A stretch of 54,128 nucleotides of DNA from an uncultured Clostridia bacterium (GTDB taxonomy: Bacteria > Bacillota > Clostridia > TANB77 > CAG-508), in assembly GCA_944390515.1 (NCBI GenBank), contig CALXQG010000001.1, positions 1 through 54,128 of the forward strand, in the 5' to 3' direction. Below, piece after piece: positions 1-54,128 of this stretch (positions are counted from its first letter, which is position 1; every line of letters begins with the position of its first letter). The notes below the pieces were generated by a model that did no database searches, had not been told where the DNA came from, and worked only from the letters and a program-made list of their open reading frames with translations. The position numbers and the translations under genes were made by a program.

Positions 1-62
1 GGACTCGAACCGCGGACAACTTGATTAAAAGTCAAGTGCTCTACCACCTGAGCTAATGACCC
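1..62 (-). tRNA. tRNA-Lys (anticodon UUU), 3' end cut by the window edge
   Basis: The reverse complement reads GGGTCATTAGCTCAGGTGGTAGAGCACTTGACTTTTAATCAAGTTGTCCGCGGTTCGAGTCC. It has a D-arm, an anticodon stem CTTGA/TCAAG with loop CTTTTAA, and the start of a T-arm. Confidence 0.85.
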
Positions 63-228
63 AGATTTCGACTTGCGCTTATTTTGTAAACGCAAGTATT
101 ATTTTAAACTATTTTTTTGTTTTTGTCAATACAATTTGTGAATTTTCTGTGAAAATTTACGATTTTTTTCAAAAAGTCATAATTTTTACAGTTTCTTTCA
201 CGATTATACTTTTCTCTAATGCATTTTA

Positions 229-423
229 TTAGTTCTCATTGATTTTATTTAAAAGCTCCTCTACATCTATTCCATGTACTTCGCAAGCTTCTTCTAAAGT
301 TTCTGCTTGAGAAGCTGGACATCCAAGGCAATGCATTCCTGCTTCCATTAAAATTTCTGCTTTCTCTGGAGCCTTTTCTAGTAATTCTCCAATTCTTGTA
401 TTTTTATCAAATTTCATTATCAA
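229..423 (-). CDS. DUF1858-type small redox-disulfide protein (the hybrid-cluster-protein-associated family)
   Basis: 64 aa. The motif GMHCLGCPASQAETLEEACEVHGID is typical of this family. Confidence 0.7.
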   Translation of the reverse strand: MIMKFDKNTRIGELLEKAPEKAEILMEAGMHCLGCPASQAETLEEACEVHGIDVEELLNKINEN

Positions 424-600
424 AACCTCCTATTGTTTTTAATTAACTTTTAATTCAAGATGTATAATATATAATTTATATCTAGTTATTCACCTTTTTA
501 TTATTGATTCTTAATAATTTTAAATATTTTATCATATTTTTTTTAAAAAGTATAGACAAATTGAAAAATTTGTAGTATATTGGTAGAAATTGGAAAGGTG

Positions 601-756
601 GTGTTGGTTTTCAATTTAGTTGATTTATTCTTTATATTTTTTATAATTCATTTATTTATTACTCTTTATTCAGTTTATTTGTTTTTTAGTAACAAAGTTT
701 TTCATAATCTACAAGGTTCCAAGTTAAATCTTAAATCAAATTTTCATGGCAAATGA
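601..756 (+). CDS. candidate small single-TM protein, translationally coupled to the downstream coupling ATPase
   Basis: The frame is open from 601 to the TGA at 754-756, about 51 codons, which is below the ORF-track cutoff. An SD-like GGAAAGGTGGTG sits at 592-603. Possible starts are GTG 598/601 or TTG 604. The stop overlaps the ATG at 753 as ATGA. The product has a hydrophobic core LVDLFFIFFIIHLFITLYSVYLFF. Confidence 0.35.
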   Translation: MLVFNLVDLFFIFFIIHLFITLYSVYLFFSNKVFHNLQGSKLNLKSNFHGK

Positions 757-2546
757 TTATATTCTGTGGAGGTGTTTTTATTAAACGATTTTTCCTTATT
801 GTTATTTTTTCTTTTATTTATTGTTATCTTGGTTATACTTTATTTTTTGAAATTTATAATTCAAATTCAATAATTATCACATATGGCATTAATCCTTTTG
901 ATATATGTGTAAAAAATGCTGATTTGTGGAATTATATAAAAATAACTTTTATTATTACTTATATTTTTTCTTCATTTATTATATCCAATTTTTTATATTT
1001 TATTTGTTCTTTCATTTTCAAAAATCTAAAAAAAATATTTCTCATTTTTAAAAAAATTATTATTAATTTATCTTTTAAAATATTTAAATATTCTAAAAAT
1101 AAATACTCTATTTTTAATGAAAATCAAAATAACTCAAAAAGAGGACTTAATATTTTTGTTGGAAATTATCTTGAAGATAAAAAGAATGTTTTTTTGAATG
1201 AGAAGAGTTTGTTTCAAAATATTTTAATAACTGGAACTATCGGTACTGGAAAAACTAGTAGTGCAATGTATCCATTTACTAAACAATTAATAGAATATTC
1301 TTGCAGTGATAATAAAAATAAAATGGGAATTTTAGTTTTAGATGTTAAAGGAAATTATTATAAAAAAGTAGTAGAATTTGCTAATGATTGTGATAGAAAT
1401 GAGGATTTAGTTGTTATAAGTCTTGATGGGAAATATAAATATAATCCGTTACACAAACCTAATTTAAAGCCTTCTATATTAGCTAGTAGATTAAAAACTA
1501 TTTTGTTACTTTTCTCGCCTAACAATTCTGAATCATACTGGCTGGATAAAGTAGAACAAATATTAACTGAATGTATTAAGTTATGCAGATTATATAATAA
1601 TAATTACGTTACTTTTGAAGAAATACATAAATTAATTTCTTTAGATAATTATTATTTAGAAAAAATTGAAATTCTAAGGAATAAATTTATCAATAATCTT
1701 TTATCAAATGAAGATATCTATAATTTGCTTACCTCACTAAATTTTTTTCAAAAAGAATTTTTCTCTTTAGATTTGCGTACATTGTCTATTTTAAAATCAG
1801 AAATAACAAGAATAACAAATATATTTGTGTCTGATTATCAAGTATATAAGACATTTAATCCACCTCAGGAAGAATTAAATTTTCTTGGGTTTGAGGATTT
1901 AGTAAACAATGGAAAAATCGTTGTACTTAATATGAATATTTCTGAATACAAAAATTTATCCAAAATAATAGCTACTTATTTAAAGTTAGATTTTCAAACA
2001 GAAGTAATGTCTAGATTAGCAAATAATTTTAAATATTCTAATAGAAATGTTGCTTTTATATCAGATGAATACCATGAATACTGTACCTCTACAGATAGTG
2101 AATTTTATGCACAGAGTAGAGAAGCAAAATGTATTAATATTGTCGCAACTCAAAGCTATACTTCAATTTTAAATACACTTAACAACAAATATGCTGTTGA
2201 TGTAATTATACAGAATTTAGTTAATAAATTCTGGTTTAGAACTGACGATATTTTTACAATTGAAAGCGCTCAAAAGCAAATTGGAAAAGAAGATAAAGAA
2301 AAAACCTTTAAAAGTATTTCTGAAAATGCTAGAGAAACTAATTATAGTTATATTACAAATACTCTCAATTCTTCTGGCTCTAGTATCTCTGAAAGTATTA
2401 GTACACAATTAAGTTATGACTTTGTGTATGACACAAAATTTTTTACTCAAGACTTAGAAAATTTTTGTTCACTTTGTTTTCTTTCTGATGGTAATAAAAT
2501 TTTAACACCACAGATAGTTAAATTAAAACCATATTTTAAAAATTAA
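753..2546 (+). CDS. VirD4/TraG/TraD-type type IV coupling protein (T4CP)-like ATPase
   Basis: The N-terminus has TM helices. Walker A is ITGTIGTGKTSS, Walker B is AFISDEYHEY, and the downstream INIVATQSYTSIL resembles the T4CP Q-motif. Confidence 0.75.
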   Translation: MIIFCGGVFIKRFFLIVIFSFIYCYLGYTLFFEIYNSNSIIITYGINPFDICVKNADLWNYIKITFIITYIFSSFIISNFLYFICSFIFKNLKKIFLIFKKIIINLSFKIFKYSKNKYSIFNENQNNSKRGLNIFVGNYLEDKKNVFLNEKSLFQNILITGTIGTGKTSSAMYPFTKQLIEYSCSDNKNKMGILVLDVKGNYYKKVVEFANDCDRNEDLVVISLDGKYKYNPLHKPNLKPSILASRLKTILLLFSPNNSESYWLDKVEQILTECIKLCRLYNNNYVTFEEIHKLISLDNYYLEKIEILRNKFINNLLSNEDIYNLLTSLNFFQKEFFSLDLRTLSILKSEITRITNIFVSDYQVYKTFNPPQEELNFLGFEDLVNNGKIVVLNMNISEYKNLSKIIATYLKLDFQTEVMSRLANNFKYSNRNVAFISDEYHEYCTSTDSEFYAQSREAKCINIVATQSYTSILNTLNNKYAVDVIIQNLVNKFWFRTDDIFTIESAQKQIGKEDKEKTFKSISENARETNYSYITNTLNSSGSSISESISTQLSYDFVYDTKFFTQDLENFCSLCFLSDGNKILTPQIVKLKPYFKN

Positions 2547-2567
2547 TATTTATTAGGAGGATTTATT

Positions 2568-2918
2568 ATGAATAGAACAAAAAATAAATTTATTATTTTA
2601 TATACTTTTTTCTTATTTATTATTATATTTTTTACTTTTTTTATAACTAAAAGTTCAGCAGCTTTGTTTGATAACACTCCTGAATTAGTAAAAACTTTAA
2701 ATACAGCTTTTGAGGATATTGAAGGTTGGTTGTTAACACTTGCCACACCTGCTGCTGCAGTTGCTGTTGGTGTTGGTGTTTTTATGAAAAAATTTAGTTT
2801 TGGTGATGAAGAAAGAATTAGAATATCAAAGAAATTAATTAGAGGATCTCTTTTTTCCTATGGTTTTATTTTAGCAATTAATTTGATATTATCTGCTATT
2901 CGTTCTTTAATTGAATAG
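2568..2918 (+). CDS. VirB2/TrbC-like T4SS pilin candidate
   Basis: 116 aa. It has a signal/TM segment, then TPAAAVAVGVGVFMKKFSFGDEERIRISKKLIRGSLFSYGFILAINLIL, which is two hydrophobic helices joined by a short charged loop. SD GGAGG lies 7 nt upstream. Confidence 0.55.
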   Translation: MNRTKNKFIILYTFFLFIIIFFTFFITKSSAALFDNTPELVKTLNTAFEDIEGWLLTLATPAAAVAVGVGVFMKKFSFGDEERIRISKKLIRGSLFSYGFILAINLILSAIRSLIE

Positions 2919-2940
2919 TATTTATTATAGGAGGTATATT

Positions 2941-3831
2941 TTGGAAGAAAGTGCAACAAATATTTCTAATGTTTCTCAAGTAATTATTGATACAATTAAT
3001 AATTTATTAAATACTTTGTTTTCATCTATTGATAATAGTGTTTATGATACTCTTGATAATCTTGCATTTATTAATGTTCATTCATTTAATAATAGTTTTA
3101 TAAATGATATTTTTAATCATAATTCTGGAAATGGATTAATTATAATTGCTAATTCTTTACTTTTGGCTGTTTGTTTATATTATTGTTTTAAATTATTATA
3201 TTCATATTTTACAGGAATTCAAATAGAAAGGCCTTATCAATTTGTTTTTAAATTACTTATATTTGGTATTTTTATTAATTGTTCACATTTTATATGTGAA
3301 ACTCTTATATATTTTCCGTCTGTAATTGCTGCTGCAATAAGAGATGTTGGTCAATCAGTCCTTGGAGAGGAAATATCTTTTTCTAACTTAATTTCTAGCC
3401 TAAATTCAGTAGTCTCAGTAGACACAACTTCATTTAATGTTTTCTCTTTTGATGGTTTAATAAAAAGTCTGACGTCAATTAGTTTTATTAATTTACTATT
3501 ATCTTACTCTTTGAGGTATATCATGATTCAAGTTCTAATCTTTTTAACTCCATTCGCTTTTCTTACATTAATAAATAATTCTACTTCTTACTTTTTTAAG
3601 GCATGGCTAAAAATATTTATATCATTATTATTTTTAGAAATATATATTTCTCTTGTTTTATTAATAGCTTTTGCACTTAATCTTGATAACGGAGAAATTG
3701 TATCCAAATTATTATGCATTGGATCTATTTACGCTTTAATAAAAGGAAATATTTATGTCCAACATTTTGTAGGAGGAATTTCCACAGATATTTCTGCTAA
3801 TATTAATTTATTAAAATTTAAGAGTAATTAG
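2941..3831 (+). CDS. polytopic membrane protein, VirB6/TrbL-like
   Basis: At least 5 predicted TM helices. It sits between the pilin-like and VirB3-like genes. The likely start is TTG 2941, 6 nt after AGGAGG at 2929-2934. The tracked ORF start at 2911 lies upstream of that SD. Confidence 0.55.
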   Translation: MEESATNISNVSQVIIDTINNLLNTLFSSIDNSVYDTLDNLAFINVHSFNNSFINDIFNHNSGNGLIIIANSLLLAVCLYYCFKLLYSYFTGIQIERPYQFVFKLLIFGIFINCSHFICETLIYFPSVIAAAIRDVGQSVLGEEISFSNLISSLNSVVSVDTTSFNVFSFDGLIKSLTSISFINLLLSYSLRYIMIQVLIFLTPFAFLTLINNSTSYFFKAWLKIFISLLFLEIYISLVLLIAFALNLDNGEIVSKLLCIGSIYALIKGNIYVQHFVGGISTDISANINLLKFKSN

Positions 3832-3858
3832 ATTTTATGAGAAAGGAATAAGATTTAT

Positions 3859-4155
3859 ATGAAATTTATATTTCCACAAAATTATAATTTTAAAAGCAAA
3901 CTTTTGGGTTTTATTGATTATACAACAATAATTTTAAATATCATTTGGGGATTTATTATTTTTTCAATAACATATTTTTTAATTCCAAATCTTACTATTA
4001 GAATTGGCGTTTTTATAGTTTTCTTTTTGCCTTTTTCTCTTATTAGCATCATCGGCTTTAATCATGAAAGATTTATTTATATTATTATTTATTTATACTC
4101 TTATTTACATTCTCCTAAAGTTTATTTGTATAAAAAAGATAATAATAAAAATTAG
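3859..4155 (+). CDS. small 2-TM protein, VirB3/PrgI/TcpE-like
   Basis: 98 aa. A short polar N-terminus (FKSKLLGFIDYTT) is followed by two TM helices. The call rests on its position in the T4SS-like operon. Confidence 0.45.
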   Translation: MKFIFPQNYNFKSKLLGFIDYTTIILNIIWGFIIFSITYFLIPNLTIRIGVFIVFFLPFSLISIIGFNHERFIYIIIYLYSYLHSPKVYLYKKDNNKN

Positions 4156-4252
4156 ATTTAAAAGTATTTTTTAAATTTTCTGTTTTTAGATATATTTCCT
4201 CATTTATCTTTCTTTTTCTACAATTTTCTATTGTTTTTTTGTTATTTTTAGA

Positions 4253-4281
4253 TTGTAAATTTAATTATAAAATGATATAAT
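4253..4281 (+). promoter_or_regulatory. sigma-A-type promoter for dnaB-like/dnaI
   Basis: TTGTAA (4253-4258), a 17-nt spacer, then TATAAT (4276-4281). Confidence 0.5.
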
Positions 4282-4314
4282 CCTATTTATACTTTTATGG
4301 AGGGAGATTTTATA

Positions 4315-5283
4315 ATGAGACTAGAATGTGCAGATTTATCATCACTTTTTTCAAATACTATATTACCAGATATTTTTTTCTCGGAATATTTATCAGAGGC
4401 AAGTGGAGACTTTATAAAAGTATATTTATACATGGTTTTTTTGTCAAAATATGATAAAGAAATTAAAGTAAATGATTTATCTAAAAAACTAGTTCTACCT
4501 TTAAAAACAATACAAGATGCCGTAAAGTACTGGGAAGAACAGGGGCTAATAACTAAGAAAAATACTGGCTTTATTATAAATAGTATCCAAGAAATAGAAT
4601 TGCATAAATTATATAAGCCAAAAACAGCCTTATCTGCAGAGCAAATACAAAAATCTGCTGCTAATCAAAAACGTGCTGAAGCTATTGAACATATTAATAA
4701 TAAATATTTTTCTGGACTTATGCCTACTACTTGGTATCCAGAAATTGAACTATGGTTTAAAAAGTATAATTTTGATGAAGAAGTTATGATTGCATTGTTT
4801 GGATATTGCTTTGATAAATCAGCATTACATAAAAATTATGTTCAAACTGTTGCAGAAGCTTGGAATAAAAATAACATAAAGACATTTAATGATTTAGATA
4901 TATATTATGAAAAACAAGAAAAATTAAAAATAATAGCAAAGACAATTACTAAAAAGCTAGGTTTAGCTCGTGCCTTAACTCAATATGAATATGGTTATAT
5001 AGAAAAATGGCATATTGATTATGGATATGGTATGGATATTATTGAAATAGCTTTAAAGAAAACAGCTGCAAAATCAAATCCAAATTTTGTTTATATAGAT
5101 ACTCTTTTAACAGATTGGCATACAAGAGGATTTAAAACTGCTGAAGCTATTCAAAATTTCTTAAATCAAGTAAAAGAAAAAAAGAAAAACATAAAGAAAT
5201 TAGAAAAAGATACAGGATATGATAAATATGACCAAAGAACGTATGATAATCTAGATAATTTATATGCAAATATGAAAATATAA
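4315..5283 (+). CDS. DnaD-domain replication initiation protein (DnaB/DnaD-like helicase co-loader)
   Basis: The product has winged-helix and DnaD-like repeat regions (YVQTVAEAWNKNNIKT, YIDTLLTDWHTRGFKT). The start is ATG 4315, preceded by GGAGGGAG. It lies directly upstream of dnaI, as in the B. subtilis dnaB-dnaI operon. Confidence 0.75.
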   Translation: MRLECADLSSLFSNTILPDIFFSEYLSEASGDFIKVYLYMVFLSKYDKEIKVNDLSKKLVLPLKTIQDAVKYWEEQGLITKKNTGFIINSIQEIELHKLYKPKTALSAEQIQKSAANQKRAEAIEHINNKYFSGLMPTTWYPEIELWFKKYNFDEEVMIALFGYCFDKSALHKNYVQTVAEAWNKNNIKTFNDLDIYYEKQEKLKIIAKTITKKLGLARALTQYEYGYIEKWHIDYGYGMDIIEIALKKTAAKSNPNFVYIDTLLTDWHTRGFKTAEAIQNFLNQVKEKKKNIKKLEKDTGYDKYDQRTYDNLDNLYANMKI

Positions 5284-5313
5284 TAATTTTGATGATACAA
5301 GGAGAAATGATTA

Positions 5314-6315
5314 ATGTCAGATATCATTTTAAAAGATATTTTAGCAGAATATAATAAAAAGAAAATTAATGCTGAATATGAAGCCACAAAAAGGAAACAA
5401 GATTTATACAGTAAATATCCTAAACTACAAGAATTTGATGACAAATTAACTAGTCTTGCAATTTCTACAACAAAATCTTTAATAGATAATAATGATAAAA
5501 AATTATTGGATAAATTAAATGAAGATATTAAAAATTTAAAGAAGGAAAAAGAAAAATTACTAACTTCTCTTAATATACCAAAGGATTATTTCAGACCAAA
5601 ATATGAGTGTGAGTTATGTAAAGATACAGGTTATATTACAAATAATGATTATTCATCTTCTATGTGTACTTGCTTAAGACAAAAGATGTATGATGAATTA
5701 TACAATAAAGCTAATATATCAAATCTAAACACACAAAATTTTGATAATTTTACAGATTTGTTTTATTCTGACGAGAAGGATGAAGAAAAATACCATAGTA
5801 AACTTTCGCCCCGCGAAAATATAAATATAATAAAAAAAATATGTTTAAAATTTATTGATAATTTTGATAATAAAGACCAAAATAATTTATTATTTACTGG
5901 AAATACTGGTCTTGGAAAAACTTTTTTATCTAGTTGTATTGCAAATGAAATCCTAAAAAAAGGTAAAAATGTATTATATCAAACTGCTCCTGTAATGTTA
6001 GACACTATAATAGATTATAGATTTGGCAAAATTAAATCTTCTAATATTATAGATAGTATTTTAAATGTTGATTTATTAATTATTGATGATTTAGGAACAG
6101 AATGTATTAATAATTTGAAGTTTACCGAACTTTTTAATATTATAAATACTCGACTTTTAAATCAAAATAAAATAACTAAAACAATTATTTCTACTAATTT
6201 AAGTTTAAAAAATTTATATTCAAATTATGATGAAAGAATTGTTTCTCGTTTAGTTGGAAATTATGATATTTGTTACTTTTTTGGTGATGACATTCGTTTT
6301 AAAAAAAATAGATGA
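5314..6315 (+). CDS. dnaI: helicase loader DnaI/DnaC-type AAA+ ATPase
   Basis: It has an N-terminal Cys cluster CELCKDTGY...CTC, Walker A GNTGLGKTFL and Walker B LLIIDDLG. Confidence 0.8.
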   Translation: MSDIILKDILAEYNKKKINAEYEATKRKQDLYSKYPKLQEFDDKLTSLAISTTKSLIDNNDKKLLDKLNEDIKNLKKEKEKLLTSLNIPKDYFRPKYECELCKDTGYITNNDYSSSMCTCLRQKMYDELYNKANISNLNTQNFDNFTDLFYSDEKDEEKYHSKLSPRENINIIKKICLKFIDNFDNKDQNNLLFTGNTGLGKTFLSSCIANEILKKGKNVLYQTAPVMLDTIIDYRFGKIKSSNIIDSILNVDLLIIDDLGTECINNLKFTELFNIINTRLLNQNKITKTIISTNLSLKNLYSNYDERIVSRLVGNYDICYFFGDDIRFKKNR

Positions 6316-6347
6316 AGTACATTTTATTTGTACTTCATTTATTTTTC
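6312..6347. terminator. bidirectional intrinsic terminator between dnaI and gyrA
   Basis: A 9-bp stem ATGAAGTAC/GTACTTCAT with a 9-nt loop, followed by a T-rich tail. Confidence 0.6.
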
Positions 6348-6362
6348 ATTCTTTCTTTTTTA

Positions 6363-8801
6363 TTACTCTTGTTCTTTTTCTTCCATTGGTATTGTTTCTA
6401 TGCTAACAACTTTTCCTTCGTTTGTTCTCATAAGGGTAACTCCTTGAGTTGAACGTCCAAGAACACTAATATCTGCAACTTTTAGTCTAATAATTGTTCC
6501 TGTATCTGTTATAAGCATAACATCTTCATCGTCTGTAGCAATTCTTATTCCTACTAGATTTCCCGTTTTAGGTGTAACTTTATATGTTGTTACTCCTTTT
6601 CCTCCTCTAGTTTGTACTCTATATTCATCCAATTCTGTTCTTTTACCAAATCCATTCTCTGTTATCGCTAAAAGAGTTGCTTTGCTTCCTTGAATTATAG
6701 ATTCCATTCCTATTACAGAATCTCCACTATCTAATCTAATACCTATAACTCCTTGAGACACTCTTCCCATAGGTCTTACATCTTTTTCGTCAAATGTAAT
6801 GCACATTCCTTTATGAGTAACTAATACTACATTGTCTTCTCCATCTGTAAGTCTAACATCTATTAATTCGTCATCTTCTTTTAAAGTAATTCCAATTAAT
6901 CCAGTCTTTCTTACAGACATATATTCATTAAGTGCTGTTTTCTTTATAATTCCATTTTTCGTAGCCATTAATAAATATTTTCCATCCGCGAAGTTAGAAA
7001 TAGGAATGACTGCAGATATTTTTTCTCCTCCATCTAGCATTAATAAGTTTACAATTGCTGTTCCTTTAGCTGTTCTACCTGCTTCTGGAATTTCATATCC
7101 TCTCAATCTATATACTTTTCCTTTATTACTAAAGAATAATATTGTGTCGTGTGTTGATGCGGTAAATATTTGTTTAACAAAATCTTCTTCTCTTGTAGCA
7201 ATTCCTGTTATTCCCTTTCCTCCTCTTTTTTGACTCTTATATGTATCTATTGGCATTCTTTTTATGTATCCAAAATGAGTTAGAGCAACAACACATTGTT
7301 CTTCTTTAATTAAATCTTCTACGTCAAATTCTCCTTCTGCTGCTACAATTTTTGTTTTTCTCTCATCACCATATTTATCTTTAATCTCTAATAATTCTTC
7401 TTTTATTATGTCATATACAAGTCTATCACTAGCCAAAATTGCTCTTAAATGTTCTATTAATTTCATTAATTCATTATATTCTTCTTCTATTTTTTCTCTT
7501 TGTAATCCTGATAGAGTTTTTAATCTCATATCAAGTATAGCTTGTGCTTGTATATCAGAAAGTCCAAATCTTTCCATTAATCTTTCTTTTGCATCATCAT
7601 AAGAATTTCTAATTATTTCAATTACTTCATCTATGTTATCTAAAGCAATTTTTAATCCCTCTAATATATGAGCTCTAGCAAGTGCTTTATCCAAATCAAA
7701 TTGAGTTCTACGAAGAATTATAGTCTTTCTATGATCTATATAATATTCCAAGCATTGTCTTAATGTAAGTATTTTTGGTTGTCCATCAACTAATGCTAGC
7801 ATTATTACTCCAAAAGTATCTTGCATTTGAGTATATTTGAATAATTGGTTTAAGATAACTTGAGCATTGGCATCTCTTTTTAATTCTATAACAACTCTTA
7901 CTTTTTCTTCTCTGTCAGATTCATCTCTTACTTCTGAAATTCCCTCTATTCTTTTTTCTTTTACTAAATTTGCTATATTTTCAATTAATTTAGCTTTATT
8001 TACTTGATATGGTAAAGATCTAACAATGATTCTTTGTTTATTTCCACTCATTTCTTCTATTTCTGCTTCTGCTCTCATTGTTATTTTGCCTCTACCTGTT
8101 GTATATGCTTGTCTTATTCCTTCTTTACCTAATATTAGTCCTTCAGTTGGAAAATCTGGTCCTTTTATTATTGCCATTAACTCTTCATCTGTAACATTGT
8201 CTGAATCAATTATCTTAATTATTCCATTTATAACTTCTGTTAAATTATGTGGTGGAATATTTGTTGCCATACCTACAGCAATTCCTGATGAACCATTTAT
8301 TAAAAGTGTAGGAATTTTTGCTGGTAATACGGTTGGTTCTTGCAGTCTATCATCATAGTTTGGCATAAAATCAACAGTGTTTTTTTCTATATCTGTTAAC
8401 ATTGTCTCGGCTATTTTTGACATTCTTGCCTCTGTATACCTCATTGCGGCAGGAGAATCACCATCAACTGAACCGAAATTACCATGTCCATCTATTAATG
8501 GATATCTTAATGAGAAATCTTGTGCCATTCTAACCATTGCATCATAAACTGATGCATCTCCGTGTGGGTGGTATCTTCCTAAAACAGAACCTACAGTATT
8601 AGCACTTTTTCTATAAGGTTTGTCAGAAGTTATTCCATCTTCATACATAGCATATAAAATTCTTCTATGTACTGGTTTTAAACCATCTCTTACATCTGGA
8701 AGAGCACGAGAAACTATAACGCTCATTGCATAATCAATATAAGATGTTTTCATCTCTGTTTCAATATTTCTTTCAATAATTTTTCCTTCATTTTCTTCCA
8801 T
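6363..8801 (-). CDS. gyrA: DNA gyrase subunit A
   Basis: 812 aa. [30 protein letters not shown] and AAMRYTE are present, with a C-terminal beta-pinwheel region. Confidence 0.98.
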
Positions 8802-8848
8802 TTTAATTTTTCCGTCCTTTCTAATTGCGTAATTTAATCTACCTCTGT

Positions 8849-8877
8849 ATTATATATAAAAATGTGAAAATTTGCAA
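8849..8877 (-). promoter_or_regulatory. sigma-A-type promoter dedicated to gyrA
   Basis: On the minus strand: TTGCAA (8877-8872), a 17-nt spacer, then TATAAT (8854-8849). Confidence 0.5.
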
Positions 8878-8902
8878 GCAAAAGGAGCTATTTTTTTCCG
8901 TT

Positions 8903-9619
8903 TTATGATAGCATTTTGGCTAATTCTAATTGTTCTTCTGTTAGATTAAAATTTTGTCCATTATTTTTTATTAAATTATGCAAGTTTTCTATAGTTCTGG
9001 CCTCTTTTATGGTGTTTTCTATAGGTAATAGTTCTTTTAGTTTTTCTTTTATCTTTTCATATTCTCTTTGCATCCCCTCAAAGTTCTTGTTATTGAAATA
9101 TTCTTTCCAATTATCCTCATATTTTGCTAATTTCTCACTGCTATTTATTTGTTTCATAAATTCATTTTCTATATTATTACTAACACTATCCATAATAGCA
9201 TCCTTTCCGTTACTTATTAAGTTTGCAATATTATTATCCAATATTCCAGAAGAAGTAGTTTTCTCTATTACTTTATCTAAAACTTCTGATACGCCATCTA
9301 TAATTCCTCCGCTCTTTATTGCATCTCTTGCTTGAGATATATCTTCAAATTTACCTGTAAAAATTCCCATAACACTTTTTCCTAAGTTTATTGCTCCCTC
9401 TATTGCTGTATTAATTCCTTCTTTAAGTCCTCCCTGCACTAAAGCATCTTTCACTTCAACAACACTGTCTTCAACAAAATCTGGAAGTATCATTCGCAAG
9501 CCCACATCTAAGACGGAATTTACTATTTTCCCCAATGTAGACTCTAAAAAGCTATTTTGTTCTTTTTCAGTAACTATTTCATTATTATTTTGTAAGTTAA
9601 TATTTTTTTCTAATTCCAT
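8903..9619 (-). CDS. hypothetical soluble acidic protein with no TM segment, last gene of the VirB4 module
   Basis: A 238-aa ORF co-oriented with the VirB4 block. I recognised no family. Confidence 0.6.
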   Translation of the reverse strand: MELEKNINLQNNNEIVTEKEQNSFLESTLGKIVNSVLDVGLRMILPDFVEDSVVEVKDALVQGGLKEGINTAIEGAINLGKSVMGIFTGKFEDISQARDAIKSGGIIDGVSEVLDKVIEKTTSSGILDNNIANLISNGKDAIMDSVSNNIENEFMKQINSSEKLAKYEDNWKEYFNNKNFEGMQREYEKIKEKLKELLPIENTIKEARTIENLHNLIKNNGQNFNLTEEQLELAKMLS

Positions 9620-9689
9620 AATTCTTCAATAAATAATAATTTATTATTTTTATATATTAAATTATTATCTTCTCCTTTCTTTTAATTTT

Positions 9690-10712
9690 TTATAATAATT
9701 TTAATTTATTATTTATAATTAAATATTCTTTTCTAATTTTTTTATTAATGAAATTACTTTTATTGTTTTTATTAATTAATTTATTATAACTATTTCTATA
9801 ATTTAATTCTCCCAAAATATTAAAATCATTAAAGATATTTTTTAATATTTTATATTCAATTGAATTAATATCTTTTTTATTAAAAACAATGCTAAATTTA
9901 TTTTTGTTTATATTATTTTCATTTATTAAAATATCTAGTAATTTTATTGATTTATTTATTTCCAACAAATTTGTCCCTGAAATAAATATTGTAATATTAC
10001 TAATATTTATTGAATTTTTAATTAACTCATAATTTTTTGAAGTATTATCAATAATTATAAAATCGTATTTATTTTTTAATTTATTAACTAATAAATTAAT
10101 TTGTTCTAACATTAAATTTGTTTTTAAATTATTATTACTTTCTAAAAACGAGTATATATTTAATAAATCTATTTTTTTGTTAATTTTAATAATATAATTA
10201 TTGAAGTTAATTTCTTCACTTATTATATTTAATATATTATTTTTCTTATTATTTTTATTTGGATAAATTGAGACACCAAAAATAGTATGAATAGAATTAT
10301 TTAATGAATCTAAATCAATGATTAAAATTTTGTTATTAAAGAGACTATTAATTTTTGATAAATTAACAGTTATAATACTTTTACCAGTTCCTCCAGGGCC
10401 AATTATAGAAATTATTTTGTTCTTATTAGGACTGCTATTTTTATTTTCTACTAAATTAATTAATTTGTATTTTTTTATTTTATTTATTATTCTATTTTTA
10501 TTAATAAATAATTTTTTATTTTTTATTTTGTTTATTAAATTATTTTTACTTTCTTTTTCTAATATTATCTTTTTCAAATTATTTATTTCTTCTTTTAAAT
10601 AATCTTCATTACATTTATTATTATAATTAATTAAATTTATTAAATCTTTAATTTCTATTTTATTATTATAAAATATTTTATAAGCACCTTTTTTCAATAA
10701 ACTTTCTTCCAT
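9690..10712 (-). CDS. ParA/MinD/CpaE(TadZ)-like P-loop ATPase, probably longer at the N-terminus
   Basis: The P-loop is IISIIGPGGTGKS. The frame stays open upstream of the tracked Met to about 11018. That extension reads like a receiver-type domain (DIDIIIISE...SEIKIIIFL). It contains no ATG, GTG or TTG. Confidence 0.7.
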   Translation of the reverse strand: MEESLLKKGAYKIFYNNKIEIKDLINLINYNNKCNEDYLKEEINNLKKIILEKESKNNLINKIKNKKLFINKNRIINKIKKYKLINLVENKNSSPNKNKIISIIGPGGTGKSIITVNLSKINSLFNNKILIIDLDSLNNSIHTIFGVSIYPNKNNKKNNILNIISEEINFNNYIIKINKKIDLLNIYSFLESNNNLKTNLMLEQINLLVNKLKNKYDFIIIDNTSKNYELIKNSINISNITIFISGTNLLEINKSIKLLDILINENNINKNKFSIVFNKKDINSIEYKILKNIFNDFNILGELNYRNSYNKLINKNNKSNFINKKIRKEYLIINNKLKLL

Positions 10713-20272: not shown

Positions 20273-20328
20273 AAAAAAAAGTCAATACAAAAAAATATTT
20301 ATTTAAAAAAACTTTATTTTGTATTGAC
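20273..20328 (-). terminator. 12-bp perfect inverted repeat with a T8 tail on the minus strand, overlapping the rpmH -35
   Basis: GTCAATACAAAA (20281-20292) pairs with TTTTGTATTGAC (20317-20328) across a 24-nt spacer. A8 on the plus strand at 20273-20280 gives T8 after the hairpin on the minus strand. Confidence 0.4.
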
Positions 20329-20352
20329 TTGAGGTAAATTTTAGGATATAAT
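20324..20352 (+). promoter_or_regulatory. sigma-A promoter of the rpmH-rnpA operon
   Basis: TTGACT (20324-20329), a 17-nt spacer, then TATAAT (20347-20352). Confidence 0.6.
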
Positions 20353-20417
20353 AATAAGGCTTATTATTTAAAATGTAAAAATCCGGAGACGGTTTAAATA
20401 TATACAGGAGGTGCAAA

Positions 20418-20552
20418 ATGAAAAGAACATATCAACCAAAAAAAAGACAAGAACAAAAAGAGCATGGTTTTATGAAAAGAATGAGTACAAAATCTGGAAG
20501 AAATGTATTAAAAGCTAGACGTGCAAAAGGAAGAAAAAAACTAAGTGCTTAG
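20418..20552 (+). CDS. rpmH: 50S ribosomal protein L34
   Basis: Translated by hand as [44 protein letters not shown]. At 44 aa it is below the ORF-track cutoff. SD GGAGGTG lies upstream. Confidence 0.95.
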
Positions 20553-20557
20553 TGATG

Positions 20558-20586
20558 AAAGGTCATTTATATGATGACCTTTTTTG
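20558..20586 (+). terminator. intrinsic terminator/attenuator after rpmH
   Basis: Stem AAAGGTCAT/ATGACCTTT followed by TTTTT. Confidence 0.8.
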
Positions 20587-20666
20587 AAAAGTCTTAATTA
20601 CTTAATTATAGTTATAATAATATTTAAACATAGAAGTATAAAAATAAACGAGGAATGTGATTAAAG

Positions 20667-21014
20667 TTGAGAAAAATAAAAACATTGAAAAAAAATTATG
20701 AATTTAAAAATGTTTTATCAAAAGGCAAATTTTATGTTGGTAAACAAATATTATTATATACAATAAAAAACAATAATAAAACAAACGTAATTGGCATAGC
20801 CGTAAGCACAAAACAATGCGGTGCAGTATTAAGAAATAGAATAAAAAGACTTATTAGAGAAAATTATAGACTTTTGAAGGATGATTTGAAACAAGGTTAC
20901 AACATAGTTTTTTTATGGAACAAAAAGATAGAACCTAAAGATGCGAATTATTTTAAAATAAAAGAAGACATGCATAAATTATTAAAAAAGGCTAATTTAT
21001 TGGAAAATGATTAA
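20667..21014 (+). CDS. rnpA: RNase P protein component
   Basis: 115 aa and basic. RNRIKRLIRE is present, and the gene sits in the conserved position after rpmH. The start is TTG. Confidence 0.9.
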   Translation: MRKIKTLKKNYEFKNVLSKGKFYVGKQILLYTIKNNNKTNVIGIAVSTKQCGAVLRNRIKRLIRENYRLLKDDLKQGYNIVFLWNKKIEPKDANYFKIKEDMHKLLKKANLLEND

Positions 21015-21016
21015 AT

Positions 21017-21235
21017 ATGAAAAAAATATTACTTTTTTTATTAAAAATATATAAAAAATATATTTCACCAATCTTTAAAAGCGTTGGCGTAGAATGCAAA
21101 TATTATCCTACATGTTCAGAATATATGAGACAGGCAATAGAAAAATATGGATCAATTAAAGGAACTTGGTTAGGAATAAAGAGAATTTGTAGGTGCAATC
21201 CATTTTCAAAAGGTGGATATGACCCATTAAAATAA
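21017..21235 (+). CDS. yidD: membrane protein insertion efficiency factor YidD
   Basis: The motif CKYYPTCSEYMRQAIEKYG is present. Confidence 0.85.
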   Translation: MKKILLFLLKIYKKYISPIFKSVGVECKYYPTCSEYMRQAIEKYGSIKGTWLGIKRICRCNPFSKGGYDPLK

Positions 21236-21247
21236 TATGGAGGAAAC

Positions 21248-22102
21248 ATGGGAGCAATTTCAAGTTTATTTGGATATTTATTAAATGCATTATATACTGT
21301 ATTTAATAATTATGGTATTGCTATTATTATATTTTCTATTATTTTAAGAATTATATTAATACCAATTACAATAAAACAGCAGAAAGCATTAAAAAAATCT
21401 GCAAAACTTCAAGAAGAAATGAAAGAAATACAAAGAAAGTATAAAAATAATCCTGAGAAGCTAAATCAGGAAACGATTGAATTATATAGAAGAGAAAAAA
21501 TGAGCCCTTTTGGGGGATGTTTTAGTTCAATTATTCAATTAGTTATAATTCTTTCAGTATTTTGGCTTGTAAGCCAACCATTAACATATATGAAAAAAAT
21601 AGATGTTAATGTTATAAATGATTATAAAACTCAATTACAACAAGAAGGAAATCAATCAACATATTCAGAAATAGAAATAATAAACAGATATGGAATGCAG
21701 GATGAAAGAGTTAAATTAAATATGGATTTCTTGGGATTAGATTTAAGCAAAGTTCCAAGCAGTAATTTGAATGATTGGACAGTTTATATAATACCTGTAT
21801 TATATGTTATTTCTTCAATAGCTTCTATAAAACTTACAAATAATTTTAAAACAAATAAAAAAGACGAAGTAAAAGTAATAACTGATGGTACAGAGTCAAA
21901 AGAAGAACCTGATCAGTTAGAAGCAATGGAAGCTATGAATAAAAATATGATGTATATGTTGCCAATAATGTCTGTTTTTATAGCATTTATAGCACCTTTA
22001 GGACTTGCTTTATATTGGTTTATAAGTAATGTACTAATGGTGATAGAAAGATTGATAATAGATAGAGTGATGAAGCATAAGGAGGAAAAAGAAAATGCCT
22101 AA
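21248..22102 (+). CDS. yidC: YidC/SpoIIIJ membrane insertase
   Basis: The 60-kDa-IMP core is present (GIAIIIFSIILRIILIPITIKQQKA, MMYMLPIMSVF). Confidence 0.9.
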   Translation: MGAISSLFGYLLNALYTVFNNYGIAIIIFSIILRIILIPITIKQQKALKKSAKLQEEMKEIQRKYKNNPEKLNQETIELYRREKMSPFGGCFSSIIQLVIILSVFWLVSQPLTYMKKIDVNVINDYKTQLQQEGNQSTYSEIEIINRYGMQDERVKLNMDFLGLDLSKVPSSNLNDWTVYIIPVLYVISSIASIKLTNNFKTNKKDEVKVITDGTESKEEPDQLEAMEAMNKNMMYMLPIMSVFIAFIAPLGLALYWFISNVLMVIERLIIDRVMKHKEEKENA

Positions 22103-22799
22103 GTCAATAATTTCAGAAGGAAAAACTACTGCTGAAGCAATTTCTAATGGACTTAAAGAACTAAATGTTTCAAAAGACATGGTAGATATAAAAATATTAG
22201 AAGAACATGAAAAAAGAAGTTTTTTTAGTATATTAGCACCTAGAGTTGTAAAAGTGGAATTGACATTAAAAGAAGATAAAAAGGAAAATAAACCTATTAT
22301 AAAAAGTACAACAAAAAATATAGATTTTAATGTTGACGAAAAAGAATTAGAGAAAATTAGATTAAAATTAGATAATTTCTTAAGTGAATTTATAAATAAT
22401 ATGGATGGGTTAAATTACGAAACATCTATAGATTTAGATAAAAACTTTGTAGTTGTTAATATTAATGGAGAAAATTCAAAGATTCTAATAGGATATAGGG
22501 GAGAGGTTCTTAATTCTTTCCAAGTTATATTAAATTCTATAGCAAATAAGAATTCTAAATATAAAGTAAAAGTAATTTTAAATGTAAGTAATTATAAACA
22601 AAAAAGGGAAAAATCTCTTGAAGAACTTGCAGATAAAATTTCAAAAACTGTTTTAAGAACAGGAAAATCAATTACTTTAGAGCCTATGATGGCATATGAA
22701 AGAAAAATAATACATAATAGATTACAAGGAAATAGTAAAATTACTACATATAGTGTAGGTGATGAACCTCATAGAAAAGTAGTAGTATCTAAAAAATAA
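22095..22799 (+). CDS. jag: Jag/KhpB RNA-binding protein (Jag_N, KH, R3H)
   Basis: The C-terminal R3H-like region is LEPMMAYERKIIHNRL. The gene overlaps yidC by 8 nt. Confidence 0.85.
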   Translation: MPKSIISEGKTTAEAISNGLKELNVSKDMVDIKILEEHEKRSFFSILAPRVVKVELTLKEDKKENKPIIKSTTKNIDFNVDEKELEKIRLKLDNFLSEFINNMDGLNYETSIDLDKNFVVVNINGENSKILIGYRGEVLNSFQVILNSIANKNSKYKVKVILNVSNYKQKREKSLEELADKISKTVLRTGKSITLEPMMAYERKIIHNRLQGNSKITTYSVGDEPHRKVVVSKK

Positions 22800-22817
22800 T
22801 TTAATATAAAAAATCGG

Positions 22818-22880
22818 AAGTCAAAGTGAAGATTTTAGGGAATTTATTATAATTAACTATTGTTTTACTTTGACTTTTTT
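22818..22880 (+). terminator. possible terminator after jag (10-bp stem, large loop)
   Basis: AAGTCAAAGT (22818-22827) pairs with ACTTTGACTT (22867-22876), followed by TTTT. Confidence 0.4.
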
Positions 22881-22909
22881 GTGTTAATTAATAAGAAAGG
22901 AGAATTGTG

Positions 22910-24289
22910 ATGAGTACAATAGCAGCAATAGCTACTGCTACGGGAGCAGGAGGAATAGGAATTATAAGAATGAGTGGAGATAATTGTTTTAATATATTGA
23001 AAAAAATTTTTGTTCCTATAAATAAAGATACTGATATTGAAAAAGTACCAGGATATACTATGAAATATGGGTATATAATTGATTCAAAGACCAATAAAAA
23101 AATTGATGAGGTAATAGTTTCTTTTTTTAGAAGTCCTAAAAGTTATACAACAGAGAATATGTGCGAAATAAATTCTCATGGAGGAACTGTAATAGAAAGA
23201 AAAATATTAGAACAATGTTTATTAAATGGAGCTGATTTGGCAGAACCAGGAGAATTTACAAAAAGAGCTTTTTTGAATGGTAGAATTGATTTGTCGCAGG
23301 CAGAATCTGTTATTGATATTATTAATTCTAAATCAGATAAAGAAGCATCTGCATCTTTTGAACAATTACAAGGTAGATTATCAACGGAAATTAATGATAT
23401 ATGTAATGATTTATTAGATTTAATGGCAGATATAGAAGCATCAATTGATTATCCAGAATATGACATTGAGGAAACTACAAATCAAAAAGCATTTGAAATT
23501 TCTAACAAAATAAAAAATAAATTATTAAATTTGGAAAATAGCTTTGAAAATGGTAAATTACTTAAAGAAGGAGTAAAAACAGTTATAATAGGAAAACCAA
23601 ATGCCGGAAAATCTTCTTTACTTAATACTTTATTAGATGAAGATAGGGCAATAGTTAGTGACATAGAGGGAACAACAAGAGATACAATAGAGGAATTTAT
23701 TAATATTGATGGAATACCATTAAAAATTATTGACACTGCAGGTATAAGAAATACGGAAAACAGTGTAGAGAAAATAGGAGTTCAAAAAGCAATTAATTTA
23801 ATAAAAGATTCAGATTTAATAATTGCGGTTTTCGATATATCTAAGAAACTTGATAAAGAAGATATGGAAATACTTAATTTGATAAAAAACAGAAAAAGTA
23901 TAGTATTGCTAAATAAATGCGATTTAAGCCAAGAAAACGAAGAGACAACAAATTATATGTCTTCAATAAATAAAACCGTTATAAAGGCATCTATGAAGAC
24001 AAAAAATGGAATAGATGTTTTATATAAAACGATATCTAATATGTTTAAAGACAATGAAGTTGACATAAATAATGGAATTATAATAACAAATATAAGACAC
24101 AAAAATCAAATACACAAAGCTATACAAAATATAGAAGATTTACAAAAATGCATTAAAGAAAATATGTCAGTAGATATATTAGCTGTATATATTAAGGAAA
24201 CATTAGAAAATTTAGGTGAAATTACAGGAAATAATGTGTCTGAAGATATAATTAATAAAATATTTTCAAAGTTTTGTTTAGGTAAGTAA
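22910..24289 (+). CDS. mnmE: tRNA modification GTPase MnmE
   Basis: G1 is GKPNAGKSSLLN, DTAGIR is present, and the C-terminus is FCLGK. Confidence 0.95.
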   Translation: MSTIAAIATATGAGGIGIIRMSGDNCFNILKKIFVPINKDTDIEKVPGYTMKYGYIIDSKTNKKIDEVIVSFFRSPKSYTTENMCEINSHGGTVIERKILEQCLLNGADLAEPGEFTKRAFLNGRIDLSQAESVIDIINSKSDKEASASFEQLQGRLSTEINDICNDLLDLMADIEASIDYPEYDIEETTNQKAFEISNKIKNKLLNLENSFENGKLLKEGVKTVIIGKPNAGKSSLLNTLLDEDRAIVSDIEGTTRDTIEEFINIDGIPLKIIDTAGIRNTENSVEKIGVQKAINLIKDSDLIIAVFDISKKLDKEDMEILNLIKNRKSIVLLNKCDLSQENEETTNYMSSINKTVIKASMKTKNGIDVLYKTISNMFKDNEVDINNGIIITNIRHKNQIHKAIQNIEDLQKCIKENMSVDILAVYIKETLENLGEITGNNVSEDIINKIFSKFCLGK

Positions 24290-24373
24290 AAATATCAAAT
24301 TGACAAAAATGGAACTATATTACGAGTAAACTTAAAAATACAATACATTTACTTATCAGTTATACTAACACTT

Positions 24374-24399
24374 TGACAATTTGTCGACAAAATTCGACA
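24374..24399. promoter_or_regulatory. Spo0A-box-like cluster in the mnmE-mnmG spacer
   Basis: On the minus strand, TGTCGAATTTTGTCG (24399-24385) is identical to the first 15 nt of the operators at 13789 and 41272. It contains the palindrome TTGTCGACAA. Confidence 0.35.
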
Positions 24400-24591
24400 A
24401 AATCGATGATTGCCAATAAGACAAGGGAAAGATATGCCTAAAATATTAGGAAAATATGAAAAATTAAATTAAAAGCATGTTTGGTTTTTTATATAACAAG
24501 TTTCATATTTTTAATAAATGAAAAAATGAACACATATGTTAATAAAATGTGGAAAACTAAAACAAAAAATAAATTAATATGGAGGAAAGAA

Positions 24592-26469
24592 ATGGAATAT
24601 AACGCAGGAAAATATGACGTTGCAGTAATAGGAGCAGGACATGCTGGATGTGAAGCAGGTCTAGCAGCAGCTAGGATGGGATTAAAGACATTAGTTTTTT
24701 CAATAAGCTTAGAGGCAGTTGCTAATATGCCATGTAATCCACATATAGGAGGTAGTTCGAAGGGACATCTAGTAAGAGAATTAGATTGTCTTGGTGGAGA
24801 AATGGGCAAAAATATAGACAAAACTTATACTCAGTTAAGAATGCTAAATACTTCTAAAGGACCAGCTGTTCATTCATTAAGAGCACAGGCAGATAGAAAG
24901 AAATATCAGGAAGAGATGAAGCATACATTGGAAAAACAGGAAAACTTATATCTAAAGCAAGCAGAGATAATAGATATTGGAGTTGAAAAAGGAAAAGTTA
25001 AATTTGTAAAAACAAATATAGGAGCAGTATATTATGTAGATAATGTTATTTTAGCTACAGGAACATATTTGAAAGGAAAAATATTTATTGGAGAAACATC
25101 ATTTGAAAGTGGACCAGATGGTGTGTTTCCAGCAAATAAGCTTTCAGAGATGCTCAAAAAAATAGGCATAAATCTAATAAGATTTAAAACAGGGACTCCA
25201 GCGAGAATTAATAAAAAAAGTATAGATTTTTCTAAGATGGAGATTCAAGAAGGAGATAAAGAGCCAGAGGCGTTTTCTTTTGAGGATAATATAGATTCAA
25301 ATGTTGAACAAATGCCTTGTTATTTAACATATACAAATCAAAGAACACATGATATAATTAGAGCAAATTTACATAGGTCTCCTTTATATGCCGGTATGAT
25401 TGAAGGTACAGGACCTAGATATTGTCCTTCTATTGAAGATAAGGTTGTAAGATTTGCAGATAAGGAGAGACATCAACTATTCGTAGAGCCAGTCGGCAGA
25501 AACACTGATGAAATGTATATTCAAGGAATGAGTTCATCACTTCCAGAAGACGTTCAAATTGCAATGTATAGGACTATTCCAGGCCTTGAAAATGCTGAAT
25601 TTACTAGACCTGCATATGCTATAGAATATGATTGTATAGATCCTTCAGAATTAAAACTTTCTTTAGAACATAAAGAAATAGATGGAATGTTTTTTGCTGG
25701 CCAAATAAATGGAACTTCTGGATATGAAGAAGCTGCAGTACAGGGATTAATGGCTGGAATAAATGTTGCAAGGAAGGTTCAAGGTAAAAAACCTATTATT
25801 TTAGATAGGTCACAAGCATATATAGGTGTATTAATTGATGATATTGTTACAAAAGGAACTAATGAACCTTATAGAATGATGACCTCAAGAGCTGAATACA
25901 GGCTACTTTTACGACAAGATAATGCAGATTTAAGACTAACAGAAATAGGGCATGAAGTTGGGCTTATACCAGATGAAAGATATAATAAATTTTTAGAGAA
26001 AAAGAAAAAAATAGAGGAAGAAATAAATAGAATTAGCAAGGTTATTATTAAGCCAAATAAGGAAGTTAATGAATTTCTATTGAAAAATAATACTTCTGCA
26101 ATTTCTAATGGAGTAAAATTAGGTGATTTAATGAAACGAAGCGAACTTTCATATGAGAAATTAAAGGAAATCGATATAGAAAGACCAGATTTACCAAAAG
26201 AAGTTACTAAAGAAGTAGAGATACAGGTAAAATACGAAGGATATATCAAGTTGCAGGAGGAACAGGTAGAAAAATTTAAAAAATTAGAGACTAAATTATT
26301 GCCAGAAAATATAGATTATTCTAATTTGAAAGGATTAAGGTTAGAAGCAAGGCAGAAACTTAATAAAATTAAACCTAATTCAGTAGGTCAAGCAAGCAGA
26401 ATATCAGGTGTTTCTCCTGCAGATATATCAGTTCTTTTAATATATTTAGAACAATCGAAGAATAATTAA
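24592..26469 (+). CDS. mnmG: tRNA uridine 5-carboxymethylaminomethyl modification enzyme MnmG
   Basis: The start is ATG 24592 ([22 protein letters not shown]), after GGAGGAAAG. The tracked ORF is 37 codons too long. Confidence 0.95.
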
Positions 26470-26543
26470 TTTAAAGGAAAATAAGACTGAGAATTTAATC
26501 ATTTTTAATTGAATTTACGTCTTAGGAGAGGAATAAATTATTT

Positions 26544-27263
26544 ATGGAAAAAGAAATCTTTGTAGAAAAAATAATAGAAAATTCTAAAAAAATAAATATT
26601 GATATAAATGAAACGGAAGCAAATAAGTTTTATGAATATACACAGTTATTATTAGAGTGGAATAATAAAATAAATTTAACAGCAATAACAGAAGAAAATG
26701 ATATAATATTAAAACATTATATAGATAGCCTTACTACAAGTGAACTAATAAAAGATAGTAAAACTATATTGGATATAGGTACAGGGGCAGGTTTTCCAGG
26801 AATTCCACTAAAAATAGTAAATGAAGAAAAAGAATTTGTGCTTGTAGATTCTTTAAATAAAAGAATAAAGTTTTTAGAAGAAGTAAAAGAAAAATTAGAA
26901 TTAAAGAACTTGGAATTAATTCATTCAAGAGTAGAAGATTTAGCAAAAAACAAGAAATATAGAGAAAATATGGATGTGGTGATTTCTAGAGCTGTAGCTA
27001 ATACAAGGGTTTTAGTAGAGTACATGCTTCCATTTGTGCGTTTAAATGGGTTATGCATTTGTATGAAAGGGCCAAACGTAAAAAATGAAATAGAAGATGC
27101 AAAAAAAGCAATAGAAATCCTAGGAGGGAAAATTATAGAAGTAAAGAAAATAGAATTAGTAAATGAGAATATTGAAAGAAATATATTAATTATAAAGAAA
27201 GTAAAAAATACTCCTAATAAATTTCCTAGAAAAGCTGGAGTACCTACAAAATATCCACTTTAG
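26544..27263 (+). CDS. rsmG: 16S rRNA (guanine527-N7)-methyltransferase RsmG
   Basis: The SAM motif DIGTGAGFPGIPLKI is present. Confidence 0.9.
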   Translation: MEKEIFVEKIIENSKKINIDINETEANKFYEYTQLLLEWNNKINLTAITEENDIILKHYIDSLTTSELIKDSKTILDIGTGAGFPGIPLKIVNEEKEFVLVDSLNKRIKFLEEVKEKLELKNLELIHSRVEDLAKNKKYRENMDVVISRAVANTRVLVEYMLPFVRLNGLCICMKGPNVKNEIEDAKKAIEILGGKIIEVKKIELVNENIERNILIIKKVKNTPNKFPRKAGVPTKYPL

Positions 27264-27285
27264 ATTAACTTAAGCTAGTGTAAGT

Positions 27286-27323
27286 AGACATTAATTTTTT
27301 AGAAATTAATGTCTTATTTTTTT
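27286..27323 (+). terminator. intrinsic terminator after rsmG
   Basis: A 12-bp stem AGACATTAATTT/AAATTAATGTCT followed by TATTTTTTT. Confidence 0.7.
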
Positions 27324-27476
27324 ACAAAATTTATCTATAAGTAGCTGATAAATATATATTCTAAAAATCATATTTTGTTTAAAAAAACAGAAAACTTTTT
27401 CATATTTTATTGACATCTTATTAATAATTTTATATTATTAATATGTTAATTTTTTACTAGAGAAGGAATGATGAGA

Positions 27477-28268
27477 ATGGGAAAGATTATATCTATTGCC
27501 AACCAAAAGGGTGGAGTTGGAAAGACTACAACATCAGTTAATTTAAGCACAATTTTAGCTAAAAAAGGGAAAAAAGTACTTATGATAGATGCTGATCCAC
27601 AAGGCAATGCATCAAGTGGAGTAGGAGTAGATAGAGAAGATATTGAACTATCTATTTATGATATATTAATAAATGATACACCAGTAGAGAATGTTGTCAT
27701 AAAGACAAAAATAAAAAATCTAGATATTTGTCCATCTAATATAAACCTTGCAGGAGCTGAAGTTGAACTTGTTTCAGTAATGTCTAGAGAACATAGATTA
27801 AAAGAAAAATTGGATTTGATTAAGGATGAATATGACTTTATAATAATTGATTGTCCACCATCTTTAGGATTAATTACACTAAATGCTTTTACGGCATCAG
27901 ACAGTGTATTAATTCCAGTACAATGTGAGTATTATGCATTAGAAGGATTAGGACAATTGTTAAACACTATAAGCCTTGTAAAGAAACATTTAAACAAGAA
28001 TATAGAAGTAGAAGGTGCACTTTTAACAATGTATGACATAAGAACAAATTTATCAAACCAAGTGGTTAAGGAAGTAAAGAAATATTTTAATGATAAAGTA
28101 TATAAAAACGTAATACCAAGAAATGTTAAATTAAGTGAGGCCCCAAGTTATGGTATGCCAATAAGTATATATGACCCAAGGTCAAAAGGAGCAAAAAGTT
28201 ATGAGAAGTTTGTTAAAGAATTTATAAAGAATAATGAAACTGAGACAAAAGGAAAACATGCAATATAA
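27477..28268 (+). CDS. soj: ParA/Soj chromosome partitioning ATPase
   Basis: MGKIISIANQKGGVGKTT is the deviant Walker A. ATG 27477 is preferred over 27468. Confidence 0.9.
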   Translation: MGKIISIANQKGGVGKTTTSVNLSTILAKKGKKVLMIDADPQGNASSGVGVDREDIELSIYDILINDTPVENVVIKTKIKNLDICPSNINLAGAEVELVSVMSREHRLKEKLDLIKDEYDFIIIDCPPSLGLITLNAFTASDSVLIPVQCEYYALEGLGQLLNTISLVKKHLNKNIEVEGALLTMYDIRTNLSNQVVKEVKKYFNDKVYKNVIPRNVKLSEAPSYGMPISIYDPRSKGAKSYEKFVKEFIKNNETETKGKHAI

Positions 28269-28390
28269 GTTGACATAAATACCGCTGCGAGCAAGAATAT
28301 AAATGGGCATAAACAAATTAACTATTATTAAAAGGTATAAGACATAAGATTTGAAAGAAATATATTATAATTTTAGGAGGAAGAATAAAA

Positions 28391-29242
28391 ATGAAAAAAA
28401 CAGGATTAGGAAAAGGATTAGATGCTTTATTTTCAGACCAATTATTATCAAATGATATTGTAGATGATAGTGCTACAGAGAAAATTCATAAAATAAAGGT
28501 TATAGAAATTGAACCAAATAGAGATCAACCTAGAAAGGTTTTTGATGAAGAAGCTCTAGACGAATTGGCTACATCTATAAAAACATATGGTGTTCTTCAA
28601 CCAATTATTGTTAATAAAAAAGATGATTATTATGAAATTGTTGCAGGAGAAAGACGTTGGAGAGCGGCAAAAAAGGCAGGGCTTTCTGAAATGCCATGTA
28701 TAGTAAAAGATGAACTAACAACAAGAACTAATAAGGAAATTGCATTAATAGAGAATTTACAAAGAGTTGACTTAAATCCTGTAGATAAAGCCTTGGGCCT
28801 AAAAGAATTAATTGATGATTATGGAATGACCCAAAAAGAATTAGCTGATTCAATAGGACTAAGTAGGAGTAATATAGCAAATTCTGTAAGAATTTTAAAT
28901 TTAACACCTAAAGTTTTAGAGTTAGCTCAAGATGGAAAATTAACTGAAGGTCATTGTAGGAACTTAGTAATGATAGAAGACCCAGAAAAACAATATAAAG
29001 CTGCATTATCTATAATAGAAAAAGGAGAATCTGTTAGAGATATAGAAAGAAAAGTAAAAAACAAGAAAAATGCAATGGCAGCAGATCCAAGATTTGAAGC
29101 TATATATAAGGATATAGAAGATTCTTTTCAAGGTTTTTTTGGAACAAAAGTAAAATTAGATGCTAAAAAGAAATCAGGAAAGATAATTATACAATATTCT
29201 TCGTATGATGATTTAGAAAGAATATTAGGACTTATAAAATAA
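28391..29242 (+). CDS. spo0J: ParB/Spo0J
   Basis: The ParB box GERRWRAAK and an HTH region are present. Confidence 0.9.
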   Translation: MKKTGLGKGLDALFSDQLLSNDIVDDSATEKIHKIKVIEIEPNRDQPRKVFDEEALDELATSIKTYGVLQPIIVNKKDDYYEIVAGERRWRAAKKAGLSEMPCIVKDELTTRTNKEIALIENLQRVDLNPVDKALGLKELIDDYGMTQKELADSIGLSRSNIANSVRILNLTPKVLELAQDGKLTEGHCRNLVMIEDPEKQYKAALSIIEKGESVRDIERKVKNKKNAMAADPRFEAIYKDIEDSFQGFFGTKVKLDAKKKSGKIIIQYSSYDDLERILGLIK

Positions 29243-29296
29243 AAAATGATAATATATATTGAAATATTATAAAAAATTCGTAAAGGAGTGTATAAA

Positions 29297-29803
29297 ATGG
29301 ACAAGATAATGGATTTCTTAAATACAGAAATATTCCTTTTGATGTTATTAGGACTTATAATTATATTATTTATACTATATATATCAAGTATTGCTAAATT
29401 GAATAAATTAAGAAAGAATTATTCTACATTTATGAAAAAATTAGGAAATGGCAATAATATTGATGAAATACTGCAAGATTATATAAAAAGAGTAGGTATT
29501 GTAGAGGCAAAAAATGAAGAAATAATATCATATTGTAAAGGTATAGAAGATAATATAAAAATATGTAATCAAAAAATGGGATTAGTCAGATATAATGCAT
29601 TTAAGGATACAGGGAGTGATTTGAGTTTTGCATTAGCAATATTAGATGATTATAACAATGGAATTGTATTAAATGGAATATATGCTAGAGATTCTTCGAA
29701 TATTTACGCTAAGCCAGTGGAAAAAGGAGAATCAAAGTATATATTATCAAATGAAGAAAAAGAAGCAATAAATAAAGCTATTAATAATATTAGAACTAAT
29801 TAA
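29297..29803 (+). CDS. DUF4446-family protein
   Basis: N-terminal TM segment, in the conserved position after spo0J in Clostridia. The start is ATG 29297, after AAAGGAG. Confidence 0.7.
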   Translation: MDKIMDFLNTEIFLLMLLGLIIILFILYISSIAKLNKLRKNYSTFMKKLGNGNNIDEILQDYIKRVGIVEAKNEEIISYCKGIEDNIKICNQKMGLVRYNAFKDTGSDLSFALAILDDYNNGIVLNGIYARDSSNIYAKPVEKGESKYILSNEEKEAINKAINNIRTN

Positions 29804-29859
29804 TATTAATTAATTGTGAATAATAGGTGAACAAAGTTGAAATTTCCTATAAATTACTA

Positions 29860-29889
29860 TTGACAAATAAAGGACAAATGTGTTAATAT
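29860..29889 (+). promoter_or_regulatory. promoter of the tRNA-Ser pair
   Basis: TTGACA (29860-29865) followed by an extended -10, TGtTAATAT (29881-29889). Confidence 0.55.
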
Positions 29890-29922
29890 ATATACTGTTA
29901 CCGCAAATGGTAGCAGCAATAT

Positions 29923-30014
<92 letters not shown>

Positions 30015-30067
30015 AATTAATTAAATAGAAGTTAGAAGAAAAGCAAATCTAACTTCTATAATTATAT

Positions 30068-30158
30068 GGAGGCTTACCCAAGTGGTTGAAGGGGACAGTT
30101 TGCTAAACTGTTAGGGTTCGTAAGGGCCGCGAGGGTTCAAATCCCTCAGCTTCCGCCA
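30068..30158 (+). tRNA. tRNA-Ser (anticodon GCU)
   Basis: GGAGGCTTACCCAAGTGG...; anticodon loop TTGCTAA; long variable arm; T-arm AGGGTTCAAATCCCT; encoded CCA. Confidence 0.95.
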
Positions 30159-30164
30159 AAATGG

Positions 30165-30200
30165 TATAAAGAAATTGTTTCTTTATATCTTTTTTATTTT
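30165..30200 (+). terminator. intrinsic terminator after the tRNA-Ser pair
   Basis: Stem TATAAAGAAA/TTTCTTTATA with a 3-nt loop, then TCTTTTTTATTTT. Confidence 0.75.
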
Positions 30201-32394
30201 GGTTGAATGTCAATAGTTGGAGTTTATCTCCCCCAACTAATATTATAGAACCGATATTGAAAGATGAAAAAAAGAATATGAATAATAATATAAAATTTAA
30301 ATAACTGTATTTTGTAGGTAGTATATAAGTACAGTCATTTTTATAATTAGGGAGTTATAATTAAAAATAAAAAAATAGAAAAAAATATATAAAAATAATT
30401 AAAAAAATTTTTTAAAATTAAAAAACATTAATTGAATAAAAATATCATATAAAAAAGTTTATACAAATTAATTTTAAAAATATTAAATAAAAAATGAAAA
30501 AATAAAGAATTAATTATTTATTTACATTAAATAAATAATTAAAACAAAAAAATTAAAATAAATCATTAAAAGGAAACAATTAAATTGAAAATATAAATTA
30601 AATAAATAATTATAGAATAGAAAAGTAAGAAGGAATAAAAAATATAAAAAACGAAATGTAAAAAAGTGTTTGTCATTTTGATATATTATTGCTTAAGAGA
30701 ATATATTAGTAAATAAAATCTGAGAAAGTTCGTCTTTTAGCCAAAAATAAACTTTTTAAAAAGTTTTAGAAACAAGAAGATAATAACAAAGTAAACAAAA
30801 AGAGCAGCAATACAAATTTAAACTTAACTTTATGTTTACGAGAAAACAAGTGATAATAGATTTTATAATTTTTTTAAAAATTCACTAGTCCGATAGCATA
30901 AAAGTTTGAAAGAACAGAAAATTTTATAAATAATTATTAATGTTTAATGCTTTTTAAGTTAACGTTTAATTATTTATTATAAAGCAAAAGTATTAGAAAT
31001 TTTTTCAAATTAATTATAAAATAGAAGGCACTATTCTTTTTGACAAATTCTAAAGAGCTTTTTATAAGAAAGAAATAACAATTAAAGTTTTGTCATTTTG
31101 AAAGTATAAATAATTTTCATATGAAGAAGTATGTCAAGAGAAAAAAGAGAAGTAATAAGTTTTAATAGCTTTTATTAAAAATAATTATTAAATAAAAGTA
31201 GCGTTTATAAAAATTAATTTAATAAAAAATATAAATAGTTATTTATTTTAAATTTAATAAACAAATAAAACAAATTATAAAAAAATAAATATAAAAATAA
31301 AATGATAATAAATCAAAAAACAAAAATAAATAATTAATAATAAAAAAACATAAAATAAAACTTAATAATAAATTTAAAAGAATAATATTAATAAAATTTA
31401 TAATTTATTTTTATAAAATATAAATTTAAAAATAAAAAATTTATTATGAGTTTATTAAAAAAATAAATAAAAAGAATCAAAAAAAGTAAAAACTATTTTA
31501 AAATTTCTTTAAATTATAATTTTAAAGAAAGCAATCCTTTAGGTAAAGAATAAAATATTGTACTAAGAAAAAAATCTTATATAAAATAAAATAAAGGAAA
31601 AAAAGTTGTTGCTAAATATAATGATTTGAAATATGAAATACTAATATAAAATTGACAAAAAGACTAATAAAATAATAATATAGAAATAATTGTCCAAAAT
31701 AGCCGTATAATATGAATGATAACAAATAATCATATGTAGACCTAAAAAGATTTAAAAAATTAAAATTATATATTATATATTTTGTGTTTTGAATTATGTA
31801 ATTATTCGGATACAAGAGATCACGAGAATTAATAAAATATTATATAAAATTCGTTACAGATCAACATAAAACAAAAAGAAAATCAGCTTATTAATTAATA
31901 ATAGAAAAAGAGAATAAACTATTTTAAGGCAAGAAAATATCGATAAGAATAAAATTGGCAAAATGACATAAAAATGGAGGGCAGCGAATTTTGACTTGAT
32001 TTTAAAGAAAAAATAATTTGTTTTTTTCTAAAAGATAAAATTTGAAATAGGAACATTCGTGTAGCAATACCGCAATTAAAAAAATTATATATCTTAAAAG
32101 ATTATAATGCAAAAAGTAAAATATTTAAAATAAAAATAAATAAAAAAATATTAAAGTATAAAAATAAAAAATATTAAAAATGAAAATCAAATAGGACATA
32201 AAAATTACAAAAAATTACAAGATATTTTTTGAAATTAAAATTATTGATTAAAAATATTAATTAATAAAATCAAATAAAAAGAATTTATATAGATTAATTA
32301 AAACTTAAAACAAATAATATAAAAATAATTAATATAATAAATAATATAAAATACTATTTAATGAAATAAAACAAATATTTAAAATATATAATAT
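30201..32394. other. 2.2-kb ORF-poor, extremely A+T-rich, A-skewed (plus strand) non-coding stretch
   Basis: Only one ORF of 60 aa or more is tracked here (31612-31815, a T-rich-strand artefact type). Whole 60-nt lines carry 1-5 G/C; for example 30361-30420 has 41 A, 18 T, 1 G and 0 C. Confidence 0.9.
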
Positions 32395-32427
32395 AAAAAA
32401 TCAAAGATTTTAAATCTTTGATTTTTT
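32395..32427. terminator. bidirectional terminator after the 1441-aa gene
   Basis: AAAAAA, stem TCAAAGAT/ATCTTTGA, then TTTTTT. It lies 13 nt past the stop codon. Confidence 0.7.
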
Positions 32428-32439
32428 ATATTAGTTAAA

Positions 32440-35400
32440 TTATTTTTTAATTTCCTTCTTAATTAAATTATTTTTTAAATTTTCTTTTCCTATAGCATTT
32501 TTTTCTGATTGTTTTTTCTTTAAATTGTCTTTTGCAACTGTCATTAATAATTTAATTCTATTTGTTTGATTTGCCTCACTAGCACCAGGATCATAATCTA
32601 TTGCAGATATATTTGCCTCAGGAAATTCATTTCTAATTGTTTTTATTACACCTTTTCCAACAACATGGTTTGGTAAGCAAGCAAATGGCTGAACACAGGC
32701 TATATTTGGTATTCCATTTTCTATATATTCAATCATTTCTGCGGTCAAGAACCAACCTTCACCTGTTTGATTTCCTATTGACAAAATATTTTTTACTTTA
32801 TCTTCTAATTCCCAAATATCACAAGGTTGCAAATATCCTTTTTTTGAATTAGCTAATGCTATTCTAGAATCTTTTTCTAAAATATCAATTAATTTAATTG
32901 CGGTTTTAAATAATTTTGCTTTCATTTTGTCCGTTTTAATTAGTTGATTAAACGTAATTTTATGTGTCGCAATAAATTTAATAAATCCCATAAAATCAGG
33001 AAGTACAACTTCGGCGCCTTCTTCTTCTAATTTATTAGCAATAAAATTATTTCCAAATGGGTGATATTTTATTAGTACTTCACCTACAATTCCTACTTTT
33101 GGTTTTTCTACAGATGTGTCTAATTCAATTTTTTCAAAGTCATTTACCATATCATAAATACTTTGTTTGAATTGTTTCATTGTAGATTTTTCTAATAATT
33201 TTTTGCATTTTTCAAGCCATTCATCAAATAATTTTTGAGTCTCACCTTTGTTTATTTCATAAGCTCTATTTTTTGTAAGCATTTTTTGTAAAAGGTCTGC
33301 ATATACTACCATTTTTAGTAATCTTTCAATTAAAGGTAAAGTTATTTTAAACCCTGGCATTTTTTCCATTCCAACAACATTAAATGATATTACCGGAATA
33401 TTTTCAAATCCTGCATCTTTTAGAGCTTTTCTAATAAATCCTATATAGTTTGTAGCTCTACATCCGCCACCAGTCTGAGACATGATCAATGCTGTTTTGT
33501 TTAAATCATATTTTCCTGATTGTAGTGCTTCAATCATTTGTCCTGTAACTAGAATAGATGGATAACAAGCATCATTATTAACATATTTTAATCCTGTTTC
33601 TACTGTGTGCTCAGTACACTTTCTTAACAGCTCAACTTTATATCCTGATTGTCTTACAGCTGCTTCAAGTAGTTCAAAGTGAATTGGAGCCATTTGAGGA
33701 ATTAAGATTGTATAATCATCTTTCATTTCCTTTGTAAATATCTTTTTATTTACCTCATAATCGCCACTACCTTTTAGTTCTTCTTTGTTAGCTAATCTCT
33801 TGTTCATACTTGCAAGTAATGAACGAATACGAATTCTTACAGCGCCTAAATTATTTATTTCATCAATTTTTATTAATGTGTACATTTTTCCATAACTTGT
33901 TAATATTTCTTCTACTTGATCTGTTGTAACTGCATCTACACCGCAACCAAATGAATTTAATTGTACTAATTCTAGATTGTCGTGTTTTCCAACAAAATCT
34001 GCTGCAGCATAGAGCCTTGCATGAAACACCCATTGATCGACAACTCTTATTGGTCTTTTTACTTCTGTTTGGTTAGAAATGCTATCTTCTGTAAGTACAC
34101 ACAAGCCTAAGCTTGTAATCAACGTGTCTATACCATGATTTACTTCTGGGTCTACATGATATGGACGACCAGCTAAGACAATTCCTTTTAAATTATTTTT
34201 TTCTATGTATTCAACAGTTTCTTTTCCTTTAGCACGAATATCTGCTTTGCATTTTTGATATTCTTCTTCAGCTTTTTGTGCAGCATGTAATAATTCCTTT
34301 TTAGTGAAATTATATTCTGCAAATTCAGGCAATTCTAATATTGTTTTTGCCAAGTTTTTAGTGTCAAAAGGTAAAAATGGATTTAAGAATTTTATATTTT
34401 TTTCTTTTAATTCTTCCACATTATTTTTTAATACTTCTGAATATGAAATTACGATAGGGCAGTTATAGTGATTATCAGCTTTTTCATATTCTTTTCTTGA
34501 ATATGGCATACAAGGATAAAAAATTGTCTTGACTCCTTGATTAATTAATCCAATAATATGTCCGTGTGATAACTTTGCAGGGAAACATACTGATTCAGAT
34601 GGCATTGATTCCATACCTTTTTCATATGTTTTTCTGTTACTTTTTTCAGAAAGTACAACTCTGAATCCCAAATTAGTTAAAAAAGTAAACCAGAAAGGAT
34701 AATCTTCATACATGTTAAGTACTCTAGGAATTCCTATTATTCCTCTTGGAGCATCTTTTTCATCCAATGGTGTATAACCGAAAATTCTCTCATATTTATA
34801 TTTTACTAAATTAGGAAGCTCAGCTTTTTCTCCAATTATTCCAGCCCCTTTTTCACAACGATTTCCAGAAATATGTTTTGTACCATTGCTAAATTTATTT
34901 ATCGTAAGTAAACAATGGTTTTCACAACCATTACAACGAATATGAGATGTTTCTATTTCTAATTTATCTAAATCTTCTAATCTAGTTAAATGACTTCTAT
35001 ATTCCATATCAAGATTTGCTTCATATTGTTCCTTTGCAAGTAATGCGACACCATAAGCTCCCATAAGTCCTGATATATCTGGTCTTACAACATTTCTTCC
35101 TACTATTAATTCAAAGGCTCGAAGAACAGCATCATTATAAAAGGTTCCACCTTGCACAACTATGTGAGCACCTAACTTCTTTACATCTCTTACTTTCATA
35201 ACTTTTTGAATAGCATTTTTAATTACAGAATAAGAAAGCCCTGCAGAGATGTCTCCTACTGAATATCCTTCTTTTTGAGCTTGTTTAATTTTAGAATTCA
35301 TAAAAACTGTACATCTTGAACCTAAATCAACAGGTCTCCTTGCTTCTACTGCAGCCTTCACAAAATCCTGAATTGATAGATTTAAGCTTTTAGCAAAAGT

Positions 35401-36765
35401 TTCTATGAAAGAACCACAACCAGAAGAACAAGCTTCATTAAGCATAATATTATCTATTGCACCGTTTTTCATTTTTATATATTTCATGTCCTGTCCGCCT
35501 ATATCAACGATACTTGTAACATTTGGCATGAATTTTTTTGCAGCAGTATAATGTGCAATTGTTTCTATCTCATTCAAATCTACATTTAATGCAGTTTGTA
35601 TTAATTTTTCTCCATAACCTGTTACCCCACTGTATCTAATAATAGCTTTTTCTGGTAATTCTGCATATAATTTTTTAAGCATTTTTATAACACTTTGTAA
35701 AGGATTTCCTTCATTGCTTCCATAAAGAGAGTATAATAATCTACCTTCATTATCAATTAATGTTAATTTTGTTGTAGTAGAGCCTACATCTAAACCAACA
35801 TAACAATCTCCTTCAAAAGTTTTTAAATCTGCTTTTTCTACTGTATCTTTATCATGTCTCTTTTTAAATTCTTCATAGTCAGCATTTATTGAAAATAAAG
35901 GAGCGAGAGGATTAGAAGTATCATCGTGTGATACCCTTAAAACCTCAATTTTACTTTTTAATTTTTCAACACTAATTGGTTTTGCCTCTTCAATTGAATC
36001 CAAAGCTGCTCCTTTTGCTACTAGCAAATGAGCTTCTTCTGGTATAATTATTTCTTTGTCTTTTAAATGAAGAGTTTCTATAAATCTATTTCTTAATTCT
36101 GATAAATAATTAAGAGGACCTCCTAAAAATGCTACATTTCCTCTAATGGGTCTACCACAAGCTAAACCAGATATTGTTTGATTAACAACTGCCTGAAAAA
36201 TAGATACGGCAATATCCTCTTTAGCAGCACCTTCATTTAATAATGGTTGTATATCAGTTTTGGCAAAAACTCCACAGCGAGAAGCTATTGGATAAATCAT
36301 TTTATAATTTTTTGCAAGTTCATTAAGACCTGTTGGGTCTGTATTTAAAAGAGATGCCATTTGGTCAATAAAAGCACCTGTACCACCTGCGCATGTACCA
36401 TTCATACGTTGTTCGATTGATTTATCAAAATATATAATTTTTGCATCTTCTCCACCAAGTTCTATAACAACATCTGTTTTTGGAATATATTTTTCTACAG
36501 CCCTTTTACAAGAAACAACTTCCTGAATAAAAGGCAAGTCTAAGAATTTAGATGCAGACATTGCTCCAGAGCCTGTTAATGCTATTGTGAATTCAAAATC
36601 TGGATATTTTTCAGCTAAAGTTTCAAGTACATTACAAACTGTATTTTTTGTATCTGAAAAATGTCTTTGATAATCTTTATAAATTGTATTTAATTGGTCA
36701 TCCATTACAACTATTTTAACAGTTGTTGATCCAACATCTAAGCCCACATGTAATAATTTGTTCAT
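32440..36765 (-). CDS. acyl-CoA dehydratase activase-related fusion protein (two BadF/BadG/BcrA/BcrD-type ATPase modules plus a dehydratase-like C-terminal region)
   Basis: VGLDVGSTTVKIV and VGLDVGSTTTKLT are the two ASKHA phosphate-1 motifs. A Cys cluster CNGCENHC is present. The start is ATG 36765, after AAAGGAAG. Confidence 0.9.
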   Translation of the reverse strand: MNKLLHVGLDVGSTTVKIVVMDDQLNTIYKDYQRHFSDTKNTVCNVLETLAEKYPDFEFTIALTGSGAMSASKFLDLPFIQEVVSCKRAVEKYIPKTDVVIELGGEDAKIIYFDKSIEQRMNGTCAGGTGAFIDQMASLLNTDPTGLNELAKNYKMIYPIASRCGVFAKTDIQPLLNEGAAKEDIAVSIFQAVVNQTISGLACGRPIRGNVAFLGGPLNYLSELRNRFIETLHLKDKEIIIPEEAHLLVAKGAALDSIEEAKPISVEKLKSKIEVLRVSHDDTSNPLAPLFSINADYEEFKKRHDKDTVEKADLKTFEGDCYVGLDVGSTTTKLTLIDNEGRLLYSLYGSNEGNPLQSVIKMLKKLYAELPEKAIIRYSGVTGYGEKLIQTALNVDLNEIETIAHYTAAKKFMPNVTSIVDIGGQDMKYIKMKNGAIDNIMLNEACSSGCGSFIETFAKSLNLSIQDFVKAAVEARRPVDLGSRCTVFMNSKIKQAQKEGYSVGDISAGLSYSVIKNAIQKVMKVRDVKKLGAHIVVQGGTFYNDAVLRAFELIVGRNVVRPDISGLMGAYGVALLAKEQYEANLDMEYRSHLTRLEDLDKLEIETSHIRCNGCENHCLLTINKFSNGTKHISGNRCEKGAGIIGEKAELPNLVKYKYERIFGYTPLDEKDAPRGIIGIPRVLNMYEDYPFWFTFLTNLGFRVVLSEKSNRKTYEKGMESMPSESVCFPAKLSHGHIIGLINQGVKTIFYPCMPYSRKEYEKADNHYNCPIVISYSEVLKNNVEELKEKNIKFLNPFLPFDTKNLAKTILELPEFAEYNFTKKELLHAAQKAEEEYQKCKADIRAKGKETVEYIEKNNLKGIVLAGRPYHVDPEVNHGIDTLITSLGLCVLTEDSISNQTEVKRPIRVVDQWVFHARLYAAADFVGKHDNLELVQLNSFGCGVDAVTTDQVEEILTSYGKMYTLIKIDEINNLGAVRIRIRSLLASMNKRLANKEELKGSGDYEVNKKIFTKEMKDDYTILIPQMAPIHFELLEAAVRQSGYKVELLRKCTEHTVETGLKYVNNDACYPSILVTGQMIEALQSGKYDLNKTALIMSQTGGGCRATNYIGFIRKALKDAGFENIPVISFNVVGMEKMPGFKITLPLIERLLKMVVYADLLQKMLTKNRAYEINKGETQKLFDEWLEKCKKLLEKSTMKQFKQSIYDMVNDFEKIELDTSVEKPKVGIVGEVLIKYHPFGNNFIANKLEEEGAEVVLPDFMGFIKFIATHKITFNQLIKTDKMKAKLFKTAIKLIDILEKDSRIALANSKKGYLQPCDIWELEDKVKNILSIGNQTGEGWFLTAEMIEYIENGIPNIACVQPFACLPNHVVGKGVIKTIRNEFPEANISAIDYDPGASEANQTNRIKLLMTVAKDNLKKKQSEKNAIGKENLKNNLIKKEIKK

Positions 36766-36873
36766 TAAATATCTTCCTTTCATAATCCCCTATATATTAT
36801 GTTTAAGTCTAATAATACATTCTTAATTGTATACGGAAATTAGAAATTTGTCAAATGGAAAAAATGTGCAAAA

Positions 36874-36882
36874 TGTGGATAA
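36874..36882. promoter_or_regulatory. isolated perfect DnaA box
   Basis: TGTGGATAA in the divergent spacer between the activase-like gene and the gerM-like gene. Confidence 0.4.
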
Positions 36883-37039
36883 AACGAAGAAAAAACATAT
36901 AAAACCTGTAATTATAAAACATTTTATAACAATATATATAATTGATTAATTTATAAAAATTTAGATAAGATAATAAATAGTTCTAAAATATACTTGTCTA
37001 ACATAACAATTAAATAATAAAAAAGAGAGGAGAATGTTT

Positions 37040-37636
37040 ATGAACAAAAAAATCATTGTTTTAATAATCATTATTTTTATTATTTTAAGTATAGGAGTTT
37101 GGTATTTTTTCTTTTATAGTAAAAACACCGAATCTCAGTTAAATGAGATAATTCCAGAAGAGGAAATTTCAGAAGAGCAGATGAGGCAAACCATAGTATC
37201 ATTGTATTTTTATAACGATGCAGAAAAAAGCTTAGCATCAGAAGGGAGATTAATTGATGCAAAAGATTTATTAAAGGAACCATATAAAAAATTAATGGAA
37301 CTTTTAATTGAAGGTCCACAAAATACGAATTTAAAGAAAACTATTCCTGAAGGTACAAAGATAAATAAAGCCGAATTAAAAGGTGAAACTCTCTATTTGG
37401 ACTTGTCAAAAGAATTTATTGAAAATCATGAAGGAGGAGAAGAAAAAGAAAGCATAACAATTTATTCAATTGTAAATACAATGACAAGATTGACAGAAGT
37501 AAATGCAGTTAAAATCTTGATAGATGGAGAAGAAAACAAAGCATTCAAAGATAATAAAATAAAATTTGATGATTCATTTGTTGTAATAAAAGAGGAGGAT
37601 GAGAAAGTAATTCAGAGTAATAATGTGGAACAATAA
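37040..37636 (+). CDS. GerM-domain (GerMN) membrane-anchored protein
   Basis: N-terminal TM segment followed by a GerMN-like segment (VSLYFYNDAEKSLASEGR...LYLDLSKEF...VNAVKILIDGE). Confidence 0.65.
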   Translation: MNKKIIVLIIIIFIILSIGVWYFFFYSKNTESQLNEIIPEEEISEEQMRQTIVSLYFYNDAEKSLASEGRLIDAKDLLKEPYKKLMELLIEGPQNTNLKKTIPEGTKINKAELKGETLYLDLSKEFIENHEGGEEKESITIYSIVNTMTRLTEVNAVKILIDGEENKAFKDNKIKFDDSFVVIKEEDEKVIQSNNVEQ

Positions 37637-37679
37637 AATTAATGTGTTAAGCTAATCATATAAAAATAAAAGTTTATTT

Positions 37680-37835
37680 AAGTATTTTATATAAGCAAAT
37701 TGTGTTACATATTTTTTTAAAATTACAAAGAAAATGTTCAACTTCAAACAAGGAGTTTAAAGCATTTTCTTTTTTACATTTAAAATTAATTTTGTTTTTG
37801 GAGCAATTTCTATTTTCAATATTTCTTCTTTCCAT
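37680..37835 (-). CDS. candidate 51-aa Cys-rich small protein
   Basis: Translated by hand as MERRNIENRNCSKNKINFKCKKENALNSLFEVEHFLCNFKKICNTICLYKILK. An SD-like AAGGGAAG lies 7 nt upstream. An upstream TTAACA-17-TATAAT is present on the minus strand. Confidence 0.25.
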
Positions 37836-37964
37836 TTAATGACTTCCCTTCAAAATATGTTATTATATTATATGCAAAAATAATATATATGTTAAAATAC
37901 AATAAACATATATATCTTGATTTAAAGCCAAAAAAAAGATATAATAATAAATATAGGAGGCAAG

Positions 37965-38786
37965 TTGATATTTTATTATCAACGATTTATTATGGAATTA
38001 AAAAAAGATGAAAGAATAGATGATTTAGAATATAAAAATTTGAGAATAATCCAGAATAAAAAAGGCTTTTGTTTTGGAATTGATAGTGTGCTTATTTCAG
38101 ATTTTGCAAAAGATATAAAGAATAATTCTACAGGGCTAGATTTGGGAACAGGAACAGGGATAATTAGCATTTTACTTGCAAGTAAAACAAATTTATCTAA
38201 AATTTATGGAATAGAAATTCAAAAAGAAGTTGCAGATATGGCCAAAAGAAGTGTAAAGTTAAATAATTTACAAAATAAAATAGAAATTATAAATACTGAT
38301 ATAAATAATATTAGTAAACAAATAAAAATTAATTTAGAATATAAAATGAAAAAAAATGAATTAATTCAAAAAATAAAAAGAGAAAGTTTCGAATTTATTG
38401 TAACAAATCCACCATATAAAAAATTAGAAACTGGAAAAGTAAATGAAAATGAGGCAAAATATATTTCAAGACACGAAGTAACAGCCACACTAGAAGATTT
38501 TATAAATGTATCTAAATATTTATTAAAAGATAAGGGAAGTATGTATATGGTGCATAGGCCAGATAGATTAGTAGATATCATAGAATTAATGAGAAAATAC
38601 AAATTAGAGCCCAAAAAAATGAGATTTGTATATTCAAATATTAATAGTGAACCAGTTTTAGTCTTAATAAAAGCTATAAAAAATGCAAGACCATTTTTAA
38701 AAATAGAAGAACCATTAATAATATATAATGAAAATGGGGAATATACAGATGAAATAAAGGAAATTTACGGTAAAAATAATATATAG
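37965..38786 (+). CDS. SAM-dependent N6-adenine methyltransferase (YabB/TrmN6-like)
   Basis: LDLGTGTGIISI and NPPY are present. Its synteny with rsmI and abrB matches B. subtilis yabB-yabC-abrB. Confidence 0.8.
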   Translation: MIFYYQRFIMELKKDERIDDLEYKNLRIIQNKKGFCFGIDSVLISDFAKDIKNNSTGLDLGTGTGIISILLASKTNLSKIYGIEIQKEVADMAKRSVKLNNLQNKIEIINTDINNISKQIKINLEYKMKKNELIQKIKRESFEFIVTNPPYKKLETGKVNENEAKYISRHEVTATLEDFINVSKYLLKDKGSMYMVHRPDRLVDIIELMRKYKLEPKKMRFVYSNINSEPVLVLIKAIKNARPFLKIEEPLIIYNENGEYTDEIKEIYGKNNI

Positions 38787-38849
38787 TATTTTAAGTATAT
38801 TAAATAAAAACAGTACTTTAAATATCAAATTTAATTATAGGAGGAAAAT

Positions 38850-39680
38850 ATGTCAGGAAAATTATATTTAGTAGCAACACCAATTGGAAACTTAGAAGAT
38901 ATAACATTTAGAGCAATAAATGTATTAAAACAAGTAGATATAATTGCAGCAGAAGATACAAGACATACATTAAAACTTCTTAATTATTATGAAATTAGTA
39001 AGCCATTAATTAGTTATCATAGACATAATGAAGATGTTAAATCAGATATATTAATTAATAAGTTAAAAGAAGGAAATAATATTGCAATTGTGACGGATGC
39101 AGGAACGCCAGGAATTTCAGACCCAGGGGAAGAACTTGTAAAAGAAGCAATAAAAAACAATATAGAGATAATTCCAATACCAGGAGCATGTGCTTTAATT
39201 AATGCATTAATTTCATCAGGACTAAATACAAAAGAATTTGCATTTTATGGATTTTTACCTCTAAATAAAAAAAACAGAAAAAATGTATTAGATAGAATAA
39301 AAAAAGAAGATAAAACAATAATACTATATGAAGCACCACATAAATTAATAAAAACCTTGTTAGATATTATGGAAGAAATAGGTGATATTAATTGCGTTTT
39401 GGCGAAAGAACTTACAAAAATACATGAAGAATTTATAAGAGATACTATAAGTAAAATAATAAATTTAATGAAAAATAAAGAATCAATTAAAGGTGAATAT
39501 ATTATTTTATTAGATATGAATAATAATAAAATAATAGAGGAAAATGATATCACAAGAAAAAATATTGAAGAGCAATATGAATTTTATAAAGAACAAGGGA
39601 TGAGTAAAAAGGAAATTATTAAACAAATCTCAAAAAACAAGAATGTTCCTAAAAATGAAATATATAAATTATTTATATAA
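38850..39680 (+). CDS. rsmI: 16S rRNA (cytidine1402-2'-O)-methyltransferase RsmI
   Basis: GKLYLVATPIGNLEDITFRA and AEDTRHT are present. Confidence 0.9.
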   Translation: MSGKLYLVATPIGNLEDITFRAINVLKQVDIIAAEDTRHTLKLLNYYEISKPLISYHRHNEDVKSDILINKLKEGNNIAIVTDAGTPGISDPGEELVKEAIKNNIEIIPIPGACALINALISSGLNTKEFAFYGFLPLNKKNRKNVLDRIKKEDKTIILYEAPHKLIKTLLDIMEEIGDINCVLAKELTKIHEEFIRDTISKIINLMKNKESIKGEYIILLDMNNNKIIEENDITRKNIEEQYEFYKEQGMSKKEIIKQISKNKNVPKNEIYKLFI

Positions 39681-39683
39681 AAG

Positions 39684-39725
39684 AAAAAAACTTTTAAGGA
39701 GAATCAAGTACTTAAAAGTTTTTTT
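39684..39725. terminator. bidirectional terminator between rsmI and abrB
   Basis: Stem AAAAACTTTTAAG/CTTAAAAGTTTTT, flanked by an A-run and a T-run. Confidence 0.7.
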
Positions 39726-39745
39726 ATATATAGGAATATAAATTA

Positions 39746-39991
39746 TTATTTTTTTTCTACCAATGCTTCAAGACATTTATCGCATACAAGTTTTCCTTTA
39801 AATTCATCTAAGTTTTTAGTATTTCCACAAAAAATACAAGCATCTTCATGTTTCTTTAGTATAATGTTTGAACCATCAACATATATCTCAATTGGATCTT
39901 TTTCAGCAATATCAAATTTATTTCTAATCTCAATTGGAATAACAACTCTTCCTAGTTCATCCACTCTCCTTACAATTCCTGTAGATTTCAT
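39746..39991 (-). CDS. abrB: transition-state regulator AbrB
   Basis: MKSTGIVRRVDELGRVVIPIEIR is the SpoVT/AbrB swapped-hairpin N-domain. Confidence 0.9.
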   Translation of the reverse strand: MKSTGIVRRVDELGRVVIPIEIRNKFDIAEKDPIEIYVDGSNIILKKHEDACIFCGNTKNLDEFKGKLVCDKCLEALVEKK

Positions 39992-40018
39992 ATAAATATT
40001 CCCCCTAAAAAAATAAAA

Positions 40019-40069
40019 TTCGACATAAAGTTATAAATATATAATAACATAACTTATAATAAAAGGCAA
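40019..40069 (-). promoter_or_regulatory. abrB promoter with a downstream Spo0A box
   Basis: On the minus strand: TTGCCT (40069-40064), a 17-nt spacer, TATTAT (40046-40041), then TGTCGAA (40025-40019). Confidence 0.55.
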
Positions 40070-40168
40070 TAAAAAGTAATGTAAAACTAAATTTATTTTT
40101 AATAGACAAATTAGCAAACAATAAGAATAAATACAAATTTTAAGAATACTATTAATTAGGTGAAAAAC

Positions 40169-40747
40169 ATGCTAAATATATTATGGCCAATTTTTATAAT
40201 TTTATCATTTATATATGCACTAATTTCAGGAAAAACTAATCAAATTAATGAAGGAATATTTACTTCAATTTCTGATGCAATACAATTATCTATAACATTT
40301 TTAGGAACTATTTGTTTATGGAATGGAATAATGGAAATTGCAAAAAAAACAAGTCTTATTAAAAAAATGACTAAAATATTAAAACCAATAATAAATTTTT
40401 TATTTCCAGAATTAAGAAAAAACGAAAAAATAAAACAAGAAATATCAATGAATATGATTGCAAATATTCTAGGATTGGGAAATGCATCAACGCCACTAGG
40501 AATAAAAGCAATGAAATCAATGCAAAAAGAAAATTTTAAAAAAGATGTTCTAACAGATTCAATGATGATGTTTATTGTAATAAATACAGCATCAATTCAG
40601 TTAATTCCTACAAATGTTATTGCAATCAGAACCTCATTAAATTCGCAAAATCCAACAGAAATTATAATTCCTGTGTGGATAGCCACAATAATAGCAGCAT
40701 GTGTTGGTGTTTTAATGACTAAAATATTAATAAAAAAAGTAAAATAA
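40169..40747 (+). CDS. spmA: spore maturation protein A
   Basis: Nucleoside-recognition-type membrane protein, paired with spmB. The start is ATG 40169. Confidence 0.85.
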   Translation: MLNILWPIFIILSFIYALISGKTNQINEGIFTSISDAIQLSITFLGTICLWNGIMEIAKKTSLIKKMTKILKPIINFLFPELRKNEKIKQEISMNMIANILGLGNASTPLGIKAMKSMQKENFKKDVLTDSMMMFIVINTASIQLIPTNVIAIRTSLNSQNPTEIIIPVWIATIIAACVGVLMTKILIKKVK

Positions 40748-40758
40748 TAGGGGGAAAA

Positions 40759-41289
40759 ATGACTAATATTATAAATTACATTTCAAGTGCTGCAATACCA
40801 GTAATAATAATTATAATAATTGGATATGGCTTAAAGGAAAAAGTGAAAGTGTTTGATATCTTTTTAGATGGAGCAAAAGAAGGAATAGAAATAGTTTTTA
40901 GAATGATTCCAACACTAATTGGGATTTTTTTAGCAGTTGGTGCATTAAGATATTCAGGCATAATAGATATGATTGTTAATTTAATTACACCTATTACAAA
41001 TCTTTTGGAATTACCAAGTCAGATAATGCCATTAGCATTATTAAGACCGATATCAGGAAGTGCTTCAATGGCAATTGCTGTTGATATAATGAAAAACTAT
41101 GGAGTTGACACATTAACAGGAATAATAACATCTACAATAATGGGGTCAACAGAAACAACTTTTTATACTATTGCAATATATACAAGTTGTGTTGGAATAA
41201 AAAAAACTAGAGGAATTTTATTAGCAGCATTAGCTGCAGATGTTGCTGGAATGATAGCTTCTACAATAATTTGTCGAATTTTGTCGTAA
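40759..41289 (+). CDS. spmB: spore maturation protein B
   Basis: LALLRPISGSASMA and GSTETTFY are present. Confidence 0.85.
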   Translation: MTNIINYISSAAIPVIIIIIIGYGLKEKVKVFDIFLDGAKEGIEIVFRMIPTLIGIFLAVGALRYSGIIDMIVNLITPITNLLELPSQIMPLALLRPISGSASMAIAVDIMKNYGVDTLTGIITSTIMGSTETTFYTIAIYTSCVGIKKTRGILLAALAADVAGMIASTIICRILS

Positions 41290-41326
41290 CTTTTTTGTTG
41301 ACAAATTTTATTATGAGTATTACAAT
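41272..41326 (+). promoter_or_regulatory. tandem Spo0A-box-like operator plus a near-consensus sigma-A promoter
   Basis: TGTCGAATTTTGTCGTAA (41272-41289, overlapping the last spmB codons), an 8-nt gap, TTGACA (41298-41303), a 17-nt spacer, then TACAAT (41321-41326). Confidence 0.55.
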
Positions 41327-41367
41327 AAAGACATAAATTTAATTCAAAAATTTTTAAGGAATCTTAT

Positions 41368-41490
41368 ATGAAATTATTAATTTTATTCATAATATTTTTT
41401 TCGCTATTTATTTTAATCAGAAAAATTATAATAAAAATAATATCTAAAAAATTAATAAAGATGTTAAAAAATAACATTAAAAAAATTTAA
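41368..41490 (+). CDS. candidate 40-aa membrane peptide
   Basis: Translated by hand as MKLLILFIIFFSLFILIRKIIIKIISKKLIKMLKNNIKKI. AAGGAA lies 6 nt upstream. It is the first ORF after the promoter at 41298. Confidence 0.3.
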   Translation: MKLLILFIIFFSLFILIRKIIIKIISKKLIKMLKNNIKKI

Positions 41491-41504
41491 AAAGTTTTTA
41501 ATCT

Positions 41505-41674
41505 TGTAGAGGAAATTAAATAAGTATTATATTATATGCCCCCGAAAAATAATATTAAAATAAAATAAGCCAAAATTAATTGTTGTTCAATCATTTATCT
41601 ATCTAAATATTTATAACTATTAAATTCTAGGAATATCATCCCTTGAAAAGCTCTTTTAAAAAATTTCCTCTACA
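41505..41674. repeat. 13-bp perfect inverted repeats bracketing 144 bp
   Basis: TGTAGAGGAAATT (41505-41517) pairs with AATTTCCTCTACA (41662-41674). Confidence 0.6.
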
Positions 41675-41689
41675 GTAATATATATTAAA

Positions 41690-42166
41690 TTAACGGTGAT
41701 AGGTTTCATTATTTGAAATTTTAAAACCTCTAAATAATTGTTCTAACAAAAATACTCGAATTAATTGATGTGGAAAAGTCATTTTAGAAAAGCAAATCAA
41801 TTCATTTGAATTGTGGATAACTTTTTCAGATAACCCCAAAGATCCACCAATAATAAAGGAAATAGTACTGTTACTTAATTTTAGATTTTCCAATTTTTTA
41901 GAAAAATCTTCGGATGAATATTGTTTTCCTTTTAAATCTAAAGAAATTGTGTAGCTATTATTTATATAGCCAAGAATTTTATTTCCTTCTATATTTTTTA
42001 TATTAGTAGAAACTTTATCATTCAAGCTATTAGGTATTGGTTCATCTGGTATTTCTATAATATCAAGTTTACAGTATTTAGAAAGTCTTTTAGAATATTC
42101 CGCAATAGCATCTTTTAAGTAAGTTTCTTTTATTTTCCCTACACAAATTATATTTATATGTACCAT
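41690..42166 (-). CDS. rlmH: 23S rRNA (pseudouridine1915-N3)-methyltransferase RlmH
   Basis: 158 aa, SPOUT type. MVHINIICVGKIKETYLKDAIAEYSKRL and IGGSLGLS are present. Confidence 0.9.
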   Translation of the reverse strand: MVHINIICVGKIKETYLKDAIAEYSKRLSKYCKLDIIEIPDEPIPNSLNDKVSTNIKNIEGNKILGYINNSYTISLDLKGKQYSSEDFSKKLENLKLSNSTISFIIGGSLGLSEKVIHNSNELICFSKMTFPHQLIRVFLLEQLFRGFKISNNETYHR

Positions 42167-42181
42167 AATAATTACTCCTAA

Positions 42182-42973
42182 TTATGCTATTTCAATTATA
42201 GGACTAGGGGAAGTTCTACTAGCCACATTTATATTTAAATTATCACAATTTATGTTGTTTTCTATAAGTTCATTAACTACGGTTCTATATGCTAACTCAG
42301 GAAAATTATTTTCTTTGCTTAAATGTCCTAACATCACTTTTTTTAGACCACTATTTATTAAATAAGAAATAGTTTTTCCTGCATCTATATTTGCCAAATG
42401 ACCATTAGGACCAGCAATCCTTTTCTTTAGTAAATATGGATATGAAGACATTTTTAAAATGTTGGGGTCATAATTTGCTTCTAATAAAACAAAGCTACTA
42501 TCCTCTAGTTTATGAGCGATATTTGAAGTCATGTGACCAATATCTGTTGCGATACTGATTTTTTTGTTACCAGAATAAATATTAAAACCACAAGGATTAG
42601 CAGCATCGTGAGGAATTTTAAATGGACGAATTTTTAAATCACCAATTTCAAAACTTTCCTCAATAGTAATTTTTTTTATATTTTTACTATCTATTTTATA
42701 TATCTGCTCAGGCATAGCATCTAAAGTTTTGCTATTTGCAAATACAGGAATATCATATTTTTTACAAAAAGTGCCTAATCCTTTAACATGGTCAGAATGT
42801 TCATGTGTAACAATAATACCATTAATATCACTTGGATTAACATTTATTGAGCATAGTGCATTAGTTATTTTTTTGCTACTTTCTCCAGCATCTACTAGTA
42901 TCTTTGTATTAGAAGTTTCTACAAGTAAACAATTCCCAGAACTCCCACTGTATAAACTACAAAATCTAAACAT
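42182..42973 (-). CDS. MBL-fold metallo-hydrolase (YycJ/WalJ-like)
   Basis: The VTHEHSDH motif is present, and the adjacency to rlmH matches Bacillus. Confidence 0.85.
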   Translation of the reverse strand: MFRFCSLYSGSSGNCLLVETSNTKILVDAGESSKKITNALCSINVNPSDINGIIVTHEHSDHVKGLGTFCKKYDIPVFANSKTLDAMPEQIYKIDSKNIKKITIEESFEIGDLKIRPFKIPHDAANPCGFNIYSGNKKISIATDIGHMTSNIAHKLEDSSFVLLEANYDPNILKMSSYPYLLKKRIAGPNGHLANIDAGKTISYLINSGLKKVMLGHLSKENNFPELAYRTVVNELIENNINCDNLNINVASRTSPSPIIEIA

Positions 42974-42988
42974 AGTTCCTCCGTCATA

Positions 42989-44263
42989 TTATTCATTAAC
43001 TCTTTGAATATTAGCTCCTAAACTCCTAAATTTTTCTTCTATTTTTTCATATCCTCTATCTATATGACTTAGATTATATAATTCAGTTGTTCCTTTAGCA
43101 ACAATTCCAGCAATTAATAGAGCTGCTCCAGCTCTCAAATCACTAGCATATACAGGTGCACCAGATAATTCTTTAACTCCCTCTATAACAGCAGTTTTTC
43201 CTTGTGCTGTTATATGTGCCCCCATGTTATTTAATTCATTTGTGTATTGAAATCTAGATTCCCAAATACTCTCATTTATAATGCTTGTACCTTCTGCAAT
43301 TGATAGGACAACTCCCATTTGAGGTTGCATATCTGTTGGAAAACCAGGATAAGGGAGAGTCTTGATATTAGCTTTATTTGGTCTTTTATTTGCCCATACT
43401 CTAATTGTATCTCCTAAATCTTCTACATTTCCACCAATTTCTAATATTTTAGCAGTTATACAATCCAAATGTTCTGAAATACAGTTTTTAATTAAAATAT
43501 CTCCTTTTGTTGCTATAGCAGCAAGCATAAAAGTTCCAGCTTCTATTTGGTCTGGTACTACTGAATATGTACCTTCATGCTTTAATTCTTTTACACCATT
43601 TATTTTTATAACATCAGTACCAGCACCACGTATATCTGCTCCCATTGTATTTAAAAAGTTAGCAACATCAACAATATGTGGCTCTTTTGCAGCATTGTCA
43701 ATAGTAGTTGTTCCTTCTGCTAAAACACTAGCTAGCATAACATTTATAGTTGCACCAACAGAAACGACGTCCATGTATATGGAAGTTCCAACTAGTTTTT
43801 TTGCTTTTGCAGAAATTTTTCCTTGTCCAACTTCAACTTTTGCTCCTAAAAGTTCAAAGCCTTTAATGTGTTGATCGATTGGCCTTGCTCCCAAATTGCA
43901 TCCTCCAGGAAGCCCAACTTCAATTTGTCCTCTTCTTCCAAGCATTGCACCTATTAAATAATATGATGCTCTAAATTTACTAGTTTTGTCTAAAGGAGCG
44001 GCCTTGCCATCAACTTCTCTTGTATCAATAGTAATTTCATGGTCACCATTCCAAGTGATTTTAGCTCCTAAATCAGTTAAAATATCGCAGGTTATTTTAA
44101 CATCACTTATATTAGGTAAATTATTTATAGTGTAGATTCCATTTAATAATAAAGTTGCGGGAAGTATTGCTACAGCTGCATTTTTTGCTCCTCCAATTGT
44201 TACTTCTCCTTTTAATTTTGTTCCTCCTGTTATTACCAATTTTTCCAACTTATGTCCCTCCAT
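42989..44263 (-). CDS. murA: UDP-N-acetylglucosamine 1-carboxyvinyltransferase
   Basis: GGAKNAAVAILPA, LPGGCNLGARPIDQH and FPTDMQ are present. Confidence 0.95.
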   Translation of the reverse strand: MEGHKLEKLVITGGTKLKGEVTIGGAKNAAVAILPATLLLNGIYTINNLPNISDVKITCDILTDLGAKITWNGDHEITIDTREVDGKAAPLDKTSKFRASYYLIGAMLGRRGQIEVGLPGGCNLGARPIDQHIKGFELLGAKVEVGQGKISAKAKKLVGTSIYMDVVSVGATINVMLASVLAEGTTTIDNAAKEPHIVDVANFLNTMGADIRGAGTDVIKINGVKELKHEGTYSVVPDQIEAGTFMLAAIATKGDILIKNCISEHLDCITAKILEIGGNVEDLGDTIRVWANKRPNKANIKTLPYPGFPTDMQPQMGVVLSIAEGTSIINESIWESRFQYTNELNNMGAHITAQGKTAVIEGVKELSGAPVYASDLRAGAALLIAGIVAKGTTELYNLSHIDRGYEKIEEKFRSLGANIQRVNE

Positions 44264-44308
44264 TTATTTATAAATATATGTTAAAGTATAATATGATTTA
44301 CATTTTTC

Positions 44309-44338
44309 AATAAAAATAGAGTTTATAAAAACTCTACC
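44309..44338 (-). terminator. intrinsic terminator after spoIIR
   Basis: On the minus strand: stem TAGAGTTT/AAACTCTA followed by TTTTTATT. Confidence 0.6.
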
Positions 44339-44386
44339 TATAATTTATAACATATTTTTTTGTAAATTACAATAGTAATAAAACTG

Positions 44387-45037
44387 CTATTCTGTTTTTT
44401 TTGCAAGATTTATGTTTTTAAAAAATTCAACAAGACTAAATTTAAATTTAATATCATTGCTTTCATTATCACTAATTAACTTATATTCTTCTGTATTTAA
44501 GTTATCTTGCATGATTTTTTTAGATTCGTCAGGAACTATACCAGATGTTACATCTACAAAGCATAGGGGAGGAAACATTACACACCACCAATTTTGTCCT
44601 TTTGCTTCTCCAATCTCTATTCTTAAAGCATCATAATATCCAGCTGGCAATGAAATGTCGCCATAATATTTAGTAGGAAATTCAAAATTTCCTATTTTTA
44701 TTTCTATAGAATAGTCATATCCATTTTCTTTAATTACATTTTCAGCAATAGATTTAAACTCATATTGATATTTATATGCTAAAGATATGACTTCCTTTTT
44801 AGAATTACACTCTTTAGAAATACTATTCATATATTCCAAAACTGCATCTCTTACTTTGTATTTTAGATTTTGATCTTCTTCTGTATCGCTATTAGCAATT
44901 ACATGTAATCTAAAAACACTATTGGAAATGTCTGTTGACACTGCATTTGTATATGATAAAGCTGATATAAATACAAAAAAAGTAAATAAAATTAATACTA
45001 TAAAAAAACGTTTAAAAAAATTAAATAAATTTCGCAT
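44387..45037 (-). CDS. spoIIR: stage II sporulation protein R
   Basis: A signal/TM segment is followed by FRLHVIANSD and NWWCVMFPPLCF. The start is ATG 45037, after AAAGGGTGA. Confidence 0.85.
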   Translation of the reverse strand: MRNLFNFFKRFFIVLILFTFFVFISALSYTNAVSTDISNSVFRLHVIANSDTEEDQNLKYKVRDAVLEYMNSISKECNSKKEVISLAYKYQYEFKSIAENVIKENGYDYSIEIKIGNFEFPTKYYGDISLPAGYYDALRIEIGEAKGQNWWCVMFPPLCFVDVTSGIVPDESKKIMQDNLNTEEYKLISDNESNDIKFKFSLVEFFKNINLAKKTE

Positions 45038-45082
45038 AAAATTCACCCTTTCGTAAATTATGTATTTTTTCCTTGTACTAAA

Positions 45083-45110
45083 ATTATTTACCAAATTTTA
45101 AATTTTATAC
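45083..45110 (-). promoter_or_regulatory. possible sigma-F-type promoter of spoIIR
   Basis: On the minus strand: GTATA (45110-45106), a 13-nt gap, then GGTAAATAAT (45092-45083). This resembles the forespore sigma-F -35/-10 pattern. Confidence 0.3.
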
Positions 45111-45149
45111 TTTTTTTCCAAAAATTTTTAAAAATTAAAAAAATTTCAT

Positions 45150-45204
45150 TGTCGAAATAAAGGGGACGATTTAGCTTGACTTACGGAAATACAAATGGTA
45201 AAAT
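45150..45204 (+). promoter_or_regulatory. Spo0A box plus sigma-A promoter upstream of the 45280 ORF
   Basis: TGTCGAA (45150-45156), TTGACT (45176-45181), a 17-nt spacer, then TAAAAT (45199-45204). Confidence 0.45.
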
Positions 45205-45279
45205 TTACCACAGAAAAACAAATGAGGCTTTTGGTTTAGAAAAAAACTATTTTATGCCTGGAAGGGAATGGGAGTTATT

Positions 45280-45798
45280 ATGAATTTATTAGATAATAAT
45301 GTAGAAAGATTGTGTAGTTTTTATGTAAGTGATTGGCACTTAGTTACAATGTTACTTCCATATATAAATAAAGAAATAAATGAAAAAGCCAATATTATAA
45401 CAATATTAGAAAATGACATAGAAGAAAATATAAAAATACTAACAAAAAAATTAAATTTAAAAAATGAAGAAAAAATATTTAATCTAAATTGGAAGAAAAC
45501 TAATGGAATTAAATATAAAGAAATAGAAAATAAAATGAAAAAATTAGAAAAAGATGAAGTTTTAAATGTAATTTTTATAAATGGAAACAAAAGCTATATT
45601 GATTTAACAAATAAAAATATTGATAAATTTTTGAAAGAAAATAAAGAAAAATACAAAAAAATAAATATTAAAATAATAGATTGTTATGAAGTAGGGGAAT
45701 TTAATATAAATATGCGTGAAATTTTGGATAAACATAATAAAATTTTAAATACATCAGGAGAAAAGGAGATTTGTGAGGTATTTGAAGGATATGCTTAA
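45280..45798 (+). CDS. hypothetical protein (weak MEDS-domain-like N-terminus)
   Basis: The start is ATG 45280, after GGGAG. FYVSDWHLVTMLLPYI resembles MEDS-type sensory domains, but this is a low-certainty call. Confidence 0.6.
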   Translation: MNLLDNNVERLCSFYVSDWHLVTMLLPYINKEINEKANIITILENDIEENIKILTKKLNLKNEEKIFNLNWKKTNGIKYKEIENKMKKLEKDEVLNVIFINGNKSYIDLTNKNIDKFLKENKEKYKKINIKIIDCYEVGEFNINMREILDKHNKILNTSGEKEICEVFEGYA

Positions 45799-45922
45799 AA
45801 GTTTTTACTTAATACTTGATTTTTTATATGAAATAATATAGAATACTTATATTCTATATTATTTTTATTTAATTGAATAAAAATATTTATAGTGACTAAA
45901 TCAAAGAAGGGAAAGATAAAAA

Positions 45923-46792
45923 ATGGGTGTAAGAAAAGCAGTTATACCAGTTGCCGGATTTGCTACTAGATTTTTACCTGCTTGCAAAAGTTTACCTAAA
46001 TGTATGCTAACAATTTTAGATAAACCAATAATACAATATTTGGTAGATGAAGCAGTAGCGTCTGGAATAGAAGAAATATTATTAGTTGTTGGAAGAAAAA
46101 AAGAAGTAGTAGAAGATTATTTTTCAGAGGATAGAGAATTACAAGATTTTTTAAAGGAAAGAGGAAAAGAACAATTTATTCCACAAGTAACTAATTTATC
46201 AGGAAAAGCAAAAATTCACTTTATAGAAGAAGAGGGCGGTGCAAAAGGACTTGGTCATGCAATATATATGGCTAAAGACTTTGTGGGAAATGAGCCATTT
46301 GCAATAATGTATGGAGATGTTATCATGCAAGGAGAAAAACCATGCTTGAAAGAAATAATAGAACAGCATGAAAAATTAGGCGCTTCTGTAATAGGTGTAG
46401 AAAAAGTAGAGTGGAAAGATGTCCCTAAATATGGTAATGTTTCAGGAGAAGCAATAAATGATAGACTATATAAAGTAGAAAAGATGCAAGAAAAACCAAA
46501 AATAGAAGAAACAAAATCAAACTTAGCAATTTCTGATAGACATGTGCTTATGCCAGATTTATTTGATTTCTTGGCAACAACAAAGCCAGGAAAAGGTGGA
46601 GAAATTCAAGTGACAGATGCATATAACAGTATGGTAAACACAAAAGAAGGCGTATATGCATATGATTATGAAGCAAAAAGATTTGATTCTGGAGATAAAT
46701 TAGGATTTGTGAAAGCTTCAATAGATGAAACATTAAGAAGACCAGAATTAAGAGATGATTTAATTGCATTTATAAAAAGTTTAGAAATTTAA
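45923..46792 (+). CDS. galU: UTP-glucose-1-phosphate uridylyltransferase
   Basis: KAVIPVAGFATRFLPACKSLPKCML and the GEIQVTDA motif are present. Confidence 0.9.
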   Translation: MGVRKAVIPVAGFATRFLPACKSLPKCMLTILDKPIIQYLVDEAVASGIEEILLVVGRKKEVVEDYFSEDRELQDFLKERGKEQFIPQVTNLSGKAKIHFIEEEGGAKGLGHAIYMAKDFVGNEPFAIMYGDVIMQGEKPCLKEIIEQHEKLGASVIGVEKVEWKDVPKYGNVSGEAINDRLYKVEKMQEKPKIEETKSNLAISDRHVLMPDLFDFLATTKPGKGGEIQVTDAYNSMVNTKEGVYAYDYEAKRFDSGDKLGFVKASIDETLRRPELRDDLIAFIKSLEI

Positions 46793-46802
46793 AAACTACC
46801 AT

Positions 46803-46840
46803 AAAAACTATAATTTATTTTTTAAATTATAGTTTTTTTT
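46803..46840 (+). terminator. intrinsic terminator after galU
   Basis: A 12-bp stem AAACTATAATTT/AAATTATAGTTT followed by TTTTT. Confidence 0.75.
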
Positions 46841-46894
46841 ATTAATTTATGATATACTTTCAATATCATATTTAAGAGAGGAAAGTGAGTAATT

Positions 46895-48631
46895 ATGAAG
46901 GAATATGAAGTAAAGTATAATGAATGGCTTAATAATCCTATAATTGATGAAAACAGCAAGAGAGAATTAATAGAAATTAAAGGAAATGAAGAAGAAAAAG
47001 AAGACAGATTTTATAAAGATTTAGAGTTTGGAACAGCAGGTTTAAGAGGAATAATTGGCATAGGAACTAATAGAATGAATAAATATACAGTAACAAAGGC
47101 AACGCAAGGATTAGCAAATTATATTGTAAAGCAAGGCATGCAAGACAAGGGTGTAGCAATTGCATATGACTGCAGAATCATGTCTAAAGAATTTAGCGAG
47201 GAAACGGCACTTTGCTTAAATGCAAATGGAATAAAAACATATAGATTTGAGGACTTAAGACCAACGCCAGAACTTTCTTTTGCAGTAAGAGAACTTGGAT
47301 GCACAGCAGGAATTGTAATTACTGCAAGTCACAATCCTCCAGAGTATAATGGATATAAAGTGTATTGGGATGATGGAGCTCAAATTGTTGAACCTATAGA
47401 TAAGGAAATTATTGAAGAAGTTAATCATGTTACAGATTTTTCTACAATAAAAACAATGAAAAAGGATGAAGCAATAGAAAAAGGTTTATATAATACAATA
47501 GGTACAGAGATAGATGATAAATACATATCAGAATTAAAAAAATTAGTTGTTAATCAAGAAGCGATTACTAAGATGCAAAAGGATATTAAAATAGTATATA
47601 CTCCACTTCATGGAACAGGAAATATGCTCGTTCAAAGAATTTTAAAAGAGCTAGGCTTTGAGAATGTATATATTGTAAAGGAACAAGAAAAACCAGATGG
47701 ACATTTTCCAACAGTAAGTTATCCAAATCCAGAAGATCCAAAAGCATTTGTTTTAGCGTTAGAATTAGCCAAAAAAGTAGATGCAGATATAATATTAGCT
47801 AATGATCCAGATGCTGATAGACTTGGAATATATGTTAAGGACACAGTTACAAATGAGTATATTCAATTTAATGGTAATATGACAGGAAATTTAATTGCAG
47901 AATACATATTATCGCAGAAAAAAGCACATGGAACATTACCAGAAAATGGTGCAATAATTAAAACAATAGTATCATCAAATATGACTGATGCAATTGCTAA
48001 AGAATATGGAGTAAAATTATTTTCAACATTAACAGGATTTAAAAATATTGCTAAAATTATTAGAGGGTTTGAAAAAGATAATTCATATAATTGCTTATAT
48101 TCATATGAGGAAAGTTATGGCTGTATAATTGGAACACATGCTAGAGATAAGGATGGAATTGTTGCAGTTATGACTATATGTGAGGCAGTAGCATATTATA
48201 AATCACAGGGCATGACTTTATGGGACGAAATGAACAAAATGTATGAGAAATATGGTTATTACAAGGAAAGACAAATGTCAATAACTTTAAAAGGCATTGA
48301 AGGTGCAGAAGAGATTAAGAAAATGATGGGAAATATGAGAAATAATCCTAAAAAAGAAATCTCAGGCCTTGAAGTTATGTCATTTGGAGATTACAAGAAA
48401 CAAGAAGTAGTAGATAAAGATGGAAAGGCAACTGCTACAGGACTTCCAAAATCAAATGTACTATATTTTGATTTAGAAAGGAATGCTTGGATATGTGTAC
48501 GTCCATCAGGAACAGAGCCAAAAATCAAGTTTTATATTGGTGTTTGTGAAAAGAGCATGGAAGATGCAGAAAAAGAATTAGATAAACTAGAAAAAGCTGT
48601 AAAAGAGATGGCAGAAGATGCTAAAAAATAA
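46895..48631 (+). CDS. pgcA: phosphoglucomutase/phosphomannomutase family protein
   Basis: The active-site loop TASHNPPEYNGYK and the metal site DPDADR are present. Confidence 0.9.
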   Translation: MKEYEVKYNEWLNNPIIDENSKRELIEIKGNEEEKEDRFYKDLEFGTAGLRGIIGIGTNRMNKYTVTKATQGLANYIVKQGMQDKGVAIAYDCRIMSKEFSEETALCLNANGIKTYRFEDLRPTPELSFAVRELGCTAGIVITASHNPPEYNGYKVYWDDGAQIVEPIDKEIIEEVNHVTDFSTIKTMKKDEAIEKGLYNTIGTEIDDKYISELKKLVVNQEAITKMQKDIKIVYTPLHGTGNMLVQRILKELGFENVYIVKEQEKPDGHFPTVSYPNPEDPKAFVLALELAKKVDADIILANDPDADRLGIYVKDTVTNEYIQFNGNMTGNLIAEYILSQKKAHGTLPENGAIIKTIVSSNMTDAIAKEYGVKLFSTLTGFKNIAKIIRGFEKDNSYNCLYSYEESYGCIIGTHARDKDGIVAVMTICEAVAYYKSQGMTLWDEMNKMYEKYGYYKERQMSITLKGIEGAEEIKKMMGNMRNNPKKEISGLEVMSFGDYKKQEVVDKDGKATATGLPKSNVLYFDLERNAWICVRPSGTEPKIKFYIGVCEKSMEDAEKELDKLEKAVKEMAEDAKK

Positions 48632-48720
48632 AGAACAATAAATTCTTTATTTATGGACTAATTAAAAATAAAAAAATTGCTAAAGATATGTTAAATAAAA
48701 AATTCTTGTAAAATATGAAA

Positions 48721-48765
48721 TAGAAAATAACAAAAGCTGTTTAGCTTTTGTTATTTTCTATTTTT
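48721..48765. terminator. bidirectional terminator between pgcA and the ttcA-like gene
   Basis: An 18-bp perfect stem TAGAAAATAACAAAAGCT/AGCTTTTGTTATTTTCTA with loop GTTT. Confidence 0.75.
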
Positions 48766-49474
48766 CTTCTTTCCATCCATTTATTTTAGCTCGCTTTATA
48801 GCTCCAATTAAGTTAGCCCTAACATTTGGAATTTCAATGGTTAATTTATAAAGTAAATCTTTCATGTATTCTCTTTTAGAAATGCCATCCATTGGACAGT
48901 TCTTTGGCATAACTTTTATATTTTCTCTTTTTATGAATTTCTTAATTTCTTTTTCAGGAGCATATATTAAAGGTCTGATTAAAGTTATTTTTGACCTATC
49001 CATATAGCTTACAGGAGCAAATGTTGATAAATTACCTGCATATAGCATATTTAGGAAAAAAGTCTCTAAAACATCATCTTCATTATGACCTAAAGCAATT
49101 TTATTACAATTATTTTGGGTAGCAGTGGAGTTTAAAATTCCTCTTCTCAAATTTGCACAAAGCGAACAAGGATTTTTTTCTTTTCTAATATCAAATACAA
49201 TTTCTTTTATGTGGCTTTCTGCTTCTACAAAGTCAACATTTATTTTTTCACAAAGCTCTTTTAAAAAATTAGTATCAAAAAACTCAAATCCAGGATTAAT
49301 GCCTACTGCAACTATTTCAAATTTTTTAGGATAAAATCTTTGTAATGCTTTTAGTCCCATAAGTAGTGTTATTGAATCTTTTCCACCAGATAATCCAACA
49401 GCTATTTTATCACCATCTTCTATCATATTATAATGTTCTATTGCTTTTCTTAAATAACCTAATATTTTTTGCAT
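48758..49474 (-). CDS. PP-loop ATPase, TtcA-family tRNA thiolation enzyme
   Basis: GLSGGKDS is the PP-loop. The CSLC and CPMD cysteine motifs are present. Confidence 0.85.
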   Translation of the reverse strand: MQKILGYLRKAIEHYNMIEDGDKIAVGLSGGKDSITLLMGLKALQRFYPKKFEIVAVGINPGFEFFDTNFLKELCEKINVDFVEAESHIKEIVFDIRKEKNPCSLCANLRRGILNSTATQNNCNKIALGHNEDDVLETFFLNMLYAGNLSTFAPVSYMDRSKITLIRPLIYAPEKEIKKFIKRENIKVMPKNCPMDGISKREYMKDLLYKLTIEIPNVRANLIGAIKRAKINGWKEEK

Positions 49475-50920
49475 AATTAATTCCGTCCCTTCCTAAGTAC
49501 AAATCTAGTTGAAAAAATTAAAATTTATTTTAACAAAAATAAATTTTAATAAATTAATTATAACATCTATGTCAAGGAAAATAAAATATTAAGAAATATT
49601 ATAATAATTATTTTAAATAATTTTTGAATTATTATTATAGTACTAAATAATTAAGAAAAAAATTATTATTATTAAAATAAATAAAAAAACAAATAAATAA
49701 ATTGCCGAAAATAATTTAATCTAAAATATTAATTATTATTTTAAATAATAATTAATAAATAAAAAACAATAATAAATAAAAAAATAAAAATAAAAAATTT
49801 TTTATTAAAAATCATAAATAAATTAATTACCAATAACCAAGTATAAAAATAAAAATAAAAATTAACATAAAATCTTAAACAAATGTAAAAAGAAAAACAA
49901 AAAACAATTAACATAAAGACAAGGAATTTTAAAATGTAATTACCTTTTATAGAAAACAAGGTAAAAAAATAATTTGTCAAAAAGAAGAAAACATATAATA
50001 AATAGTTAATCAAAAAATAGAGCAGAACAAAAAGTAAAAACTATAAATTATTTTATATAATGCAAAATTATATTAAAACAAATATATATAATTTAGAATA
50101 ATTGAAAAAAACTGAACGGAATATTGAAAGATAGGAGTTGTAATAAGAAAAACAATCTTACTTATCAATGGTAATAAAATATGACAGTAATATATGAAGT
50201 GTGAAATTTCTATAAAGAAAGAAAAATATTGTACAAGGAGAAAAATTATAGATTTGTCAAAAAGTAATTACAAAAGTATCAAAAAGACAAATAAAAGCAG
50301 TAGTAAATTATAAAAGAGTTATATAAGCAATGAAATATAAAAATTAGAAACAAATCGGTATACATAAATAATAAAACTAATGAAAGACAACTAATATTAA
50401 AAAATTAAAATTTATATATTATAATGTGGAAGTAATATAAAAGTTAGATATTAAAAACATTATTATTTATCAAAAAAATATAATTAATCAAAAATAAATA
50501 TAAAATAAATATGAATATTATAAAAATAAATCATTAAATAAAAAAATATATTTTTAAATAAACTTTTTACAATGAAAAATAATAAATAAATTTAAAAAGT
50601 AAAAAATAAAATGATAATAAAAATAAAAAATATTTTTGATAAAAAACATATATAAAAATAGAATAGTTAAAAATAAAATTATAAAATAATATTTATTTTA
50701 TAAAAATTAAAAAATTAAAAATACAATAATAAAAAGATGAGGGATTTGATAAGAAAATAAAGTGATAAGTATTATATAAATTTTCCTGTGATCTCCATCT
50801 GTATAATTTATACTTATCCTAATAATAACTTACATCTAAAATATTATGAATACTATCGGTTTACCAGTGTATTCTTATATAAGAAAGTAAATTTAAATAT
50901 AAAGAAATAAAAAATCAAAA
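49475..50920. other. 1.4-kb ORF-poor, extremely A+T-rich, A-skewed non-coding stretch
   Basis: Only one tracked ORF lies here (49741-50013, F/I/L/Y-rich, T-rich-strand artefact type). For example, 50521-50580 contains 4 G/C. Confidence 0.9.
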
Positions 50921-50955
50921 AACAAACTAATGTGATTTTTTCACATTAGTTTGTT
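50921..50955. terminator. terminator hairpin overlapping the stop of the DUF2207-like gene
   Basis: A 15-bp perfect stem AACAAACTAATGTGA/TCACATTAGTTTGTT with a T5 loop, flanked by A/T runs. Confidence 0.7.
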
Positions 50956-52091
50956 TTTAAACAATTATTTAGTAACTGTAAAAATATATTTAATTTCATA
51001 TTATTTTCATTTGTTTTATTTATGATTTTATCAGGAATTCCAAAAGCTGTTGCATAAACTAAATATTTTTCATATAGAGTTATATCTAAAGAATCTTTTT
51101 CATCTAGTAAACTAAAGTCTTCAATATATTTCTTTAAGCCTAAAACTTTATTCTGTTCGTATTTCCCATATTCAGTTAAAATATCTTTGTTGCACAAGGA
51201 GAAAATAATCATAAAATCTATTAAATATAATATTAAATCCAAACATTCTAGACCATTATTAATTATAGAAACTACGATAAAAATTGAAAATATTATTCGA
51301 ATAGCTATTTTTCTTATTTTCTTAAAATTATATTTAGATTTATATTTAGATTTATTTAAAAATAATGAAGTAACAGGAATGTTGTCTTCTCGACAGTATT
51401 TAAAAAATATAAATTCAATAAAATAAATATACCAAAATGGTGTGTAACTGTCATGAGAAGGATACCATATAATACTAATCGATATGTAAGTACATATGAA
51501 TAACAATACAAGTTGTATTAAAATTAAAAATTGTTTTGCTCTTAAATTATAAATATTCATTGAATAAGTTGTATCTTTAACTTTAGTTTTTATATTGTTT
51601 AGATTTTTAAAGAATTTTTTAGTTTTTTCGTTTGAATTTATAAAATATGAATTTAAGTCATCTAAATCAACTTCATTTGAATCTTTAAAAATAGTATCTA
51701 TTAAATCCTGTTCATAATCAGAAAGATTTTCTTTATTTAATAATATTATTTTATTATTATTAATGAAATCTATATTCTTATAAAGTTTTAAATTTAAAAG
51801 CAAGGTCATTAGAATATTCTTAGTATCAATCTTATTATCAACAATAAATTCAGCAATTTCAGGACTGACTATGTTATCTACATCTTTATAGTAATCACAA
51901 TTATTATATTTGTGTAATTCATCAATTTTATTAATCAGTTTAATTACAATTAGTATAACTAATAAAGCGCAAGGGAATTTTATTGAATACCAATATATCG
52001 TATTGCTAATATTCATATTAGATATAAAATAAATAACTCCTAAAACAATTATTATAAGTGGTATTAATAAATTTTTAATTGATTTTAACAT
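50946..52091 (-). CDS. DUF2207-like polytopic membrane protein
   Basis: The C-terminal YEKYLVYATAFGIPDKI is typical of DUF2207 proteins. Several TM helices are present. Confidence 0.65.
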   Translation of the reverse strand: MLKSIKNLLIPLIIIVLGVIYFISNMNISNTIYWYSIKFPCALLVILIVIKLINKIDELHKYNNCDYYKDVDNIVSPEIAEFIVDNKIDTKNILMTLLLNLKLYKNIDFINNNKIILLNKENLSDYEQDLIDTIFKDSNEVDLDDLNSYFINSNEKTKKFFKNLNNIKTKVKDTTYSMNIYNLRAKQFLILIQLVLLFICTYISISIIWYPSHDSYTPFWYIYFIEFIFFKYCREDNIPVTSLFLNKSKYKSKYNFKKIRKIAIRIIFSIFIVVSIINNGLECLDLILYLIDFMIIFSLCNKDILTEYGKYEQNKVLGLKKYIEDFSLLDEKDSLDITLYEKYLVYATAFGIPDKIINKTNENNMKLNIFLQLLNNCLKTN

Positions 52092-52232
52092 TTAATTAAT
52101 CATCTCCTTAAATTAAACAAAAAAACACTGATATTTTTATATAGAACAATTTCTGCTCAAGATAATTATAGTATACCCTAAATAAAACTAATTTGCAAAA
52201 ACTAATATTTTTCTGTATATTTTATTTCATAC

Positions 52233-52261
52233 TTGATTATTTTATTTAGTTATTGTAAAAT
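52233..52261 (+). promoter_or_regulatory. promoter of tRNA-Arg
   Basis: TTGATT (52233-52238), a 17-nt spacer, then TAAAAT (52256-52261). Confidence 0.5.
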
Positions 52262-52276
52262 ATAAAAGTAAATTAC

Positions 52277-52353
52277 GTACCAGTAGCTCACCTGGATAGA
52301 GCGTCGCCCTCCTAAGGCGAAGGTAGAAGGTTCAAGTCCTTTCTGGTACACCA
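52277..52353 (+). tRNA. tRNA-Arg (anticodon CCU)
   Basis: Acceptor stem GTACCAG/CTGGTAC, anticodon loop CTCCTAA, T-arm AAGGTTCAAGTCCTT, encoded CCA. Confidence 0.95.
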
Positions 52354-52356
52354 TAT

Positions 52357-52397
52357 AAAACTATTACAAAATTCAAATGATATTGTAATAGTTTTTT
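52357..52397 (+). terminator. intrinsic terminator after tRNA-Arg
   Basis: Stem AAAACTATTACAA/TTGTAATAGTTTT followed by a T-run. Confidence 0.7.
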
Positions 52398-52479
52398 AAT
52401 TTTATTATTTTAAAATTATCATCAAACATAAAATTATATAAATTTTTATAATCTACTTCAAAATAGTTTATTTAATTTT

Positions 52480-52523
52480 TTGCAAAATATTTTTCGTTGC
52501 AAAATATAAAACTTGCAAAATAT
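52480..52523 (+). repeat. three direct copies of TTGCAAAATAT upstream of tadA
   Basis: The copies start at 52480, 52497 and 52513, giving 17-nt and 16-nt periods. Confidence 0.7.
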
Positions 52524-52579
52524 AAAAAAGTATGTAATAATAATTAAACGTTATACCGTTTGTATGGGGGCAAAATAAA

Positions 52580-53095
52580 ATGCATGAAGAATATATGAAA
52601 GAAGCTTTGAAAGAAGCAAAGAAAGCCTATAAAAAATTGGAGATACCTGTTGGAGCTGTAATCGTAAAAGATGGAATAGTAATAGCCAAAGCCCATAATA
52701 TAAAAGAAGAAAAAAAGGATACAACAAAGCATGCTGAAATATTAGCAATACAAAGAGCTAGCAAAAAGTTAGGTACATGGAGGCTAAATGACTGTGAGAT
52801 GTATGTTACACTTGAACCATGCCCTATGTGTGCAGGTGCTATTATACAGTCTAGACTAAAAAAAGTAAATATTGGGACAATGGATGAAAAAACGGGAGCA
52901 TGTGGTTCTGTTCTTAATTTATTACAAGACTATAAATTTAATCACATAGTAGAGGTAGAAAAAGGTATATTAAAAGAGGAGTGCGAAAAAATATTAAAAG
53001 ATTTTTTTGTAATGCTTAGACAATATAAAAAAGAAAAAATGGAGACGTATCGAAGTGGTCATAACGAGGCTGACTCGAAATCAGTTGGTCAGTGA
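52580..53095 (+). CDS. tadA: tRNA-specific adenosine deaminase TadA
   Basis: The HAE and PCPMCAG zinc motifs are present. The 3' end of the ORF runs 55 nt into tRNA-Ser(CGA). Confidence 0.9.
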   Translation: MHEEYMKEALKEAKKAYKKLEIPVGAVIVKDGIVIAKAHNIKEEKKDTTKHAEILAIQRASKKLGTWRLNDCEMYVTLEPCPMCAGAIIQSRLKKVNIGTMDEKTGACGSVLNLLQDYKFNHIVEVEKGILKEECEKILKDFFVMLRQYKKEKMETYRSGHNEADSKSVGQ

Positions 53096-53133
53096 AAACT
53101 GGCACGTGAGTTCGAATCTCACCGTCTCCGCCA
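53041..53133 (+). tRNA. tRNA-Ser (anticodon CGA)
   Basis: GGAGACGTATCGAAGTGG...; anticodon loop CTCGAAA; long variable arm; T-arm GAGTTCGAATCTC; encoded CCA. Confidence 0.95.
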
Positions 53134-53227
53134 AAATGCACATATAAATAATTGGAATATAACATAGTAGAATGAATATAATTAGAAGGACAAGCAAAGA
53201 AACTGAAACTTAGAGGGAGGAAAAATA

Positions 53228-53971
53228 ATGGATAAAGAAAAAAAGAAACAGATAATAAAATTGTCAGTAGCTATTGTAATATTTGCTATTATCATAATTT
53301 TAGTAGCCACAGTAATGATACGTTATCAAGTAGAAGGAGATAAAAATATGCCATTTATTTTATCAAAAATAATTACAGTAAGTACTGCAGAAGGAAATGA
53401 AACCAAAGGAGATAAAAAGTGGAATTTTAATGTTTATCAAAATAATGATGTATATATATATATTGATAAAAATGAAAACTATTGGGGAGAAGAAAAAAGC
53501 ATTAAATCAGTAAAACTTGAAAACATAAATATATCTAAAACACCTACAAAAGGAGAAATAAAAACATATATGCCTAATAGTGTTGAAGGAAGATTATTTA
53601 GTTATAAGGAAGAATATTTAATAAGTGAGAATAAGATTGAATATAAGGGGGCAGAAGAGAGTAATCCAGAAACGCTTGAAATAGGAAGAAATGGTGGAAA
53701 TATTTTAGTTAGCTTTAGCAATAGCGGACTTGGAACATACAGTTCAGATAGTGATAAAGAAATAACACATGATGGAACATTATTAAACAAAATAAAAGTT
53801 TCGAATGAAGAGATAAAATTTGATGTTAATTTTGACATTGTGATAACCGTAGATAATTGTAGTTATAGAGCAAATATGACAATGCAAATGCCATGTGGTG
53901 ATATAACTAAAGATGGTACATGTAGTGAAGAGAAAACAGATTTTAGTGATTTAGTGTTTAAAAGGGAGTAG
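53228..53971 (+). CDS. hypothetical membrane-anchored protein
   Basis: 247 aa. N-terminal TM segment (LSVAIVIFAIIIILVATVMI). SD GGGAGGAAAA lies upstream. I recognised no family. Confidence 0.6.
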   Translation: MDKEKKKQIIKLSVAIVIFAIIIILVATVMIRYQVEGDKNMPFILSKIITVSTAEGNETKGDKKWNFNVYQNNDVYIYIDKNENYWGEEKSIKSVKLENINISKTPTKGEIKTYMPNSVEGRLFSYKEEYLISENKIEYKGAEESNPETLEIGRNGGNILVSFSNSGLGTYSSDSDKEITHDGTLLNKIKVSNEEIKFDVNFDIVITVDNCSYRANMTMQMPCGDITKDGTCSEEKTDFSDLVFKRE

Positions 53972-54005
53972 GAGACTGTGTGGTAGTATTTGACTCCAAA
54001 AAAAT

Positions 54006-54128
54006 ATTAGGGTAAAATAATTCTCTTACATATTTTACCAACTAAATTTTGTATATTTGAGGAATTACTGTTGTAAGTAATTCTTCAAATTCTTCTGGAT
54101 AATCTATATATCTATTCATTTTTCTTTT
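54006..54128 (-). CDS. 3' end of a minus-strand ORF that is open to the window edge
   Basis: Translated by hand as ...KRKMNRYIDYPEEFEELLTTVIPSNIQNLVGKICKRIILP, with the stop at 54008-54006. I cannot tell whether it starts at ATG 54119 or outside the window. Confidence 0.3.

Follow-up and report, generated by a model that had tools for sequence, protein, structure and literature searches.

Coupling ATPases (T4CPs) made of two partners are known from plasmids: TraG-TraJ of the IncHI1 plasmid R27 and TraJ/TraI of pIP501, the latter pairing a TraJ that lacks a transmembrane domain (TMD) with the small membrane protein TraI (PMC7434980). In Patescibacteria, a chromosomal and mostly relaxase-less T4SS derived from MPF-FATA was described (Quinonero-Coronel et al. 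2025, PMC12102498), for which neither a small T4CP partner nor a non-canonical start was reported. Near-cognate start codons are documented for few bacterial genes. In S. aureus, infC, cvfC1, ccpN and citZ start at AUU or AUA behind an extended Shine-Dalgarno (SD) sequence, an arrangement conserved in Firmicutes, and reporters with such a start yielded about 10-30% of the AUG output (PMC13009471). What is new in the locus presented here sits on these known kinds, the two-partner T4CPs and the AUU/AUA starts with extended SD.

The window, i.e. the whole stretch of 54,128 nucleotides analysed, carries near its left end a small ORF followed by the gene of a VirD4-type T4CP (Table 1). As for R27 and pIP501, the immediate neighbour of a VirD4-family ATPase gene thus appears to code for a small membrane protein, and the two partners together would resemble a one-piece T4CP. 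There are also clear differences. With about 50 aa and one helix, the partner here is far smaller than R27 TraJ, which has up to five helices in roughly 200 aa. Unlike pIP501 TraJ, the ATPase here is not devoid of a membrane anchor: the Kyte-Doolittle plot showed that it has kept two hydrophobic segments near its N-terminus (around residues 10-34 and 64-89), beside which the small ORF contributes an extra helix. R27 and pIP501 are plasmids, whereas the present setting is chromosomal and no relaxase was found. Finally, in this case natural in-frame fusions mark the partner as a piece of the T4CP. We read the small ORF as the split-off N-terminal transmembrane module of the adjacent T4CP and assign a probability of about 0.75 to the model as a whole, which comprises the split module, separate translation of its halves, an ATT/ATA start of the ATPase half in the genus and a T4SS operon.

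Table 1. Positions of the features discussed in the text, with strand and main characteristics
Feature	Position	Strand	Characteristics
tRNA gene, 3'-truncated at window edge	1-62	-	Rfam tRNA, 46.3 bits
Operon promoter	553-581	+	-35 TAGACA 553-558, 17-nt spacer, -10 TATATT 576-581; consensus scan
Extended SD-like element GGAAAGGTGGTG	592-603	+	contains conserved GTG 601
Small ORF	601-756	+	51 codons, GTG start, TGA stop 754-756
VirD4-type coupling ATPase (T4CP)	753-2546	+	597 aa from ATG 753; 588 aa from ATT 780
ATGA stop/start overlap	753-756	+	within AAATGATT; T4CP ATG 753-755; species-specific
GGAGGTG Shine-Dalgarno	768-774	+	inside annotated T4CP frame, serves ATT 780
Conserved ATT, probable near-cognate T4CP start	780-782	+	aligned Ile codon in genus loci
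VirB2-type T4SS pilin precursor	2568-2918	+	signal/TM segment and two TM segments by hydropathy
VirB6/TrbL-like polytopic membrane protein	2941-3831	+	TTG start after AGGAGGT
Probable PrgI/VirB3-like two-TM protein	3859-4155	+	directly 3' of VirB6-like gene
dnaD-dnaI promoter	4253-4281	+	TTGTAA-17-TATAAT with upstream TG; separate promoter
VirB4-like ATPase	11027-12871	-	PF19044 E 1e-20, AAA_10 E 4e-13; displaced partner of left module

The 51-codon ORF had been noticed in a preliminary description as an unannotated small TM ORF, and to judge from its sequence it is indeed a genuine conserved coding gene. Purifying selection acts on it: over 30 sequences, pN/pS is 0.34 in its own frame and 0.78 and 1.97 in the other two. 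Wherever a genus locus extended far enough upstream of the T4CP homologue, the ORF was uninterrupted (19/19 loci, 60-87% identity). The product of 50-51 aa has one TM helix, seen by hydropathy as a single hydrophobic segment at residues 1-31, and a basic tail (charge +4) carrying the motif QGSKLNLKS, in which QG-KL is invariant. A profile search retrieved 132 clusters among 1.84 billion representatives, none of which carries a name or a domain, and the exact protein sequence was absent from a 15-billion-protein collection. Gene finders mostly left the ORF uncalled; the family would therewith be a missed microprotein that is almost never called, although a secretion ATPase has it as a conserved subunit.

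The signals ahead of the ORF are conserved as well. The operon promoter (GTATAGACA and TAT-N-AT) was present in 19/19 aligned genus loci, which also have AAGG(T/C)GGTG at the ORF start in common; the homologous position reads GGAGGTG(A) in more distant loci. More than one start codon is possible. GTG 601, which lies inside the SD-like element, is conserved, TTG 604 is found in this species only, and an in-frame TTG at 580 would give a product of 58 aa. In more distant relatives, the ORF appears to start two codons later at ATT, ATA or ATG.

The attribution of the small ORF to the T4CP was derived from two sets of fusions. In family f3 (L029-L031), the T4CP carries the small-ORF motif in frame at its N-terminus. 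When f3 was left out of the training set, an HMM ranked the f3 T4CPs at the top of 13,519 ORFs (E 1.4e-4 and 3.8e-4; next 0.094), a homology of low score that is significant in this small database only and leans on position. Two metagenomic proteins, P0286 and P0298, are in-frame fusions of small ORF and T4CP that run through the T4CP Walker A motif, and the small-ORF profile matched them with E-values of 2.3e-12 and 1.1e-10 in a search of 1.84 billion proteins. The small-ORF protein is therefore a piece of the T4CP itself rather than an anonymous TM peptide, as it had been taken for at first. It is from these in-frame fusions only that we infer a physical association of the two proteins. With its one TM helix and basic cytoplasmic tail with QGSKL, the small-ORF protein would assemble with the two-helix membrane domain of the T4CP, as membrane partners of other two-partner T4CPs do. 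With a module that is naturally split in some lineages and fused in others, the assembly of T4CP membrane domains becomes directly accessible to study.

The ATPase itself was identified by Pfam matches above cut-off to TrwB_AAD_bind (PF10412; 32.9 bits, E 4e-8, cut-off 20.5) and TraG-D_C (PF12696; 22.4 bits, E 1e-4, cut-off 22), and its translation contains GTGKTS as Walker A and FISDEYHE as Walker B-like motif. It was present in 21 of 24 genus genomes and in three of four other families. Its start had been placed at ATG 753, as public gene calls do, with the remark that this codon lacks an SD. The sequence that precedes it, TTTTCATGGCAA, bears out this absence; the conserved signal, a strong SD followed by ATT or ATA, had however been missed. 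A perfect GGAGGTG is located 12 nt downstream of ATG 753, and an in-frame ATT follows it after 5 nt. Over the 36 distinct genus-level loci, the codon aligned with this position was ATT in 23, ATA in nine and ATC in one. An SD 5-mer preceded this Ile codon in 31/36 loci with a sharply peaked spacing (modal gap 6 nt from the 5-mer end). Nineteen of the 36 have no canonical start whatsoever and seven more only a GTG inside the SD, so that 26/36 offer no usable ATG, GTG or TTG; L016 and L044 even contain in-frame stops one to two codons upstream of the Ile codon. Coding selection starts at the Ile codon, with a pN/pS of 0.38 from there onward, and control gene starts within the same loci were canonical in 140/140 cases.

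The T4CP of the genus thus probably starts as a rule at ATT or ATA and not at the overlapping ATG, and its ATPase half would normally initiate about 5 nt after the extended SD, with the small-ORF half translated separately. An ATT start is not forced in the window since ATG 753 is available; from the comparison with the relatives, ATT 780 is a probable start codon in this species, which may also use ATG 753. The resemblance to the S. aureus genes is close: here as there, a long SD stands at a constant distance ahead of an Ile codon that has been kept between species. The present case is, however, known from comparison alone, concerns a secretion ATPase, has its weak start at a gene-fission junction and, in some relatives, an upstream small ORF that also starts at ATT or ATA. 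A near-cognate start should keep T4CP synthesis well below that of a gene with ATG. The T4CP is a further comparative case beside the few documented ones, and standard annotation truncates, extends or mis-starts it in most relatives.

How do the two genes relate to each other at their junction? The ATGA had been called classic translational coupling. The overlap is real, but it is not a conserved feature: it occurs in 1/36 distinct genus-level loci, i.e. in this species alone. In the other genus loci, the T4CP gene may take any frame relative to the small ORF (offsets 0, +1 and +2 were all seen), and the distance between them varies from an overlap of 4 nt to a gap of 122 nt. An ATGA or TTGA overlap recurs in families f5 and f4 (L021-L024, L028), and five loci of one genus subclade have an ATAA in which the small-ORF TAA overlaps with an ATA. 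Since stop-start apposition recurs in other lineages, coupling is plausible as a general theme. This would suit an independent TM peptide that is linked to the T4CP only by termination-reinitiation at the ATGA, with ATG 753 as the T4CP start in agreement with the public gene calls. We consider such an arrangement possible though rather doubtful, because the overlap is so rare, the spacers and frames vary, the strong SD and the ATT downstream of the ATG are left unexplained, and the in-frame fusions show both proteins to be parts of one unit. For a split T4CP module, on the other hand, this species has also gained the in-frame ATG 753 over the small-ORF stop, which might therefore add termination-reinitiation coupling and yield a T4CP form longer by 9 residues.

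Two further explanations were considered. The small ORF is short, comes first in the operon and adjoins a T4CP start with a weak codon, as would a regulatory leader peptide (uORF) where the act of translation and not the product tunes the T4CP. We hold this to be very unlikely: selection acts on the amino-acid sequence, with a TM helix and the invariant motif maintained, the distance to the T4CP gene is variable, and in several lineages peptide and T4CP are covalently joined. More improbable still, stop read-through or a frameshift (programmed recoding) might join the two frames into one polypeptide, or their split might reflect a decaying pseudogene. A single in-frame TAA separates the frames in L003, L004, L006, L007, L010 and L011, and fused versions occur elsewhere; however, all three frame offsets are present, the spacers vary and share no conserved slippery site, and the second frame is preceded by a strong SD in almost all loci. 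Decay does not fit either, since purifying selection acts on both halves in more than 30 species.

Downstream of the T4CP, the compact T4SS operon with pilin, VirB6 and VirB3 that had been proposed was retrieved as a single-promoter cluster with Pfam matches in the proteins or their orthologues. The pilin matched PF18895 (T4SS_pilin) with E 1e-4 and 22.7 bits, below the cut-off of 26.6; 8/8 orthologues matched the same family (best E 2.2e-8) and 5/8 TrbC/VirB2 (PF04956, E 3e-6). The VirB6-like protein of the window had no Pfam match and is assigned by transitivity only, six of eight orthologues matching PF04610 (best E 7.8e-7); hhalign against pCF10 PrgH was negative and the AF2 model was too poor in quality for use. 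Its TTG start at 2941 agrees with the public gene calls, which give a product of 296 aa. The last gene product is probably PrgI/VirB3-like: PF12666 (PrgI) matches were found in 6/10 orthologues, all weak (best E 0.006), and the AF2 model (pLDDT 74) shows a TM hairpin at 21-41/45-65, whereas hhalign against pCF10 PrgI, the PDB and Foldseek yielded nothing. The intergenic gaps, estimated before at 21-27 nt, are 21 nt from the T4CP stop to the pilin ATG, 22 nt from the pilin stop to the TTG and 27 nt from the stop at 3831 to the last ATG. As already noted, no terminator precedes the promoter at 4253: there is no terminator-like site between 601 and 4296, the first one being at 6304-6346, and the 4140-4300 spacer does not fold better than shuffles (z -0.5). 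This second promoter (ATTGTAA ... TGATATAAT) proved to be present as described, serves dnaD and is kept in nearly all of 25 related loci. The region 553-4155 would constitute one promoter-driven operon for the membrane and substrate-receptor half of a T4SS.

The separation of the VirB3-like gene from virB4, which is encoded on the other strand at a distance of about 6.9 kb, had been judged atypical. It is real, but ancient: VirB4 was found in 41/41 genomes of the order, and the order small ORF-T4CP-pilin-VirB6-VirB3-dnaD-dnaI was retained in the 12 genomes inspected from three other families of the same small-genome gut Clostridia order (probably TANB77). The tRNA gene at the window edge is a conserved left neighbour, likewise upstream of the T4CP in the f3 loci L030 and L031. 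Conservation of gene order across families argues for an old chromosomal system and not a mobile element. It is apparently relaxase-less, as no match to four Pfam relaxase families was found in the genome, at a completeness of only 70%. The Patescibacteria T4SS (PMC12102498) shares VirB4, T4CP, VirB3/PrgI, VirB6 and the VirB2-type pilin (PF18895) with the present one, the apparent lack of a relaxase, the proximity to dnaA/dnaN/rnpA and a T4CP that is often away from virB4. In contrast, the host here belongs to a small-genome gut clostridial order, and the T4CP heads the pilin-VirB6-VirB3 operon. With pCF10 of Enterococcus, the MPF-FATA prototype, the locus has in common the local order of prgH-prgI (VirB6-like, then VirB3-like) and the functional classes of prgH-prgI-prgJ and pcfC, although no pairwise or profile similarity to PrgH, PrgI or PcfC was detected. 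Here, VirB4 does not come after VirB3, and a VirB2-type pilin is present; pCF10 has a relaxase and is without such a pilin.

Provided that TANB77 is the correct assignment, the host belongs to an uncultured gut order with reduced genomes, for which a different pilus, of the Tad type, has been connected with the response to checkpoint immunotherapy (PMC11680825). We found no paper on the origin-proximal T4SS of this order. A more far-reaching and distinctly speculative idea, which we regard as unlikely, would be that the T4CP of this order underwent repeated fission and re-fusion at a single short linker, the junction becoming, after fission, an extended SD with an AUU/AUA initiation site, within a regulon of near-cognate starts in a domesticated T4SS. 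In a gut clade that is uncultured and under clinical attention, such a small translation-level regulon would couple production of the secretion machinery to the fidelity of initiation (IF3 level or growth state). The near-cognate starts to which this joint reading refers are those of the T4CP in the genus, of the small ORF in several species and of the CpaE/TadZ-like ATPase of this genome.

The small ORF is, by its pattern of conservation, a gene. The 51-codon GTG frame noticed in the preliminary description was read in the sequence, and a tblastn search upstream of the T4CP (VirD4-type coupling ATPase) genes of relatives found it in 19 of 19 genus loci covering the region, with 60-87% identity, which is about equal to the conservation of T4CP itself. 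Across 30 distinct sequences, pN/pS was 0.34 for the coding frame and 0.78 and 1.97 for the two others, variability ranked codon position 3 above 1 above 2, and the SD-like element AAGG(T/C)GGTG, which encloses GTG 601, was conserved. The transmembrane character assigned earlier was reproduced: the product has one hydrophobic helix at residues 1-31, followed by a tail with a charge of +4 and an invariant QG-KL motif, and the positive-inside rule suggests an N-out, C-in orientation. The exact sequence, with any start variant, was absent from a collection of 15 billion proteins. Searched exhaustively with a profile, 1.84 billion representatives yielded 132 clusters, none of them named and most of 41-100 aa; a word-based homologue search found one cluster.

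Homology further identifies the small ORF as a detached piece of T4CP. In family f3 of the same order (loci L029-L031), the same module, a helix plus SGSK(L/I), lay in frame at the N-terminal end of T4CP, within a reading frame of about 600-620 codons. When f3 was left out of HMM training, the T4CPs of L031 (E 1.4e-4) and L030 (E 3.8e-4) came out on top of 13,519 ORFs, ahead of a next-best E of 0.094; this putative homology is weak by score. Two metagenomic proteins, P0286 and P0298, consisted of the small-ORF module fused to a genus-like T4CP N-terminus and extending through Walker A (E 2.3e-12 and 1.1e-10), and the alignment was collinear. The separate protein of families f4 and f5 is 75-80 aa long and carries two helices. 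A pair of products that is fused in some lineages and split in others is, by standard reasoning, taken to act as a unit. We infer that small ORF and T4CP form one functional unit, in which the small protein would insert beside the two-helix anchor of T4CP. In P0298 (163 aa), the module helix takes the place of the first TM helix of T4CP and is not added to it, which suggests that one helix can stand in for the other within the membrane domain. Recoding or pseudogene formation as the origin of the split was rejected: frames and spacers vary, an SD precedes the second frame, and both halves are under purifying selection. For a detached T4CP piece, two-partner analogues are found in TraG-TraJ of R27 and TraJ-TraI of pIP501 (PMC7434980).

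The start of T4CP had been assigned to an ATG (753-755) without SD, translationally coupled to the small ORF by an ATGA overlap with its TGA. Both the overlap and the missing SD were real in the window, but the overlap was not kept: it occurred in only 1 of 36 distinct genus-level loci, whose counts come from kin and do not represent independent events. In the rest of the genus, the small ORF stopped at TAA or TAG, all three frames relative to T4CP occurred, and the distance between the two varied from a 4-nt overlap to 122 nt. The conserved T4CP signal paired an extended SD (GGAGGTG, AGGAGG, GAGGTGA or GAAGGTGA) with an Ile codon, the first of the conserved sequence IKRF; the modal gap between the last base of the SD 5-mer and this codon was 6 nt. 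The codon was ATT in 23, ATA in 9 and ATC in 1 of the 36 loci. No in-frame ATG, GTG or TTG was present from the upstream stop to ten codons beyond the Ile codon in 19 loci, and in 7 more the sole canonical codon was a GTG belonging to the SD. In L016 and L044, a stop lies 1-2 codons ahead of the Ile codon, and in five loci the small-ORF TAA overlaps the ATA as ATAA. A canonical start further downstream was rejected because purifying selection already begins at the Ile codon (pN/pS 0.38 against 1.0 and 1.5 off frame; 46 codons, 31 sequences). The control genes of the same loci (pilin, VirB6-like, VirB3-like, DnaD and DnaI) had canonical starts in 140 of 140 cases. The T4CP pattern, known here from sequence comparison, matches the Ribo-seq-verified AUU/AUA starts of S. 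aureus, which have extended SDs and yield about 10-30% of AUG output (PMC13009471). The window itself holds two signals, the SD-less ATG 753 overlapping the stop and GGAGGTG 768-774 with ATT 780; one or both may be used, and the two products would differ in length by nine residues that are not conserved. T4CP synthesis from the near-cognate codon would be slow, while the pilin gene has a strong SD and an ATG.

The exact start of the small ORF is uncertain. GTG 601 was conserved in the window and in nearer relatives, yet it lies inside the SD-like element, and TTG 604 was specific to the window's species. In distant loci, the small ORF opened two codons later at ATT or ATA (L048, L050, L053, L054, L055, L060) or at ATG (L058), or three codons later at ATA (L047). 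All of these distant starts (L047-L060) were preceded by a canonical GGAGGTG, and in three of the loci an in-frame stop rules out any earlier start. An ATT or ATA start after GGAGGTG was found in at least seven species and an ATG in one; in some branches of the clade, the small ORF and T4CP alike would thus have near-cognate starts. ATT or ATA starts are not habitual in this AT-rich genome: a genome-wide scan of SD-led ORFs of at least 100 codons without a canonical alternative counted 219 ATG, 30 TTG, 14 GTG, 1 ATT and 1 ATA. The lone ATT/ATA site was that of the CpaE/TadZ-like gene beside VirB4, in the same system. The receiver-like N-terminal extension of its product begins with ATT ATA, placed 4-7 nt behind AAAGGAG, and lacks any canonical start codon. 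Relatives of this gene start with ATG: the same N-terminus (MKKIITAIGNE...) has an ATG available in the 17 related loci showing a homologue.

The tight packing described for the operon held, with intergenic gaps of 21, 22 and 27 nt, the TTG 2941 of the VirB6-like gene after AGGAGGT, and no terminator-like site before 6304. A single promoter would drive all genes from the small ORF through T4CP, pilin and VirB6-like to VirB3-like. With no terminator detected behind the VirB3-like gene, transcripts may run on into dnaD-dnaI; this gene pair would also be served by its own promoter-like site, which recurred ahead of dnaD, as ATTGTAA...TGATATAAT, in almost all of 25 relatives. Folding of the spacer between the VirB3-like gene and dnaD gave no significant structure.

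Features of the secretion locus and its surroundings in the window
Feature	Position	Strand	Remark
tRNA gene	1-62	-	cut by window edge
DUF1858 gene	229-423	-	flanks operon
Operon promoter	553-581		TAGACA-17-TAT-N-AT, conserved
Small ORF	601-756	+	51 codons
T4CP	753-2546	+	candidate starts ATG 753, ATT 780
Pilin	2568-2918	+	
VirB6-like	2941-3831	+	296 aa
VirB3-like	3859-4155	+	98 aa; probable VirB3
dnaD promoter-like site	4253-4281		
DnaD-domain and DnaI/DnaC-like genes	4297-6315		
CpaE/TadZ-like ATPase	9690-10988	-	intact receiver-like N-terminal extension
VirB4-like	11027-12871	-	
226-aa ORF	12934-13614	-	upstream of VirB4-like gene
rnpA-yidC-jag	within window	+	
dnaA-dnaN-recF-gyrB and gyrA	within window	-	

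The T4SS identity of T4CP was confirmed by TrwB_AAD_bind and TraG-D_C matches above the Pfam cut-offs; the protein carries both Walker motifs (A and B) as well as two hydrophobic segments near its N-terminus. BLASTP of T4CP against PcfC of pCF10 gave no match. The window pilin scored just below the T4SS_pilin cut-off; this profile was matched by 8 of 8 pilin orthologues in four families (best 2.2e-8), and TrbC/VirB2 by 5 of 8. The VirB6-like protein had no match of its own, and TrbL/VirB6 was matched by 6 of 8 orthologues (best 7.8e-7). Its family profile gave a probability of 0.2% in hhalign against pCF10 PrgH, and its AF2 model (pLDDT 49.8) was unusable. PrgI, the monoderm VirB3, was weakly matched by 6 of 10 orthologues of the probable VirB3 (best 0.006), for which AF2 (pLDDT 74) confidently predicted a two-helix membrane hairpin. 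hhalign of this family profile against pCF10 PrgI likewise gave 0.2%, Foldseek of the model against the PDB returned nothing (best E 2.1), and PDB sequence searches with both family profiles and T4CP gave no meaningful match. The VirB6-like then VirB3-like order is that of prgH-prgI in pCF10. The VirB4-like protein matched PF19044/AAA_10, and the PF03135 (CagE/TrbE/VirB4) profile had no match in this genome. A second, distant VirB4-like paralogue of about 670 aa (27-30% identity) is encoded outside the window (G000:C5:10857-12764, minus strand) and likewise in nearly every genome of the order. The 226-aa ORF had no Pfam match; it may be a counterpart of Patescibacteria TrsD, which remotely resembles the VirB4 N-terminus and is often encoded beside virB4 (PMC12102498).

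T4CP was present in 21 of 24 genus genomes and in 3 of 4 other families of the order, with identity dropping with distance from 64-82% over 45-59% to about 39%. The VirB4-like ATPase was found in 41 of 41 genomes of the order; within the genus, its gene lies about 10 kb from T4CP on the opposite strand. The separation of VirB3 and VirB4, initially regarded as atypical, is present, but as an inherited trait: the order DUF1858 (minus strand), small ORF, T4CP, pilin, VirB6, VirB3, dnaD, dnaI was identical in 12 genomes of three other families, and the flanking tRNA recurred in f3. Four relaxase families searched in this incomplete genome gave no match. The kept gene order, the wide distribution of T4CP, the presence of VirB4 throughout the order and the lack of a relaxase match argue for an old system of the chromosome rather than for an integrative element. 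We considered the Patescibacteria T4SS, which is chromosomal, relaxase-less and origin-proximal and has VirB2-type pilins (PMC12102498), the closest described system. By analogy with it, our best guess would be a non-conjugative, contact-dependent function.

The window has a G+C content of 24% and belongs to the replication-origin region of a 1.08 Mb genome in 75 contigs, roughly 70% complete. In GTDB terms, the genome probably belongs to the order TANB77, family CAG-508. TANB77 is an uncultured, low-GC gut order with reduced genomes (PMC11680825). Related contigs come from gut metagenomes of human, chicken, rabbit and other origin. The tRNA fragment was the only match to known RNA families or leader structures in 1-4400. 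In f4 and f5, the conserved gene to the left of the operon is DUF1858, whereas f3 has just the tRNA next to it. Spo0A is encoded in the genome (G000:C4:16298-16609). No Spo0A-box-like motif was found near 553 in the window; the rest of the window has five such motifs, against about 1.8 expected, and one of the five sits at the promoter of the VirB4 module. In the three f3 genomes (L029-L031), a Spo0A-box-like TGTCGAA lies upstream of the T4CP promoter, about 100-130 nt before the fused T4CP.

Follow-up and report, generated by a model that had tools for sequence, protein, structure and literature searches.

Why does a bacterium with a small genome keep two kilobases of DNA that appear to encode nothing? 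To our knowledge, bacterial genomes of 1-2 Mb almost never retain kilobases of noncoding DNA. However, positions 30201-32394 of the window, the whole stretch of 54,128 nt analyzed here from an uncultured Clostridia bacterium, form the largest ORF-free stretch of this 75-contig, 1.08-Mb metagenome-assembled genome (MAG) in a gap ranking of the whole assembly.

Results

Between the terminator of a tRNA-Ser pair and the hairpin of an activase gene, the block contains no ORF of at least 100 aa (Table 1). The sole ORF above 60 aa is the F/Y/I/L-rich one of 67 aa on the minus strand (31612-31815) that the first-pass annotation had described. The activase gene had been given as 1441 aa, a length obtained by counting from its second ATG; the full length is 1447 aa. 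The terminator of the tRNA pair went unflagged in a terminator scan because its stem has fewer than three G-C pairs. The extreme A+T content and the A skew that first drew attention to the block are borne out: in 200-nt windows, GC drops to 6-7% with an AT skew of +0.25 to +0.35, and a recount of positions 30361-30420 gives the same 41 A, 18 T, and 1 G. The A-skewed spacers of the block have 6-8% GC overall and alternate with three more complex islands, which lie where they had been placed. Downstream of the terminators of two further tRNA operons (C8:27837-27877 and C17:19234-19274), the 41-nt element of the first island recurs with 93-95% identity, and one copy is also present in a relative. 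The previously noticed motif TTGTCATTTTGA is real and has two plus-strand copies, whose starts, 30670 and 31090, are each shifted by +1 from the positions first given. Its core, TGTCATTTTG, occurs at 30671, at 31091, and on the minus strand at 31959, the last being the third copy claimed earlier; these are the only three copies in 54 kb compared to 0.33 expected, and three or more were found in 0 of 100 shuffles. Elsewhere in the genome, there is just one further long pure-A/T run (C46:4744-4816); it lies inside a 645-aa ORF and was set aside as coding low-complexity sequence and not an array. The same structure as in the block is found in independent MAGs and in a complete relative (G024; single contig, 1.70 Mb); the block is not the assembly artefact that had been considered.

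Table 1. Features of the block, of its origin-proximal surroundings, and of a second locus (positions in the window)
Feature	Position	Strand	Remarks
oriC region	17337..20245		DnaA-box clusters flank dnaA; cumulative GC-skew minimum
dnaA	18833-20224	minus	Pfam; inside oriC region
parA	27468-28268	+	Pfam; upstream of tRNA-Ser pair
parB	28391-29242	+	Pfam; GERRWRA motif and HTH kept
DUF4446	29288-29803	+	Pfam; directly upstream of tRNA-Ser pair
tRNA-Ser(TGA) and tRNA-Ser(GCT)	29923..30158	+	Left border of slot; ARAGORN, Rfam
Intrinsic terminator of tRNA pair	30165..30200	+	AAAGAAA-TTG-TTTCTTT, then T run; read from sequence
41-nt element AATAGTTGGAGTTTATCTCCCCCAACTAATATTATAGAACC	30212..30252	+	Most of the first island
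Spacer S1	30361..30650		7.2% GC; 64% A, 29% T on + strand
Unit U1	30666..31101	-	Inverted relative to relatives' units
U1 box e TCAAAATGACAAACAC	30666-30681	minus
U1 box 3 CGTAAACATAAAG	30828-30840	minus
U1 box 2 TATCGGACTAGTG	30883-30895	minus
U1 box 1 CGTTAACTTAAAAAG	30950-30964	minus
U1 box a TTTGTCAAAAAG	31036-31047	minus
U1 e-type box TCAAAATGACAAAAC	31087-31101	minus
Spacer S2	31200..31560		7.8% GC; 67-nt pure A/T run 31381-31447
Unit U2	31652..31973	+	Boxes degenerate
U2 a/e box TTGACAAAAAGACTAA	31652-31667	+
U2 box 1 TGTAGACCTAAAAAG	31735-31749	+
U2 box 2 ATTCGGATACAAG	31804-31816	+
U2 box 3 GATCAACATAAAAC	31859-31872	+
U2 box e GGCAAAATGACATAAAA	31957-31973	+
Spacer S3	32110..32394		7.4% GC
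Hairpin terminator	32395..32427		Right border of slot; inverted repeat; common to activase gene
BcrAD_BadFG/DUF2229 activase gene, 1447 aa	32440-36783	minus	Pfam
Second locus	49493..50945	+	Same build; second largest ORF-free gap in assembly; GC 13.6%
U3 box a	49973-49984		Second locus
U3 box 1	50033-50047		Second locus
U3 box 2 GAACGGAATATTGAAAG	50114-50130		Second locus
U3 box 3	50185-50199		Second locus; degenerate
U3b box a	50253-50264		Second locus; truncated unit
U3b box e	50279-50297		Second locus; truncated unit
U3b ATCGG/TATACATAAA	50354-50369		Second locus; truncated unit

The block contains two units built from five boxes that are conserved across species; the motif noticed earlier is one of these boxes. 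The first-pass annotation had missed this, as well as the makeup of the block as a tandem module array and the second locus in the window. The order in units is TTGTCAAAAAG (box a), GTWAAC(TAA) (box 1), after 62 or 71 nt CGGA(W)TA (box 2), after 53 or 54 nt GTAWACATAA (box 3), and finally AAAWGACAAA (box e). In U1, the spacings of 71 and 53 nt are the values of the family, and U1 is the single match to CGGA-N(38-62)-GTAWACATAA in the whole 1.08-Mb genome. In U2, the coordinates put boxes 1 and 2 at 71 nt from each other and ACATAA at +57 from CGGA, the canonical value. Only two units, of opposite orientation, are present in the block, and its tandem character is therefore degenerate. The second locus has spacers of 5-8% GC (49520-49880 and 50450-50720), and three of the four TTGTCAAAAAGW sites of the whole genome fall in the two loci.

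In genomes of the same genus, the same slot is occupied by arrays of 0-8 units, in which a spacer of 0-7% GC is paired with an island of 15-28% GC. A unit measures ~350-450 bp (~700 bp in one relative), and inter-unit filler measures ~300 bp with 0-8% GC. As a practical matter, such arrays break short-read assemblies and the unit numbers in MAGs are, therefore, lower bounds; many of the relatives' contigs end 1-2 kb from the flanking gene. G024 has seven units with a period of ~750 bp, all on the leading strand; the array occupies 865.6-871.3 kb of this genome, with dnaA at 854.5 kb and the minimum of the GC skew at 850 kb. No other ORF-free stretch of G024 is as large as the array (5294 bp, 10% GC; median GC of ORF-free gaps of 100-600 bp, 22.8%), and of the 24 pure-A/T runs in this genome that reach 50 nt, 17 are found in the array. 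Like G024, G010 (at least seven units) and G011 (eight units, period ~1100 bp) carry head-to-tail tandem repeats at one locus, i.e., satellites.

Between species, the islands could not be aligned by blastn or nhmmer, although the protein encoded by the flanking gene is 94% identical; similarly, the tRNA-Ser pair is 81-90% identical in relatives, whereas the array is not alignable. nhmmer profiles made from units of G024 or G011 detected no units in other species, and only searches with box patterns work. The search that we used to collect units allowed 38-62 nt between CGGA and GTAWACATAA. Among 29 nonredundant units from the loci of about ten genomes, this distance is 53 or 54 nt in 26, and box 1 is located 61-63 or 70-72 nt upstream of CGGA in 25. 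Box 1 was absent from the search pattern, and neither box 1 nor the 53/54-nt spacing was dictated by it; the identity values of boxes 2 and 3 are partly circular because both boxes were used to collect units. A collection-wide scan with the box pattern was discarded, the matches listed being mostly chance matches. Linker identity between genomes is 0.432 compared to 0.417 for shuffled linkers; thus, the linkers are close to saturation. Moreover, linkers are rich in A where the unit is co-oriented with replication and rich in T where it is inverted (U1 and the units of G019), indicating that they track the local mutation bias. The G/C-bearing boxes persist under this AT pressure. Selection would bear on only ~50 nt of each unit and on how these are spaced.

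These patterns also bear on the idea that the array is a neutral or selfish satellite, i.e., a tandem repeat that persists by duplication and slippage and whose boxes serve self-propagation or are frozen accidents. Unit number and sequence turn over fast between close species, in G024 two units were recently duplicated together as a higher-order block, as judged by sequence and alignment, and the spacers are low-complexity, slippage-type sequence. One relative (G007) has filler only, with 3.7 kb of ultra-AT DNA in the slot and no recognizable boxes, and long noncoding satellites are known in a few prokaryotes (PMC6749651). Nevertheless, we consider this idea unlikely. The boxes and spacings, including those not imposed by the search, outlast complete randomization of the linkers in the loci of about ten genomes and under strong AT pressure, and the array locus keeps its place in genomes of only 1.3-1.7 Mb in at least three genera.

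The slot is close to the origin of replication. The block lies ~10 kb to the right of oriC, as defined by dnaA, DnaA-box clusters, and the GC-skew minimum, and is preceded by the gene order rsmG-parA-parB-DUF4446 and the two tRNA-Ser genes. Genomes of three genera have ultra-AT tracts at a distance of 7-18 kb from dnaA, and pure-A/T runs of at least 70 nt are present in 118 of 201 genomes of the family and in 40 of its 50 genera. The first-pass annotation had raised curved A-tract DNA with a nucleoid or origin-domain role as one of three explanations, among which it made no choice. The origin-domain part of this proposal fits best, given the distance to dnaA and oriC and a position kept in three genera; phased curvature is not general, as only one spacer of five, S2, has a 10.5-bp A-tract period (z = 4.8). 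A replication terminus, first suspected because genes converge on the block, was rejected with dnaA, DnaA boxes, and the GC-skew minimum only 10 kb away.

Several lines of evidence argue against the eroded gene, island, or rRNA operon that had been proposed earlier. First, of ten stop-free segments compared with Pfam, nine had no match and one had a subthreshold match (E 0.035; 14.4 bits vs. a cutoff of 27); six-frame translations of the islands had no tblastn match elsewhere in the genome, and no pseudogene remnants were found by Pfam and translated searches. Second, only the tRNAs match Rfam, and nothing in the block does. Third, there is no integrase nearby, no tRNA-derived direct repeat at the block, and no plasmid similarity where this was looked for. 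Fourth, substitutions between paralogous units carry no period-3 signal (p = 0.17 and 0.67), and different genera share this architecture. An origin from decayed genes, an rRNA operon, or an element inserted at the tRNAs would account for the site after tRNA genes, which is typical of integrated elements, and for the coding-strand-like purine excess of the islands; on balance, we regard it as highly improbable.

Small proteins were considered as well. ORFs are not conserved between units, and on the T-rich strand a small ORF (M[FY]T...LYSA) is not kept open. An ATG in the reverse complement of box 3 starts 29-aa ORFs in only some G024 units and ORFs of 5-18 aa in other G024 units and in the window. 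Because no small ORF is conserved in every unit, an array of type I toxin-antitoxin or small-protein genes was rejected.

Another reading of box (a) is as a -35 element (TTGTCA/TTGACA), followed in some units by a weak -10 at a distance of 16-18 nt, and so transcription of the units or a role of the boxes in RNA is conceivable. The array would then consist of small transcription units with box (a) as a sigma-A-type -35, each giving rise to an unstructured A-rich noncoding RNA, and boxes 1-3 as binding motifs for protein or RNA; alternatively, what counts would be the promoters as such, e.g., through transcription-driven supercoiling near oriC. Consistent with this scenario, box (a) starts with TTGTCA, the region's best promoter-like site is in U2 (TTGACA-N16/18-AATAAT/TAATAT), a minus-strand TTGACA-N16-AATTAT is present in U1, and units and A-richness are co-oriented with the tRNA genes and with replication in most genomes. 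However, promoter-like sites are at chance level (35 vs. 28.5 +/- 5.8 in shuffled sequence; 99 vs. 89 +/- 9 in another scan), the -10 is not at a fixed distance from box (a), and there are no intrinsic terminators inside units. Folding z-scores of 0.49 and 0.00 indicate no excess RNA structure, and RNAalifold gave no consensus pairs on either strand (energy 0.0) and no covariation. Finally, inverted units turn U-rich while their boxes are kept, which would be odd if RNA makeup mattered. The unstructured A/U-rich RNAs of the first-pass annotation, therefore, stay among the rival explanations, but as a doubtful one. A structured noncoding RNA of any Rfam family was rejected because covariance models matched nothing but tRNAs and no conserved structure was found.

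Turning to the identity of the boxes, the DnaA box (TTATCCACA, at most one mismatch) is missing from 30201-32394, from 49493-50945, and from the G024 array, and box 2 lacks the TGTG part of the DnaA box; accordingly, neither the loci of the window nor the G024 array contain the several DnaA boxes of a DnaA-box cluster or datA-like element. Two perfect DnaA boxes occupy the position of box 2 in the module that three more distant species have beside the same gene. They are flanked by a GTAAAC-type box and, in two of these species, on the other side by a GTARACATAA box, and the modules also carry a AAAATGACAAA box.

For the parS palindrome TGTTNCACGTGAAACA, the best match in the window has two mismatches and lies outside both loci, at 52804; no parS above control level was found in G024. 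With up to one mismatch allowed, 35 of 38 genomes of the genus and 185 of 201 of the family lack a canonical parS, and one near-consensus site in two relatives, in the variable linker of jag, is missing here. With no 16-bp parS palindrome or close variant in the loci, the block is not a parS cluster; the absence of parS is family-wide and not associated with ultra-AT tracts. The array could still be a replacement centromere, i.e., a ParB-loading, SMC-loading, or pole-anchoring site in a family without canonical parS. It lies immediately downstream of parA-parB, ParB looks intact, canonical parS is missing as described, and no alternative conserved palindrome was found near oriC. On the other hand, ParB keeps what we take to be parS-type residues at the ParB/Noc specificity positions (SRS...ANS...GH), the boxes are nonpalindromic and only loosely like a parS half-site, and ultra-AT tracts are about equally common in genomes with parS (8 of 16) and without (110 of 185). 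We, therefore, consider such a centromere quite improbable.

Other candidates were rejected. Boxes 1 and 3 resemble what we take to be single XerD-type arms (TTATGTWWACT); there is no second arm at 6-8 bp, genome scans with the dif pattern are at control level, and a candidate dif-like palindrome in contig C24 is not conserved. A Spo0A operator was rejected because box (a) reads TGTCAAA, whereas the genome's own tandem operators read TGTCGAA-N3-TGTCGTA (expected TGNCGAA). On inspection, none of the consensus sequences of sigma-H, E, F, G, K, and ECF promoters seemed to fit. A CRISPR array was rejected because there are no short identical direct repeats (24-48 nt), the linkers are of local composition and not foreign-like, and no cas gene is present among the scanned ORFs of the window. 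For integron attC sites, the boxes misfit the core consensus (RYYYAAC...GTTRRRY) by reading, there is no hairpin potential, and no integrase is nearby.

Discussion

Here, we describe noncoding modules of defined anatomy that occupy a syntenic, origin-proximal slot and in which boxes and spacings are conserved against randomized linkers. With somewhat less than even confidence, we favor an interpretation in which such modules form a lineage-wide array, putatively selected as protein-binding DNA that functions in origin biology, and in which the block is a short copy of it that has partly degenerated. We suggest that arrays grow and shrink through tandem duplication and loss, so that orthology between species would quickly be lost. 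One or more sequence-specific proteins may recognize the boxes in double-stranded DNA, and the array may serve as a protein-loading or titration platform for origin-region transactions, candidates being the control of replication initiation or origin organization. The CGGA box would stand in for the DnaA box in this genus. The spacers would be unconstrained DNA, driven near 0% GC by AT-biased, strand-asymmetric mutation and slippage.

A more far-reaching scenario, which we consider rather unlikely, is that the array is a new origin-organizing cis element of the whole family. The distances from box 1 to box 3 of ~104, 116, and 125 bp are close to 10, 11, and 12 helical turns. A protein, or DnaA or ParB in a noncanonical mode, might assemble on helically phased box triplets and in that way replace the missing parS or DnaA-box clusters in initiation, segregation, or polar anchoring at sporulation, and the spacers of ~0% GC might be easily melted or protein-coated insulators.

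Regardless of mechanism, a family of abundant uncultured gut Clostridia retains such a block at one place, by the origin and parAB. In a lineage without the near-universal parS, this pattern points to a putative DNA-protein assembly in origin biology. If found, the binding factor could reveal a new way in which replication initiation or the segregation of origins is controlled, perhaps in connection with sporulation. The spacers would also offer a rare view of unconstrained DNA under the mutation bias of the lineage, at ~0-5% GC and with an excess of A on the leading strand.

Several known systems resemble the array in part. The tandem sRNA genes and type I toxin-antitoxin repeats of the LhrC and Ldr/Sib types are likewise fast-evolving tandem intergenic units of a few hundred bp; by contrast, the array has no conserved small ORF, terminators, or RNA structure. 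In the ori/rep elements of yeast mitochondria, which are present in several copies per genome, G/C-bearing blocks lie in AT-rich spacers. The array shares with them short conserved G/C blocks at fixed distances and spacers of >90% A+T; however, organism and sequences are unrelated and the analogy is one of architecture only. Chromosomal parS clusters resemble the array in that cis sites are repeated next to parAB, close to oriC, and multiply by tandem duplication, but the array lacks parS palindromes, its boxes are asymmetric, and its period is 750-1100 bp and not tens of bp. Long noncoding satellite families have been reported only in Leptospira interrogans and Methanocella conradii, in which they are dispersed (Subirana and Messeguer 2019, PMC6749651). 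The array is similarly tandem, noncoding, of long period, and born by local duplication; it differs in occupying one syntenic origin-proximal locus family-wide, in units that have diverged to saturation save for five spaced boxes, and in near-pure A/T spacers.

The closest functional analogues are probably datA of Escherichia coli and the oriC-proximal DnaA-box clusters of Bacillus subtilis. datA is a noncoding, origin-proximal cluster of short protein-binding boxes that acts in cis or by titration. Compared to both systems, the array has units without a DnaA box (at most one mismatch), a long-period tandem arrangement, spacers of 0-8% GC, and a hypervariable unit number. With the B. subtilis clusters (Okumura et al. 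2012, PMC3245932), the likeness lies in noncoding clusters of short protein-binding boxes close to the origin, and it extends to perfect DnaA boxes in the homologous module of the distant species.

Results

The ultra-AT block exemplifies a lineage-wide array. The first-pass annotation had described a gene desert beside the tRNA-Ser pair, extreme in A+T and A-skewed, and this description holds: no ORF of at least 100 aa lies between the tRNAs and the 1447-aa activase gene, the longest ORF in the block is the F/Y/I/L-rich one of 67 aa on the T-rich strand, GC falls to 6-7% with an AT skew of +0.25 to +0.35 in 200-nt windows, and recounting 30361-30420 gave the same 41 A, 18 T and 1 G. Spacers S1-S3 have 7.2-7.8% GC, 59-64% A and 29-33% T. 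The window is the entire contig C1 of a MAG of 75 contigs (1.08 Mb, 70% complete), and no ORF-free gap of this assembly is larger than the block. The second largest, 17 kb away, has the same build and boxes.

In relatives, the syntenic slot between tRNAs and activase gene is filled by an array of the same kind with a variable number of units. Comparable A-rich ultra-AT tracts are present in 24/24 sampled same-genus genomes, frequently as matches at regular intervals. G024, a single-contig genome of 1,697,300 bp, has seven units between the same tRNA pair and gene, repeating every ~750 bp; each consists of ~300 bp at 0-2% GC and ~450 bp at 15-20% GC. Of the 24 pure-A/T runs in this genome that reach 50 nt or more, 17 fall in the array, which is also the largest ORF-free stretch there (5294 bp, 10% GC), exceeding the rRNA pieces; the median GC of ORF-free gaps of 100-600 bp is 22.8%. 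G010 has at least seven units, located to either side of the tRNAs, G011 has eight with a period of ~1100 bp, and unit numbers differ among the closest relatives (flanking gene 94% identical at the protein level); many relatives' contigs break off within the array, and counts from MAGs may be too low. In G007, the slot is 3.7 kb at 3-10% GC without islands. In the family, 118/201 genomes, from 40/50 genera, contain pure-A/T runs of 70 nt or more. Such runs can also be coding: a 645-aa ORF of G000, the MAG containing the window (C46:3801-5738, minus strand), carries one of 73 nt in extremely Lys/Asn/Ile-rich low-complexity sequence.

Features of the window and of related loci
Feature	Position	Strand	Description
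dnaA	18833-20224	minus	Pfam
tRNA-Ser pair	29923-30014 and 30068-30158		left neighbours of block
41-nt element	30212-30252		most of island 1
41-nt element	C8:27837-27877	minus	G000
41-nt element	C17:19234-19274	minus	G000
U1	30666-31101	minus	inverted relative to relatives' units; full box set, canonical 71-nt and 53-nt spacings
U2	31652-31973	plus	degenerate boxes GTAGAC, TTCGGATA, ATCAACATAA; spacings still canonical
1447-aa activase gene	32440-36783	minus	right neighbour of block
Second locus	49493-50945		1453 bp, 13.6% GC; between PP-loop ATPase gene and DUF2207 gene
U3	second locus		spacings stretched to 83 and 70 nt
U3b	second locus		truncated unit
G024 array	865.6-871.3 kb		dnaA at 854.5 kb, GC-skew minimum at 850 kb

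The units share ordered boxes. Islands of relatives gave no blastn alignment, whereas the tRNAs align at 75-91% identity, and nhmmer profiles built from one species' units had no match in another. The same box order is nevertheless seen in alignments within G024, G011 and G010 and in a cross-species table.

Order and spacing of boxes in a unit
Box	Sequence	Distance to next box
a	TTGTCAAAAAG	about 70-95 nt
1	GTWAAC(TAA), preceded by ATAA	61-63 or 70-72 nt
2	CGGA(W)TA	53 or 54 nt
3	GTAWACATAA	100-160 nt
e	AAAAGACAAA, TTAGACAAA or AAATGACAAA	

The set comprises 29 non-redundant units from the loci of about ten genomes. It was defined by boxes 2 and 3, which makes the conservation values of these two boxes themselves partly circular. 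The distance between them is 53 or 54 nt in 26 units, within a search window of 38-62 nt. In 25/29 units, box 1, which was outside the search pattern, keeps to one or the other of its two distances. Linker identity is 0.615 within genomes and 0.432 between genomes, versus 0.417 for shuffled sequences; A prevails in linkers of units that point in the direction of replication, and T in those of inverted units. Thus, linkers are sequence-free, track local mutation bias and are constrained in length alone. By contrast, boxes persist and hold most G/C of the units. We read the boxes and their spacing as being under purifying selection; that the arrays are neutral or selfish satellite DNA of variable copy number is, in our view, unlikely. 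The distances between boxes 1 and 3 (about 104, 116 and 125 bp) are near whole numbers of helical turns; because distance classes are so few, helical phasing of the two boxes is only suggestive.

The motif previously noted in the block is box (e). Its core, TGTCATTTTG, is indeed present three times, at 30671, 31091 and 31959 (minus strand), with starts that had been placed one base too early. These are all copies in the 54-kb window, versus 0.33 expected, and three were reached in 0/100 shuffles. The reverse complement, CAAAATGACAA, matches CAAAAAGACAAA, which is invariant across G011 units. Genome-wide, three of four TTGTCAAAAAGW sites lie in the block and second locus, and the two-box pattern has one match in 1.08 Mb, inside the block. 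Of the three islands originally distinguished, two are box-bearing units (U1 and U2), but the first is mostly a separate 41-nt element (AATAGTTGGAGTTTATCT[C/A]CC..AACTAATATTATAGAACC) that itself contains an inverted repeat. In G000, it lies immediately 3' of intrinsic terminators in three different tRNA operons, and the relative G023 carries a 92% copy. It could be a processing signal, a termination signal or a promoter for downstream sequence.

Several earlier suggestions found little or no support. This applies to an eroded gene: 9/10 stop-free segments lack a Pfam match, that of the tenth stays below threshold (E 0.035, 14.4 bits, cut-off 27), and searches with the translated islands found no counterpart elsewhere in the genome. 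Neither ORF conservation between units nor a period-3 signal in differences between paralogous units (p = 0.17 and 0.67) was found. As for an RNA, Rfam detected only the tRNAs, folding z-scores were 0.49 and 0.00, and RNAalifold predicted zero pairs on either strand. Transcription from box (a), the reverse complement of which with one more A reads CTNCTTTTTTGNCAA, is unlikely: promoter-like sites occur at chance level, and no terminators were found inside units. Intrinsic curvature is not a general property, since a 10.5-bp A-tract period occurs in 1/5 spacers.

The block is close to oriC. Directly upstream of the tRNAs are rsmG, parA, parB and a DUF4446 gene (Pfam), and the neighbourhood includes the sporulation genes spoIIR, one with a Germane domain and two with Gate domains. 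DnaA-box clusters in the window occur around dnaA only, where cumulative GC skew is also at its minimum; therefore, the block lies ~10 kb right of oriC. A terminus, first suggested by converging genes, was accordingly dropped. The array of G024 is 10-16 kb from the origin markers, and dnaA is separated from ultra-AT tracts by 7-18 kb in genomes belonging to three genera. Among the earlier suggestions, an origin-domain role is the best fit, given this distance and the conserved position. Isolated perfect DnaA boxes (TGTGGATAA) outside oriC are at 36874, in intergenic sequence that precedes the activase gene and includes its promoter region, and at 41812. Near the GC-skew maximum (terminus) of G024, 1688084-1689614 and 5841-6938 are ORF-free stretches of 1.1-1.5 kb at ~18% GC.

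Discussion

Fixed box spacing over sequence-free linkers, independence of strand composition and the lack of RNA or coding signals are best fitted by a DNA-protein assembly. We tentatively suggest that the array may be such an assembly in origin biology, with a putative binding factor.

A centromere role is attractive because parS is missing although ParB looks intact. Canonical parS (TGTTNCACGTGAAACA, at most one mismatch) is missing in 35/38 genus and 185/201 family genomes, including the complete one, while parA and parB are intact in the window and ParB has its GERRWRA motif, HTH, C-terminal dimerisation domain and putative specificity residues. However, parS absence is not tied to ultra-AT tracts (8/16 versus 110/185) and the boxes are not palindromic, making this role improbable. 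Near-consensus parS occurs in two relatives within the variable linker of the jag gene.

Known sites do not account for the boxes. A parS reading fails in the block and in G024, a DnaA-box scan rules out DnaA-box clusters for units of this genus, and the boxes match neither Spo0A operators of the type used by this genome nor a full Xer site. Elsewhere in G000, dif-like arms (ATTTAACATAA-N8-TTATGTTAAAT) at C24:6147-6176 form a perfect inverted repeat of 11 nt; this repeat is probably not dif because three relatives do not conserve it.

A further lead is given by three more distant species (L093, L095 and L096; flanking gene 79-80% identical). The match of box 2 to the DnaA-box complement is limited to GGA(W)TAA, which makes box 2 an implausible high-affinity DnaA site. 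In the three species, a module adjoining the same gene, in the last 300 nt before and directly downstream of it, carries a pair of perfect DnaA boxes (TGTGGATAA) separated by 12 nt. They follow a GTAAAC-type box, precede a GTARACATAA box in 2/3 and have a AAAATGACAAA box ~110 nt upstream; in the modules further upstream, convergent DnaA-like pairs are retained in weaker form. By this order, the DnaA boxes hold the place of box 2, and we take these modules to be a DnaA-box version of the array. Together with the conserved origin-proximal position, they point to origin biology, in which the suggested DNA-protein assembly would contribute to control of initiation or to organisation and segregation of the origin.
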